Part shown: piece after piece, positions 1-32,000 of the stretch
How the letters are laid out: each line of letters starts with the position of its first letter
Position numbering within the stretch: the first letter of the stretch is position 1
Assembly: GCA_001790095.1 (NCBI GenBank)
Contig: MGBH01000001.1
Coordinates: 1,080,001-1,112,000 of the forward strand
Reading direction: 5' to 3'
Length of the DNA: 32,000 bases
From: Candidatus Saccharimonadota bacterium
Lineage (GTDB): Bacteria; Patescibacteriota; Microgenomatia; UBA1406; GWC2-37-13
Position numbers and translations under genes: made by a program
Notes under the pieces: model-generated
What the model was told of the DNA's origin: nothing
What the model saw: only the letters and a program-made list of their open reading frames with translations
The model's database searches: none

Positions 1-325
1 CATCTTCCCGTTTGTGAAATGTGGCCAAAGCTTTTTCAAGATCCTTGTACACTTTAAAAGTACCTGATATAAATCTAACAGCTCCTGGTCCAGTACCAAA
101 TGTTTGAGAAGCGTTTTCCTCCCCTTTTCTTAAGGCACTCTCAAACCTCAGTCCGAGGTAATCGTTTGAGTTAAAGATAAGGTATCTCTTTTTTTTTATG
201 ATCGCGCGCGGGGATGGATCATCTGTAAAACCTTCTATGATTTTTTCACCCCTTTTTGCCGTATGGGAATGGTCAATTCGTTCAATTTCTTTTTGTAAAA
301 CCGAATGAAATAAATTTCTTTTCAT
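1..325 (-). CDS. kbl: 2-amino-3-ketobutyrate CoA ligase (glycine C-acetyltransferase), N-terminal part; ORF continues past the left edge
   Basis: Minus-strand ORF with ATG at 325-323. My translation is MKRNLFHSVLQKEIERI...LIFNSNDYLGLRFESALRKGEENASQTFGTGPGAVRFISGTFKVYKDLEKALATFHKRED. It matches the N-terminal Kbl/BioF-class PLP enzyme pattern (NxYLGL; VRFI(C/S)GT...ELE..LA.F). It lies 19 nt downstream of tdh, the classical partner gene. Confidence 0.8.
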   Translation of the reverse strand, partial: MKRNLFHSVLQKEIERIDHSHTAKRGEKIIEGFTDDPSPRAIIKKKRYLIFNSNDYLGLRFESALRKGEENASQTFGTGPGAVRFISGTFKVYKDLEKALATFHKRED

Positions 326-344
326 AGGAAAAAATTATTTATAA

Positions 345-1292
345 CTATTTTGATTGTTCCAACTTTTTCTTTAACCCCTCATACATAACTTTTGTCATTT
401 TTGATAAATTATATTTTGGTTTCCAGCCCCAGTCTTTTCTGGCTTCTCTGTCATCGATTGATCTGGGCCAACTATCGGCGATGCGCTGGCGATGATCCGG
501 TTTGTAGTCATGGGTAAATCCAGGTACAAACTTAATGATTTCCTTTACCAATTCCTCAGGCGTGAAGCTGACGGCGGCGAAATTATAGCTTGTTCTAATG
601 GTGATTTTTTTTGATGGCGCATTCATAAGGTTAATAGTGCCTTCTATCGCATCATCGATATACATCATGGGAAGGCGGGCATCTTTCTTTAAAAAAATAC
701 TGTAGTTTTTATTCCGTATAGCTCCATAAAAAATATGAACAGAATATTCTGTAGTGCCATCGCCAGGAGGAGCATTATACCCGATAAGGCCAGGATATCG
801 CAGACTTCTCACATCAAGCCCGTGTTTTAAAAAGTAATACTGACAAAGAAGCTCTCCAGCCACCTTATTGACTCCATACATGGTGGTTGGTTCTAAAATT
901 GTGTGTTGAGGAGTATGGTCTTTAGGTGTTGATGGTCCAAATGCGGCAATTGAACTTGGCCAAAAGATTTTAATCTTATGCATTACTCCCAGATCAAGAA
1001 TGTTTTTTAAGCCGCCTAAGTTTACTTCCCATGCGAGGGATGGATTTTTCTCGCTTGAAACAGACAGAAGACCTGCCAGATGATAGATCTCAGTTACATG
1101 GTGCTTCTTTATTATTTTTGATAAAACATTTTTGTCCCTCACGTCACCATGTTCTACAATCTCTCCATAGTTTATTCCGGATGTCTTATGATTAAGAGCA
1201 ACGATTGCTTTTGATGAATACTTTTTTTGAAGAGCTTTTCTTAAATCTGTTCCAACCAAGCCAAAGGCACCTGTGATGAGGATTTTTTTCAT
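345..1292 (-). CDS. tdh: L-threonine 3-dehydrogenase, NAD-dependent epimerase/extended-SDR type
   Basis: N-terminal Rossmann motif ITGAFGLVG and YGVNKVAGELLCQYY (YxxxK). The long C-terminal match RYPGLIGY..PGDGTTEY, RLPMMYIDDAI, SFTPEEL, IADSWPRSIDD..ARKDWGWKP is typical of the SDR-type TDH family. It is paired with kbl. Confidence 0.85.
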   Translation of the reverse strand: MKKILITGAFGLVGTDLRKALQKKYSSKAIVALNHKTSGINYGEIVEHGDVRDKNVLSKIIKKHHVTEIYHLAGLLSVSSEKNPSLAWEVNLGGLKNILDLGVMHKIKIFWPSSIAAFGPSTPKDHTPQHTILEPTTMYGVNKVAGELLCQYYFLKHGLDVRSLRYPGLIGYNAPPGDGTTEYSVHIFYGAIRNKNYSIFLKKDARLPMMYIDDAIEGTINLMNAPSKKITIRTSYNFAAVSFTPEELVKEIIKFVPGFTHDYKPDHRQRIADSWPRSIDDREARKDWGWKPKYNLSKMTKVMYEGLKKKLEQSK

Positions 1293-1354
1293 ATTTATTT
1301 TAATAAATATTAATAGGGCGGTTTTTCATTGTAGCACAAAAATAGTATCGTATA

Positions 1355-2305
1355 ATGGATTATATGTATGATTTGTTAGTAAAACTGTGTCTCGGTGTTA
1401 TCGTTCTTCTTTTTTCTACTCAAGTGTTTATTCAGATAGCTAAAAAAATGTCACATATCGTTAAAATCTCACCTCTGATAATCGGTGCAACTTTCGTTGC
1501 AATAGGAACTTCTTTGCCAGAGCTTGTGGTGTCTATGACCGCGGTGTTACAGAAAGATACGGGTTTGGCCATGGGGAATATAATTGGTTCAAACATAGTA
1601 AATATTTTTTTGGTACTTCCTGTAGCTATTTTCACAGGAAAACTGCGCATTGGTACAAACAAGACCCAGCGTAACGCACTTATTATGGTTGGAATAACCC
1701 TTATCTTTATATTTATACAGTTTTTAAAACCTGTACCCATAGCTTCAGGTCTATTTCTTATCATCCTAGCTTTGCTTGTCACTGTTTTAGAGTTTGAACA
1801 AGGTGTGTTTGGGCGCAACCACGAAGACTCATTGCGGTTTAATAAAAAGAATCATAACAGAATAACAATTCTTGCGGTGATAATAGCTGTTTTGTCTATC
1901 GTTGGAATAATCATGGGAGGTATTCTGGTTGTTTCTTCCATAGAAAGTATTTCGAGAATCACGGGCTATTCAACCACCATACTGGGGTTGTCCTTGACTG
2001 CCGTTGCTACATCTTTGCCAGAGCTATTGACAACAGTCATAGCACAGGAAGAGCATCAAGAAAAAATGACAATAGGTAACATCATTGGAAGTAATATTTA
2101 TAATCTATTGTTAGTTGGTGGTCTAACTATGATTTTTACTACGGGCTTGGTGATAGCATCAATTAATTGGATTTGGCTTATCATATCAACGGTAGGTTTT
2201 GCCTATATATTAAGACGCTATAAAGGAATATTTATTCCTAAGCGGCTTGGAGCAGTATTGATACTTTTATTTATTGTGTATCTTTTTACCCTAGGAATAA
2301 AATAA
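1355..2305 (+). CDS. CaCA-family Na+/Ca2+ exchanger membrane protein (YrbG-like)
   Basis: Polytopic membrane protein with two alpha-repeat signatures: GTSLPELVVS...GNIIGSNIVN and ATSLPELLTT...GNIIGSNIYN. An alternative start at ATG 1364 lies 7 nt after a TATAAT at 1351-1356. Confidence 0.85.
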   Translation: MDYMYDLLVKLCLGVIVLLFSTQVFIQIAKKMSHIVKISPLIIGATFVAIGTSLPELVVSMTAVLQKDTGLAMGNIIGSNIVNIFLVLPVAIFTGKLRIGTNKTQRNALIMVGITLIFIFIQFLKPVPIASGLFLIILALLVTVLEFEQGVFGRNHEDSLRFNKKNHNRITILAVIIAVLSIVGIIMGGILVVSSIESISRITGYSTTILGLSLTAVATSLPELLTTVIAQEEHQEKMTIGNIIGSNIYNLLLVGGLTMIFTTGLVIASINWIWLIISTVGFAYILRRYKGIFIPKRLGAVLILLFIVYLFTLGIK

Positions 2306-2636
2306 GAAAAGATGAAAATAGAAATAATACCTCTTTAAAGTCACGGACCTTATTTCCAGAAAAAAAGATTCCTTCTGCTTTAAGAAGATATCTTTTTTTT
2401 GTGATTGCCCTACCTGTCATTTCACCAGAATATCCTCCAATTGATCCATCACTCTTTACAACCCGATGGCAGGGTACAAGGGGAGCATGGGGGTTCTTTT
2501 TAAGGATTTGGCCAATAGCTCGGTAGGCCTTTGTATGTAAGTGGTTGGCAAGTATTTTATAAGTAGTAACTTTGCCTCGTGGAATTTGTCGTAATAATGA
2601 ATATACGATTTCTCTATCAATTTTTGATTTTTTCAT
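2286..2636 (-). CDS. ogt: methylated-DNA--protein-cysteine methyltransferase family protein (MGMT/Ogt, single domain)
   Basis: Active-site PCHRVV motif, preceded by IPRGKVTTYKILA and followed by GSIGGYSG. I chose the start at ATG 2636 (MKKSKIDREIV...) rather than the 2681 extension in the ORF track. The 3' end overlaps the antiporter gene by 20 nt (convergent). Confidence 0.75.
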   Translation of the reverse strand: MKKSKIDREIVYSLLRQIPRGKVTTYKILANHLHTKAYRAIGQILKKNPHAPLVPCHRVVKSDGSIGGYSGEMTGRAITKKRYLLKAEGIFFSGNKVRDFKEVLFLFSSFLILFLG

Positions 2637-2681
2637 AGTGACTCCTTTCTTTGAAAAGAGTCTAACACGGACTTTGCGCAT

Positions 2682-2710
2682 TTGTCAACGGATGGCTATT
2701 ATGCTATAAT
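2682..2710 (+). promoter_or_regulatory. sigma70-like promoter for the MazG-like gene (probable leaderless transcript)
   Basis: TTGTCA (2682-2687), a 17-nt spacer, then TGcTATAAT (2702-2710). The ATG at 2718 is only 7 nt after the -10 hexamer. Confidence 0.45.
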
Positions 2711-2717
2711 ATAGGAT

Positions 2718-3092
2718 ATGGAGATAAAAGAACTCATTTCAAAAATCGAAGCTGTTTCACAGAAATATGCTAAACAATATAAGATAAAACGAAATCCCTC
2801 TTGGTTTATTCTTAAACTTCAGGAAGAGATGGGGGAACTAACTCAAAGCTACCTCATGATGAAAGGAAAGGCTAGGAGCAAAAACAAATCCAAACGAGAA
2901 ATCAGGTCAGACTTCGAAAAAGAACTTGCTGATGTGTTTTGCCATGTGTTGCTGCTTGCTCATTCAAATACGATCAATATAGAAAAAGCAGTTGATGAAA
3001 AATGGCTTTCTTGGTACAAAAAAATAATCAAAAAAAGAAAATCACCAGTCCGAGTATTAAAACTGCACCAAAAAGGGCTGCAAAGAAGATAA
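2718..3092 (+). CDS. MazG-like nucleotide pyrophosphohydrolase domain protein
   Basis: Small all-helical protein with LQEEMGELTQ (EExxE-type motif) and ELADVFCHVLLLA, as in the MazG/NTP-PPase superfamily. The basic C-terminal tail overlaps the convergent gene by 65 nt, so the tail may not be meaningful. Confidence 0.65.
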   Translation: MEIKELISKIEAVSQKYAKQYKIKRNPSWFILKLQEEMGELTQSYLMMKGKARSKNKSKREIRSDFEKELADVFCHVLLLAHSNTINIEKAVDEKWLSWYKKIIKKRKSPVRVLKLHQKGLQRR

Positions 3093-3339
3093 TATTTCCA
3101 AAAGGAAAAAGTAAAAACAGTTGGCGATTGACATCTCTCATAAGACGTGTTCCATAGATGCGTTCATGTGTCGTTAAACACTTCACAAATTGTTCCAACT
3201 CTCCAACTTTAAAGCAGCGTCTTGTTTCTGCAAACCCTCCTTTTTTTATCTGTGAATATGTTTTTATAGGATAGCCAATTGATATTGCAAAAAGGAGCGG
3301 GCTGAGACATAGAAGTATAAGGGCAATCTTTTTATACAT
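3028..3339 (-). CDS. small membrane protein, unknown function (103 aa from ATG 3339)
   Basis: Hydrophobic N-terminus (MYKKIALILLCLSPLLFAISIG) and C-terminus (NIIFFAALFGAVLILGLVIFFF). The start overlaps the stop of the upstream GT-C gene by 8 nt. The longer 171-aa reading would overlap that gene by about 200 nt. Confidence 0.4.
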   Translation of the reverse strand: MYKKIALILLCLSPLLFAISIGYPIKTYSQIKKGGFAETRRCFKVGELEQFVKCLTTHERIYGTRLMRDVNRQLFLLFPFGNIIFFAALFGAVLILGLVIFFF

Positions 3340-4693
3340 AATATCTTGGTAAAAGTACATAACACAAAATAAAAAAATACTGCCAAAGTGAAAACAAAAA
3401 TAATCCATATGCGACTTGTTCTCCGTCTTTTTTTGTAAGATAGGTGAGTCCTCTCCATCCAAACATAATAAAAGGTAAAAGAATTGCCAAAAGATACCTA
3501 CCCTGAATATCGCAAGAGTACCGGTTGATTTTATATGTTGCACTTACCCCCAAGAAAAAAAGAAAAACACACAGACAGTATAGGAGGACATTTTGCCATT
3601 CAACCTTTTTTTTTGTTTTTAGATAATGGACAAATCCCATAATGATAAGAACAATAAAGGTTGAAGAATAAAACCAGAAAAAGGGTTTGAAAGGGTATGG
3701 TTCACCCCACCCCAAAAACCCCGCAAAATGAAAAAAAGCATGCCGAAACTCAAATACGATCTCAAATGGTAGTCTCAAAAGCGGTATAGAAGAGAGGTTG
3801 GCTGTACAAAACAGTGCATAAACTATGTATGACGGTGTAATACTGTGATAGGTGGTAAGAGAATAGTAAAACCAGGGAAAAAGAAGAACGAGGGAGAAAA
3901 CAATGGTCTGCGCAGCATAAAAAAAGTTTTGCTTTAACTTTTTTGTTCTCATTCCTCGTGCAATAAAGAATAAAAAGGCAAACAGAAGGAAAACAATGTT
4001 TTGGAATTTAATATAAGTGGCAACAACCACCAAAATACTTATGAAAAAGATTGTTTTCCTTGACAGCATTTTGTTTGCTGTAATTGTAAGAAATGTAAAT
4101 AAAATACCAAGCGCAAGGGCAGTTGATGCAATATCCGGATTCACTGCAATTCCCATCTTTAAGGTGACAGGGTTTACGGCAAATACAAAGACCAGATACT
4201 CACACACTTTTTTATTTTTTATGACCTTATTTATTACAAGCCACGCAAAGTATATTGCCAAAAAATAAAAAAAAGTAGACGCAAGACGAGTAGCATAATA
4301 AGTTGGAATAACCCCCCCTGTTAGACGATATACGGGGATAAAAAAAGGGAGGGCGCTTATAAAGTATAGGGGGGGGTGATGAGCTTGATATGTAAGGGGC
4401 GGGTTGTTTTGAAAAGTGGTAAAGCCTTTCATTTGTTTTACGGCATTTTGGATTTTTTGGAAGTTTGGAATATTGTGATCGTTGCTTGCAACCTCAACAA
4501 CATCATATATTTGCTTGATGGAAGGGTCAAATACATACAGTCCGGATTTTAGAGGTGTTTTGGGATAGATACCCTGAGCGAGATAATAAACATATTGAAA
4601 ATGATCCGGTTCATCATTGAGTTGAAAGGGAGGGATTGCTATAAAAAAAACAATGTACAAAAAAAGAATAAGAAAAACATACCGTTTCCTCAT
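3332..4693 (-). CDS. polytopic GT-C-type membrane glycosyltransferase-like protein (PMT/ArnT/DUF2142-like)
   Basis: More than 10 predicted TM segments. An acidic first-loop motif PPFQLNDEPDHFQYVYYLA follows TM1, as in GT-C fold enzymes. The start at 4693 forms an ATGA overlap with the stop of the upstream PT-rich gene. Confidence 0.55.
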   Translation of the reverse strand: MRKRYVFLILFLYIVFFIAIPPFQLNDEPDHFQYVYYLAQGIYPKTPLKSGLYVFDPSIKQIYDVVEVASNDHNIPNFQKIQNAVKQMKGFTTFQNNPPLTYQAHHPPLYFISALPFFIPVYRLTGGVIPTYYATRLASTFFYFLAIYFAWLVINKVIKNKKVCEYLVFVFAVNPVTLKMGIAVNPDIASTALALGILFTFLTITANKMLSRKTIFFISILVVVATYIKFQNIVFLLFAFLFFIARGMRTKKLKQNFFYAAQTIVFSLVLLFPWFYYSLTTYHSITPSYIVYALFCTANLSSIPLLRLPFEIVFEFRHAFFHFAGFLGWGEPYPFKPFFWFYSSTFIVLIIMGFVHYLKTKKKVEWQNVLLYCLCVFLFFLGVSATYKINRYSCDIQGRYLLAILLPFIMFGWRGLTYLTKKDGEQVAYGLFLFSLWQYFFILCYVLLPRYYV

Positions 4694-5127
4694 TTCGTTT
4701 TTTCGTGGATCCATGTCTTTATTTTAGGCCACAGTTGAAAGAATATGCCAAAAACAAGAATTCCTATGACTATCAGCATAATAATTTCTTTTGTGGATGG
4801 GGTCGATGATTTTGGACTGGGAGTAATTGGGGGCGCTGTAGGGGTTGTGCTAGGGGATAATTCAATAGATGGAGTGGGAAACGGTGTTTCAGTTGGTGCT
4901 GGGGTAGATGTTGGAGCGTCAGTTGGAGAAGGAGTAATGGTTGGAGTATTGGTGGGTAAGAAAAAAAGCGGAGGAATTTTTTTTATAAAAAAAGAGGTTG
5001 GTTTTGGCGTACTAGTTGGGAAAAGGAGAGGGAATTTGAGATCCCAAATATCTGCATATACATAGCTTCGTAGTGAAAGAAAATTAAAAATAAGCAGCAA
5101 GACAAACACCCCTTTTTGTATTCTCAT
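4690..5127 (-). CDS. Pro/Thr-rich surface protein with signal peptide and C-terminal TM anchor
   Basis: N-terminal signal-like MRIQKGVFVLLLIFNFLSLRSYVYA. Long PT-rich tract (PTNTPTITPSPTDAPTSTPAPTETPFPTPS...TPTAPPITPSPKSSTPST). C-terminal TM IIMLIVIGILVFGIFFQLW. Confidence 0.6.
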   Translation of the reverse strand: MRIQKGVFVLLLIFNFLSLRSYVYADIWDLKFPLLFPTSTPKPTSFFIKKIPPLFFLPTNTPTITPSPTDAPTSTPAPTETPFPTPSIELSPSTTPTAPPITPSPKSSTPSTKEIIMLIVIGILVFGIFFQLWPKIKTWIHEKTK

Positions 5128-5180
5128 ATCAATCTATTTTACTTTTTTTTCCAAAAAAAGCAAGAGGATGAAAATATCTC

Positions 5181-5209
5181 TTGACTTCTCATTTTACAAG
5201 GGGTATAGT
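5181..5209 (+). promoter_or_regulatory. sigma70-like promoter for trxA
   Basis: TTGACT (5181-5186), a 17-nt spacer, then TATAGT (5204-5209). The ATG is 29 nt downstream of the -10. Confidence 0.45.
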
Positions 5210-5238
5210 TTAATCTGTTTTTCTTTATCATAAAATCT

Positions 5239-5562
5239 ATGAATGTGGTAACTCTTACAAAAGATGCTTTTCCGAGAGAAGTATTAGCCTCAAAAGGTTA
5301 TGTATTTGTTGATTTCTACGCAGAGTGGTGTGGTCCATGTAAGTTAACTTCTCCCATCATTGACAGTTTAGCCGATGAGTATAAAGACATAAAGTTTTAT
5401 AAAGTAAACGTAGATGAAAACAGTGAGCTTGCTTCTCAATACTCAGTGTTTTCCATTCCAACCTTCGTTATTTTCAAAGGGGGAGAAGTGGTTGCGCAGT
5501 TTTCAGGCGCCTTAGGAAAAGAGGGCTTTGTAAAAGAAATAAAACAGGTAACAGGTGCTTAA
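5239..5562 (+). CDS. trxA: thioredoxin
   Basis: 107 aa with the WCGPCK active site, the downstream FKVNVDEN and IPTFVIFKGGE pattern, and typical thioredoxin length. Confidence 0.9.
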   Translation: MNVVTLTKDAFPREVLASKGYVFVDFYAEWCGPCKLTSPIIDSLADEYKDIKFYKVNVDENSELASQYSVFSIPTFVIFKGGEVVAQFSGALGKEGFVKEIKQVTGA

Positions 5563-5567
5563 TCCCA

Positions 5568-5987
5568 CTATCTTCTTATTACTCGTATAACCTTTCCACC
5601 AACTATCCGTAAGGTTAAATGAGCCTGTCTCAAGATAAAAATGGCAAACTCAGAAAGCCAACGGCTCGATGAATTTATCGGGTCATGCAATCCTTTTATG
5701 ACTTTTTCATCGGAGATTGGCAGTTTGACATTTTTATACGAAGAGAACTGGGAGGCGGTAGTAGGTTGAAGCCCAAGCATAGTCAGGTCGGGTGGAAGTT
5801 TGATTGTCTCATGTCTTTGTTGTACATACGGCTTGACTTCAGGGGAGACTTGGTGTTCACTCGATTCCTGCATCTGTAGGGATTCGGTTGGAATAGAAAC
5901 AGGTTCAACCTCCTTAGGCAGGCCAATAGAAGACTGTTTCCATTTCTTGATGAGATCGTCAATTGAGGTATAGTTCTTTGCGGTCAT
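5568..5987 (-). CDS. hypothetical protein (139 aa), second gene of the riboswitch-associated pair
   Basis: Non-overlapping ORF 21 nt downstream of the 402-aa gene on the same strand. Acidic/polar N-terminal half and a hydrophobic/amphipathic C-terminus (WLSEFAIFILRQAHLTLRIVGGKVIRVIRR). I recognise no family. Confidence 0.5.
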   Translation of the reverse strand: MTAKNYTSIDDLIKKWKQSSIGLPKEVEPVSIPTESLQMQESSEHQVSPEVKPYVQQRHETIKLPPDLTMLGLQPTTASQFSSYKNVKLPISDEKVIKGLHDPINSSSRWLSEFAIFILRQAHLTLRIVGGKVIRVIRR

Positions 5988-6008
5988 AATTCCATTATAA
6001 AGGAAAAT

Positions 6009-7217
6009 TTAAGCGCATGTTTGTCCACCCACTTCTCTGGCATACTGTTCTTTGGTGACTCCGCAGTGGGGGCAAGAGGTACGTCCTTCACCTGAGGGGA
6101 TAGGACGACCGCATTTTGGACAAGGGAAAGAATTGCTTTTTTCTTCACTTGCGTATTTCTCAAGCGGGGTTCCTTTTAATATCGCATTTATAAGGTCAGT
6201 ATTTGAAATATAGGTTTCTTTTACGTCTCCAGGAAGTGTATGGTTATGGTTTTCAACTACCGGACAGCTGCCTCCTCCTTCAACAAGGGGGCTATTCTGT
6301 TGGATCTGTTGGTATGCATACTGCATGTGCTCATTTGAAAAAGGAGAAAAGCTATATGTTTTTGTTTTAATCTTTTGAGCATATAAATAAATAATAAGAA
6401 GTATCGCCTCTGCTTGTCGTGTCTTATCTAAATAATCGAAAGTATTAGGAGGAATCCGAGTTAAGGTAAGCATGAGTGAAGTGTATACAGAGATCCATGA
6501 GGTAAGATACACTTCAATCTCTTTTTCAAACATCATTGATTGCTGGATTTTATGTTGATCTATTCCAACAGATTTAAGAAGCAAGCGTAGACTATCTTCT
6601 GGTTGAGATGGGCTAATAAATAATGGAGTTCTAAGAAAGGTCTCAGCAGTGTTAAACTCTAAAGGCGGCAGTACTCCAATATCTTGTGCGATTTGCTGGC
6701 TTTTTCTTAAGCTCCCCCTTTTTTCATCATATCTCAAAATGTATTCTTTTACTTTTCCGTTTTGTTGAGGTGCCAGCACAAACATAAATCCATAATCTGC
6801 ATCCTTTGGGGGAGAGATCCATACTGCGGTTGGTTGCTTGTCCCAATACGTTCTCTTGAATACTTCTTCAATCTTCCCAAATCCCTCTGTTTCAGCTTTT
6901 TCCCGATCATTACCCAAACTTGCTGCCTTTGTATATGAATCCATCATATGCATTCCGGCATAATCAAACCCATCCGGTTTAAGGGAGTAGGGAATAGTTG
7001 TATAGGGAACCTTTCCGACGAACTCTCCTAAGAAACGTTTTACATTTTCCTCTAGATAATAGACTTTTTCTTCATCTGGTATTTTTTCTGCCTGCTTGAG
7101 GAATTGGACCTCGTTTTCTATAGAATAATATTTAAAGATAGAGTCAGGTCGGCCCTCATATCGTGCAAGCCAAGAAGTATCAATTTCTCGCGGGTAATAA
7201 CCTGTTTCTTGTCTCAT
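6009..7217 (-). CDS. hypothetical protein with C-terminal C4 zinc ribbon (402 aa from ATG 7217)
   Basis: Long clean ORF. The C-terminus FPCPKCGRPIPSGEGRTSCPHCG is a CxxC-N12-CxxC zinc ribbon, and no obvious TM segments are present. I chose ATG 7217. The 31-codon extension in the ORF track (to 7310) is Arg/Cys-rich and coincides with the structured riboswitch-like RNA. Confidence 0.6.
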   Translation of the reverse strand: MRQETGYYPREIDTSWLARYEGRPDSIFKYYSIENEVQFLKQAEKIPDEEKVYYLEENVKRFLGEFVGKVPYTTIPYSLKPDGFDYAGMHMMDSYTKAASLGNDREKAETEGFGKIEEVFKRTYWDKQPTAVWISPPKDADYGFMFVLAPQQNGKVKEYILRYDEKRGSLRKSQQIAQDIGVLPPLEFNTAETFLRTPLFISPSQPEDSLRLLLKSVGIDQHKIQQSMMFEKEIEVYLTSWISVYTSLMLTLTRIPPNTFDYLDKTRQAEAILLIIYLYAQKIKTKTYSFSPFSNEHMQYAYQQIQQNSPLVEGGGSCPVVENHNHTLPGDVKETYISNTDLINAILKGTPLEKYASEEKSNSFPCPKCGRPIPSGEGRTSCPHCGVTKEQYAREVGGQTCA

Positions 7218-7236
7218 AAAAATCCCTGCTCGGGGT

Positions 7237-7314
7237 AAGGCAAGAGAAAGGTGTCGGACTTTACCGTTGCGGCACAGTCGCTGATTTACACAGCGTTCCC
7301 GTTTTCTCAAGCTT
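7237..7314 (-). promoter_or_regulatory. cobalamin (B12) riboswitch-like aptamer, compact variant
   Basis: The reverse complement reads AAGCUUGAGAAAACGGGAACGCUGUGUAAAUCAGCGACUGUGCCGCAACGGUAAAGUCCGACACCUUUCUCUUGCCUU. A closing helix GAGAAA/UUUCUC (7308-7303 with 7249-7244) is extended by AAGC/GC(C)UU. GGGAA is followed by the hairpin CGCUG-UGUAAAU-CAGCG. GCCGCAACGGUAA resembles CCCGCnACUGUnA, and AGUCCGACACC resembles the B12 box AGYCMGgAgaCC. It sits between a PduO-type adenosyltransferase gene and an unknown gene. Confidence 0.6.
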
Positions 7315-7369
7315 TAAACTATCTAACTTTGATTTTGATCCGTGACCATTATATACTTTTTTCCAAAAT

Positions 7370-7894
7370 TTATACGGTTTCCTCGTGCTTCGTATTATAT
7401 GTACGTGCAAGCATGAACAAAAGATCTGATAGGCGGTTAAGATAGCCAACAACAATAAGTAGTTTCTTATTTATTTTAGGTTGATTTTGCATATACGCAA
7501 CAATGTGTCGTTCAGCTCTTCGACACACAGTACGGGCAAGATGAAAAAAGACAGATATTTGAGTTCCTTGAGGGAGTATGAACTTCGAAAGAGGAGGAAG
7601 CGTTTTTGTTATTTCATCTATTTTTTTCTCAATAAGGGAAGTTTTTATATTATATCGGGTCAAGTCGATTCGGGCACCACTTACATATGCCATAATTCCG
7701 TGTAGCTGACCTTGAATATTACTCAGAAAGGCCACGTGTTGCTTGTTTGGGTGAAAAGAAATTACTATTCCTAAAACTGAAGAAAGCTCATCAAGCGAAC
7801 CATAAGCCTCTACTTGCGGATTGGCTTTAGACACCCGCTTGCCTCCATAAAGAGAGGTTGTGCCATCATCGCCAGTACGGGTATATATAGACAT
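7370..7894 (-). CDS. ATP:cob(I)alamin adenosyltransferase, PduO-type
   Basis: From ATG 7894: MSIYTRTGDDGTTSLYGGKRVSKANPQVEAYGSLDELSS..., the signature N-terminus of PduO/MMAB-type adenosyltransferases, plus ARTVCRRAER. The start lies 1 nt after the nrdJ stop codon. Confidence 0.85.
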   Translation of the reverse strand: MSIYTRTGDDGTTSLYGGKRVSKANPQVEAYGSLDELSSVLGIVISFHPNKQHVAFLSNIQGQLHGIMAYVSGARIDLTRYNIKTSLIEKKIDEITKTLPPLSKFILPQGTQISVFFHLARTVCRRAERHIVAYMQNQPKINKKLLIVVGYLNRLSDLLFMLARTYNTKHEETV

Positions 7895-7895
7895 T

Positions 7896-10253
7896 TTAAC
7901 ACTCAGAGTAACCGCATCCATAACATTTTTTACACCCTTCTTCATGGGCAAGAGATGCCTCACCGCAGGAGGGACACAGATCAAACAAACCCTTTGAGAT
8001 GGGGGGTTGTTGGATAAGAGAGGCTTGAGTGACTTCTGTGATAAGACGTGGTTCTTCCTTTTTTTCCTCTTTTTTTGCGTGGTTTCCTATCCCATAATGC
8101 ATGGAAAGTACTTTGGCTACTGCATCTGGAAGACTCCTAATTTTATCTTTTCCAAAACCAAGTGTTCTTGCTCCACCTATACCTTCAAGTTGGGAGACTA
8201 TTTCCTGAACTCTTTGCATAGCTGGAAGATGAGAGGCAAATCGTAGAGCAAGAGATATCGTTCTTCCCAAACCCTCAGCCATGGCAGATATATCTGATCC
8301 GGGCTTGCTGATGTTGATAAATACTTCAAGCGGCTCAGGGGGAGTTCCTCCATTGGTATTGATGGTTATAAATGCAACACCAACAGGAGTATTGATGCGG
8401 TAGGTAGAACCATGCACTACCATGGGGCGCGGTTTTACACTATATTGTGGCGTAGTGGGCTTTTTCTCTTCTTCTTTTTTATCTATGCGTTCCAAAACCC
8501 CTGCGCGTGATCCTTCTCTCATATATGCTATACCTTTGAGGCCTTGTTTATATGCAATACTATATAAACGTTTTACGTCTTCAACCGTGTGTGACTTTGG
8601 GGCGTTAACAGTTTTTGAGATAGAGGCATCGACATATTGTTGTATTGCGGCTTGTACAAGAATATGATCCTCGGGGGTAAGTTCGTTGGCAGACACAAAC
8701 CATTCTGGCTTTTTCAATTTGCCTTCCTTTACTTCCTTCTCATGTTTTTTTAACCATTTATCATATAAGTGGTGACGTAGTACGTGTTCACCAAGGCGAT
8801 CTTTTCTTATAAATTCAAATTCAAATACCGGTTCAATACCGGATGTGGTATCGGCCATAAGAGAGGTTGACCCAGTTGGCGCCTGCATAAGAAGGATAGA
8901 GTTACGAATCCCTGTTTGCGTGATTCCTTTTTTGATATCTTCGGGAAGTTGTTCGATAAATTTACCTTTTATATATTTATTTTTTTCAAGTTTAGGGAAG
9001 CTTCCTTTCTCCGACGCTACCTCAACAGATGTTCGGTAAGCCTCGTCTCGAATAAGTTTGTAGACTTTATTGATAAAGGTGATGGATTCTTTAGAACCAT
9101 AACGCATGTGAAGTTTGATAAGCGTATCACCAAGCCCCATGGTGCCAAGACCGATTCGTCTTTCACCCTCAAGTTGTGTCTGGCGTATTCCCTCAAAGAA
9201 ATATTGGTCCATATCAATTACATTATCCTGGAAACGCACTCCTGCACGCACGACTTTCTTTAAGCCTGAAAAGTCAAACTTTCCTTTTTTGTCTATATTA
9301 TTGCCTTTTACCAGAGCTGAAAGGTTGACAGATCCGAGATTACATACGCCCCATGGAGGAAGACCTTCTTCACCGCAAGGATTCACACAGTTTATCCTGT
9401 TCCAATACCAGTTATTATTCATTTTATTATAACGTTCCATAAAAACCACACCCGGTTCCGCTGATTTCCATGCTGCCTCTGCTATTAAATCCCAGATTTT
9501 TCGTGCCTTTACAACCTTACGTACAACGATCTTTTTCCCTAGTTTTTTCCACTCTTCAAGATCACCATTCCATTTGTCATCGTATTCAGGATCGCTGGTG
9601 TCAGGAAAAACAAGCGGCCAATCAGCATCTTTATCTACCGCCTCCATAAACGTATCAGATATGCAAAGAGACAGATTAGCTCCATTGATACGGTTTAAGT
9701 CTTGCTTGACGGTTATAAACTCCTCAATATCAGGATGCCAGTCCCAAAGCATAAGCATGAGAGCTCCACGACGGGTGCCTCCTTGTTGAATAATGTCTTT
9801 TGTCGCTACAGAAAAAAGTTCAGCCCAGTTTATGGGGCCTGAAGAAAACCCATTTACTTTACGGACTCGTGATCCTCGGGGACGAAGGGATGAGAGATTT
9901 ATTCCGACACCGCCACCTCTGGCCATGATTTCAACCATCCGTTTTAAGGTTTCCAAAATACCACCTCGAGAATCTTTAGGGCTTGGTATCACAAAACAAT
10001 TGTAAAATGTTACTTCAAAACCAGTACCTGCTCCAGCAAGAATTCGGCCACCTGGAATATATTTGAAATCCTTCATTGCCTCATAGAATTCTCTCTCCCA
10101 CTTTTTCTGATGTTCTTTTTTTTCCTTAACCGAGACTGCTTTTGCGATTCTTTTCCACATCTCACCAGGCGATTTTTCCAAAGGAGCGCCTTTTTTATCC
10201 TTAAGTGAATAACGATCAAGAAAAACCTTTTCTGATATGCCGGCGAGCTTCAT
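7896..10253 (-). CDS. nrdJ: adenosylcobalamin-dependent (class II) ribonucleotide reductase
   Basis: 785 aa with the NPCGEEGLPPWGVCNLGSVNL active-site region and SKTVNAP. The Cys-rich C-terminal tail CPSCGEASLAHEEGCKKCYGCGYSEC is typical of NrdJ. It is flanked by nrdR and a B12 adenosyltransferase gene. Confidence 0.9.
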   Translation of the reverse strand: MKLAGISEKVFLDRYSLKDKKGAPLEKSPGEMWKRIAKAVSVKEKKEHQKKWEREFYEAMKDFKYIPGGRILAGAGTGFEVTFYNCFVIPSPKDSRGGILETLKRMVEIMARGGGVGINLSSLRPRGSRVRKVNGFSSGPINWAELFSVATKDIIQQGGTRRGALMLMLWDWHPDIEEFITVKQDLNRINGANLSLCISDTFMEAVDKDADWPLVFPDTSDPEYDDKWNGDLEEWKKLGKKIVVRKVVKARKIWDLIAEAAWKSAEPGVVFMERYNKMNNNWYWNRINCVNPCGEEGLPPWGVCNLGSVNLSALVKGNNIDKKGKFDFSGLKKVVRAGVRFQDNVIDMDQYFFEGIRQTQLEGERRIGLGTMGLGDTLIKLHMRYGSKESITFINKVYKLIRDEAYRTSVEVASEKGSFPKLEKNKYIKGKFIEQLPEDIKKGITQTGIRNSILLMQAPTGSTSLMADTTSGIEPVFEFEFIRKDRLGEHVLRHHLYDKWLKKHEKEVKEGKLKKPEWFVSANELTPEDHILVQAAIQQYVDASISKTVNAPKSHTVEDVKRLYSIAYKQGLKGIAYMREGSRAGVLERIDKKEEEKKPTTPQYSVKPRPMVVHGSTYRINTPVGVAFITINTNGGTPPEPLEVFINISKPGSDISAMAEGLGRTISLALRFASHLPAMQRVQEIVSQLEGIGGARTLGFGKDKIRSLPDAVAKVLSMHYGIGNHAKKEEKKEEPRLITEVTQASLIQQPPISKGLFDLCPSCGEASLAHEEGCKKCYGCGYSEC

Positions 10254-10283
10254 ATAAATAATGAACTAATAATGTATCCAACT

Positions 10284-10730
10284 TTACATCAATTTTTTAA
10301 CCTCTTTCTCAACATCGTCGATATCTACAAATCTTTTAAAGACCGATGCAAATCTGATGTATGCAATTTTATCAAGTTCTTTTAGTTTTTTTGCAACCCA
10401 TTTTCCAATCTGGTTGCTTTCAACTTCGGTCTTGTCCATATTTTTCAGCTCTTCCTCAACCCCAAGGACGATCTGTTCTATCTGTGCAGCAGTAATTGTC
10501 GTTTTTTCACACGCTTTAAAAAGCCCCCTTCTTAATTTATCCCGATCAAATCGTTCGCGACGACCATCATGCTTGATAACAAAAATGGGCAACTCTTCAA
10601 GCCTTTCATAGGTCGTAAAACGCTTTAAACAATTGGGACAACTTCTTCGTCTTCTTATCGCCGTTCCATCCTCAGATGGTCTTGTTTCGATGACTTCGGT
10701 GTCGGTGTGTTTGCAAAAAATACAAAACAT
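10284..10730 (-). CDS. nrdR: transcriptional repressor NrdR (zinc ribbon + ATP-cone)
   Basis: MFCIFCKHTDTEVIETR...CPNCLKRFTTYER zinc ribbon followed by an ATP-cone (VIKHDGRRERFDRDKLRRGL...YIRFASVFKRF). It lies 30 nt upstream of nrdJ. Confidence 0.9.
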   Translation of the reverse strand: MFCIFCKHTDTEVIETRPSEDGTAIRRRRSCPNCLKRFTTYERLEELPIFVIKHDGRRERFDRDKLRRGLFKACEKTTITAAQIEQIVLGVEEELKNMDKTEVESNQIGKWVAKKLKELDKIAYIRFASVFKRFVDIDDVEKEVKKLM

Positions 10731-11015
10731 ATAGGTTGTGCCATTAAAACTTTAGAACACCACTGATAGGTTTACAAGAGGTCAAAATATAAACAAAATA
10801 TATCAAGTTACTATGGTAGCCTCAAAACAAAAAAGCAAAGTGTTTATCAATAAATAAATTGAACGATAAAGAGAGGACCGACCTATACAGAAGTAAAAAA
10901 AAATAGAAAGACCACAATATTCTTGATGATCAGTCAAAAATTTTTGCTTAATTGATGAGCGTTTTATATTATGTATGAAGCTTTGTACGTGGAGTTTTCT
11001 GTTATCATATAGATT

Positions 11016-11645
11016 ATGGATGCTTATATACTTGACACAAACCTTTTTTTCAATATGGAAGAGGGAATGGATTTGGGTGGTAAGACAGAAGAGGTCGTTG
11101 TCTATATAACTAAAGCTGCAAAAGAGTTGAAAAAAAATCAACAAACCCAGTTTTATATGACACCTCGAATCGTTGAAGAATTCCTGAGTTTTTTTGAAAA
11201 CAAAGAACAACCATTTCTCAAAGAGTTCCTTGCCCAGATCATAATCCAATCACCGACTATAAACACACTTCTTTTCCCAGCACAGGTTTTCTATCTTTTA
11301 ATAGATGACATACGGGGGAGAAGCTATCGGGGGCTTCGTGTCGGGGAAGAAGAGATACAGAAAGCGGGGATTCTCATGCAAGGAAGGGGAACTCTTTCAA
11401 AGAAAGAATTTGAAATGACCATAGGTGAGGTAGTAAAGAAATTTCGAGAAAGATATCGTCAAGCGACACGAGTCGGGTTCTTGGACAGCCTCGCAGACCT
11501 TGACATCATCATGCTTGCAAAAGAGATAAATGGAGTTTTGGTATCAACAGATGAAGGCGTTTTACACTGGGGGCGAATATTTGGTGTCAAAGAGATGCCT
11601 GCGCGTGCGTTTGGTTCAAAGATGAGGGAGAAACTGCCTTTTTGA
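11016..11645 (+). CDS. PIN-domain protein, archaeal RNA-ligase-partner (MJ_0950)-like
   Basis: N-terminus MDAYILDTNLFFN... then FYMTPRIVEEFLSFFE, and C-terminal DLDIIMLAKEINGVLVSTDEGV. This is the pattern I recall for the MJ_0950/TIGR03875 PIN-like family. The assignment is from memory. Confidence 0.55.
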   Translation: MDAYILDTNLFFNMEEGMDLGGKTEEVVVYITKAAKELKKNQQTQFYMTPRIVEEFLSFFENKEQPFLKEFLAQIIIQSPTINTLLFPAQVFYLLIDDIRGRSYRGLRVGEEEIQKAGILMQGRGTLSKKEFEMTIGEVVKKFRERYRQATRVGFLDSLADLDIIMLAKEINGVLVSTDEGVLHWGRIFGVKEMPARAFGSKMREKLPF

Positions 11646-12165
11646 CATGATCTTCTTCATCCGGGACAAGACTGGATAAAAAATCAACGACTTTGTCAGT
11701 AAATCTTCTGGGAGGCTTCTCCATATACATTAAGTGCTTAGTAAATAACTCAACAACCTGTTGTTTAATATTTTCATTTGGCACAATTAAATATGCGTGA
11801 TAAAAATAAGGAGCATGGCTTACTACTGTCAAGACATCAAACCCAAACTTTTTAGTAAAGTAAAAATGAGATAAGACCTCCCATCGGAGAGTTATCCCTG
11901 TTGTTTCGATCCCGAAAGTCGTCACATAGTGTTCGACCTCAGGAGGTGGAGTAACGGTCAAAACATAAAACAGGAAAACCAAAGTAAGAATAGGTATAAG
12001 TAAAATTCGATCGCCAAAGAAAAAAACAATAAGCGAAATAAGAAGAGATAAGGCAACATAGAATCGTAAGATATTCTTACTTCGCTTTTTATATGCACGA
12101 AGTGGCGCCTTCCAAGAAAAGAGCCTTTGAGGATTTTCTTTAGTAATATTTGAACTGCCTTCCAT
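11587..12165 (-). CDS. membrane protein, unknown function (two TM hairpin + soluble C-terminal domain)
   Basis: ORF with the TM pair ILRFYVALSLLISLIVFFF / ILLIPILTLVFLFYVLTV. Its 3' end overlaps the convergent PIN gene by 59 nt. Confidence 0.5.
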   Translation of the reverse strand: MEGSSNITKENPQRLFSWKAPLRAYKKRSKNILRFYVALSLLISLIVFFFGDRILLIPILTLVFLFYVLTVTPPPEVEHYVTTFGIETTGITLRWEVLSHFYFTKKFGFDVLTVVSHAPYFYHAYLIVPNENIKQQVVELFTKHLMYMEKPPRRFTDKVVDFLSSLVPDEEDHVKKAVSPSSLNQTHAQASL

Positions 12166-12206
12166 ATATCTATTTTTCTTTATTTGATGTTAAAAGTCAA
12201 ATAGAG

Positions 12207-12235
12207 TTGAATTTTCTATCCTATAATGTTATAAT
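12207..12235 (+). promoter_or_regulatory. sigma70-like promoter, probable leaderless transcript
   Basis: TTGAAT (12207-12212), a 17-nt spacer, then TGtTATAAT (12227-12235). The ATG at 12242 is 6 nt after the -10. Confidence 0.45.
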
Positions 12236-12241
12236 ATCAAC

Positions 12242-12607
12242 ATGGAACAATTCAATAAAGCGATCTCATTTGTCTTAGGTTTAATCGTCGTTGTTATCTT
12301 CCTTGCTGTTGCAACCGGAAAAATTAACCTAAAAGGCACAAAACTTCCTTTTTCAAAAGGAGCGACTCCAACAGGAAAATCTATTGTAACTCCATCTCCA
12401 AAAGCCCCCCTCTCGGGTCAGACAAGCTACACACAAAAAAATAACGTTATTCCAACGACAAAACCATCTTCAGACGCCTTTAATCGTAGATATAACACGA
12501 CCACTCCCTCAACTATACCAAGCACGGGTCCAGCTCTTTTATTGCCACTTGCCGTATCGTCACTTCTTGGAGGATCTTTCCTTCGCAGAATGGGAAAAAA
12601 GAAATAA
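12242..12607 (+). CDS. small surface protein with LPXTG-like (IPSTG) cell-wall sorting signal
   Basis: N-terminal TM/signal (ISFVLGLIVVVIFLAVATG) and a Ser/Thr/Pro-rich body. The C-terminus is IPSTG + hydrophobic PALLLPLAVSSLLGGSFL + basic tail RRMGKKK, the canonical tripartite sortase signal. Confidence 0.55.
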   Translation: MEQFNKAISFVLGLIVVVIFLAVATGKINLKGTKLPFSKGATPTGKSIVTPSPKAPLSGQTSYTQKNNVIPTTKPSSDAFNRRYNTTTPSTIPSTGPALLLPLAVSSLLGGSFLRRMGKKK

Positions 12608-12614
12608 GCCTGTT

Positions 12615-13235
12615 CTAATTAAACCCAGGTATCCTGAGGATTTTTGATCCAATAAGGTTTACTATAAAGACAGAGCTTAAGGCAAAAATAAGTCCTACAA
12701 CAGAACCTATAATTACACGTCTCCCATAGTTTAATCGTTCAGGATCAGCTTGAGAAGTCAAGACAAGAAATGATCCATATAAAAGATATAAAAATGCAAT
12801 TCCTCCTGTTATGCGAAACACAATCAGGTCAAATAGTGCCTGTACAAAACTGGACGCGCCAGTTGCTCTTGTATCTTCAAATACGTCTCCTCGTGCATTG
12901 AGACAGCCAAGCATCGTGTACTGTCGTCCGACAAACGGGGTAGGAGGCATTTTGGTGTCTTCACTAACCAACACTGTCTCACATCCTGTTGGTTCAGGTA
13001 TGGTGCCTGTTGGATATAGACTGGGATACAGACATTTTACACACGCTTTCCAGTTACCAGGGGCTTTATTTACCGTTCCTTCAATACAGGATGGATCGTC
13101 CCCATTTACTATGTCTGGACAATAACCACATGCATCACAAGTGACATATCGGGCAGCATGCGTTAATGTAAATAAAGAAGGTATATAAAATACAGATAAA
13201 AGAAAAAAGGCCATAATGATGAAGATGCGTTTCAT
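12615..13235 (-). CDS. Cys-rich secreted protein with C-terminal TrbC/VirB2-like (T4SS_pilin-type) membrane module
   Basis: Signal peptide MKRIFIIMAFFLLSVFYIPSLFTLTHA, then an N-terminal domain with about 10 Cys. The C-terminal GGIAFLYLLYGSFLVLTSQADPERLNYGRRVIIGSVVGLIFAL matches the GG.A...G....TS..DPE......I.....GL two-TM pilin pattern common in CPR and Gram-positive T4SS pilins. Confidence 0.5.
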   Translation of the reverse strand: MKRIFIIMAFFLLSVFYIPSLFTLTHAARYVTCDACGYCPDIVNGDDPSCIEGTVNKAPGNWKACVKCLYPSLYPTGTIPEPTGCETVLVSEDTKMPPTPFVGRQYTMLGCLNARGDVFEDTRATGASSFVQALFDLIVFRITGGIAFLYLLYGSFLVLTSQADPERLNYGRRVIIGSVVGLIFALSSVFIVNLIGSKILRIPGFN

Positions 13236-13305
13236 ATATATTTTTCAGTATATCAAACCATTTGTTCATGTGGTAAGGTGCGACGTAAATTCGTATAATA
13301 CTTAT

Positions 13306-15039
13306 ATGAAAAAGGCCCTCATTATTTTTTTCATAATCTTTATATCTCTTTTTATGGTCTCCGTTGTTGCGCAGGCTGACCAACTTGATGATGTTACCAA
13401 AGAGCTTGAAGATGTAAAGAAAACATTTAATGAAATAAATAGCGCAAACCAGACAAATGAGGCGACCTTAAATAATTTAAACAAACAGTTAACAAGTATT
13501 AAAGGCAAAATAAATACCCTTGAACGTGAAATCGCAAAAAAACAAGAAGAGGTCGATGAGGGGGAAAAAATATTAACCTACCAGAAAAAATTACTTGATG
13601 AACGGGCGCGGACATATTATAAAAATGCAGGCAAAAACACCTTTTCTTTCATGGCTCTTTTATTGTCTGACAACCTTTCTGTTTCCCTGCAGAATTTTTT
13701 CTACCAGAAAACTCTTGTAGATGAGGATAGAAAATCAATCATAAAAATAGTTATGTATATAAAAAATATTGAAGACAAAAAAATCTCTCTTGAGAGTGAG
13801 ACAAAGCGTCTGGCAGTATTAAAGGAGGATGTAGACAAACAGTCGCAGTTTCTCTCAGGTGAGGTGGAAAAAACAAAGGCTGTCTTGGGTGAACTACAAA
13901 GCAAAATCGCCCAACTGACCTCAAGACAACAAGACCTTATTGCGCAACGCCAAGCTGCACTCAATATTCCGCGCGCTGCTGGAACAAGTATGGGTGGGTG
14001 TGTAGATGATCGAGAAAAAGATCCGGGGTTTAGTCCACGATTTGCATTTTTCACTTTTGGTGTTCCAAACAGAGTGGGTTTAAATCAGTATGGGGCATAT
14101 GGTCGTTCAAAAGCAGGACAGAATGTTGAAGATATTTTACGAGCATATTATGACAACTACGAATTGAAGAAAGATTATGACCAGAACATCACCATAAATG
14201 TTGAAGGAAAACAATCTCTCAACATTGAGGATTATCTCAAACATTTAGGAGAGATGCCTGAAGCATGGGGTAATGATGGGGGTTTTGAAGCTCTTAAAGC
14301 TCAAGCCGTTGCTGCGCGTTCATATGCTCTTGCATATACTAATAATGGAGCAGGTTCAATCTGTGGGACAGATCATTGTCAAGTATTTTTAGATAACGAA
14401 AAAGGAGGGAAATGGAATGAGGCGGTTGAAGCAACACGAGGCTGGGTTATGGTGCAAGGGGGCAATCCCATCAAAGCATGGTTTTCATCAACACACGGGG
14501 GTATCGTATTTTCAACTGGAGAAATCGGCTGGTCAGGAACAAGTTGGACCAAACATGCATCAGACACACGTGAGTCAGCAGGCAACATAGCGGACCTTCG
14601 AGATAGTGATAAAGCTTATGACAAAGCTTCACCCTGGTTTTATTGTGATTGGGGATCACGATCTGAATATAATAAAACAGCATGGCTTACATCAGGGGAA
14701 GCGGCAGATATGGCAAATATTATTATGCTTGCACGGCGTGATTCTTCAACCGCAGAGAATCTTTACCAAGTGGATAAACCAAACCCTGCAGGTAAAGAAA
14801 CATGGGATCATGAAAAAGTGAAAAGCGAGTTGCGCAATCGAGGAGGGACACCATTTAATTCTATAAGTGAAGTATCTATATCAGCTGACGTTGGAGGAGG
14901 ACGTACAACAGGTATCACATTTTCCGGAGACGCAGGTTCACAGAGTTTTGATGGTTCAGAATTTAAAAATTTCTTTAATCTTCGCGCTCCAGCAAACATC
15001 CAGATTGTTGGACCACTGTTTAATGTTGAGAAGAGGTAA
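13306..15039 (+). CDS. SpoIID/LytB-domain cell-wall protein with N-terminal signal anchor and coiled coil
   Basis: I chose the start at ATG 13306 (MKKALIIFFIIFISLFMVSVVAQA), 6 nt after TATAAT 13294-13299. A roughly 200-aa heptad-like coiled coil follows. SpoIID signatures are present: EALKAQAVAARSYALAYT, GTDHCQVF, WFSSTHGG. Confidence 0.8.
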   Translation: MKKALIIFFIIFISLFMVSVVAQADQLDDVTKELEDVKKTFNEINSANQTNEATLNNLNKQLTSIKGKINTLEREIAKKQEEVDEGEKILTYQKKLLDERARTYYKNAGKNTFSFMALLLSDNLSVSLQNFFYQKTLVDEDRKSIIKIVMYIKNIEDKKISLESETKRLAVLKEDVDKQSQFLSGEVEKTKAVLGELQSKIAQLTSRQQDLIAQRQAALNIPRAAGTSMGGCVDDREKDPGFSPRFAFFTFGVPNRVGLNQYGAYGRSKAGQNVEDILRAYYDNYELKKDYDQNITINVEGKQSLNIEDYLKHLGEMPEAWGNDGGFEALKAQAVAARSYALAYTNNGAGSICGTDHCQVFLDNEKGGKWNEAVEATRGWVMVQGGNPIKAWFSSTHGGIVFSTGEIGWSGTSWTKHASDTRESAGNIADLRDSDKAYDKASPWFYCDWGSRSEYNKTAWLTSGEAADMANIIMLARRDSSTAENLYQVDKPNPAGKETWDHEKVKSELRNRGGTPFNSISEVSISADVGGGRTTGITFSGDAGSQSFDGSEFKNFFNLRAPANIQIVGPLFNVEKR

Positions 15040-16000
15040 GTCGGTTGTATCCCAACTGCAGTGTACTTGTCACCCCGATTGTTAGGATAAAAAATCCTAT
15101 CCAGTCAAACTGTACTTTGATAAATGCCCGTAATACATAGATTACAAGTATATGGATAAAATAAATCGTGTATGAGTACTTGCTAAAAAAATGAACAATT
15201 GAGCCGATAACTGAGAAAATGTTTGATTTCGATAGAACATACAATATGTTCACGCAAAAGAGACTGTATGCAAGATGATATATGTTAGGTGGATACTTAT
15301 TTCCATACATACGGAGGGTATGGTGGAGTGAGTTTTCAAGGTATTGGCGAGAAACCATAAATGAAACAAAAAATAATACCGTTATGCCTAAAAACATTCC
15401 TTTGTTTTGACCAATACGGTCGACAAAAAGAGTATAGATCATGACAAGCGACCACGGTAGCCACATGATCAAGCGAAAGTAAGAAAGAGGTGTGTATTTG
15501 AGGAATATAAAAGAAAAGGCTATCGCAACTATTGTATATATATACAATACTGTTTTATGGTTTTTATGAAGATAACCAAACCACGGCATGAGTATCGTAA
15601 GCTGGACAAATAAAAGAACCAACCAATTAAATTCGATTCCTCCGGTAAGTGCAAGATTTTGGAATAGATAAGTATATGTTACTTTTTTGGGTTGGTTTAA
15701 AAGCAGTAAAAAGAAATGTCCGACTAAAAAAACATAATAAGGCATAAGTAATCGATAGGTTCTTTTTTTAAGATATTCCCAAAACTCAGTCAAGGTTACC
15801 GTATTACTTTTTTGGTAAAAGAGATAAGAAGAGCAAAATATAAATGCAACAACAGCAAACTGACTTAATTCAAGAAGGGTAAATGCGACCCTATCTTTTA
15901 AAAAATATGTATTGGTATGGATAAGGATCATCACGATAATCGATATACCTCGAATATCATCAATTACACTCAAACGGTTGCCGTCTTTTTCGGATGCCAT
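15020..16000 (-). CDS. acyltransferase family 3 (OatA-like) membrane protein
   Basis: From ATG 16000: MASEKDGNRLSVIDDIRGISIIVMILIHTN..., the typical acyltransferase_3 N-terminus, then about 10 TM segments. The start is uncertain (the ORF is open to 16087). It overlaps the upstream gene by 31 nt or more. Confidence 0.65.
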   Translation of the reverse strand: MASEKDGNRLSVIDDIRGISIIVMILIHTNTYFLKDRVAFTLLELSQFAVVAFIFCSSYLFYQKSNTVTLTEFWEYLKKRTYRLLMPYYVFLVGHFFLLLLNQPKKVTYTYLFQNLALTGGIEFNWLVLLFVQLTILMPWFGYLHKNHKTVLYIYTIVAIAFSFIFLKYTPLSYFRLIMWLPWSLVMIYTLFVDRIGQNKGMFLGITVLFFVSFMVSRQYLENSLHHTLRMYGNKYPPNIYHLAYSLFCVNILYVLSKSNIFSVIGSIVHFFSKYSYTIYFIHILVIYVLRAFIKVQFDWIGFFILTIGVTSTLQLGYNRLTSSQH

Positions 16001-17205
16001 GATACTATTATGCCAAATATAACTCCCATGAGAAGCCAATTTTGCTGCAGCGTGATCCAATAGTGATCGTTTAGTCCTGTAAGACAAATCGCAAGGACAA
16101 CAAAGAGCGCTGATGCATCCTGTTTATATTTTTTAATGAAGCGTATAAAAAAGAACAACGCTATTACAAATATAACCAAACCAGTCTCTGCGGCAAAAAG
16201 AAGAAAAATATTGTGTACGGGCTGCAGAAAAAAATAAGGATATTTGATGGGAAAAGAGTGAGATGCTAAAAGATAGTTGCCTAGGCCTACACCGGTTAGG
16301 GGTGATTTTGCAATGATGATAAGAGATTCTTTTAAAAGAGTAACACGTTTTTCCAAACTTGCAGGATCGGTTTGAGCAAACATAAAAACAGCGGCAAGAA
16401 AAATGGGGAGACTCAAACGTGCAAGACTACAGATTTTACATGAAAACCTTTCCCGGATCGTATACCAAACAGTCAGTAAAACATAGGTGAGAATGGCATT
16501 TTTTGAAAATGAAAGAAAAATAAACAGAGAACAAAAAAATATAACGGCATATTTAAGAACAGTATTTGTAATCTGTTTATTAGTAAGGAAAAAAACGTAG
16601 ATTAAAAGAAAAAAACCAGCCAGGGAGTTTGGGTGAGAAAAGGTCCCGTATGGTCGAAGTATCGTTATATCCTGCATCGTCGCTTTTGCTATACCAAACA
16701 TGGAAAGCGACATATATCTCTCACCAAAAAAATACCACATGCCCTGAAGAGAATGCTTAGTGATAAACTGCGTTATAACAAGGGGAGCTTGGAAAAAAAC
16801 CGAGCAAGCAAATCCGGCAATTATGCTTTTTTTGTTTTTTGCATATCCCTCTTGAAAGATAGCGCATATCGTACATAGTTCAACAAGCTTCAATATACGA
16901 TATAAAAAAAGAGGGACTGAGATGGCATATATTCCGGTGAAAGAAATGATAAACAAAAAGAAAAGAACGCGTTTTGAACGAAAAAAGGAGAACACGGTCT
17001 TAAAATAAAGAACTGCAAGAAGGCATATAAGGATATCAGTAAGATAAAGAGTCGGGGCAAGATAATCTATACGTATGCCAGACAGATATGAGAAGCCAAG
17101 AAAAAAGTGTTTTCCTAGCTGAGAAGGTAGTAAAAAAGAAAGAAGAAAAAAAAGGGAGGGTATAATGTTGTCAAAAAAGCGTGGTCTGTTTTTTGTTTTC
17201 TTCAT
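15970..17205 (-). CDS. O-antigen ligase / Wzy_C-family membrane protein
   Basis: Polytopic membrane protein with GTFSHPNSLAGFFLL and a later loop SPLTGVGLGNY, the pattern seen in O-antigen ligase-like (Wzy_C) proteins. I chose the start at ATG 17205 (MKKTKNRPRFF); the ORF is open to 17256. Confidence 0.65.
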   Translation of the reverse strand: MKKTKNRPRFFDNIIPSLFFLLSFLLPSQLGKHFFLGFSYLSGIRIDYLAPTLYLTDILICLLAVLYFKTVFSFFRSKRVLFFLFIISFTGIYAISVPLFLYRILKLVELCTICAIFQEGYAKNKKSIIAGFACSVFFQAPLVITQFITKHSLQGMWYFFGERYMSLSMFGIAKATMQDITILRPYGTFSHPNSLAGFFLLIYVFFLTNKQITNTVLKYAVIFFCSLFIFLSFSKNAILTYVLLTVWYTIRERFSCKICSLARLSLPIFLAAVFMFAQTDPASLEKRVTLLKESLIIIAKSPLTGVGLGNYLLASHSFPIKYPYFFLQPVHNIFLLFAAETGLVIFVIALFFFIRFIKKYKQDASALFVVLAICLTGLNDHYWITLQQNWLLMGVIFGIIVSWHPKKTATV

Positions 17206-18499
17206 CTTTAAATATTTTAACAGTTCCGAACACACCGTCATACCCCGGATCAACATGTGCTTTGCGGGAACGGATAATCTCTATAGCTTGTCTTAATCTT
17301 TTCCCGCCAAATTTCTCAATTGCTTCAAAGGGAATTTTGAGGAGAATGTCAAACTCAGTCCCTAGCTCGCCCAGAGCTCTATGATAAGCTCTTTCAGCTT
17401 TTACCCCAGCTCCACCTTCAAGCTCCGCCATAATCTCAAGGAGAGGAATGATGGAGACGAAGGGCTTGCGCCTTTTTTCCTTATCATCAACAAAGGTGAG
17501 TCCGCTCTTGTTTTGTGCAAAAAGAAGGTCGCTGGATGACAGAGTACGGTTGGATAAATCTTTTACACGACTCTCAACACCGACTGTGAGCGGTTTGCCG
17601 CATACAGGACAGACCGTCCCTTTTTCAGCTTCCTCAAGCGGGCTGTACTTTACATTACATGCTCGGTGTCCGGTCCAGTGATATTTACCCTCTTCAGGGA
17701 AAAATTCGATTGTGTAGCCAATTTTTAATTTACTTTCGGGTCTTTGTTTTATTGCATCAGTTATATCACTATATGAATAGTCTGTAATGGACTGATTATT
17801 GGTTGATATAAATACCGTTGCCTCTCTTGCAAGCTTAGGTCCAGAATGAGCATCGGAAAAAGACAGTATGGATCGCGTTTCAAGTTCTTTGATCTGCCAG
17901 TTCATAATGGGGTCACTGGACAATCCTGTTTCTATACCATAGATATGTTTGGCCCCCTCAACTCCAAAACATTCTTCAACGGAGTTAAAACCCGATTTTG
18001 ATCCGAAAAGAGAGAACCATGGTGTCCAGATATGAGCGGGAATAAGCATGATCTGGTTGTCGATTGCAAGAAGCATTTCAAGCAGATTAAGTGAAGATAT
18101 TCCAGTGATAGGTCGACCATCAGCCATAAGGTTTGCACCGCGGCGAATAAACTCCTTGTTTACTTTTTCAGCGACTTGGATAGAGGGAGAGAATACCACA
18201 TTGTGAACTCTGCGTGTTGTGCCACCTTGAGAGTAGATGCTTGAGATCTCGGTTGTAAGCATAAAGCGGACTTTATGTTTTTGTTCGGGAAGAGGTTTTT
18301 TTAGCTCATAGATCCCTTCAGATGTTTGGTATAGATGGTTGCTAATCTCTCTAAACCAAATAGGATGTGTCCAGTCACCTGTTGACACAAGTCCTATTCC
18401 TTTTAAAGAAGCCCACATGCCAATACCATGAAGATCCATTTTTTGTGACACGGCGCGGGAGTATTTCGAGTGAATATGCAGGTCTGCAATGATTTGCAT
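17171..18499 (-). CDS. endonuclease Q family protein (PHP domain + zinc finger)
   Basis: MQIIADLHIHSKYSRAVSQKM...LKGIGLVSTGDWTHPIW, GRPITG...IPAHIWTPWFSLFG, GLSSDP, SFSDAHSGPKLAREATVF, GKYHWTGHRAC...CPVCGKPLTVGV and the C-terminal VDPGYDGVFGTVKIF. These are colinear with the Pyrococcus furiosus EndoQ sequence as I recall it. Confidence 0.8.
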   Translation of the reverse strand: MQIIADLHIHSKYSRAVSQKMDLHGIGMWASLKGIGLVSTGDWTHPIWFREISNHLYQTSEGIYELKKPLPEQKHKVRFMLTTEISSIYSQGGTTRRVHNVVFSPSIQVAEKVNKEFIRRGANLMADGRPITGISSLNLLEMLLAIDNQIMLIPAHIWTPWFSLFGSKSGFNSVEECFGVEGAKHIYGIETGLSSDPIMNWQIKELETRSILSFSDAHSGPKLAREATVFISTNNQSITDYSYSDITDAIKQRPESKLKIGYTIEFFPEEGKYHWTGHRACNVKYSPLEEAEKGTVCPVCGKPLTVGVESRVKDLSNRTLSSSDLLFAQNKSGLTFVDDKEKRRKPFVSIIPLLEIMAELEGGAGVKAERAYHRALGELGTEFDILLKIPFEAIEKFGGKRLRQAIEIIRSRKAHVDPGYDGVFGTVKIFKDEENKKQTTLF

Positions 18500-18505
18500 A
18501 GAGTT

Positions 18506-18514
18506 ATTTTAGCA
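18506..18514 (-). promoter_or_regulatory. extended -10 promoter for the EndoQ operon (leaderless-type)
   Basis: The minus strand reads TGcTAAAAT-AACTCT-ATG, with the -10 ending 6 nt before ATG 18499. Confidence 0.4.
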
Positions 18515-18516
18515 TA

Positions 18517-18525
18517 TGATACAAT
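18517..18525 (+). promoter_or_regulatory. extended -10 promoter for the NfeD-SPFH operon (leaderless-type)
   Basis: TGaTACAAT at 18517-18525, with ATG 18533 lying 7 nt downstream. It sits back-to-back with the EndoQ -10 inside a 33-bp spacer. Confidence 0.4.
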
Positions 18526-18532
18526 ATATCCT

Positions 18533-18964
18533 ATGGATACAAACAGCTATCTTCTTGTTATAGCGGGTATAATCGCAATCATTATTGAACTGCTTCTAGG
18601 TGCGGCTACGGGGTTTGATCTTCTTATCATCGGGATTATATGTATCATATCGGGAGTATTGGGAATAGTTTTTCATTCGTTTCTTTTTGCCCTTGGCTGT
18701 GTCATTTTTCTCTCATTTCTTTATATATTTATTGGACGGAAATACGTCAAAAACTCCCTTGCCATAGATACGAAGAAAACAAATATTGACAGCATCATTG
18801 GCAAACGGGGAGTTGTAGTAAAAAAAATCCAGATACATCATCCAGGTCAAGTAAAGGTAGAGGGTGAAACTTGGCGAGCAGAAGCTGATAAAAATATAGA
18901 TGTTCATACCGAGGTAATGATTCAATCAGTGACCGGTATTACTTTAAAAGTTATTCCTGTGTAA
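18533..18964 (+). CDS. NfeD-family membrane protein
   Basis: From ATG 18533: three TM segments, then the C-terminal OB-fold pattern GKRGVVVKKI...GQVKVEGETWRAEADKNIDVHTEVMIQSVTGITLKV. It lies immediately upstream of an SPFH gene, the canonical pairing. Confidence 0.75.
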   Translation: MDTNSYLLVIAGIIAIIIELLLGAATGFDLLIIGIICIISGVLGIVFHSFLFALGCVIFLSFLYIFIGRKYVKNSLAIDTKKTNIDSIIGKRGVVVKKIQIHHPGQVKVEGETWRAEADKNIDVHTEVMIQSVTGITLKVIPV

Positions 18965-18977
18965 AACAGGCACATAT

Positions 18978-19850
18978 ATGATTACTTTTATTTTCATCAT
19001 AGGGGTTGTCTTTGCATTTATCACTCTCATTTCTTCAGTTAAGGTCATCAATCAAGGAGAAAAAGCCGTAGTATTGCGACTGGGTAAATTCAAGGCGGTT
19101 GCTGAACCGGGCTTAAATCTCATTCTTCCTTATATCGAAACGATGATCAAGGTAGATGTGCGTGAAAGGGTAATCAATGTTGAACCTCAAAAAGTCATCA
19201 CCAAAGACAACGTAACCGTGACTGTTGATGCGGTCATCTATTACAAAGTCGTTGATCCGGTAAAAGCAGAGTTTGAGGTGGAAGATTTTGATACGGCGGC
19301 AACGACCCTTGCCCAGACCAATCTGCGAAACGTAGTGGGTGATAAATCACTTGATGAGACATTAACAGCACGAGACATCATCAACACGAACTTAAGAGAT
19401 GTGCTTGATGAGGTTACTCATAACTGGGGCGTAAAGGTAACGCGAGTTGAGGTGCAAAAAATAGATCCTCCAGCTGAGATTACCGAGGCAATGAGTCTTC
19501 AAATGAAGGCTGAACGGGAAAAAAGAGCTTCGATCTTACAATCTGAAGGTATAAAACAAAGTCAAATTCTGGAAGCAGACGGACGCAAGAGCGCTGAGAT
19601 CTTAAGAGCAGAAGGTGATGCACAAGCAAAGATTCTTCGCGCCAATGCTGAGGCAACCGCAATACAAAAACTTGCCGAAGCAGCAAATAAATACTTTGAT
19701 GAAAAAGCCCAGATTTGGAAGAAACTCGAGGTGGCATCGGTTGTGCTTGCAAATAATGCGAAGTTTGTCATCCCTACATCTTCAGACATCGTAAACGTCC
19801 TTAATCTGGAGGGAGACAAGTCAGATGTTATTCCGATGAAAAGAAAATAA
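18978..19850 (+). CDS. SPFH/Band 7 (stomatin-like) protein
   Basis: N-terminal TM, then VKVINQGEKAVVLRLGKF, TKDNVTVTVDAVIYYKVVDP, LAQTNLRNVVG, WGVKVTRVEVQKIDPP, and a C-terminal coiled coil (AEREKRA..LQSEG). Confidence 0.9.
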   Translation: MITFIFIIGVVFAFITLISSVKVINQGEKAVVLRLGKFKAVAEPGLNLILPYIETMIKVDVRERVINVEPQKVITKDNVTVTVDAVIYYKVVDPVKAEFEVEDFDTAATTLAQTNLRNVVGDKSLDETLTARDIINTNLRDVLDEVTHNWGVKVTRVEVQKIDPPAEITEAMSLQMKAEREKRASILQSEGIKQSQILEADGRKSAEILRAEGDAQAKILRANAEATAIQKLAEAANKYFDEKAQIWKKLEVASVVLANNAKFVIPTSSDIVNVLNLEGDKSDVIPMKRK

Positions 19851-20410
19851 TGAATACATATTATCGCGAGAAGCAGTTTCTTGCCATAGTAGATCGAAAT
19901 GATAACATCATCGGTAAGCAAGAAAAATGGGAAGCGCATAAAAAAGGAGTTCTCCACAGAGGTTATACTGCAATTTTGACTTATCATAACGACGTAGTTC
20001 TTCAACACCGCAAGCATCCCTTATTTAACGGTGTGTTTGATATGACCTTTTCTTCACATCAGTTGTATCAAAGTGATTCTTTACAAAGCGATGAAGATGC
20101 TTTAAAGGATGGGTTGTTGCGGGAATGGGGGGTGGATATGAAGGAGATCGTTAGCAAACCAAGGCTTATCGATAAGATCTATTACGAAGCGCATGACCCA
20201 AAAAGCAACTACATAGAACATGAGATAGATTATATTTTTCTTGCAGAACTTAAAGATGTTCCGCATCCCAACCTTCAATTTGCATATGGATATGAGTTAG
20301 TCGCAAAAAAAGAGATAAAAAAACGAATTTATGAGCTGACAGCAAAACCTGCCCCATGGATAGAGGAATTCTTCAAACGAAGAGCTATTGGAGAACTTTT
20401 TGCTATCTGA
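19850..20410 (+). CDS. Nudix-fold isopentenyl-diphosphate delta-isomerase (type 1)-like protein, catalytic Cys replaced by Ser
   Basis: Colinear with E. coli Idi as I recall it: LHRGYT (His25 region), GVFDMTFSSHQ (aligned to GVWTNSVCGHP), EHEIDYIF (aligned to ENEVCPVF) and APW. The start ATG overlaps the SPFH stop (TAATG). Confidence 0.55.
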   Translation: MNTYYREKQFLAIVDRNDNIIGKQEKWEAHKKGVLHRGYTAILTYHNDVVLQHRKHPLFNGVFDMTFSSHQLYQSDSLQSDEDALKDGLLREWGVDMKEIVSKPRLIDKIYYEAHDPKSNYIEHEIDYIFLAELKDVPHPNLQFAYGYELVAKKEIKKRIYELTAKPAPWIEEFFKRRAIGELFAI

Positions 20411-20422
20411 TATAGTATAGAT

Positions 20423-21544
20423 ATGAGAAAGTATCTCGTTCCAATTACCGTCACACTTCTTATTATTGGAGTTGTGGTGTTACTACTTCGACAGAATATA
20501 AACAGTAAAAAAGACACATCAGGATCTTCCAAAAAGAAAGCTATTCCGCTTTCATATATTCAGCAAGCCGAGTCAATCATCTCATGGCTTGATACGGAGC
20601 GGATTGAGGAAAATAAAACCTATGCAGAAAGACAAGCATGTGACACAAAAGGCAATTGTAGAAAGCTATATAAAGACCATCGTCTTGGAGCACTGGTCAT
20701 CTGGGCAGAAGCCGAGCTATACAAAAAGACAAAAAACGAGACTTTAAGAGAAAGAATGAATAATGACATGGATATTTATTTGGATCCAAAAAAAGTTTTG
20801 ACAATTCAACCGTATCTGTGGCACTGTCGTTTTTTGCTTGATATGGCTGACGATCCATTGTGGCTTCCAGAAAAAGATAAGCTTAACAAGCTTTGTGATA
20901 GGGGAAGGTATGGGGTAATCACGAGACAGTTTAGTTCAAAGACAGAACAAACAATACAAGAGATAATAGCCAATCTATCACAGGGCAAAGAACCACTCCT
21001 ATATGCAGATGGCTTTCATTATAATCCAAAGCTTTTGACCAACTTCGCAACACAAACATCTGAGTTTGCTGCAATGTATCTCTATGAACCGAAAAAGAAT
21101 TTTTATGAAGATGCTTTTGTCATGTATCTCACAGCTCTTGAGGAATATGCCGAAAATAAAAAAAGCGGGGCTGATCTATCCATGCAGGCGCCGTACCTTA
21201 CTGTTGCAACGATTGATATGTATCGCATGACAAGCGATAAACGGTATCTAGGCTTTGCGGAAATCCTATTTAAAAATCACATCGATACTAAGCCGTGTGA
21301 TGATCCAAAAAGCTGTGTTTTAAGTATGTTTGCGTATCGTCAGATGCACGCAATAGAAAAAAAGCCAGAGACTCTAGATAAGCAAAAAGAACGAGCATCA
21401 TATATGTATGATAATTATTTTGATAGAGAAGGTATAGAGGGCTATGTGACAGGGAGAGGAAGCGTTCGTTTTCTTCAAGATGGTTGGATGGTGTATGATA
21501 CTGCAACTAATGCGTTACTGGCAGGATTACTTGTTGCGTTATAA
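20423..21544 (+). CDS. membrane-anchored hypothetical protein (373 aa)
   Basis: Clean ORF with an N-terminal TM (YLVPITVTLLIIGVVVLLL) and a helix-rich extracytoplasmic body. I recognise no family. TGaTATAGT (20408-20416) lies 6 nt upstream of the ATG. Confidence 0.5.
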   Translation: MRKYLVPITVTLLIIGVVVLLLRQNINSKKDTSGSSKKKAIPLSYIQQAESIISWLDTERIEENKTYAERQACDTKGNCRKLYKDHRLGALVIWAEAELYKKTKNETLRERMNNDMDIYLDPKKVLTIQPYLWHCRFLLDMADDPLWLPEKDKLNKLCDRGRYGVITRQFSSKTEQTIQEIIANLSQGKEPLLYADGFHYNPKLLTNFATQTSEFAAMYLYEPKKNFYEDAFVMYLTALEEYAENKKSGADLSMQAPYLTVATIDMYRMTSDKRYLGFAEILFKNHIDTKPCDDPKSCVLSMFAYRQMHAIEKKPETLDKQKERASYMYDNYFDREGIEGYVTGRGSVRFLQDGWMVYDTATNALLAGLLVAL

Positions 21545-21557
21545 TAGAACATAACTC

Positions 21558-23036
21558 ATGATGACTATAAAAAAAGGAATTATTATCACACTATTTTTTT
21601 CTGTTCTCTTTGTTGTAGTAAGTGTTTTGTCTAATCCTAAAAAAACATATGCGACAGAAAGTTGTAGAAGCGAACCTTGTTGTGATCCCAGCGTACCTGG
21701 ATCAGGATATTATGTGGGATGCGGTGATGGGTGTAAGTGTGAAGATGAGTTAGCAAATGAAATGGGAGTATGTGAAAATATTGCGTGTCCTCGATGTATA
21801 CCTGGGGATTGTCCTCCTGGTTGGGATGAGGGTGCGTGTGGACCAGGTGAGAGCAATTGCTACGATAAATCATTTGAGTGTACATGCGGGAATGCAGAAA
21901 CTGTTTGCAAAAAGTATACGGGGCCATCCAATACTCCTCCTCCCACTCAGCCTCCGACCGTGACGTCTCCACCTACAGAAACTCCGCCTCCAACAAGCAC
22001 TCCTCCTCCTTCTCCGACTCCCATACAACCAACAGAGATCATCGAATTTCCACTTCCATCTCCAACGGTCTTCTCTCAAAAGGCAAAAGACCCCATAACA
22101 AGACAAGACGCCCAAAGCTGGATCTGTCTTGATACTATACCGTGTGCAACCGGAGGGATTACCTGTTCAGGAGGTGACCCACAACACCGTGTAAGAATCG
22201 CAAACAAAGAAGAAAATAAGCTTGTTCCAAATAAAGAAACGTATATTTTTGAATGTTTAGAAACTCCTCAAGGATATCGATGCACAACAGGCAATAGAGC
22301 GCTTGATCAAGAACTTATTGGTGCAGACTACCTACCCGATCTGTCAAGCACTTATGGGTATCAATTTATCGCATATACCGATACACAAAATCAGTCCATT
22401 CTTCAATCTGTGCCAGAACAGGTGATAAAAAGCGACAGCGAAGGAAATATTGGGCCCTTAGAATGGGAAAGCTATACCTCAATCCAGGTTGGGCGAGTCA
22501 TGATGTCGATGCAGTCGCTTCTTGATGGGGAAGACATATATGGTAAACAAAAGACTCAAAAACTTGGTACGTTTGGCGACATTGAGGAAGAAGCGGAGAC
22601 GATATGTGTTATGATCAAATGGGATCCGCATGGTACAATCTATAACCTTGCCGACTTAAAACCAATATCAGGAGTCAAAGTGACACTGCTTCGCAAAGAC
22701 ACGACCAACGTATTTGCACCGGTTAATAGCAAGGATATATTTGGAGGCTTAGAGAATCCAATGATGACCAAAGAAGATGGAACATATGCCTTTTATGTAC
22801 CAAACGGAACCTATAAACTCATTCTGGAAAAAGAAGGGTATGAACCGTTTTTTAATATAGCTAGCCTTGATGAAAAGATACGCACCGCCTATCCTCATAC
22901 CTATGATGGAGGAGAGATTATCACCAATGGGCGGCTTGAGTTACGCAACGTTGCTATGAGAAAGATAACGATCATAGACACATCTTTAAATTTCATAAAG
23001 CAGCTAATACAAACGGTTGGAAATAGTTTGAAATAA
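21558..23036 (+). CDS. secreted Cys-rich / PT-linker protein with C-terminal carboxypeptidase-regulatory-like beta-sandwich
   Basis: Signal anchor, then an N-terminal module with more than 20 Cys (CRSEPCCDPS...CKCEDE...CPRCIPGDCPPGW...). Pro/Thr linker (NTPPPTQPPTVTSPPTETPPPTSTPPPSPTP). C-terminal GVKVTLLRKD...TKEDGTYAFYVPNGTYKLILEKEGYEP resembles CarboxypepD_reg-type domains. Confidence 0.55.
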   Translation: MMTIKKGIIITLFFSVLFVVVSVLSNPKKTYATESCRSEPCCDPSVPGSGYYVGCGDGCKCEDELANEMGVCENIACPRCIPGDCPPGWDEGACGPGESNCYDKSFECTCGNAETVCKKYTGPSNTPPPTQPPTVTSPPTETPPPTSTPPPSPTPIQPTEIIEFPLPSPTVFSQKAKDPITRQDAQSWICLDTIPCATGGITCSGGDPQHRVRIANKEENKLVPNKETYIFECLETPQGYRCTTGNRALDQELIGADYLPDLSSTYGYQFIAYTDTQNQSILQSVPEQVIKSDSEGNIGPLEWESYTSIQVGRVMMSMQSLLDGEDIYGKQKTQKLGTFGDIEEEAETICVMIKWDPHGTIYNLADLKPISGVKVTLLRKDTTNVFAPVNSKDIFGGLENPMMTKEDGTYAFYVPNGTYKLILEKEGYEPFFNIASLDEKIRTAYPHTYDGGEIITNGRLELRNVAMRKITIIDTSLNFIKQLIQTVGNSLK

Positions 23037-23052
23037 TTCTTCTCCTTTCATC

Positions 23053-23061
23053 TGATACAAT
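23053..23061 (+). promoter_or_regulatory. extended -10 promoter for smpB (leaderless-type)
   Basis: TGaTACAAT at 23053-23061, with ATG 23068 lying 6 nt downstream. Confidence 0.4.
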
Positions 23062-23067
23062 CTTTTT

Positions 23068-23517
23068 ATGAAAATCATCAATCGTGCATTCCATCGCAAC
23101 TATGAAGAACTTGAGAAATTTGAGGCGGGTATTGTACTAACCGGCAATGAAGTTAAGTCCATCCGTGAGGGTCACATGCAACTTGATGCAGCATTCGTAA
23201 AGATGATGGGTGATGAAGTATATCTTATCAACGCAAACATACCAGGATATGAGTATGCGGATAATAAAGACTATGATCCCAAAAAAACACGAAAACTGCT
23301 TCTACACCGCAAAGAGATTTTAAAACTACAGATTAAGTTGGGACAGGGAGGCAGATTGACAATGGCACCCATTTCTTGTTATAATAGAGGTCGTCATATC
23401 AAGCTAGAGATAGCATTGGCACGACCAAGGAAAGATCTTGAAAAAAGAAAGATTGAAAAAGGAAGAGACATAGAACGGAATCAGAAAAGAGAGATGAAAG
23501 AGTATATGAAAATTTAG
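23068..23517 (+). CDS. smpB: SsrA-binding protein SmpB
   Basis: 149 aa with NRAFHRNYEELEKFEAGIVLTGNEVKSIREG, the KTRKLLLHRKEI motif and a basic C-terminal tail. It lies directly upstream of the tmRNA gene. Confidence 0.9.
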   Translation: MKIINRAFHRNYEELEKFEAGIVLTGNEVKSIREGHMQLDAAFVKMMGDEVYLINANIPGYEYADNKDYDPKKTRKLLLHRKEILKLQIKLGQGGRLTMAPISCYNRGRHIKLEIALARPRKDLEKRKIEKGRDIERNQKREMKEYMKI

Positions 23518-23636
23518 TCCTCCTTCGCTCAGGTTCGTCTCGTGGTCTACGTCCACGCAGTCGAATCTTTGCTTTGGAAGGACGCAAGTACACGTAAGCT
23601 TTTTATAAAAAACCTAAAAAGCTAACGTGTTCTAGC

Positions 23637-24112
23637 GGGGATGCAAGGCATCGACGAGGAAATTGCACTTTTACAAACGGCGAGAGAGGTATCTATACCT
23701 TGACCCTCGTAGCCCGCAAGGGCGAAGTGGGTCGTCAAATAGAAAAAAGATAACTGCTAATTCATTTAATATGAAAAAAGCAATGCAACCTTTAGCCGAC
23801 GTTTTTGAGGAAATGCAGGCAGCAATGTTTGCACCTTCAAAATATGCGTTCGCAATGAATGCATAAGTTTGCAAAAGGTTTGCTAACCTCTTTGTAGTTT
23901 CTCCTGGTTCAACTATAAAAGAGGGTTAAACCAACCGGGATAGAGCAAACTGGCTTTTTCAGTCAGCCGGGGAGTTCGAATAAACCCTTAAACTGACAGT
24001 TCGAAAACGTCTATGTGTTCTACGTTTCGGACTGGAGTAAAGACACTTTATCTCTCGCTAAACGTTTATAAGGGTGTTTCCCCGGACCCGGGTCCAATTC
24101 CCGGCATCTCCA
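23637..24112 (+). ncRNA. ssrA: tmRNA (transfer-messenger RNA), about 476 nt without encoded CCA
   Basis: The 5' GGGGAUG pairs with the 3' CAUCUCC (24105-24111), including the G3:U wobble (Ala identity). GGCAUCGACGAGG is the 5' conserved box. The 3' UUUCCCCGGAC-CCGGG-UCCAAUU-CCCGG T-arm (24088-24104) parallels E. coli UUUCGGAC-GCGGG-UUCAACU-CCCGC. An A-rich single strand ...GAUAACU precedes a GCU resume-type codon at 23756. The in-frame stop UAA is at 23864-23866. Confidence 0.85.
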
Positions 24113-24118
24113 CACTCC

Positions 24119-24139
24119 GTCCCGACAAACTGTCGGGAC
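24119..24139 (+). other. GC-rich stem-loop immediately 3' of tmRNA (possible processing/termination hairpin)
   Basis: GTCCCGACA-AAC-TGTCGGGAC, a 9-bp perfect stem. No T-run follows, so it is not a canonical intrinsic terminator. Confidence 0.35.
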
Positions 24140-24199
24140 TTCGCGTGGTAAACCATACTCTAAGATAATCAAGCGCTTTGATTTTCAATATAGGAGTGT

Positions 24200-24239
24200 G
24201 CCCCTAACGTAGTTCCGTCTTGACGGAACGAAGTGGGGC
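24200..24239 (+). other. nested GC-rich stem-loop upstream of the GIY-YIG gene
   Basis: The outer pair GCCCC (24200-24204) / GGGGC (24235-24239) encloses GTTCCGTC-TT-GACGGAAC (24212-24229). The preceding GGAGTGTG (24193-24200) is the exact reverse complement of CACACTCC (24111-24118) at the tmRNA 3' end. Confidence 0.3.
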
Positions 24240-24306
24240 CTTAATTATTTCACTTTGTAGCATATAGTCCATTGACAAAATATTTCATTCACATTATTTT
24301 GATTCA

Positions 24307-24543
24307 ATGTATTATGTATATGTTTTACAGTTAAAAGACGGATCTTTTTATATTGGGTTTACTTCAAACCTTAAAAATAGAATTATTTATCATGATCAAG
24401 GATTGGTGCCTTCGACGAAGAACTATCGACCGGTTTCACTAGTTCATTATTCAGCTTTTTTAACCCAGAAAAAAGCAACTGATTTCGAAAAATATCTCAA
24501 AACCTCATCAGGTTTTGCCTTCAGAAATAAAAGACTTATTTAA
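24307..24543 (+). CDS. small stand-alone GIY-YIG nuclease-domain protein (UPF0213-like)
   Basis: MYYVYVLQLKDGSFYIGFTSNLKNRIIYHDQG...VHYSAF...KATDFEKYLKTSSG: GIY...YIG spacing, the conserved R and the E of the URI/GIY-YIG fold. Only 78 aa, with no DNA-binding extension. TTGACA (24272-24277)-17 nt-TATTTT (24295-24300) lies 6 nt upstream of the ATG. Confidence 0.8.
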   Translation: MYYVYVLQLKDGSFYIGFTSNLKNRIIYHDQGLVPSTKNYRPVSLVHYSAFLTQKKATDFEKYLKTSSGFAFRNKRLI

Positions 24544-24643
24544 ACAAACCCCGGGGTTATTTTAGTTTTTATACCATGTTGTTACCGGTTGTTTACCTCG
24601 CCTGTTTTATACTCCATTTATTACAAATTATCTTAACAACTTT

Positions 24644-26068
24644 ATGCAAAACAGAAAGAAAATGGCATTAATTTTAATAGTGCTTGGATTTTTTTTTATC
24701 TTTTCAAAGTTTAAGCCTTTTATATATCACATAAAAGTTCAACAGCTATCTCCTCCCGTTCATAAAACGATTAAGCAAGGGTTGTCTACATTGTTTACCG
24801 GAGCGTATGCGGGGCTGACTGTTGAGGCAAAGTTAGGAAATGACAAAATAAATTCCAACAAGGGGATAGACTATCTTCTTGTTTCTTTGAAAGGGGATGA
24901 CATGGGCGGAACGTCTCTTGGAACAAAACGGCTGCCGCTTAACCTATCAATCGTCATTGATCGAAGCGGTTCCATGAGTGGTGAAAAACTGGAGAATGTC
25001 AAAAAAGCAATTCTTCAAGCAGCAAAGCTTCTTGAGGAAGGAGATTTTGTGTCACTGGTGATTTATGATACTAATGTTCAAACACTCTATAGCGACCATT
25101 TTGATTACCGAAAATTTACCGGTATAGTTTCAGAAATCGAAAGCGGAGGATCAACTTATTTAGAGGGTGGGTTAAGGGAAGGCTTAAAAAATACTCAGAG
25201 AGTTCGATTTTTGAACTCTCCCAAATATCTTTCTCGCGTTATCCTTTTGTCTGATGGGCTGGCGAATGTAGGAGTTACTTCTCCTGACAAACTGGGGAGG
25301 ATAGTTGAAGACAGTGTGGGGACAGATATAGTCGTATCCACAATCGGAGTAGGTTCGGATTATGATGAGAATCTTATGACGAAAGTAGCCATTGCCGGAG
25401 GAGGCAACTATTATTTTATGAGGGATGCATATGAGGCCGATGAGATATTTGCCGAAGAATTTGAAGGATTGGTAAAGACGGTTGCCACAGATATCGATGT
25501 CGAACTCGATTTTAATTCAGGCCTTGAATTAAAAAGAGCCATAGGATATAAGATGAAAAGCTCGCGTACGTTTTTACCCCATGACATGTATGTTGGTAAA
25601 ACCTCAAATTATTTGTTTGAGATTGCCTCAGAAAACATAACGCCTCAAAAAAGTGAATTGGCAAAAATAAAGGTGAGCTTCAACAGCGTGAAAAGTGGAA
25701 AAAGAGAGATGATAGTGGTACCGGTGAATGTTGCCTATGTAGGTGAAGAGGTGAATCCGCTGCAGGATGATCGTGTGTATCAGGAATATATGGACATTTA
25801 TTTGGCACAAGGACTGTGGCAGGTTGATGAGAGATTAGATAAAGTGAAAAATTTCGAAGCCGTTTCAATCATAACCTCACTTCTTCGTGAAGCAGAACAA
25901 GCAAATACCCGACTTAACGGAGTATATGATGATGAAGTAAAAGATCTAAAAAATAAACAAGACTACGTACAGAATCTTGGAGACTCCTCAGTCAAAGACA
26001 GTGTAAGCGGGAGATTGTTTAAAAAAGAAAATCAAGCGGTACAATACGACAAATTGTATAATAAGTAA
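24644..26068 (+). CDS. membrane-anchored von Willebrand factor A (vWA) domain protein
   Basis: N-terminal TM. MIDAS motif LSIVIDRSGSMSG (DxSxS), GGSTYLEGGL and ILLSDGLANVG. A C-terminal extension of about 200 aa has unknown fold. Confidence 0.8.
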   Translation: MQNRKKMALILIVLGFFFIFSKFKPFIYHIKVQQLSPPVHKTIKQGLSTLFTGAYAGLTVEAKLGNDKINSNKGIDYLLVSLKGDDMGGTSLGTKRLPLNLSIVIDRSGSMSGEKLENVKKAILQAAKLLEEGDFVSLVIYDTNVQTLYSDHFDYRKFTGIVSEIESGGSTYLEGGLREGLKNTQRVRFLNSPKYLSRVILLSDGLANVGVTSPDKLGRIVEDSVGTDIVVSTIGVGSDYDENLMTKVAIAGGGNYYFMRDAYEADEIFAEEFEGLVKTVATDIDVELDFNSGLELKRAIGYKMKSSRTFLPHDMYVGKTSNYLFEIASENITPQKSELAKIKVSFNSVKSGKREMIVVPVNVAYVGEEVNPLQDDRVYQEYMDIYLAQGLWQVDERLDKVKNFEAVSIITSLLREAEQANTRLNGVYDDEVKDLKNKQDYVQNLGDSSVKDSVSGRLFKKENQAVQYDKLYNK

Positions 26069-26073
26069 AACCC

Positions 26074-26730
26074 ATGCGTATTCTTTTAGTTGAGGACAAC
26101 GTAAAGCTTGCTCGCAATATCGTCACAGTTTTGAAAAACAACGGCTATCTCATCGAATACGTAACTCAGGGAAAAGAGGCGCTTGAGAAATCGTATGATA
26201 CTACTTTTGATTTGATCATCCTGGATCTTGCCCTTCCTGATATCGAGGGGAAAGATGTGTGTCGGAAGTTGAGGGAGGAAGGGTTTGTATCTCCCATTCT
26301 TATGTTGACTGCCAAGATTAATCTTGAGTCAAAGGTTGAAGGGTTAGATTGCGGAGCCGATGACTATCTTACCAAACCGTTTCTTATGGAGGAGCTTCTG
26401 GCGCGGATTCGTGCTTTGTCTCGAAGGCTTTCTCATCAAAAAAGCAGTGTGGTTAATATACAAAATATAACATTTGACCTTTCGTCTAAGTTAATCCATA
26501 AAAACAGGAAATTAATTAATTTAACCCCGATTGAAAAACGGTTGCTTGAATACTTGGTTTTAAACCGGGGTGAGGTGAAAACTTCGGGGGAAATCTATGA
26601 AAGTGTTTGGGGAAACAGTCCAGACCTTGATTTTTCATCAACACTCAAAACCCATATTTTCAGATTGAGAAAAAAAGTAGGCGAGGATCTCATACAAACC
26701 GTTACAGGATTTGGTTATATCGTACAATAA
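26074..26730 (+). CDS. OmpR/PhoB-family response regulator
   Basis: Receiver domain MRILLVEDN...FDLIILDLALPD...MLTAK...DDYLTKPF. C-terminal winged-helix domain (LTPIEKRLLEYL...VKTHIFRLRKKV...GFGY). It starts 5 nt after the vWA stop. Confidence 0.9.
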   Translation: MRILLVEDNVKLARNIVTVLKNNGYLIEYVTQGKEALEKSYDTTFDLIILDLALPDIEGKDVCRKLREEGFVSPILMLTAKINLESKVEGLDCGADDYLTKPFLMEELLARIRALSRRLSHQKSSVVNIQNITFDLSSKLIHKNRKLINLTPIEKRLLEYLVLNRGEVKTSGEIYESVWGNSPDLDFSSTLKTHIFRLRKKVGEDLIQTVTGFGYIVQ

Positions 26731-26734
26731 GGGG

Positions 26735-28045
26735 ATGCATATCTTTACATCTGCCCGCCGAAAAATAGCTTTTTATATCTTATTCCTTGGTGGAACCCTT
26801 ATCGTCGTAATGACATTACTTACAATACTTCTTATAAACATTGAAGCAACCAATCAAGCCCGGCTCAAACTAGAAAAAGCAATACGTAATGTAATAAGCG
26901 ATTATCAAAGTGAGAATTTGAAGGAAGTGAACATGCAGTATCAAGGGAGAGCAAAAAGCATGACCAACATTTTTAAAGACAAGAAAGAATTCTTGAGCGA
27001 TAAAACCACCAAGGAGCAAGTGGTTAAGGAAAAAGAAGCGGATATGTCACCCGATAACGGGCTTATGGTACTTAAGGATAATAAGCAGGTATATTCACGC
27101 GTCATTTTAAAGAATGGCGACATCCTATACAGTTCTGATCTTTTTGAAGACTATAACTTGAGTCCCGAACAGAAAGGGTTTATGACGATTGATATCGGCT
27201 CTTTGTGCATCAACGCAATTAGCTCTTCCATAACAACAGGGGAACAGGCGGGAAGTATTGTACAGGTTGCTCAATACTGTTCTTTTTCGTCTTCTCAACA
27301 AAGGTCTCTTTTTAAGAAAATCATTCTTACGACATTAGTACTCCTTGTCTTTACCTATTTTTTGAGTTTGAAAGTAGCCGGAAAGCTGTTGAAACCTCTG
27401 GAAAAAGTCACCAGACAAACAAGGCAGTTTGCAGAAAACTGCTATCATGAATTGCTTACTCCCATAACGGTTGCGATGACGACGATTGAGGCAACAAAAA
27501 GTTCAAAAAAATATAAAAGCGGAATTGATTCGGTTGAGGAAGATCTGCGTGGTGTATATCATTCGCTTCAAACATTGAATCAACAGGCGACCCTTGAAAG
27601 CAACGCTTTGCAATCTCATCCAACCAATATGTCGCAAATGCTTAAAGAGTTGACAGAATCATTCAGACAAAGAGCCCAAGAAAAAAATATAAGTATTAAT
27701 ACTGATGGAATAAAAAGGGATATCTATAAAAACATAGAAAGAAACAGCGTCAAGATTATATTTCGTAATCTCATAGAAAACGCGATTAATTACTCGCCAT
27801 ATAATAGCCAGATTTTCCTCAAACTGGACGAAAAAAGCCTACTTATCCAAAATACTGTTGAGGATCCCTTATCAATCCGTACCACGTCATTTTTTCAAAG
27901 AGGATACCGGGGGGAGAATTGCGGTGAGGTAAAAGGGCATGGATTTGGACTAGCTATCGTAAAGGATCTTTGTGAGTCCTATCGTTGGCAACCTTCGGTT
28001 AATCTTGTAGGAAATATACTGCAGACAATCATACGTTTTAACTAG
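26735..28045 (+). CDS. sensor histidine kinase (two TM, about 170-aa extracytoplasmic loop)
   Basis: H-box FAENCYHELLTPITV, N-box FRNLIENAINYSP and G2-like GHGFGLAIVKDL. The G1 (DxGxG) box looks degenerate. I chose the start at ATG 26735; the ORF track uses an upstream non-ATG start. Confidence 0.75.
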   Translation: MHIFTSARRKIAFYILFLGGTLIVVMTLLTILLINIEATNQARLKLEKAIRNVISDYQSENLKEVNMQYQGRAKSMTNIFKDKKEFLSDKTTKEQVVKEKEADMSPDNGLMVLKDNKQVYSRVILKNGDILYSSDLFEDYNLSPEQKGFMTIDIGSLCINAISSSITTGEQAGSIVQVAQYCSFSSSQQRSLFKKIILTTLVLLVFTYFLSLKVAGKLLKPLEKVTRQTRQFAENCYHELLTPITVAMTTIEATKSSKKYKSGIDSVEEDLRGVYHSLQTLNQQATLESNALQSHPTNMSQMLKELTESFRQRAQEKNISINTDGIKRDIYKNIERNSVKIIFRNLIENAINYSPYNSQIFLKLDEKSLLIQNTVEDPLSIRTTSFFQRGYRGENCGEVKGHGFGLAIVKDLCESYRWQPSVNLVGNILQTIIRFN

Positions 28046-28095
28046 GAACTATCTAAGGAAGAAAAGAATTGTTTTATCCGAGAGAGTTGTTTATT

Positions 28096-29670
28096 TTATA
28101 TACCTCGATAGTAGATAAAAAGAGAAATACCGATGAAGAATAAGCCTTTGAGGATAGACCAAAGTATGGGGTGGCTTACGATTGTTTCTGAGGTTGTCTT
28201 CATTTTTTTCATGACAGCATAAGGGCCCATCCCGCGGAAAAACCATGCATCCACGGTTGAAGGAGTCCCAATGATCTTCTTTACTTGATTGATGGCAAAA
28301 AATAAGTTGCCTATAAATCCAAAAAGAGAGCTATAGTCAAGAAAGATAAGTCCGGTACTGTCTTGATACATCACATCCTCTGAGAAGATATAACCCGGCA
28401 TTCCACGACCAATCGCATTACCCGTTAAGCGGATACTTGTTCCGCGAATTGGTGAAGCGTAGGGGTTACGCATTTGATCCAATATGGTTGTTTGTTTTTC
28501 AGGTTCTTGGGGGAATCGGTACATGGTTTGTATAAGTATGCCGATACCGATACCAGCGGGTATCCAGACAAAACCAAACAGAACCATTAAGAGAATGCTT
28601 AATAATAGGGGCGCATAATAGATGACGACCCCTTGCATAAAGTCCATATACATAACAGATTTATTGATTTTCATCTTTGAAGTTGCGGCGTCTACATCAT
28701 AGCTGAAAGGTTTCCCCTGTTTTTTTGAGATAGTTGAGAGGTTATCGATGCGTTTGCCTGTTAGGGGGTGAGTCGAATTAAGCTCAATTATTTTAGCCCA
28801 AGGGTTCACTCGATCAAAGACCATAACTTCAGCGATCCTTTCAGGATTCTGGTGGGTTATATAGGCGGTTACTCCAAGATGTTTTGCATTATTTACATCT
28901 ATGATACCCAAATGTCTGGTGCTATGAAGAAGTCTTTTGGATGCGTCCGTATCAGGGGCAGCCACTATGCCATATGCGATTTTTATGAGTGCATTGGATA
29001 GATCTTGTGCAGATGCGGTTTGTGCAGCAAATGTATCTGCCATATACTCTCTTGTTCGGCTCAAAAAAAGAATAAGATAAATGCCAATGGTATAGAAAGC
29101 ATATGCAAGAAGCGCGACTAATTTGATATTGCCTGATTTTTTACCCTTTACTCTTATGAGATGAGCGTATATTTCGTACAAAATCTGTACGATAGTACTT
29201 GCGATCATCATGACCACAAAATCACGATTTACTATGTGTCCCAGTTCGTGGGCGACTACTGCTTTTGTTTCTTGGGGTGATAGATAAGTGAAAAGTCCCT
29301 CAGTGAGAACGATACGGGCATTGTAACGCCCGGAGCCATAGGTAAAAGCTGTCGGGTTTTGATCATCGATAATGCCTATCTTAGGGTAAGGAAAACGATG
29401 TTTTGCACTTATAGATTGGATAAACTGTGACAGTTCTGGATATAGCTCATCCATCTCCTCCTTTTTTAGAAAGCGGACTTTATAAAAAAATCTATTCATG
29501 AGATCGGTAAGCCACGGGCTTATCAACCACAAGATGACATTGACAACGACAGTAAGTCCGATGGCAAGAAAGATGTTGAGATTTTGAGTGACTTGAAGAA
29601 CAAGTATAATAATACTAAATAAAAAAGAGAAAAGGACTCCAAAAGTCAGTAGGGAGGCTGCTGCGAACAT
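28096..29670 (-). CDS. M48-family zinc metalloprotease (HtpX-like) with long C-terminal extension
   Basis: HELGHIVNRD (HExxH) with downstream REYMADTFAA (third-ligand Glu region). Multiple TM segments. At 524 aa it is much longer than typical HtpX. Confidence 0.75.
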   Translation of the reverse strand: MFAAASLLTFGVLFSFLFSIIILVLQVTQNLNIFLAIGLTVVVNVILWLISPWLTDLMNRFFYKVRFLKKEEMDELYPELSQFIQSISAKHRFPYPKIGIIDDQNPTAFTYGSGRYNARIVLTEGLFTYLSPQETKAVVAHELGHIVNRDFVVMMIASTIVQILYEIYAHLIRVKGKKSGNIKLVALLAYAFYTIGIYLILFLSRTREYMADTFAAQTASAQDLSNALIKIAYGIVAAPDTDASKRLLHSTRHLGIIDVNNAKHLGVTAYITHQNPERIAEVMVFDRVNPWAKIIELNSTHPLTGKRIDNLSTISKKQGKPFSYDVDAATSKMKINKSVMYMDFMQGVVIYYAPLLLSILLMVLFGFVWIPAGIGIGILIQTMYRFPQEPEKQTTILDQMRNPYASPIRGTSIRLTGNAIGRGMPGYIFSEDVMYQDSTGLIFLDYSSLFGFIGNLFFAINQVKKIIGTPSTVDAWFFRGMGPYAVMKKMKTTSETIVSHPILWSILKGLFFIGISLFIYYRGI

Positions 29671-29756
29671 ATAAACATATTATAACAGACCATTTTGCAA
29701 TAATCTTTCTTCAATCTTTAATGTTGAGATATATAACTGCATGTTATACTACTATT

Positions 29757-30512
29757 ATGAGATTGCTTAAAAATGTTTCACCAAACCTCCTATTTATCGG
29801 CATAGTTGTATTTATTAGCACAGCTCTTTGGTCCTATGCTTTTTTTACCAAGGAGATAAAAACATATAAAAATACGGTCTCAGTCATAGGTGTTGCGACA
29901 AAAGATGTTGTCTCAGATTATGCGGTATGGAGGATATCTGTTTCTCGAAAAAGCCTGGACCGGTCTGAAAATGTTAGAAAACTGACCGAAGATGAAAAAG
30001 TGATTCAAGCATTTCTCAAAGATAAAGGATTTACAAAAGATGAGATCTCATCATCAAAGATATCGGTGTCAACTATTTATAAACAGAATCCAAACGGTTA
30101 CGGAGTGACCGATGAGGTCTCTTCATATGAAACGAAATCAACAGTATACGTAAGAACAAATAAAGTATATAAGGTTGATGAAGGAACCAATCTTCTTCGG
30201 AGATTTTGTGAGGAAAATAATATCGAACTTGCTGATGCATCCCCGGATTACACTTATTTAAATTTTGAATCAGAGAAGATCCCCCTTTTACAAAAGGCGA
30301 TTGAGGATGCACAAAAAAGAGCACACGCTCTGGTCAATGCGACAAAAGGAGTATCGCGAACATCAATCGGGAAGATCTTAAGTGCAGAGCAAGGAGTATT
30401 TCAAGTCAATGGAGCAAATGACAACAGCGTATCAGACTACGGAAACTTTGATACCTATTCGATCCGCAAAACCATCCGTGCTACTGTCAGTGTAGAGTTT
30501 GCTGCAAATTAA
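29757..30512 (+). CDS. SIMPL-domain (DUF541-like) envelope protein
   Basis: From ATG 29757: N-terminal TM, then a two-lobed alpha/beta pattern (VSVIGVATKDVVSDYAVWRISVS ... AIEDAQKRAHALVNATKG ... IRATVSVEFA) resembling SIMPL/26-kDa periplasmic immunogenic proteins. TGtTATACT (29742-29750) lies 6 nt upstream of the ATG. Confidence 0.55.
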   Translation: MRLLKNVSPNLLFIGIVVFISTALWSYAFFTKEIKTYKNTVSVIGVATKDVVSDYAVWRISVSRKSLDRSENVRKLTEDEKVIQAFLKDKGFTKDEISSSKISVSTIYKQNPNGYGVTDEVSSYETKSTVYVRTNKVYKVDEGTNLLRRFCEENNIELADASPDYTYLNFESEKIPLLQKAIEDAQKRAHALVNATKGVSRTSIGKILSAEQGVFQVNGANDNSVSDYGNFDTYSIRKTIRATVSVEFAAN

Positions 30513-30737
30513 TTATCGGGGTTGTCCTAATTTCCCTTCATATATAATAGTTTCTTCATCTGTTCCATGAGGATAAACTGCAATTTTTTGTTGGGCATAG
30601 TTGAGCATAATCATGGCATAAGGAAAAAGAGCATCTAAATGAATACGATCTTCAGGAGTGAATGGTACGTAAATTTCATCGGTTATTCCATTTGCCCCTT
30701 GAATCTTCACACGTTGACGAGTATTTCTCTCAACCAT
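30513..30737 (-). CDS. small hypothetical protein (74 aa)
   Basis: Non-overlapping ORF filling the gap between the SIMPL gene and the NDT-RHH gene, on the same strand as the latter. I recognise no motif. Confidence 0.35.
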   Translation of the reverse strand: MVERNTRQRVKIQGANGITDEIYVPFTPEDRIHLDALFPYAMIMLNYAQQKIAVYPHGTDEETIIYEGKLGQPR

Positions 30738-30810
30738 TTTGTTGTTTAAGTAGTAAAGAAGTAATACAAATATTGTAGGGGAGTTTGATAGAAAGCGTTA
30801 TGCATCACCG

Positions 30811-31380
30811 TTATGCATGTTTTTCCATATCGCTCTGAATAAGATGTCTTAAATATACTGATTTAGGAAGCTTTTTTTTACGTGATACTTTTTCAAGATA
30901 AGATGCGATTTCTGAGGTGATATAAAAGGTGAACCTACTATCAGCTGACCCCTGTGCATAGTTTATAAAATCTTCAATAATATCTTGTAGCGTTGTCAAA
31001 GAATACTTCTCGCAGATAACTTTTTCACTTGAATGGTGTACTAATAATGATGGAGGATCTCCTTCAGAGTAAAGAATAAGCACCGTTTTATTAAACTGTA
31101 GCGCAAGAGAAATCTCATATCCTACACTGATGCTAGGAAATGAAGCCTCAACTACCATAAAATCACAGCCGCCTATCCATTTTTCTAGATTGTCATGAAA
31201 TTTCATCCTGTCCTCTCTTTTTTCAAGACGGATTTCTTCTTCTGTAGATTTGACGATGTGGTCTGATAAGACTTGATGATTCTTATCAAGAAGAATTTTA
31301 ATGATTTTTAAGTAATTATGAAGATACTGTTTTTTTCCAACAATTGATGCAGTGAAATATACCTTCATATATGCTGTCAT
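30811..31380 (-). CDS. nucleoside 2-deoxyribosyltransferase/DNPH1(Rcl)-like domain fused to a C-terminal ribbon-helix-helix (CopG-like) domain
   Basis: N-terminal 140 aa: VYFTASIVGK...DHIV...FHDNLEKWIGGCDFMVVEASFPSISVGYEISLALQFNKTVLILY. This is colinear with mammalian DNPH1 as I recall it (YFCGSIRGG...EHV...HEQDLEWLQQADVVVAEVTQPSLGVGYELGRAVAFNKRILCLF). C-terminal 40 aa: RFTFYITSEIASYLEKVSRKKKLPKSVYLRHLIQSDMEK has a beta-strand/helix/helix RHH pattern. Confidence 0.65.
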   Translation of the reverse strand: MTAYMKVYFTASIVGKKQYLHNYLKIIKILLDKNHQVLSDHIVKSTEEEIRLEKREDRMKFHDNLEKWIGGCDFMVVEASFPSISVGYEISLALQFNKTVLILYSEGDPPSLLVHHSSEKVICEKYSLTTLQDIIEDFINYAQGSADSRFTFYITSEIASYLEKVSRKKKLPKSVYLRHLIQSDMEKHA

Positions 31381-31431
31381 TATACTCTTTCTTAACTATA
31401 TGTAAAATTATGTTGATCTATTGATTTCACA

Positions 31432-31458
31432 AATAATCGTATTTCAGAGACGATTATT
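31432..31458. promoter_or_regulatory. perfect 9-bp inverted repeat (candidate operator) in the divergent NDT-RHH / HAD intergenic region
   Basis: AATAATCGT (31432-31440), a 9-nt spacer, then ACGATTATT (31450-31458). It abuts TGcTATAAT (31458-31466) of the plus-strand HAD promoter. Confidence 0.4.
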
Positions 31459-31495
31459 GCTATAATTATTTTTTGAATCCTTATTGAGCCAAATT

Positions 31496-32000
31496 ATGTA
31501 TATATCAAAATATAAAGCAATAATATTTGATTTTGACGAGACGCTCGTTGCGTCTTATAAGGTAAAATGGGCGCAGCATCAAGAGACTGCAAAAAGGTTT
31601 TATGGGGTACATTTGACGGAAGAAAAGATCCGGAAATATTGGGGTATGCCATTTGAGCCGATGATAAGTATTTTTTATGAACATAAAGACGCGGCAGAGA
31701 ATATGATGAAAAATTACCACTCACTTGATAAGCTTTATCACAAAAAACCTTATAAGGATGCGATCTCTGTCCTTGATTTTTTACACACAAAGTCATACTG
31801 GTTGGGTTTGGTTACTTCGATGACGAAGGAATCAGTTATTCAAGACATGCAAGAGTCGGAGATGCCATATAAAAACTTTGATTATATACAAGGGTCAAAA
31901 GACTCAGATCATCATAAACCAGACCCTCGGGTATTTGATTATCTGATCAGGAAACTAGAAAGAATCAATATCAAACGGGATGAGACGTTGTATGTGGGTG
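31496..32000 (+). CDS. HAD-superfamily phosphatase (subfamily IA-like), C-terminus beyond right edge
   Basis: Not in the ORF track because it has no stop in the window. My translation from ATG 31496: MYISKYKAIIFDFDETLVAS... (motif I DxDxT), LGLVTS (motif II), HHKPDP (motif III Lys), ending ...ETLYVG, where motif IV GD is expected. Confidence 0.75.
   Translation, partial: MYISKYKAIIFDFDETLVASYKVKWAQHQETAKRFYGVHLTEEKIRKYWGMPFEPMISIFYEHKDAAENMMKNYHSLDKLYHKKPYKDAISVLDFLHTKSYWLGLVTSMTKESVIQDMQESEMPYKNFDYIQGSKDSDHHKPDPRVFDYLIRKLERINIKRDETLYVG

Follow-up and report, generated by a model that had tools for sequence, protein, structure and literature searches.

An undescribed two-gene unit behind a cobalamin riboswitch in Roizmanbacteria/Microgenomates, very likely a cobalamin-repressed module

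At the tail of a gene block for B12-dependent ribonucleotide reduction lies a cobalamin riboswitch followed by two uncharacterized genes, here called X and Y, and the question raised by this locus is what such a pair is for. Within the window, by which is meant the whole stretch of DNA that was analyzed (32,000 nucleotides), Pfam and NCBIfam matches gave the minus-strand order nrdR, nrdJ, pduO, cobalamin riboswitch, X, and Y, with the block meeting a convergent trxA gene:

10730-10284, minus strand, NrdR repressor, first gene of the block (PF22811, PF03477)
10253-7896, minus strand, NrdJ, class II (B12-dependent) ribonucleotide reductase (PF02867, E = 2.6e-126; PF00317; PF12637)
7894..7370 (start about 7894), minus strand, PduO-type ATP:cob(I)alamin adenosyltransferase (PF01923, E = 3.2e-51; TIGR00636, 159.9 bits)
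7311..7241, minus strand, cobalamin riboswitch aptamer, RF01689 (AdoCbl-II / "AdoCbl-variant"), covariance-model match
7240..7215, minus strand, expression platform (linker, hairpin, ribosome-binding site, spacer, and AUG of X)
7217..6009, minus strand, X, open reading frame of 402 amino acids from ATG
5987..5568, minus strand, Y, open reading frame of 139 amino acids
5239-5562, plus strand, thioredoxin gene trxA, convergent with Y (PF00085, E = 1.5e-30)

The sequence-only reading had given these open reading frame coordinates and this gene order, had called the RNA "cobalamin-riboswitch-like," and had proposed the pair as a candidate undescribed B12-responsive module; the coordinates, the order, and the RNA assignment held, and the proposal is supported. 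The pduO gene lies upstream of the riboswitch, and its start is an inference from the first positions of the Pfam match and of the homologues. The mechanically called open reading frame of X extends to a TTG at 7310, overlapping the aptamer; the start was placed at 7217 because a conserved element of hairpin, ribosome-binding site, and AUG fixes it. A scan of the sequence for promoters and terminators returned matches no more numerous than in shuffled sequence. The suggestion, also made earlier, that the organism is probably unable to make corrin reaches beyond what 32 kb of sequence can show; neither the window nor any related locus was found to contain a corrin-synthesis gene.

The RNA ahead of X is a genuine cobalamin riboswitch with a recognizable expression platform; that it binds cobalamin and represses in a ligand-dependent manner is inferred, in the absence of binding data. 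With cmscan, the aptamer aligned to all 81 positions (1-81) of the RF01689 model at 41.4 bits (E = 8.5e-7), above the gathering score of 36.5. Its L5 loop, UGCCG, lies inside CUGUGCCGCAAC, and the L5 context was identical in every related locus that allowed extraction. The platform could be read from the sequence as a linker, CCUUA (7240-7236), and a hairpin, CCCC-GAGCA-GGG (7235-7224), which we infer to be P13/L13 by analogy with the env8HyCbl riboswitch (PMC5028336). The ribosome-binding site, AGGGA (7227-7223), overlaps the 3' strand of the hairpin and stands six nucleotides ahead of the AUG, with a U5 spacer before the start codon of X at 7217-7215. The pattern CCCCG-N1-3-GCAGGGA-N5-11-AUG was found at the start of X in 33 of 43 loci, and compensatory stem changes kept the pairing in loci L014 (CCU:AGG) and L046/L048 (UCC:GGA). 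L5 is complementary, with a bulge, to CG[N]GCA in L13. L5 is invariant in the examined loci, so this L5-L13 kissing loop rests on complementarity without covariation, and MFE folding of the leader gave a null result (z = -0.37).

In env8HyCbl, a tested repressing switch, the L5-L13 kissing loop and the hairpin carrying the ribosome-binding site have been shown experimentally (PMC5028336), and the same mechanism has been shown experimentally for btuB (PMC10653944). The window aptamer belongs to the same Rfam family as env8HyCbl and other translation-repressing RF01689 switches, and it shares with the env8HyCbl-like switches a small P13 hairpin, which bears the ribosome-binding site and is joined to P1 by a short linker, and a kissing loop with one or more unpaired nucleotides in L13. 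It differs from them in its target, which is a pair of uncharacterized proteins where they control a transporter or biosynthesis gene, and orthologues of the window locus carry RF00174 or RF01482 aptamers instead. Although repression has not been shown experimentally here, the inference is strong that the riboswitch represses translation of X-Y when cobalamin is bound. Bound cobalamin would stabilize the kissing loop and hide AGGGA, so that X-Y synthesis would be confined to times of low cytoplasmic cobalamin.

The X family includes at least 528 sequence clusters by exhaustive profile search (75 by a word-indexed search), and Y has 86 homologous clusters, so neither is a chance open reading frame. 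Every named member of the X family belongs to Roizmanbacteria/Microgenomates, and the median identity to the window protein is 40% for X and 81% for NrdJ. The recurrence of a riboswitch upstream of homologues had been set beforehand as the decisive check, and it held: a riboswitch of the cobalamin clan, CL00101, lies directly 5' of X, on the same strand, in 45 of the 45 loci examined. It reaches the Rfam gathering score in 42 of them; in the remaining 3 it occupies the same place but scores slightly under that threshold. Three aptamer models (RF00174, RF01689, and RF01482) occur in this place. The riboswitch is kept in the most divergent X members (L044-L048), remains immediately 5' of X even where X identity is below 25%, and is also present in loci without nrdJ (L015, L024/L025, and L043). 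Of the 40 loci whose sequence extends far enough downstream, 36 have Y directly after X. The predicted recurrent linkage to nrdJ and pduO was likewise found, with nrdJ-pduO upstream and trxA downstream of X-Y in nearly all loci; the linkage to the nrdR-nrdJ block persists at very low X identity, and the trxA neighbor is retained even in loci without nrdJ. No X-Y fusion proteins were found in the family searched. The dnaA-dnaN genes lie close by in several loci.

One locus (L023) carries a 381-amino-acid protein in the position of X that first looked unrelated by BLASTP and that hhalign matched only at the zinc ribbon. Against an HMM built from 194 family members, the RE..E..GF and W.SP motifs of this protein aligned weakly (1.8 bits) and its G-C-S motif and ribbon aligned more strongly, all in the same order as in the family. 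The protein is treated here as a very divergent X member, and the idea of an unrelated replacement was dropped.

X and Y are a two-gene unit that follows a cobalamin riboswitch and closes an nrdR-nrdJ-pduO block, in an arrangement kept across a protein family restricted to Roizmanbacteria/Microgenomates, and there is little doubt that the unit is a genuine cobalamin-repressed module. It could be objected that the link to B12 is incidental, with riboswitch and genes co-inherited by synteny in one lineage and X-Y having no cobalamin-related function; the named members do all belong to a single group, and shared ancestry does inflate the locus count. This explanation is all but ruled out, however, as the riboswitch stays in place at the lowest X identities, across changes of aptamer model, and in loci whose neighboring genes are entirely different (L015, L024/L025, and L043), and the hairpin with the ribosome-binding site belongs to the switch.

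X appears to be a soluble protein of a new family with no fold match, an inference drawn from its sequence and an AlphaFold model (pLDDT 85.2, pTM 0.80). The model shows an N-terminal alpha/beta domain, a bundle of long helices, a flexible GGGSC318P loop (pLDDT below 50 for residues 319-333), a C-terminal C4 zinc ribbon, and a near-terminal C401. The zinc ribbon, CPKCG-N12-CPHCG (C366, C369, C382, and C385), the absence of transmembrane helices (Kyte-Doolittle 19-residue mean maximum, 1.21), and the stretches GGGSCPVVENHNH and WISPPKDADYGFMFVLAP were all confirmed as the sequence-only reading had given them. X contains six cysteines (318, 366, 369, 382, 385, and 401), of which C318 is the sole conserved one outside the ribbon, being present in 99% of 194 members, whereas the trailing cysteine is found in only about 55 to 74%. 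Residues E65, R105, E106, E109, S135, P136, Y142, R162, and Y163 are 86 to 98% conserved, and Tyr54 and Tyr245 are conserved along with Tyr142 and Tyr163.

Searches with X against Pfam and NCBIfam returned only zinc-ribbon matches below the cutoffs, as did, family member by family member, scans of 75 distant homologues (ribbon matches only) and a sequence-profile search of the PDB (ribbons only). Foldseek comparison of the X model found nothing at E <= 0.001 in the PDB (TM-scores <= 0.17) or in BFVD. In scans that covered X, Y, and divergent members, PADLOC gave no match to antiphage defense systems, and the sole PHROG match was ribbon only, to a family of unknown function. X shows no sequence or fold similarity to known B12-binding or B12-processing proteins and has neither a DxHxxG-type motif nor a conserved histidine. 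Two further readings were rejected: GEFVGKV as a P-loop (the spacing is wrong and the segment is a helix end in the model), and a TSCPD domain, prompted by the GSCP motif (no PF12637 match at E <= 1).

Y consists of an acidic, low-confidence region (residues 1-88; AlphaFold pLDDT 60 to 69 in the N-terminal half), which is likely to be disordered, and a basic, conserved helix-helix-beta-hairpin module (residues 90-139; pLDDT 91 to 94) in which S107 and W110 are invariant in alignments. The earlier description of an acidic N-terminal half and a hydrophobic/basic C-terminal segment agrees, as to charge, with net values of -2 in the N-terminal half and +7 in the C-terminal half. No transmembrane segment was detected (Kyte-Doolittle 19-residue mean maximum, 1.13), nothing matched Y in Pfam or NCBIfam, and its model had no Foldseek match in the PDB at E <= 0.001.

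Placed among known cobalamin regulons, X-Y shares the logic of the riboswitch-gated isozymes (metE, nrdAB, and nrdDG) and uptake operons (btuB, btuFCD, ECF-CbrT, and BtuM), namely, expression only at low cobalamin, and has a similar genomic tie to a B12-dependent enzyme. Unlike these systems, to which they show no sequence or fold similarity, X and Y are both soluble and of no described kind; no significant profile match was found to BtuB, BtuFCD, ECF-CbrT, BtuM, CobA/CobT/CobS, CbiZ, MetE, NrdAB, or NrdDG, and the claim that neither protein belongs to a known B12-regulon family held in Pfam, NCBIfam, and PDB profile searches. The literature searched contains no description of the family. None of the outcomes that would have refuted the proposed module (homologues without B12 association, a match to a housekeeping family, or an RNA that is not a riboswitch) was met. 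We conclude that X-Y is an undescribed B12-starvation module whose biochemical role can only be inferred; which of the three roles suggested for it (corrinoid acquisition, remodeling or chaperoning, or a backup for B12 limitation) applies is not resolved, and there is no computed evidence of corrinoid binding.

The explanation that we favor, tentatively and with more doubt than confidence, is that X-Y captures or processes corrinoid and, in its full form, that it provides cytoplasmic thiol-based capture and processing of scarce cobalamin for PduO and NrdJ, a version that likewise falls short of being probable. In this view, X would be a cytoplasmic corrinoid-handling protein in which Cys318, on a loop backed by a pocket lined with Glu, Arg, Tyr, and Ser and by the zinc-ribbon tail (often with one more Cys), would ligate or process incoming nonadenosylated cobalamin through thiolate chemistry (decyanation, dealkylation, or reduction). 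The adjacent thioredoxin would supply reducing power, and the product would be handed to PduO for adenosylation and then to NrdJ. Y would be an adaptor, with its disordered acidic arm and small conserved docking module, whose partner may be X, PduO, NrdJ, or a DUF6580 membrane component. BtuM (Cys-mediated decyanation) and the CblC/CblD complex (MMACHC/MMADHC) both work by binding cobalt through a thiolate, and these well-known proteins serve here as a working analogy only. The analogy covers a single essential cysteine (C318 in X) that could ligate cobalt, for which there are no binding data; a place in the pathway upstream of a PduO-type adenosyltransferase; and, for CblC/CblD, a pair of proteins of which one bears a long disordered arm at its N terminus, as Y does here. 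In contrast to those proteins, X has no nitroreductase-like or ECF-S-component fold (Foldseek, PDB) and no transmembrane segments, and it carries a zinc ribbon that they lack. Several observations weigh against corrinoid handling. The fast evolution of X would suit an adaptor or regulator better than an enzyme, pduO is usually not gated by a riboswitch (in L017 it has its own, which counts in favor), and a conserved cysteine with a neighboring thioredoxin would equally suit any redox role.

DUF4430 and DUF6580 genes, which we take to be B12-uptake genes from background knowledge of DUF4430, adjoin X in about a third of loci and count among the genomic links that favor corrinoid handling. It is odd, if X-Y shared an uptake route with them, that these genes lie mostly upstream of the riboswitch and hence outside its control. 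They nevertheless suggest that X-Y could be a cytoplasmic accessory of DUF4430/DUF6580 uptake, docking on the membrane component, pulling or releasing cobalamin inside, and raising affinity at low B12. Of the functions that B12 riboswitches control, uptake is the most common; the DUF genes stand immediately upstream of riboswitch-X in many loci, L043 has them divergently paired with X, and the amphipathic, basic C-terminal module of Y could lie at the membrane surface. Against this, DUF4430/DUF6580 genes are absent from the window, many other loci also carry X-Y without them nearby, the transporter genes are not themselves behind the riboswitch, and X has no ATPase or ECF-module features. We consider this explanation unlikely.

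It remains possible that X-Y never touches corrinoid and is instead a B12-starvation regulator or checkpoint, made when cobalamin runs out and adapting the cell to a failing dNTP supply, whether by relieving NrdR repression, by stabilizing or titrating apo-NrdJ, or by pausing replication or division. The fast evolution of X and the build of Y, half disordered and with a small docking module, are usual in adaptors and regulators; the zinc ribbon (common in regulators that bind nucleic acid or protein), the tight nrdR-nrdJ link that survives very low X identity, and the proximity of dnaA-dnaN to several loci also fit such a role. However, the near-invariant polar and aromatic residues and the 99%-conserved cysteine resemble a ligand-binding or catalytic site more closely than a surface for interactions, the riboswitch of X is kept where nrdR and nrdJ are not nearby (L015, L024/L025, and L043), and no DNA-binding domain was detected.

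A third alternative is a B12-independent backup, in which X-Y would sustain deoxyribonucleotide supply without AdoCbl, as a nonhomologous substitute for, or an alternative activator or reductant of, ribonucleotide reduction. Riboswitch-gated, B12-independent isozymes such as metE and nrdAB/nrdDG are well known, and this reading follows their logic: repression by B12 and a place beside what is probably the sole B12 enzyme fit the isozyme paradigm. Thioredoxin is adjacent, four tyrosines (Tyr54, Tyr142, Tyr163, and Tyr245) are conserved, and the six cysteines of X (the ribbon plus two) recall the C-terminal electron-shuttle domain (CRD) of NrdJ, which likewise has a zinc-binding C4 site and extra cysteines, six in total (C920, C923, C933, C936, C939, and C945; PMC5704485). 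X shares an operon with a CRD-bearing NrdJ and lies next to thioredoxin; the window NrdJ has a TSCPD domain (PF12637, 1.1e-10) and a six-cysteine C-terminal tail, CPSCG..CKKCYGCGYSEC, that fits the CRD pattern, and residues 354-389 of X gave a weak NCBIfam match to the NrdJ tail (E = 0.17). The spacing differs, however, being C-x2-C-x10-C-x2-C-x2-C-x4-C in the window NrdJ tail and C366-x2-C369-x12-C382-x2-C385-x15-C401, with no CxxCxxC, in X, whose second "free" cysteine, C318, lies 48 residues upstream in a loop. X was rejected as a CRD-type six-cysteine array at the extreme C terminus, as it lacks the CxxC...CxxCxxC...C pattern that the window NrdJ has. Moreover, X has no RNR/PFL-type barrel (Foldseek found no match), no radical-cofactor motif (no Fe-S CxxxCxxC, ferritin-like ligands, or glycyl-radical motif), and just one conserved cysteine beyond the ribbon; it diverges far faster than any known RNR, and 400 residues are few for such chemistry. 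The backup reading is very unlikely, and the same must be said of its boldest form, a new-fold, thioredoxin-linked rescue pair replacing AdoCbl or NrdJ itself, either by serving apo-NrdJ as a different radical initiator or electron shuttle or by opening an entirely new dNTP route.

B12 riboswitch regulons have been productive guides to new transporters, salvage enzymes, and B12-independent isozymes, and X-Y is riboswitch-gated in every examined locus yet belongs to no known family, matches no known fold, and is absent from the published literature searched. If its role lies outside corrinoid handling, the alternatives, a starvation regulator or a B12-independent bypass, would each be new and more surprising. 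The hosts are ultra-small uncultured bacteria in which ribonucleotide reductase is the only obvious B12 enzyme in these loci, and the pair raises the question of whether a soluble Cys/zinc-ribbon protein binds or processes cobalamin for PduO and NrdJ. X-Y thereby bears on how CPR bacteria cope with vitamin scarcity and on the reductant of CRD-type class II reductases.

The minus-strand block in the window ends in two genes of unassigned family, encoding the 402-amino-acid (aa) zinc-ribbon protein X and the 139-aa protein Y, and contains the following features:

10730-10284, minus strand: nrdR (ORF; Pfam/NCBIfam scans)
10253-7896, minus strand: nrdJ, class II ribonucleotide reductase with a TSCPD domain (ORF; Pfam/NCBIfam)
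About 7894-7370, minus strand: PduO-type adenosyltransferase gene (Pfam/NCBIfam)
7311-7241, minus strand: RF01689 (AdoCbl-II) aptamer, between pduO and X (cmscan)
7217-6009, minus strand: X, 402-aa ORF
5987-5568, minus strand: Y, 139-aa ORF
5239-5562, plus strand: thioredoxin gene (trxA), convergent with Y (Pfam)

The sequence-only reading had proposed X and Y as an undescribed B12-responsive module, and the sequence details that it quoted for the two proteins all held. The CPKCG-N12-CPHCG ribbon, GGGSCPV, and WISPPK are present in X, which had been described as lacking obvious transmembrane helices; no TM-like segment was found in X or Y. The N-terminal half of Y is mildly acidic (net -2) and the C-terminal half is basic (net +7), as had been claimed. 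X and Y share a reading frame (window 5987-7217, minus strand); only 21 nt, the TAA stop plus six codons, lie between them, with no obvious Shine-Dalgarno sequence ahead of Y, and translation of Y may therefore rely on ribosomes that finish X.

The NrdJ C terminus (window 7896-8000, minus strand) carries a six-Cys tail, CPSCG-x10-CKKCYGCGYSEC, a cysteine-rich domain (CRD) pattern whose physiological reductant was left unidentified in PMC5704485, and its TSCPD motif reads RSLPD, missing the name-giving Cys. Beyond trxA lie two further minus-strand ORFs, possibly an envelope glycosylation pair: a Pro/Thr/Ser-rich 145-aa protein (4690-5127) with a signal-like segment at its N terminus and a hydrophobic one at its C terminus, and a 460-aa polytopic membrane protein (3332-4714), the same-position gene of which in locus L023 matches the PMT_2 glycosyltransferase family. 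The window also contains a tmRNA gene (23637-24115, plus strand; 78.3 bits, E = 5.5e-29) of 479 nt against a 374-nt model, with long insertions chiefly near the tag-reading-frame region.

The aptamer match is full length to RF01689 (cmscan, 41.4 bits; gathering score, 36.5; E = 8.5e-7), and the X AUG lies twenty-three bases beyond its end at 7241, across the stretch CCUUA-CCCC-GAGCA-GGG-A-UUUUU-AUG. Of 43 related loci, 33 carry the pattern CCCCG-N1-3-GCAGGGA-N5-11-AUG at the start of X, regardless of the Rfam aptamer model that precedes it, and three loci have the hairpin stem altered on both sides with pairing kept (L014, CCU:AGG; L046 and L048, UCC:GGA). Aptamer loop L5 reads UGCCG in every locus that allowed extraction and is complementary to the hairpin-loop CG[N]GCA, with one to three bases bulged. 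In env8HyCbl, itself an RF01689 member, cobalamin has been shown experimentally to stabilize a kissing loop between L5 and L13 that includes unpaired nucleotides, closing a hairpin that bears the ribosome binding site (PMC5028336; PMC10653944). Because the window RNA has the same arrangement, it is read by analogy, from architecture without measurement, as a translational OFF switch, and X-Y would be translated when cytoplasmic cobalamin is low and not otherwise. One corrinoid riboswitch is known to activate, a caution on this reading (PMC10653944). Since env8HyCbl prefers HyCbl and MeCbl over AdoCbl (PMC5028336), the form of cobalamin sensed by the window RNA is left open.

Distinct loci encoding an X-family protein numbered 45: the window, 18 from species-representative genomes, 18 from metagenomes, and 8 traced from single proteins, the most divergent profile matches among them. 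They are not independent samples, because all come from one bacterial group, and near-duplicates occur across collections (e.g., L019/L020, L022/L023, L024/L025, L032/L033, and L046/L047). The proposal that homologs of X would be recurrently preceded by cobalamin riboswitches held: all 45 loci have a same-strand cobalamin-clan match directly 5' of X, reaching the gathering score in 42 (RF00174 in 25, RF01689 in 15, and RF01482 in 2) and falling below threshold at the same position in three (L023 with RF00174, 30.4 bits; L012 and L040 with RF01689, 31.3 and 28.3 bits). The three models share one position 5' of X and, in most loci, the same CCCCG-N-GCAGGGA start-codon hairpin; the aptamer periphery appears to have been rebuilt around a kissing-loop platform that did not change.

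Among the 40 loci whose sequence extends far enough past X, 36 have Y immediately 3' of it, a count that takes in two weak cases (L045, 19 bits; L011, recognized from position and size alone); Y is absent from L015, L043, and L044. The proposed link to nrdJ and pduO holds in the usual order, nrdR-nrdJ-pduO-[optional insert]-riboswitch-X-Y with trxA convergent, and has exceptions. X-Y is a conserved, cobalamin-riboswitch-gated unit attached to the AdoCbl-dependent reductase block. Loci L024/L025 lack nrdJ and read msrA, peroxiredoxin, DUF4430, DUF6580, and riboswitch-X-Y, with convergent trxA and msrB. L015 (5775-10111) has riboswitch-X but no Y, nrdJ, or trxA; the unit is flanked on one side by a divergent gene of DsbA-like thioredoxin fold and on the other by a zinc-uptake cluster, Fur/Zur-ZnuA-ZnuC-ZnuB. 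Riboswitch and X stay together when the neighborhood or the aptamer model changes and even where X has diverged to below 25% identity, and inherited synteny alone is therefore not a sufficient explanation; that the riboswitch-X-Y association is incidental is all but excluded.

In roughly one locus in three the optional insert is DUF4430 plus DUF6580, and elsewhere it comprises purine-synthesis genes or a HAD-family gene; in L043, riboswitch-X without Y is divergent from DUF4430-DUF6580. DUF4430 is a small cobalamin-binding domain, also present in transcobalamin-type binders. That X-Y is a cytoplasmic accessory of a DUF4430/DUF6580 route is considered unlikely. Locus L017 has two RF01689 riboswitches (5003-5083 and 5810-5884), ahead of pduO (50.5 bits) and X (42.9 bits); because pduO has its own riboswitch, the adenosyltransferase of this genome is inferred to be cobalamin gated too. 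Two genes downstream of X in L043, after a convergent HflX-type GTPase gene, a 330-aa ORF (5977-6969, plus strand) has weak APOBEC/AID-like deaminase domain matches (PF18771, 4.6e-5, below cutoff). Twelve loci (L001-L003, L005, L009-L011, L013, L014, and L016-L018) are TPA metagenome-assembled genomes titled "uncultured Gammaproteobacteria bacterium"; their nrdR-nrdJ-pduO-X-Y-trxA block is nevertheless of the Roizmanbacteria type, their NrdJ is 64 to 82% identical to that of the window, and the titles are likely placeholder taxonomy.

The X family comprised 75 clusters by word-indexed search and 528 clusters (50% identity) by exhaustive profile search, 300 of them with E <= 1e-10. Members are 350 to 540 aa long, with one architecture throughout and no annotation, and every named one belongs to Candidatus Roizmanbacteria, Microgenomates, or "Patescibacteria group." Across 194 members, the most conserved residue is C318 (99%), followed by E65, R105, S135, and P198 (98%), G112 (95%), and E106, E109, P136, P137, Y142, R162, Y163, Y54, and Y245 (86 to 93%). 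X has exactly six Cys; the four of the ribbon are 89 to 96% conserved in the same set, and one near the C terminus is found in roughly 55 to 74% of the family. A confident AlphaFold model using the family alignment (pLDDT 85.2, pTM 0.80) predicts an N-terminal alpha/beta domain, a long-helix bundle, and the zinc ribbon, with a low-confidence loop (residues 319-333) just past C318. Beyond the ribbon, X had no match in Pfam, NCBIfam, PHROGs, PADLOC, or a PDB profile search, and Foldseek against PDB and BFVD found nothing at E <= 0.001, the TM-score never exceeding 0.17.

Homologs of Y fall into 86 clusters, and Y has no Pfam or NCBIfam match. Its N-terminal 88 residues are acidic and modeled with low confidence, and residues 90-139 are predicted to form a helix-helix-beta-hairpin module (pLDDT 91-94) in which S107 and W110 are invariant and the tail is basic. 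Foldseek against PDB found no fold relatives of Y, and the X family contains no X-Y fusions. The riboswitch is of a known kind; the proteins that it gates are a new family, without relatives detectable in sequence or, within the folds tested, in structure, and no description of it was found in the literature searched.

In the 16 loci where all six proteins could be aligned, median identities to the window's proteins were 81% for NrdJ, 66% for NrdR, 65% for Trx, 47% for PduO, 41% for Y, and 40% for X; in 11 of these loci X ranked last among the six. In L023, NrdJ is 86% identical to that of the window (only L031 is closer, at 89%) and Y is 69% identical, and the X position (5831-6976; also in L022) encodes a 381-aa protein linked to X by BLASTP and hhalign through the ribbon only. 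The 194-member HMM recovers its motifs in family order, with a stronger alignment at the G-C-S motif and the ribbon than at RE..E..GF and W.SP, where it is weak (1.8 bits); the protein is likely an extremely divergent X-family member within conserved synteny. A B12-independent backup for dNTP supply would agree with isozyme logic and with the six-Cys/thioredoxin likeness of X to the NrdJ CRD (PMC5704485), but X lacks radical-enzyme features and diverges too fast; this reading is considered very unlikely.

The reading proposed here, advanced with slightly more doubt than confidence and inferred from residues and neighbors, is that X is a soluble corrinoid handler feeding PduO and NrdJ. Cys318, carried on a flexible loop above a Glu/Arg/Tyr/Ser pocket, would ligate or process non-adenosylated cobalamin using reducing power from thioredoxin, X would pass it to PduO and NrdJ, and Y would serve as an adaptor. 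BtuM and CblC/CblD handle B12 via thiolate chemistry; X is likened to them by analogy only, for its proposed thiolate handling, and the fold search did not place it in either family. Against corrinoid handling stand the lack of binding evidence, the fast evolution of X, and the position of transporter genes and pduO mostly outside riboswitch control; a starvation regulator or checkpoint remains possible but less likely. With function inferred and not shown, whether as corrinoid handler or otherwise, X-Y is rated a B12-riboswitch regulon whose effector proteins are new.

What the first reader, a model, noticed from the sequence alone, without database searches (positions are those of the whole stretch)
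7218..7353. Compact cobalamin-riboswitch-like RNA between the B12 adenosyltransferase gene and an unknown gene
The 152-nt spacer on the minus strand is visibly more GC-rich than other spacers, and it folds into a riboswitch-like architecture. Read as the reverse complement of 7237-7314, it gives AAGCUU-GAGAAA-AC-GGGAA-[CGCUG UGUAAAU CAGCG]-ACUGUGCCGCAACGGUAA-AGUCCGACACC-UUUCUC-UUGCCUU.

- **Closing helix:** GAGAAA/UUUCUC closes the element, extended by AAGC/GC(C)UU across a UU/UU internal loop.
- **Core match:** the core lines up with the published B12-element consensus as I remember it. GGGAA-N3-GGUGnAAnnCC corresponds to GGGAA-CGC-UGUGUAAAUCA here. CnGnnCCCGCnACUGUnA corresponds to CUGUGCCGCAACGGUAA here.
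- **B12 box:** AGYCMGgAgaCC corresponds to AGUCCG-ACACC here.
- **Missing region:** the long P6 peripheral extension is absent, as in the short AdoCbl-variant/class II riboswitches.
- **Flanks:** a TATAAT (minus strand, 7353-7348) lies about 30 nt upstream. Downstream, CCCCGAGCAGGGAUUUUU-AUG places the only SD-like AGGGA (7227-7223) in a small hairpin just before ATG 7217.
- **Context:** class II RNR and a PduO-type adenosyltransferase lie directly upstream.
Basis: partly seen in the sequence, partly recalled or inferred. Interest (0 to 1): 0.8.

Follow-up and report, generated by a model that had tools for sequence, protein, structure and literature searches.

The report
Compact B12 riboswitch controlling unknown genes
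The spacer holds a genuine, unusually compact vitamin-B12 riboswitch that most likely shuts off translation of two uncharacterised genes, and the same RNA-gene pairing recurs in every related genome checked, marking those genes as new candidates for B12 biology in ultra-small (CPR) bacteria.

Summary
The observation and the interpretation are both confirmed. Rfam's AdoCbl-II model (RF01689) matches window 7311-7241 (minus strand) end to end at 41.4 bits, above the 36.5-bit cutoff (E 8.5e-7).

In every related locus I could fetch, a cobalamin aptamer sits just 5' of the same gene. Some are short, like this one. Others carry a small P6 hairpin or the full class-I extension. Covariation supports the fold: 89% of cells are paired, 17 of 22 pairs show double changes, and 0 of 500 shuffles reach this.

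Its loop CG-A-GCA is complementary to aptamer loop L5 (UGCCG). Three loci with L5 UACCG have CG-N-GUA instead. I infer a B12-stabilised L5-L13 kissing loop that blocks the ribosome-binding site, as in the env8 switch. No terminator is present.

The architecture is Cbl-IIb-like, so AdoCbl is the likely ligand, but this is not proven.

The switch controls a 402-aa protein (X) and a co-conserved 139-aa protein (Y). Both are restricted to Microgenomates/Roizmanbacteria-type CPR bacteria, have no Pfam family, and (for X) no structural match despite a confident model. They lie beside NrdR, B12-dependent RNR, PduO and thioredoxin.

The RNA is a new member of a known class. The regulated genes are the real lead.

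The parts
7241..7311 (-). Cobalamin riboswitch aptamer (Rfam RF01689 AdoCbl-II match; four-way junction P3-P6 closed by P1)
   Evidence: 41.4 bits against a 36.5-bit cutoff, model 1-81; own model, 80.4 bits; covariation.
7303..7308 (-). P1 5' strand GAGAAA. It pairs with UUUCUC at 7249-7244. The AC at 7302-7301 is the vestigial J1/3.
   Evidence: sequence. helix 1: 6 of 6 pairs with changes on both sides; present in the MFE of the trimmed RNA.
7279..7295 (-). P4-L4 hairpin: CGCUG (7295-7291), UGUAAAU loop (7290-7284), CAGCG (7283-7279)
   Evidence: helix 3: 99.4% paired, 4 of 5 pairs compensatory; recovered by RNAalifold on a raw MAFFT alignment.
7268..7276 (-). P5-L5: UG/CA stem with loop UGCCG (7274-7270), the kissing-loop donor
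   Evidence: L5 is UGCCG in 31 of the 34 distinct sequences and UACCG in L003, L006 and L028; complementarity to the platform loop.
7250..7266 (-). P6 (CGG 7266-7264 / CCG 7257-7255) with a 6-nt L6 and no extension, then J6/3 ACA and P3' CC (B12-box region AGUCCGACACC)
   Evidence: (helix 5). One search shows 33-49 nt hairpins inserted here in L001, L045, L046 and L047, but none in the window or L048.
7236..7243 (-). J1/13 single-stranded linker UUGCCUUA (5-8 nt, depending on where P1 ends)
   Evidence: orthologues with a directly attached platform have 4-7 nt here. PMC5028336 reports 7 nt in env8.
7224..7235 (-). P13 regulatory hairpin: CCC (7235-7233), loop CGAGCA (7232-7227), GGG (7226-7224). 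The loop is complementary to L5 with A7230 bulged.
   Evidence: CCC-CG(N)GCA-GGGA is conserved after both short and long aptamers, and the stem covaries (CCU/AGG in L015 and L016); 29 of 35 loci match; hairpin -4.7 kcal/mol and L5-L13 duplex -7.9 kcal/mol.
7223..7227 (-). Shine-Dalgarno-like AGGGA. GGG forms the 3' arm of P13, 5 nt before the AUG.
6009..7217 (-). Regulated gene X: 402 aa, ATG at 7217, uncharacterised family, C-terminal CPxC...CPxC zinc ribbon, invariant GGSCP cysteine
   Evidence: The start is supported by non-conserved N-termini and by 402-aa calls of the same gene.
5568..5987 (-). Gene Y: 139 aa, starts 21 nt after X's stop codon, co-conserved with X, probably co-transcribed
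   Evidence: present downstream of X in nearly all loci long enough..
7348..7353 (-). TATAAT hexamer, a possible -10 box (unverified)
   Evidence: One search finds no full promoter.: -10-like hexamers upstream of the aptamer in most orthologues (27 of 35 distinct upstream regions).
7370..7894 (-). PduO-type ATP:cob(I)alamin adenosyltransferase (likely ATG at 7894, one base after the RNR stop codon)
   Evidence: PF01923, 3e-51; TIGR00636, 4.5e-47
7896..10253 (-). Ribonucleotide reductase large-subunit homologue with TSCPD domain and C-terminal Cys-rich tail. I read the architecture and locus as class II (NrdJ); no class-specific model was run.
5239..5562 (+). Thioredoxin, convergent with X-Y and conserved in this position

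Best explanation
Window 7311-7241 (minus strand) is a functional class-II cobalamin riboswitch aptamer. It has a Cbl-IIb-like minimal architecture: a four-way junction P3-P6 closed by P1, J1/3 reduced to a 2-nt bulge, and no P6 extension.

The proposed mechanism is as follows. When cobalamin is bound, most likely adenosylcobalamin, loop L5 (UGCCG, 7274-7270) docks onto the loop of the downstream P13 hairpin (CG-A-GCA, 7232-7227). The 3' arm of P13 is the Shine-Dalgarno GGG(A). The ligand-stabilised kissing loop locks the ribosome-binding site 5 nt upstream of AUG 7217 and represses translation of gene X, and probably of the downstream gene Y.

When B12 is scarce the kissing loop undocks, the weak 3-bp P13 stem opens, and X-Y is made. 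X-Y is therefore a B12-limitation response module. My best guess is that it acts in cobalamin acquisition or intracellular processing upstream of PduO.

- **Shown:** membership of the RNA family, the fold with covariation, conservation of the RNA-gene linkage, and conservation and complementarity of the platform.
- **Inferred:** ligand identity, the direction and level of regulation, and the function of X-Y.
For: **RNA family and fold**
- The RF01689 hit is above the gathering score.
- My own covariance model finds exactly one match in each of 37 sources, including the four loci that Rfam missed, and in four further close relatives. Wherever both were mapped, the match lies 5' of X on the same strand.
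- 89.2% of cells are paired and 17 of 22 pairs have double changes. 0 of 500 shuffles reach this, and slid controls give 28-45%.
- RNAalifold recovers P4 and P6 on an alignment that was not fitted to the structure.

**Expression platform**
- The motif CCC-CG(N1-3)GCA-GGGA-N6-9-AUG is conserved behind both short and long aptamers, and its stem covaries.
- 29 of 35 distinct loci carry an exact L5 complement with a 1-3 nt bulge, against about 0.27 expected per 150 nt.
- The three loci with L5 UACCG have loop CG-N-GUA, a G-C to A-U exchange.
- The predicted duplex energy is -7.9 kcal/mol.
- No terminator-like site lies between pduO and the ATG on the minus strand.

**Published mechanism**
- The env8 switch needs L13 presented in a stem-loop, at least one unpaired L13 nucleotide and a linker of about 7 nt (PMC5028336). 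All three features are present here.
- Cbl-IIb is defined by a short or paired J1/3, a short P6 hairpin and AdoCbl binding (PMC7367189). The nearest relatives L001, L045, L046 and L047 have exactly that hairpin.

**Genomic context**
- The order NrdR-NrdJ-PduO-(DUF4430-DUF6580)-riboswitch-X-Y, with convergent thioredoxin, recurs across loci.
- In L015, DUF4430-DUF6580 precede the switch with no RNR nearby.
Against: - No ligand-binding or expression data exist.
- Single-sequence MFE folding of the 131-nt region does not reproduce the consensus and is not unusually stable (z = -0.44). The consensus fold is about 6 kcal/mol above the MFE for the aptamer. This is expected for a fold stabilised by ligand and tertiary contacts, but it gives no support.
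- The J1/3 T-loop that buttresses the pocket in Cbl-IIa is missing and so is the P6 hairpin of Cbl-IIb. I cannot say what supports J6/3.
- The kissing-loop covariation probably reflects a single evolutionary event in one clade (L003, L006, L028/L029).
- L5 U7274 and G7270 are drawn as a U-G pair in the Rfam model, so the kissing loop may be 3 bp rather than 5.
- X has no detectable homology or structural neighbour, so its role is guilt by association only.
Confidence: 0.85

Rival explanations
1. The aptamer is real but senses methyl- or hydroxocobalamin (Cbl-IIa-like selectivity) or is promiscuous, rather than being AdoCbl-selective.
For: RF01689 is the family of the env8 HyCbl switch. The window, like Cbl-IIa, ends P6 in a simple loop. 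Class-II selectivity is reported to span a broad spectrum and to hinge on small changes in peripheral elements (PMC6158498 and PMC7367189).
Against: The bulged J1/3 T-loop that defines Cbl-IIa and contacts the ligand is deleted here. The nearest relatives have the Cbl-IIb short hairpin. Orthologous positions in other lineages hold full class-I aptamers. The locus makes and uses AdoCbl (PduO and NrdJ).
Confidence: 0.3
2. The stretch is protein-coding: it is the N-terminal extension of gene X from TTG 7310, as in the 433-aa database gene call, and the RNA resemblance is incidental.
For: An open frame runs from TTG 7310. The representative database call P0001, and P0202, use it.
Against: Family N-termini are unconserved until about residue 25 of the 402-aa form. 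The conserved nucleotides are read in different frames in different loci: CKSATVPQR is off-frame in the window, while CESATVPQR is in P0009's called N-terminus. Compensatory base-pair changes are present. An SD and ATG sit at 7217, and other callers give 402 aa.
Confidence: 0.02
3. The riboswitch acts at the level of transcription or mRNA decay rather than by occluding the ribosome-binding site, or it is a decayed, non-functional relic.
For: [quoted passage not shown] The window aptamer scores only about 5 bits above the Rfam cutoff and lacks two peripheral elements.
Against: There is no terminator-like hairpin with a U-tract in the platform. The SD-containing P13 hairpin is conserved across about 40 loci. 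Core positions are invariant and helices covary, which indicates purifying selection.
Confidence: 0.1
4. X-Y is not a cobalamin acquisition or processing module. It is a B12-independent bypass or sparing system for deoxynucleotide supply, switched on when the B12-dependent RNR cannot work.
For: X-Y sits in the RNR locus between nrdR-nrdJ-pduO and thioredoxin in nearly all loci. From my own knowledge, B12 riboswitches classically repress B12-independent isozymes such as metE and nrdAB/nrdDG. X has an invariant loop cysteine, a Cys-rich C-terminal ribbon and a near-terminal cysteine, which recalls RNR redox tails.
Against: The X model has a small antiparallel sheet plus helices, not an RNR barrel. 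In L015 X-Y follows DUF4430-DUF6580 with no RNR nearby. No homology to any nucleotide-metabolism family was found.
Confidence: 0.15

Closest known systems
Rfam RF01689 AdoCbl-II (formerly AdoCbl-variant) riboswitch; prototype env8 HyCbl, Cbl-IIa, PDB 4FRN
   Same: Full-length match above the gathering score. It has the four-way junction P3-P6, the T-loop-type L4 and L6, no long P6 extension, a B12 box, a short J1/13 linker, and an L5-L13 kissing loop with L13 presented by a stem-loop at the ribosome-binding site.
   Different: The J1/3 internal loop (7 nt in the model, forming a T-loop that contacts J6/3 and the ligand) is reduced to an AC bulge. The kissing loop has one unpaired L13 nucleotide and all Watson-Crick pairs. 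The AdoCbl-variant alignment instead has two strictly conserved unpaired purines and an A-G pair. The SD lies in the 3' arm of P13 rather than in L13. The host is a CPR bacterium rather than marine plankton (the latter is from my own knowledge).
Cbl-IIb cobalamin riboswitches (AdoCbl-binding class II), as defined in PMC7367189 Fig. 1
   Same: A short mismatched or paired J1/3 and a small P6 region. The closest relatives (L001, L045, L046, L047) have the typical short P6 hairpin. The AdoCbl-centred gene context also fits.
   Different: The window and L048 lack even the short P6 hairpin. Ligand preference is untested.
Rfam RF00174 Cobalamin (class I, AdoCbl) riboswitch
   Same: It occupies the orthologous position upstream of X in 23 fetched loci. 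It shares an identical L5 and nearly identical J4/5-P5 and J6/3 sequence, and the same CCC-CG(N)GCA-GGGA platform, including a variable number of unpaired kissing-loop nucleotides.
   Different: Class I has the P2 arm and the long P6 (P7-P11) extension that forms the adenosyl pocket. The window has neither.
B12-riboswitch control of B12-related unknown genes and of B12-independent isozymes (classical B12 regulon logic)
   Same: An OFF switch placed in front of genes needed only when B12 is scarce. This rests on my own knowledge of Nahvi 2002, Vitreschak 2003 and Rodionov 2003, which are cited within PMC5028336.
   Different: The regulated proteins X and Y belong to no described family, transporter or isozyme.

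Membership tests
Rfam RF01689 AdoCbl-II / class-II cobalamin riboswitch | Covariance-model score at or above the curated gathering threshold over the full model | tested here: met
   41.4 bits against 36.5, model 1-81 of 81, E 8.5e-7
Rfam RF01689 AdoCbl-II / class-II cobalamin riboswitch | Helices P1, P3, P4, P5 and P6 of the four-way junction supported by base-pair covariation | tested here: met
   17 of 22 pairs with double changes, 0 of 500 shuffles reach this, P4 99.4% paired. P4 and P6 recovered without the model.
Rfam RF01689 AdoCbl-II / class-II cobalamin riboswitch | No long P6 peripheral extension and no P2 arm | tested here: met
   L6 is 6 nt (7263-7258) and P1 runs directly into P3
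Rfam RF01689 AdoCbl-II / class-II cobalamin riboswitch | L5-L13 kissing loop to a stem-loop that carries the ribosome-binding site | tested here: met
   Complementarity in 29 of 35 loci, G-C to A-U exchange in 3 loci, P13 stem covariation. This is sequence evidence only, with no structure probing.
Cbl-IIa subclass (env8 type; HyCbl/MeCbl) | Bulged J1/3 internal loop forming a T-loop that contacts J6/3 and the ligand | tested here: not met
   Five consensus J1/3 positions are deleted in the Rfam alignment and only AC (7302-7301) is left unpaired
Cbl-IIa subclass (env8 type; HyCbl/MeCbl) | Two strictly conserved unpaired purines in L13 within the kissing loop | tested here: not met
   Under my pairing there is one unpaired A (7230). 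The number varies from 1 to 3 among orthologues.
Cbl-IIb subclass (AdoCbl) | Short mismatched or paired J1/3 | tested here: met
   GAGAAA/UUUCUC, then an AC bulge, then GG/CC. Several orthologues have a continuous 9-11 bp P1-P3 helix.
Cbl-IIb subclass (AdoCbl) | Small P6 extension, typically a short hairpin | tested here: not met
   Absent in the window and L048. Present as 33-49 nt inserts in L001, L045, L046 and L047, with about 30-nt and about 60-nt inserts in L009 and L035.
Any cobalamin riboswitch | Direct, selective binding of a cobalamin and ligand-dependent regulation | not testable with these tools
   Needs ITC, in-line probing and reporter assays
Rfam RF00174 Cobalamin (class I) | P2 arm and long P6 (P7-P11) extension | tested here: not met
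   RF01689 outscores RF00174 in the clan competition in the window. There is no sequence room, since the aptamer is 71 nt.

The most novel reading that the evidence does not exclude
X-Y, the riboswitch-controlled pair with a confidently predicted fold that has no detectable structural relative, may be a previously unknown way for Microgenomates to survive B12 scarcity without their B12-dependent RNR. No other RNR was seen in the loci examined, but whole genomes were not checked. X-Y could be a B12-independent route to deoxynucleotides or a functional bypass of NrdJ, rather than a mere uptake accessory.

A milder version is more likely, at roughly 0.45: X-Y is a new cobalamin trafficking or processing module that feeds PduO.
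Probability: 0.1. Interest if true: 0.85.

Novelty: new member of a known kind. Interest (0 to 1): 0.45.

Why it matters
The riboswitch itself extends a well-known class into CPR (Patescibacteria) genomes. I found no prior report of this in the searchable literature.

It is one of the smallest natural cobalamin aptamers, at 71 nt with neither a J1/3 T-loop nor a P6 hairpin. Orthologous positions hold every intermediate up to full class I. That gives a natural series for asking which peripheral elements are really needed for binding and selectivity.

More importantly, the RNA flags two uncharacterised, CPR-restricted protein families as members of the B12 regulon. Family X has about 530 representatives at 50% identity. 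Both families are tightly linked to the B12-dependent RNR, which is presumably essential for DNA synthesis in these reduced genomes, to PduO and to a putative B12 binder/permease pair. This turns how CPR bacteria obtain or do without B12 into a directly testable question with named candidate genes.

It also exposes systematic gene-start errors, where database calls translate the riboswitch.

Tried and rejected
- **Family libraries:** Pfam, NCBIfam, PADLOC, PHROGs and PDB-sequence profile searches of X and Y gave only generic zinc-ribbon matches.
- **Domain fusions:** ten longer family members carry no Pfam domain. Their extra N-terminal length may be the same kind of start miscall.
- **Coding-extension hypothesis (TTG 7310):** rejected.
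- **Transcription attenuation:** rejected for lack of a terminator.
- **Sigma-70 promoter:** the scan does not call one in the spacer. Upstream -10-like hexamers are common in orthologues but uninformative in AT-rich DNA.
- **Single-sequence folding:** uninformative (z = -0.44). The MFE instead pairs L5 UGCCG with CGGUA of P6/L6. I note this as a possible apo-state trap but did not pursue it.
- **Literature:** searches for CPR cobalamin riboswitches, DUF6580 and B12-regulon unknowns found nothing relevant.
Full report
**1.

GC is 0.49-0.50 across 7200-7319. It is 0.30-0.35 over 7280-7399 on the 5' side and about 0.35-0.44 in the adjacent coding sequence on the 3' side.

A scan of the whole 32-kb window against all Rfam families at curated thresholds returns two hits. 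One is a tmRNA. The other is RF01689 (AdoCbl-II, clan CL00101) at 7311-7241 on the minus strand: 41.4 bits against a 36.5-bit cutoff, model positions 1-81 of 81, E 8.5e-7. Restricted to the spacer, E is 7.2e-9.

Pfam and NCBIfam confirm the context:
- NrdR
- an RNR large-subunit homologue with a TSCPD domain. I read its architecture and locus as class II, but no class-specific model was run.
- a PduO-type adenosyltransferase
- downstream, a convergent thioredoxin

**2. It is a conserved, covarying RNA and not coding sequence**

The downstream ORF has no Pfam, NCBIfam or PDB-sequence match. It does have about 75 clusters of relatives, and those with names are Roizmanbacteria, Microgenomates or Patescibacteria MAGs.

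The database representative of the window's own protein is called from TTG 7310 at 433 aa, which overlaps the aptamer. The family alignment argues against that start. N-termini are unconserved up to the SIFxYYSxxNE motif, and other gene callers give 402 aa. In addition, P0009's called N-terminus contains CESATVPQR, while the window's aptamer encodes CKSATVPQR in a different frame. What is conserved is therefore the nucleotide sequence, not a reading frame.

I fetched 38 loci that encode relatives of this protein. Rfam at gathering thresholds finds a cobalamin riboswitch on the same strand, directly 5' of the gene, in 34 of the 37 scanned. Eleven are RF01689 and 23 are RF00174.

A covariance model built from the short-class members finds exactly one match in every one of 37 sources. 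These include L001, L013, L035 and L038, which Rfam missed because of an insertion in P6.

On the resulting alignment:
- 89.2% of cells form standard pairs.
- 17 of 22 pairs show changes on both sides.
- None of 500 column shuffles reaches the observed values.
- Sliding the 3' partners drops pairing to 28-45%.
- The P1 helix has double changes at all six pairs.

RNAalifold on a plain MAFFT alignment, not fitted to any structure, independently recovers P4 and P6 with compensatory changes.

**3. Anatomy in the window (minus-strand coordinates)**

| Element | Coordinates and sequence |
|---|---|
| P1 | GAGAAA 7308-7303 with UUUCUC 7249-7244 |
| J1/3 | AC 7302-7301 only |
| P3 | GG 7300-7299 with CC 7251-7250 |
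| J3/4 | GAA |
| P4 | 7295-7291 with 7283-7279, closing L4 UGUAAAU |
| P5 | UG/CA, closing L5 UGCCG 7274-7270 |
| P6 | CGG 7266-7264 with CCG 7257-7255, closing a 6-nt L6 |
| J6/3 | ACA |
| J1/13 | UUGCCUUA 7243-7236 |
| P13 | CCC 7235-7233 with GGG 7226-7224, loop CGAGCA 7232-7227 |
| SD | (A)GGGA 7227-7223 |
| Start codon | AUG 7217 |

**4. How it most likely works**

The platform motif CCC-CG(N1-3)GCA-GGGA-N6-9-AUG follows both short- and long-class aptamers in most loci. The P13 stem covaries: L015 and L016 have CCU/AGG.

The loop's CG...GCA is the reverse complement of L5 UGCCG, interrupted by one to three unpaired nucleotides. An exact match of this kind is present in 29 of 35 distinct loci, against about 0.27 expected per 150 nt. 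The remaining six loci have near-variants.

The three loci whose L5 is UACCG (L003, L006, L028) have CG-N-GUA. This is a G-C to A-U exchange at the centre of the proposed duplex. It is probably a single evolutionary event. The predicted duplex energy is -7.9 kcal/mol.

This is the architecture established experimentally for the env8 switch. There, cobalamin packs against an L5-L13 kissing loop. L13 must be presented by a stem-loop, at least one unpaired L13 nucleotide is required, and the J1/13 linker is 7 nt (PMC5028336).

No terminator-like element lies in the platform. I therefore infer a translational OFF switch. This would work whether the RNA is made from its own promoter or by read-through from nrdR-nrdJ-pduO. 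The TATAAT at 7353-7348 exists, but the promoter scan does not support it. -10-like hexamers upstream of the aptamer are common in orthologues but weakly informative.

**5. Which kind of cobalamin riboswitch**

By the published scheme (PMC7367189 Fig. 1):
- Cbl-I has a P2 arm and a long P6 extension.
- Cbl-IIa has a bulged J1/3 and a P6 loop.
- Cbl-IIb has a short mismatched or paired J1/3 and a short P6 hairpin, and binds AdoCbl.

The window lacks five J1/3 consensus positions. It therefore fails the Cbl-IIa J1/3 T-loop criterion. Its kissing loop has one unpaired nucleotide, not the two purines strictly conserved in the AdoCbl-variant alignment.

Four of the five closest relatives of gene X (54-62% identity: L001, L045, L046, L047) carry a 33-49 nt hairpin in P6, which is the Cbl-IIb form. 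The window and L048 carry none. More distant orthologues carry the full class-I extension.

The window is thus a hairpin-less Cbl-IIb-like aptamer within a continuum. AdoCbl is the most likely ligand, given the architecture, the neighbours and the AdoCbl-making and AdoCbl-using locus. Class-II selectivity is known to be labile, so I put this at about 0.6.

**6. What it controls**

Gene X (7217-6009, 402 aa) is followed 21 nt later by gene Y (5987-5568, 139 aa).

- **Synteny.** tblastn across all loci shows the order NrdR, NrdJ, PduO, (0-2 genes), riboswitch, X, Y, convergent thioredoxin wherever the contig is long enough.
- **Inserted genes.** In four loci with Pfam gene tables (L039, L041, L042, L015) these are a DUF4430 protein and a polytopic DUF6580 membrane protein. 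The DUF4430 protein has a signal or anchor sequence, and the domain is shared with the C-terminus of transcobalamin-type B12 binders (PMC4350170).
- **L015.** That pair precedes the riboswitch-X-Y unit with no RNR nearby.
- **Family X.** It has 532 representatives at E <= 1e-3 in a 1.84-billion-protein library.
- **Structure of X.** The AlphaFold model is confident: pLDDT 86.9 and pTM 0.80 for the full protein, and pLDDT 88.2 for the N-terminal domain. It shows an alpha/beta domain, a helical domain, a flexible loop carrying the invariant GGSCP cysteine, and a CPxC...CPxC zinc ribbon. Neither model has a significant Foldseek neighbour in the PDB or BFVD.
- **Sequence profiles.** Only the zinc ribbon gives weak matches.
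- **Family Y.** It is likewise CPR-restricted and unannotated, with a strongly conserved C-terminal segment.
- **Exclusions.** Neither protein matches defence or phage families.

By the usual B12-regulon logic, an OFF switch means the product is needed when B12 is low. Combined with the linkage to PduO and DUF4430/DUF6580, my best guess is a role in cobalamin acquisition or processing (about 0.45). A B12-independent bypass of the RNR is a less likely but more exciting alternative (0.10-0.15).

**7. Verdict**

The finding is correct and well supported. The RNA is a new member of a known riboswitch class. It is notable for its minimal architecture and for sitting in a natural short-to-long series at one orthologous position.

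The most valuable outcome is the strict riboswitch-X-Y association. It nominates two structurally unassigned CPR protein families as B12-responsive.

I found no prior description in the searchable literature.

Noticed in passing
window 23637-24115 (+): An unusually long tmRNA (about 479 nt against a 374-position model) with large insertions (Rfam 78.3 bits, accuracy 0.69). ARAGORN predicts an atypical tag, VRNECISLQKVC*, which may be a misprediction.
   Followed up: partly
window 7218-7310 (-), and the called N-termini of P0001, P0202, P0009 and probably other long family members: Public gene calls start gene X at TTG 7310 (433 aa) and translate the riboswitch. P0009's N-terminus (CESATVPQR) is likewise translated aptamer. 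This is a systematic annotation error for the family.
   Followed up: yes
window 7255-7278 (-): In single-sequence MFE folds, L5 UGCCG pairs with CGGUA of P6/L6, and GACU pairs with AGUC. This forms an alternative hairpin about 6 kcal/mol more stable than the junction fold. It could be an apo-state trap that hides L5, or merely a by-product of the conserved core.
   Followed up: no
L039 6797-7761, L041 6976-7916, L042 6914-7863, L015 3007-3926: A DUF4430 (signal-anchored, transcobalamin-like domain) plus DUF6580 (polytopic membrane protein) gene pair sits between pduO and the riboswitch in several lineages. It is a candidate CPR B12 uptake system. It lies upstream of the riboswitch rather than behind it, and is absent from this position in the window.
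   Followed up: partly
L011 1490-3124 and L040 6289-7833: A divergent PurF-like amidophosphoribosyltransferase homologue (TIGR01134, 222 bits, below its 350-bit cutoff in L011) is inserted between pduO and the riboswitch in some loci.
   Followed up: no
L036, L018, L009, L012, L013 (between P1 and P13): Some orthologues insert 12-45 nt between the aptamer and the conserved P13 platform, partly G+C-rich and self-complementary by eye. This lengthens J1/13 well beyond the 5-8 nt seen in the window. Its effect on kissing-loop kinetics or on transcription is unknown.
   Followed up: no
L005, L007, L027, L030, L031 platforms: A variant platform, ACA-CGAGCCA-UGU followed by a duplicated AUGUCC, lacks an obvious SD and places an AUG in the P13 stem. 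L003, L006 and L028 similarly put the start codon in a CCA/UGG stem. These appear to be start-codon rather than SD sequestration variants.
   Followed up: partly
window 7892-7898 (-): The likely PduO start (ATG 7894) lies one base after the RNR stop codon (7898-7896). This suggests translational coupling of nrdJ and pduO. The longer TTG-initiated ORF listed from 7984 overlaps the RNR gene and is probably not used.
   Followed up: partly
window 4690-5127 (-): A 145-aa ORF with an N-terminal hydrophobic segment, a Pro/Thr/Ser-rich low-complexity middle (PTSTPAPTETP...) and a C-terminal hydrophobic segment. It has no Pfam match and looks like a surface or cell-envelope protein.
   Followed up: no

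Follow-up and report, generated by a model that had tools for sequence, protein, structure and literature searches.

The locus analysed here, the 3' part of a 32-kb stretch of Patescibacteria DNA (the window), raises the question of what is done by a protein in which a domain resembling the nucleotide N-hydrolase DNPH1/Rcl is followed, on one polypeptide, by a ribbon-helix-helix (RHH) DNA-binding domain. A preliminary description of the locus offered two readings, a nucleotide-sensing transcription factor or a combined enzyme and regulator. The first is the better supported, by a palindrome held in register with a promoter and by the conservation of the RHH domain, while the second has less in its favour; on the evidence of sequence comparison, we consider it somewhat better than an even chance that the gene product is a one-component, nucleotide-sensing RHH regulator of Patescibacteria. 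These ultra-small bacteria (CPR) account for a large share of bacterial diversity. Very few transcription factors can be recognised in them, and regulator-operator pairs have, to our knowledge, hardly been defined at all. The gene and its parts are as follows:

30811..31368, minus strand: probable gene for the DNPH1-like/RHH fusion protein (185 aa), with its stop codon at 30811-30813 (ORF list, homologue starts and -10 box)
30949..31368, minus strand: DNPH1/Rcl-like domain with a predicted nucleoside 2-deoxyribosyltransferase (NDT) fold, residues 1 to ~140 (phmmer, hmmsearch against the PDB, AlphaFold2 and Foldseek)
30814..30936, minus strand: RHH domain, residues 145-185 (Pfam RHH_3, AlphaFold2 helices, hhalign with CopG)
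31379..31406, minus strand: predicted sigma-70-type promoter of the fusion gene itself, TTTACA-16-TATAAT (promoter scan, 11/12 matches)

The minus-strand ORF as listed encodes 189 aa (30811..31380), the extent adopted in the preliminary description. Translation more likely begins at the second ATG, at 31368 (MKVYF..., 185 aa), because all 120 homologues listed are ~185 aa long and share the N-terminus M-x-[VA]-Y-F-T-A-S, and because the TATAAT of the gene's own promoter overlaps the first ATG; the version starting at 31380 probably includes four codons too many. Since only 10 nt separate the end of the -10 box from the ATG at 31368, the predicted mRNA would have hardly any leader. A TATAAT-like box about 6-11 nt 5' of the start codon was also seen by eye, uncounted, in many related loci.

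The joining of the two domains is not an artefact of neighbouring genes read as one. There are 639 close full-length homologues, 119 GTDB species genomes carry the fusion, and the named records are Patescibacteria/Microgenomates. Every close homologue is full length, as are 132 of the 153 representative sequences retrieved, and the family profile matches ~2,000 clusters at 50% identity, of which at least 132 are full-length fusions. Homologues from genomes named Gottesman-, Roizman-, Davies- and Woesebacteria are 52-82% identical, and paralogue arrays exist. The impression that this combination was undescribed has held up, since a literature search found no account of a DNPH1-like/RHH fusion. 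The neighbours first described were confirmed: upstream is a gene for a HAD phosphatase, divergently oriented, and downstream is a 74-aa ORF. The fusion gene is surrounded by housekeeping genes. Clustering of ORFs around 72 focal loci (83 loci clustered) returned no conserved operon partner with a functional hint and no deoxyribose-phosphate or nucleotide-salvage gene as a conserved neighbour; conservation of neighbours (Peptidase_M50-like, YtxH-like and ArsR genes) amounts to lineage synteny. A salvage operon was rejected on this ground.

The N-terminal ~140 residues, initially described as colinear with DNPH1/Rcl, are indeed so. Over residues 3-105, phmmer aligns the protein with rat and human DNPH1/Rcl (E=2e-8), and the family profile finds DNPH1/Rcl in the PDB with E=3e-13. 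An AlphaFold2 monomer model of the fusion protein (pLDDT 84.5) resembles DNPH1 crystal structures in Foldseek (E=1e-8, TM ~0.8 on the target), the best 50 PDB matches all being DNPH1/Rcl, and the N-terminal region is thus modelled with the Rossmann-like NDT fold of DNPH1. The Pfam family PF05014, which had been suggested as a check, matches 31 of 32 family members at E<=0.01 (best E 2.3e-8), but the window protein itself scores 23.8 bits, under the gathering threshold of 28.8. The same holds for the last ~40 residues, where RHH_3 matches 23 of the 32 members (best E 1.9e-6) but the window protein falls just below the cut-off (E=5e-4, 20.4 bits against 21.6). The assignment of these residues to the RHH fold nevertheless stands: the strand RFTFYIT is followed by helix A, a P-K-S turn and helix B (SVYLRHLIQ), AlphaFold2 places helices at 152-165 and 169-184, and hhalign pairs 35 columns of the C-terminus in register with those of CopG (P=2e-4), the P/G-x-S turn included. 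The conserved RFTF[FY]IT segment before the helices is disordered in the monomer model, as would be expected because an RHH strand pairs only in the dimer. A search of the PDB with the C-terminal profile matched no solved structure by sequence.

Whether the N-terminal domain could still be an enzyme depends on residues whose roles are described in DNPH1. Its catalytic triad is Tyr24-Asp80-Glu104 (PMC10603095), with Glu104 as nucleophile and Asp80 as catalytic acid; Glu55 serves in water activation, His56 and Arg30 form the leaving-group proton relay, and Ser98 together with Ser128' from the partner subunit binds phosphate (PMC10603095, PMC12751057). In the window protein, Tyr24 corresponds to Tyr4, Glu55-His56 to Asp36-His37, Ser98 to Ser79 and Glu104 to Glu85, while Ser107 (P-P-S-L), a plausible equivalent of Ser128', lies outside the confidently aligned region. 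The triad is incomplete: Tyr4 and Glu85 are kept, and the Asp80 position is occupied by Leu61 in an ungapped alignment with the rat protein, in which W64 pairs with W83/W72, or by Asn60 in a gapped alignment with the human protein, this equivalence being set by sequence register rather than by structural superposition. Leu61 is hydrophobic, none of 132 diverse full-length representatives has an acid at this position, and Arg30 aligns to Val10. The motifs cited in the preliminary description as signs of catalytic or ligand-binding competence are present, but the suggestion of catalytic competence is weakened by these replacements and by a paralogue in which GYE has become GIQ.

The pattern across the 132 representatives bears on the same point. 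Tyr4 is kept in 81, Glu85 in 96 and His37 in 70, and Ser79 (of the F-P-S motif) is Ser or Thr in 120, whereas R145, L158 and R174 of the RHH domain are kept in 122-130, the predicted DNA-contacting R-F-T-F strand and helix-B residues being the best-conserved part of the protein. Because the Asp80 position is never acidic, the Tyr and Glu are often lost and the RHH residues are near-invariant, the function common to the whole family is more likely to be ligand sensing or DNA binding than hydrolysis. Within the window's own subfamily, Tyr4, His37, Ser79 and Glu85 are invariant and the Asp36-His37 pair is conserved, a pattern that would also fit an active enzyme employing another acid, for example Glu62, which adjoins Leu61; 30 of 32 close homologues have an acidic residue there.

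If the protein binds DNA, the site would probably not be the 5' spacer 31381-31495 on which binding was initially proposed to be assayed. This spacer was rejected as an operator: apart from the site described below, the window holds no ATGCAT-type sequence, and no shared upstream motif is apparent by eye among the loci. An inverted repeat at 31432-31458 is part of the divergent HAD gene's promoter and does not resemble the candidate operator in sequence. That operator probably lies instead at the 3' end of the fusion gene, at 30800-30818:

30800..30818, no strand assigned: near-palindrome ATGCATCACCGTTATGCAT, 19 bp, candidate RHH operator, 17/18 matches to the consensus, overlapping the fusion stop codon
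30772..30800, minus strand: promoter-like region 3' of the palindrome, with a -10 element TACAAT at 30777..30772 and a weak -35-position hexamer TAACGC at 30800..30795
30513..30737, minus strand: 74-aa ORF, presumed regulated gene at this locus, 3' of the palindrome and promoter (ORF list)

The palindrome has the consensus ATGCATCAC-N-GTGATGCAT, in which positions C4, A5, T15 and G16 are invariant. The 81 related loci contain 37 sites with at least 15 of 18 matches, where chance would give 0.4; nearly all lie 0-80 nt 3' of the homologous stop codon, 36 loci have the site between -30 and +160 nt relative to the stop codon, and the exact 10-mer ATGCATCACC adjoins the gene in 15. The site at 30800-30818 is the only one above background in the window and 9 kb beyond (41 kb). 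It is retained despite differing downstream genes, it occurs 3' of a paralogue in L009, and where the downstream small-protein promoter is displaced, for example in L067 and L075, it is kept with that promoter. About 40% of the related loci have no recognisable palindrome, and no alternative shared palindrome was found in those loci. A scan of metagenome contigs returned 29 exact matches, 5 of them on contigs encoding a relative of the fusion protein and all within ~85 nt of its gene; no relative is encoded on the remaining 24 contigs, 13 of which were inspected and look unrelated or chance-level. The palindrome was rejected as a general genome motif, being unique in 41 kb and having metagenome copies that, among those inspected, lie either near homologues or in unrelated-looking contigs. 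A role as an RNA hairpin or terminator was likewise ruled out, as there is no compensatory change between the halves, no predicted terminator and no Rfam match; the halves vary independently and therefore mark a DNA site. The spacing within the palindrome (7 or 5 nt) trends with the residue that precedes the RHH strand (T/S or L), a trend confounded by lineage.

The position of the palindrome relative to the downstream promoter is fixed as well. In 33 of 36 loci, a -10-like hexamer starts 22-23 nt past the palindrome, where the control gives 0.45 per offset. In the window the promoter elements are separated by a 17-bp spacer, and TAACGC shares its first base with the palindrome. There is no palindrome at the fusion gene's own promoter. 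The conserved site at the 3' end of the gene suggests that the downstream gene is the one regulated, rather than the fusion gene itself. Here it is the 74-aa ORF, homologues of which stand in the same position after a palindrome in two further loci (L113, 51% identity; L115, 42% identity); ORF comparison across the other 81 loci found nothing equivalent. The ORF is one of an orphan family of four, the only such proteins found among 5.8 billion, and its AlphaFold2 model is unreliable (pLDDT 60). The gene that follows the palindrome otherwise varies, from a conserved small membrane protein (32 of 81 loci) to a permease, an exchanger and unknowns; it is small and often encodes a single-pass membrane protein, and sometimes a transporter.

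Together, these observations suggest a mechanism in which the N-terminal domain would dimerise, as DNPH1 does, and the C-terminal RHH domains would pair and bind the 19-bp palindrome directly 3' of the gene (30800-30818). Tyr4, Ile9, Asp36/His37, Ser79, Glu85 and probably Ser107 would hold a nucleoside 5'-monophosphate, and, lacking the catalytic acid and Arg30, the domain would bind rather than efficiently hydrolyse this (deoxy)nucleoside-monophosphate-like ligand, with ligand binding changing the affinity for DNA. The palindrome would cover ~-53 to -35 of a sigma-70-type promoter reading into the next gene, so that its occupancy would control that promoter. For RHH proteins the default expectation is repression by blocking the -35/UP region, and this would be the default here. 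Activation could also occur, since the -35-position hexamer is weak, and a centre near -44 is compatible with either sign of regulation. The half-site centres are 13 bp apart, which is unusual for adjacent RHH dimers. The regulated gene would differ by genome, as a small membrane protein, the 74-aa ORF or sometimes a transporter. The sequences themselves show the domain identities, the conserved fusion, the palindrome with its fixed spacing to a -10 box, and which residues are lost. That the fusion protein binds the palindrome, that its ligand is a nucleotide, and whether it represses or activates are the parts of this scheme that we infer. An extended form of it, which we regard as tentative and rather doubtful, would make the protein a lineage-specific master switch of ultra-small bacteria unable to make their nucleotides, in which a disabled DNPH1 domain reads the (deoxy)nucleoside monophosphate pool and, via the RHH domain, switches a portable 3' operator-promoter cassette driving interchangeable membrane or transport genes; the ligand might then be modified, such as a 5-hydroxymethyl-pyrimidine nucleotide, or a host-derived product of DNA breakdown.

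The foremost competitor is a bifunctional protein resembling PutA, an active nucleotide N-glycosidase serving salvage or pool sanitation that also regulates through its RHH domain, converting a dNMP or modified dNMP to base and deoxyribose 5-phosphate so that substrate availability couples the two activities. The counterparts of the DNPH1 residues for catalysis and phosphate binding (Glu85, Tyr4, Asp36-His37 and Ser79) are invariant or nearly so in the window's subfamily, Glu62 beside the Asp80 position could supply the acid, and CPR bacteria are described as unable to make nucleotides, from which dependence on salvage would follow. Against this, the Asp80 position is Leu and acidic in none of the 132 representatives, the proton-relay Arg30 is Val, each of Glu85 and Tyr4 is missing from 27-39% of the representatives that retain the RHH domain, and the conserved neighbours include no salvage or deoxyribose-phosphate gene. 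We judge this bifunctional reading unlikely. The palindrome might alternatively be the site of another factor at the downstream promoter, with the RHH-like tail serving to oligomerise an NDT-fold protein or binding DNA elsewhere. The loci that have no palindrome would suit this, and gene order is partly syntenic within lineages, so the adjacency of palindrome and gene could be inherited. However, the palindrome is found 3' of the fusion gene and of its paralogues while the gene after it changes, the exact copies found beside recognisable relatives all adjoin the fusion gene while other inspected copies lie in unrelated-looking contigs, the site is unique in 41 kb of genome, and the predicted DNA-contacting strand and helix-B residues are those best conserved, all of which make a separate factor quite improbable.

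A toxin-antitoxin or anti-phage module, in which an NDT-fold effector that degrades nucleotides carries an antitoxin-like RHH domain and has the small downstream protein as its partner or toxin, is suggested by the fact that RHH domains are typical of antitoxins, by a faint RelB-like NCBIfam match (13.6 bits), by a small and variable downstream gene whose product is often a single-pass membrane protein, and by the paralogue arrays. The RelB match is far under its cut-off of 50 bits, however, and none of the proteins matched a PADLOC defence-system model. The RHH domain is C-terminal, the candidate operator does not lie at the gene's own promoter, and the family shows 52-82% identity across candidate-phylum names in a housekeeping-gene setting. 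Such a module appears highly improbable.

Should the one-component regulator be correct, a widespread fusion family comes with a sequence-defined candidate operator and promoter, and NDT/DNPH1 would join the enzyme folds recruited as sensors of DNA-binding proteins, linking nucleotide status to membrane-protein expression in organisms unable to synthesise nucleotides. If true, the master switch would be without precedent as a transcription factor of NDT fold, and would count among the first regulator-operator pairs defined in Patescibacteria. For annotation, the fusion proteins should not carry nucleoside 2-deoxyribosyltransferase or dNMP N-hydrolase labels.

The closest relative by fold is DNPH1/Rcl itself (NDT superfamily, PF05014), with which the window protein shares the Rossmann-like fold (TM ~0.8), colinearity over ~100 residues and equivalents of Tyr24, Glu55-His56, Ser98, Glu104 and probably Ser128'. 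The fusion family differs in never being acidic at the Asp80 position (Leu61 in the window protein, with Val for Arg30), in having many members without the Tyr or the nucleophile Glu, and in the 45-residue RHH domain appended to the fold. PutA, in which an RHH domain and proline-catabolic enzyme domains share a polypeptide, offers a parallel for an enzyme fold regulating transcription, but PutA is large, has full enzyme activity and controls the put operon to which it belongs, whereas here a key catalytic residue is missing and the site lies downstream. In NikR, an RHH domain is likewise covalently joined to a small-molecule-binding, oligomerising domain, and a palindrome of two half-sites is found at a promoter. 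Its RHH domain is N-terminal and followed by a C-terminal ACT-like metal-binding tetramerisation domain, its ligand is a metal and its half-sites are separated by 16 bp, whereas in the fusion protein the RHH domain is C-terminal, the sensor would be of NDT/DNPH1 type, the expected ligand is a nucleotide and the half-sites lie 13 bp apart centre to centre. An hhalign comparison with the NikR N-terminus gave no sequence similarity (P=0.089), and NikR is an analogue only. Type II toxin-antitoxin RHH antitoxins carry the domain N-terminally, with a cognate toxin in the operon and the operator at their own promoter, unlike the fusion with its C-terminal domain, sub-threshold RelB score, lack of a PADLOC match and absence of an own-promoter palindrome. 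With these antitoxins and the small CopG/Arc/MetJ repressors, the fusion shares the strand-helix-turn-helix layout and the CopG register (R-x-T-x strand, G/P-x-S turn); their RHH domains stand alone or N-terminally and usually autoregulate, whereas here the domain sits C-terminally on a 140-residue putative nucleotide-binding domain.

The fusion of a DNPH1/Rcl-like domain of the NDT superfamily to a C-terminal ribbon-helix-helix (RHH) is a genuine, conserved, widespread and undescribed family. It is matched by 639 proteins at E ≤ 1e-3, the best 120 of which are all full length and share 60–82% identity; their sources are Gottesman-, Roizman-, Davies- and other Patescibacteria. The fusion is encoded in 119 GTDB species-representative genomes; many of the record titles read "uncultured Gammaproteobacteria", and those naming a lineage indicate Patescibacteria. 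When 1.84 billion cluster representatives were searched exhaustively with the family profile, 1,994 matched at E ≤ 1e-3, of which 820 reached E ≤ 1e-10, with both domains covered by most of the top 150 representative matches. The preliminary description knew of no family with this architecture, and full-text literature searching found no description of it. Of the 153 retrieved representative sequences, 132 are full length (170–215 aa). Source labels vary among "hypothetical", "nucleoside 2-deoxyribosyltransferase", "2'-deoxynucleoside 5'-phosphate N-hydrolase" and "RHH domain-containing protein". Some Gottesmanbacteria carry two or three fusion paralogues within 4 kb (related loci L009, 6001–9764, and L010, 6001–8747).

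Both domains had been proposed from the sequence alone, and both assignments were borne out. In a phmmer search of PDB sequences residues 7–105 match DNPH1/Rcl of rat and human (E = 2e-8), and a 32-sequence family profile finds these two proteins at E = 3e-13. The AlphaFold2 model of the window protein (pLDDT 84.5) has a Rossmann-like strand-helix order, and its top 50 Foldseek matches in the PDB are all DNPH1/Rcl (E ~1e-8, TM ~0.8 on the target). At the C-terminus, Pfam RHH_3 falls on residues 149–178, slightly under threshold in the window protein and detected in 23 of 32 homologues (best E 1.9e-6). The model places helices at 152–165 and 169–184 after a conserved RFTF[FY]IT segment; a strand that forms only in an RHH dimer would be disordered in the monomer, as this segment is. 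By hhalign the C-terminus lies in register with CopG (P = 2e-4), through the strand R-x-T-x, helix A, the G/P-x-S turn and helix B; the C-terminal region alone gave no PDB match by sequence-profile search. The features of the locus are as follows.

30811..31380, minus strand: fusion ORF, long form, 189 aa, from the ORF list
31406..31379, minus strand: fusion-gene promoter TTTACA-16-TATAAT, from the promoter scan, 11/12 matches
ATG at 31496: HAD phosphatase gene, divergent from the fusion gene
30800–30818: palindrome, window copy ATGCATCACCGTTATGCAT, 17/18 matches, overlapping the fusion stop codon
30777..30772, minus strand: palindrome-associated -10 box TACAAT; the first ATG beyond it starts the 74-aa ORF
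30513..30737, minus strand (that of the fusion gene): 74-aa ORF

The divergent HAD phosphatase gene and the 74-aa ORF after the fusion gene are both present as first described. The start codon has moved: the second ATG, at 31368 (MKVYF...), is most likely the true start in place of 31380, because homologues are ~185 aa long with an N-terminus M-x-[VA]-Y-F-T-A-S (120 of the 120 listed) and the TATAAT of the promoter overlaps the first ATG, ending 10 nt ahead of the second. The fusion mRNA would then probably be almost without a leader. Many related loci (L004–L083; by eye, uncounted) have a TATAAT-like -10 box ~6–11 nt 5' of the start codon, often preceded by a TG. On the HAD phosphatase side, a perfect 9-bp inverted repeat, AATAATCGT-N9-ACGATTATT (31432–31458), ends 2 nt ahead of a TATAAT (31461–31466) that sits 29 nt 5' of the ATG; it looks like an operator overlapping the HAD phosphatase promoter, and its sequence bears no relation to the ATGCAT palindrome.

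Whether the N-terminal domain could act as an enzyme can be judged against human DNPH1, in which Tyr24, Asp80 and Glu104 form the catalytic triad, Glu55 serves to activate water, His56 to stabilise the leaving group, and Ser98 with Ser128' to hold the phosphate (PMC10603095); Arg30 has been added to the proton relay (PMC12751057). In the subfamily of the window protein (numbered in the 185-aa form) Tyr4, Asp36-His37, Ser79 and Glu85, equivalent to Tyr24, Glu55-His56, Ser98 and Glu104, are invariant or nearly so, as probably is Ser107, a plausible counterpart of Ser128' beyond the confidently aligned stretch, so that a nucleoside-5'-monophosphate pocket is probably retained. The suggested catalytic competence is weakened by the catalytic acid and the arginine. 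Asp80 corresponds to an invariant Leu61 in the ungapped register (W64=W83, D69=D88), or pairs with Asn60 in the gapped human alignment, and Arg30 corresponds to Val10. None of the 132 full-length representatives has an acidic residue at position 61; Tyr4 is kept in 81, His37 in 70 and Glu85 in 96, and Tyr4, His37, Ser79 and Glu85 occur together in only 36, whereas the RHH residues R145, L158 and R174 are kept in 122–130. Of the three paralogues in Gottesmanbacteria GW2011_GWA2_43_14, one carries GIQ in place of GYE and keeps the RHH. This loss of catalytic residues beside a preserved RHH makes a family-wide function other than DNPH1-type hydrolysis the more likely one; the domain looks like a module for ligand binding or oligomerisation, and residual or altered catalysis may persist in the subfamily of the window protein. 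At L009, the middle paralogue (6887–7420) has GIQ for the nucleophile motif GYE and an intact RHH, and is followed by its own palindrome (7461–7479) and a 544-aa protein of unknown function.

Inspection of the flanks revealed ATGCATCACC adjoining the fusion gene in 15 loci; in full, the element reads as the 19-bp palindrome ATGCATCAC-N-GTGATGCAT. Sites with at least 15/18 matches number 37 in 81 related loci, against 0.4 expected from shuffles, and in 36 loci the best site (at least 14/18) lies at -30 to +160 nt, usually 0–50 nt, of the homologous stop codon. The preliminary description had looked to the 5' spacer for the operator; the only above-background site in the window and 9 kb beyond is 30800–30818, and the probable operator lies at the 3' end of the fusion gene. 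The exact palindrome occurs 29 times among 241 million metagenome records. Five of these matches are on contigs coding a relative of the fusion protein, all within ~85 nt of the gene for it. No relative is encoded on any of the remaining 24 contigs; the 13 of them inspected look unrelated or eukaryote-like, and occur at a frequency roughly that of chance. On one unrelated contig (L094 12678–12977, = L111 760–1059; GC 0.51–0.53) an exact copy, ATGCATCACTGTGATGCAT, lies ~60–90 nt 5' of a small CopG-like RHH ORF with an integrase-like ORF adjacent, which may be chance or a hint that other RHH proteins use this type of palindrome.

Covariation between the palindrome halves is at shuffle level (0.088 vs 0.074; 50 of 500 shuffles at least as high), and at three positions pairing is lacking in 11–15 of the 38 sequences. 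Because the halves vary independently, an RNA hairpin is ruled out and the palindrome is, on this pattern of variation, a DNA site. C4, A5, T15, G16 and A18 are invariant, and the better-conserved half is the promoter-proximal GTGATGCAT. A shortened variant, TACATCACAGATGCAT, with a hexamer spacer of 5 nt vs the usual 7, lies just 3' of the stop codon in L035, L039, L045, L055 and L071, and a TTG... -35 and TATAAT still follow; this lineage has Leu ahead of the RHH strand (DLRFTFF), elsewhere Thr or Ser, a pairing that may be protein-site co-variation and is confounded by lineage.

In 33 of 36 loci a -10-like hexamer (TAnnnT, at least 4/6 matches) begins downstream of the palindrome at a distance of exactly 22 or 23 nt, against a control of 0.45 per offset, which by its spacing makes the palindrome part of a predicted promoter, where it covers about -53 to -35; the -35-position hexamer (TTGnnn, TCGACA; TAACGC in the window) begins on the last base of the palindrome. 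In 32 of the 81 loci the downstream gene encodes a conserved small protein of ~55–77 aa with the motif ...LW..FWEAWEPLPLDQKLAWI..., one C-terminal membrane helix and no Pfam family. Its gene lies 30–150 nt 3' of the palindrome in L011, L016, L018–L022, L032, L033, L041, L046, L069, L074, L078–L080, L083 and others. It is absent from the window, where, as in the closest relatives L113 and L115, the downstream gene is the soluble 74-aa ORF, of whose family only four members were found; other loci have an APC permease, a Na+/H+ exchanger or an unknown protein there. In L067 and L075, whose small-protein gene lies apart from the fusion gene, the palindrome accompanies the small-protein promoter, and a paralogue in L009 has a copy of its own. 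By gene order, the fusion gene, the palindrome-promoter and a variable downstream gene thus make up one unit. Hairpins rich in GC, many with a T run after them, lie in the short leader from the palindrome-associated -10 box to the start codon of the next gene (L005, L009, L012, L018–L021, L025, L026, L033, L039, L045, L074) and could be a fusion-gene terminator, an attenuator or a 5' stabilising stem-loop. A SIMPL/DUF541 gene (29721–30512, plus strand; Pfam E = 5.6e-19), convergent with the 74-aa ORF, ends right at its stop, so a palindrome-driven transcript can cover only that ORF.

The functional steps are all inferred by comparing sequences and genomes. The proposed binders of the palindrome are RHH dimers, or a dimer of dimers joined through the DNPH1-like dimer; occupancy of the palindrome would control the downstream promoter, and a nucleoside-monophosphate-like ligand in the DNPH1-like pocket would modulate DNA binding. 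Repression would fit, as the site abuts the -35 position and RHH proteins are mostly repressors, and so would activation, given a centre near -44 and a weak -35-position hexamer in the window. The fusion gene appears not to be classically autoregulated, because its own promoter has no palindrome-type site.

The protein is best interpreted as a one-component regulator that senses a nucleotide. The preliminary description had offered a nucleotide-sensing transcription factor or a salvage regulator/enzyme; the sensor is preferred, and the missing catalytic acid weakens the enzyme. A PutA-like active enzyme-regulator, which the retained pocket residues would suit, is accordingly weighed as unlikely. 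That another factor binds the palindrome is a doubtful proposition, considering a site that recurs beside the fusion gene. A toxin-antitoxin or defence module is highly improbable: there is no PADLOC match, the RelB-like score is far under the cut-off, and the setting is ordinary housekeeping chromosome (SmpB, a two-component system, peptidases, MscL).

The RHH regulator with a fused sensor domain is a known kind; what would be new is the sensor fold, NDT/DNPH1, which is not known to have been connected with transcription factors before, in a family belonging to a poorly understood phylum. The proposed regulator is alike in logic to NikR and MetJ, each an RHH protein with a ligand, and its DNPH1-like sensor would be analogous to the enzyme-fold sensors PurR and PyrR.
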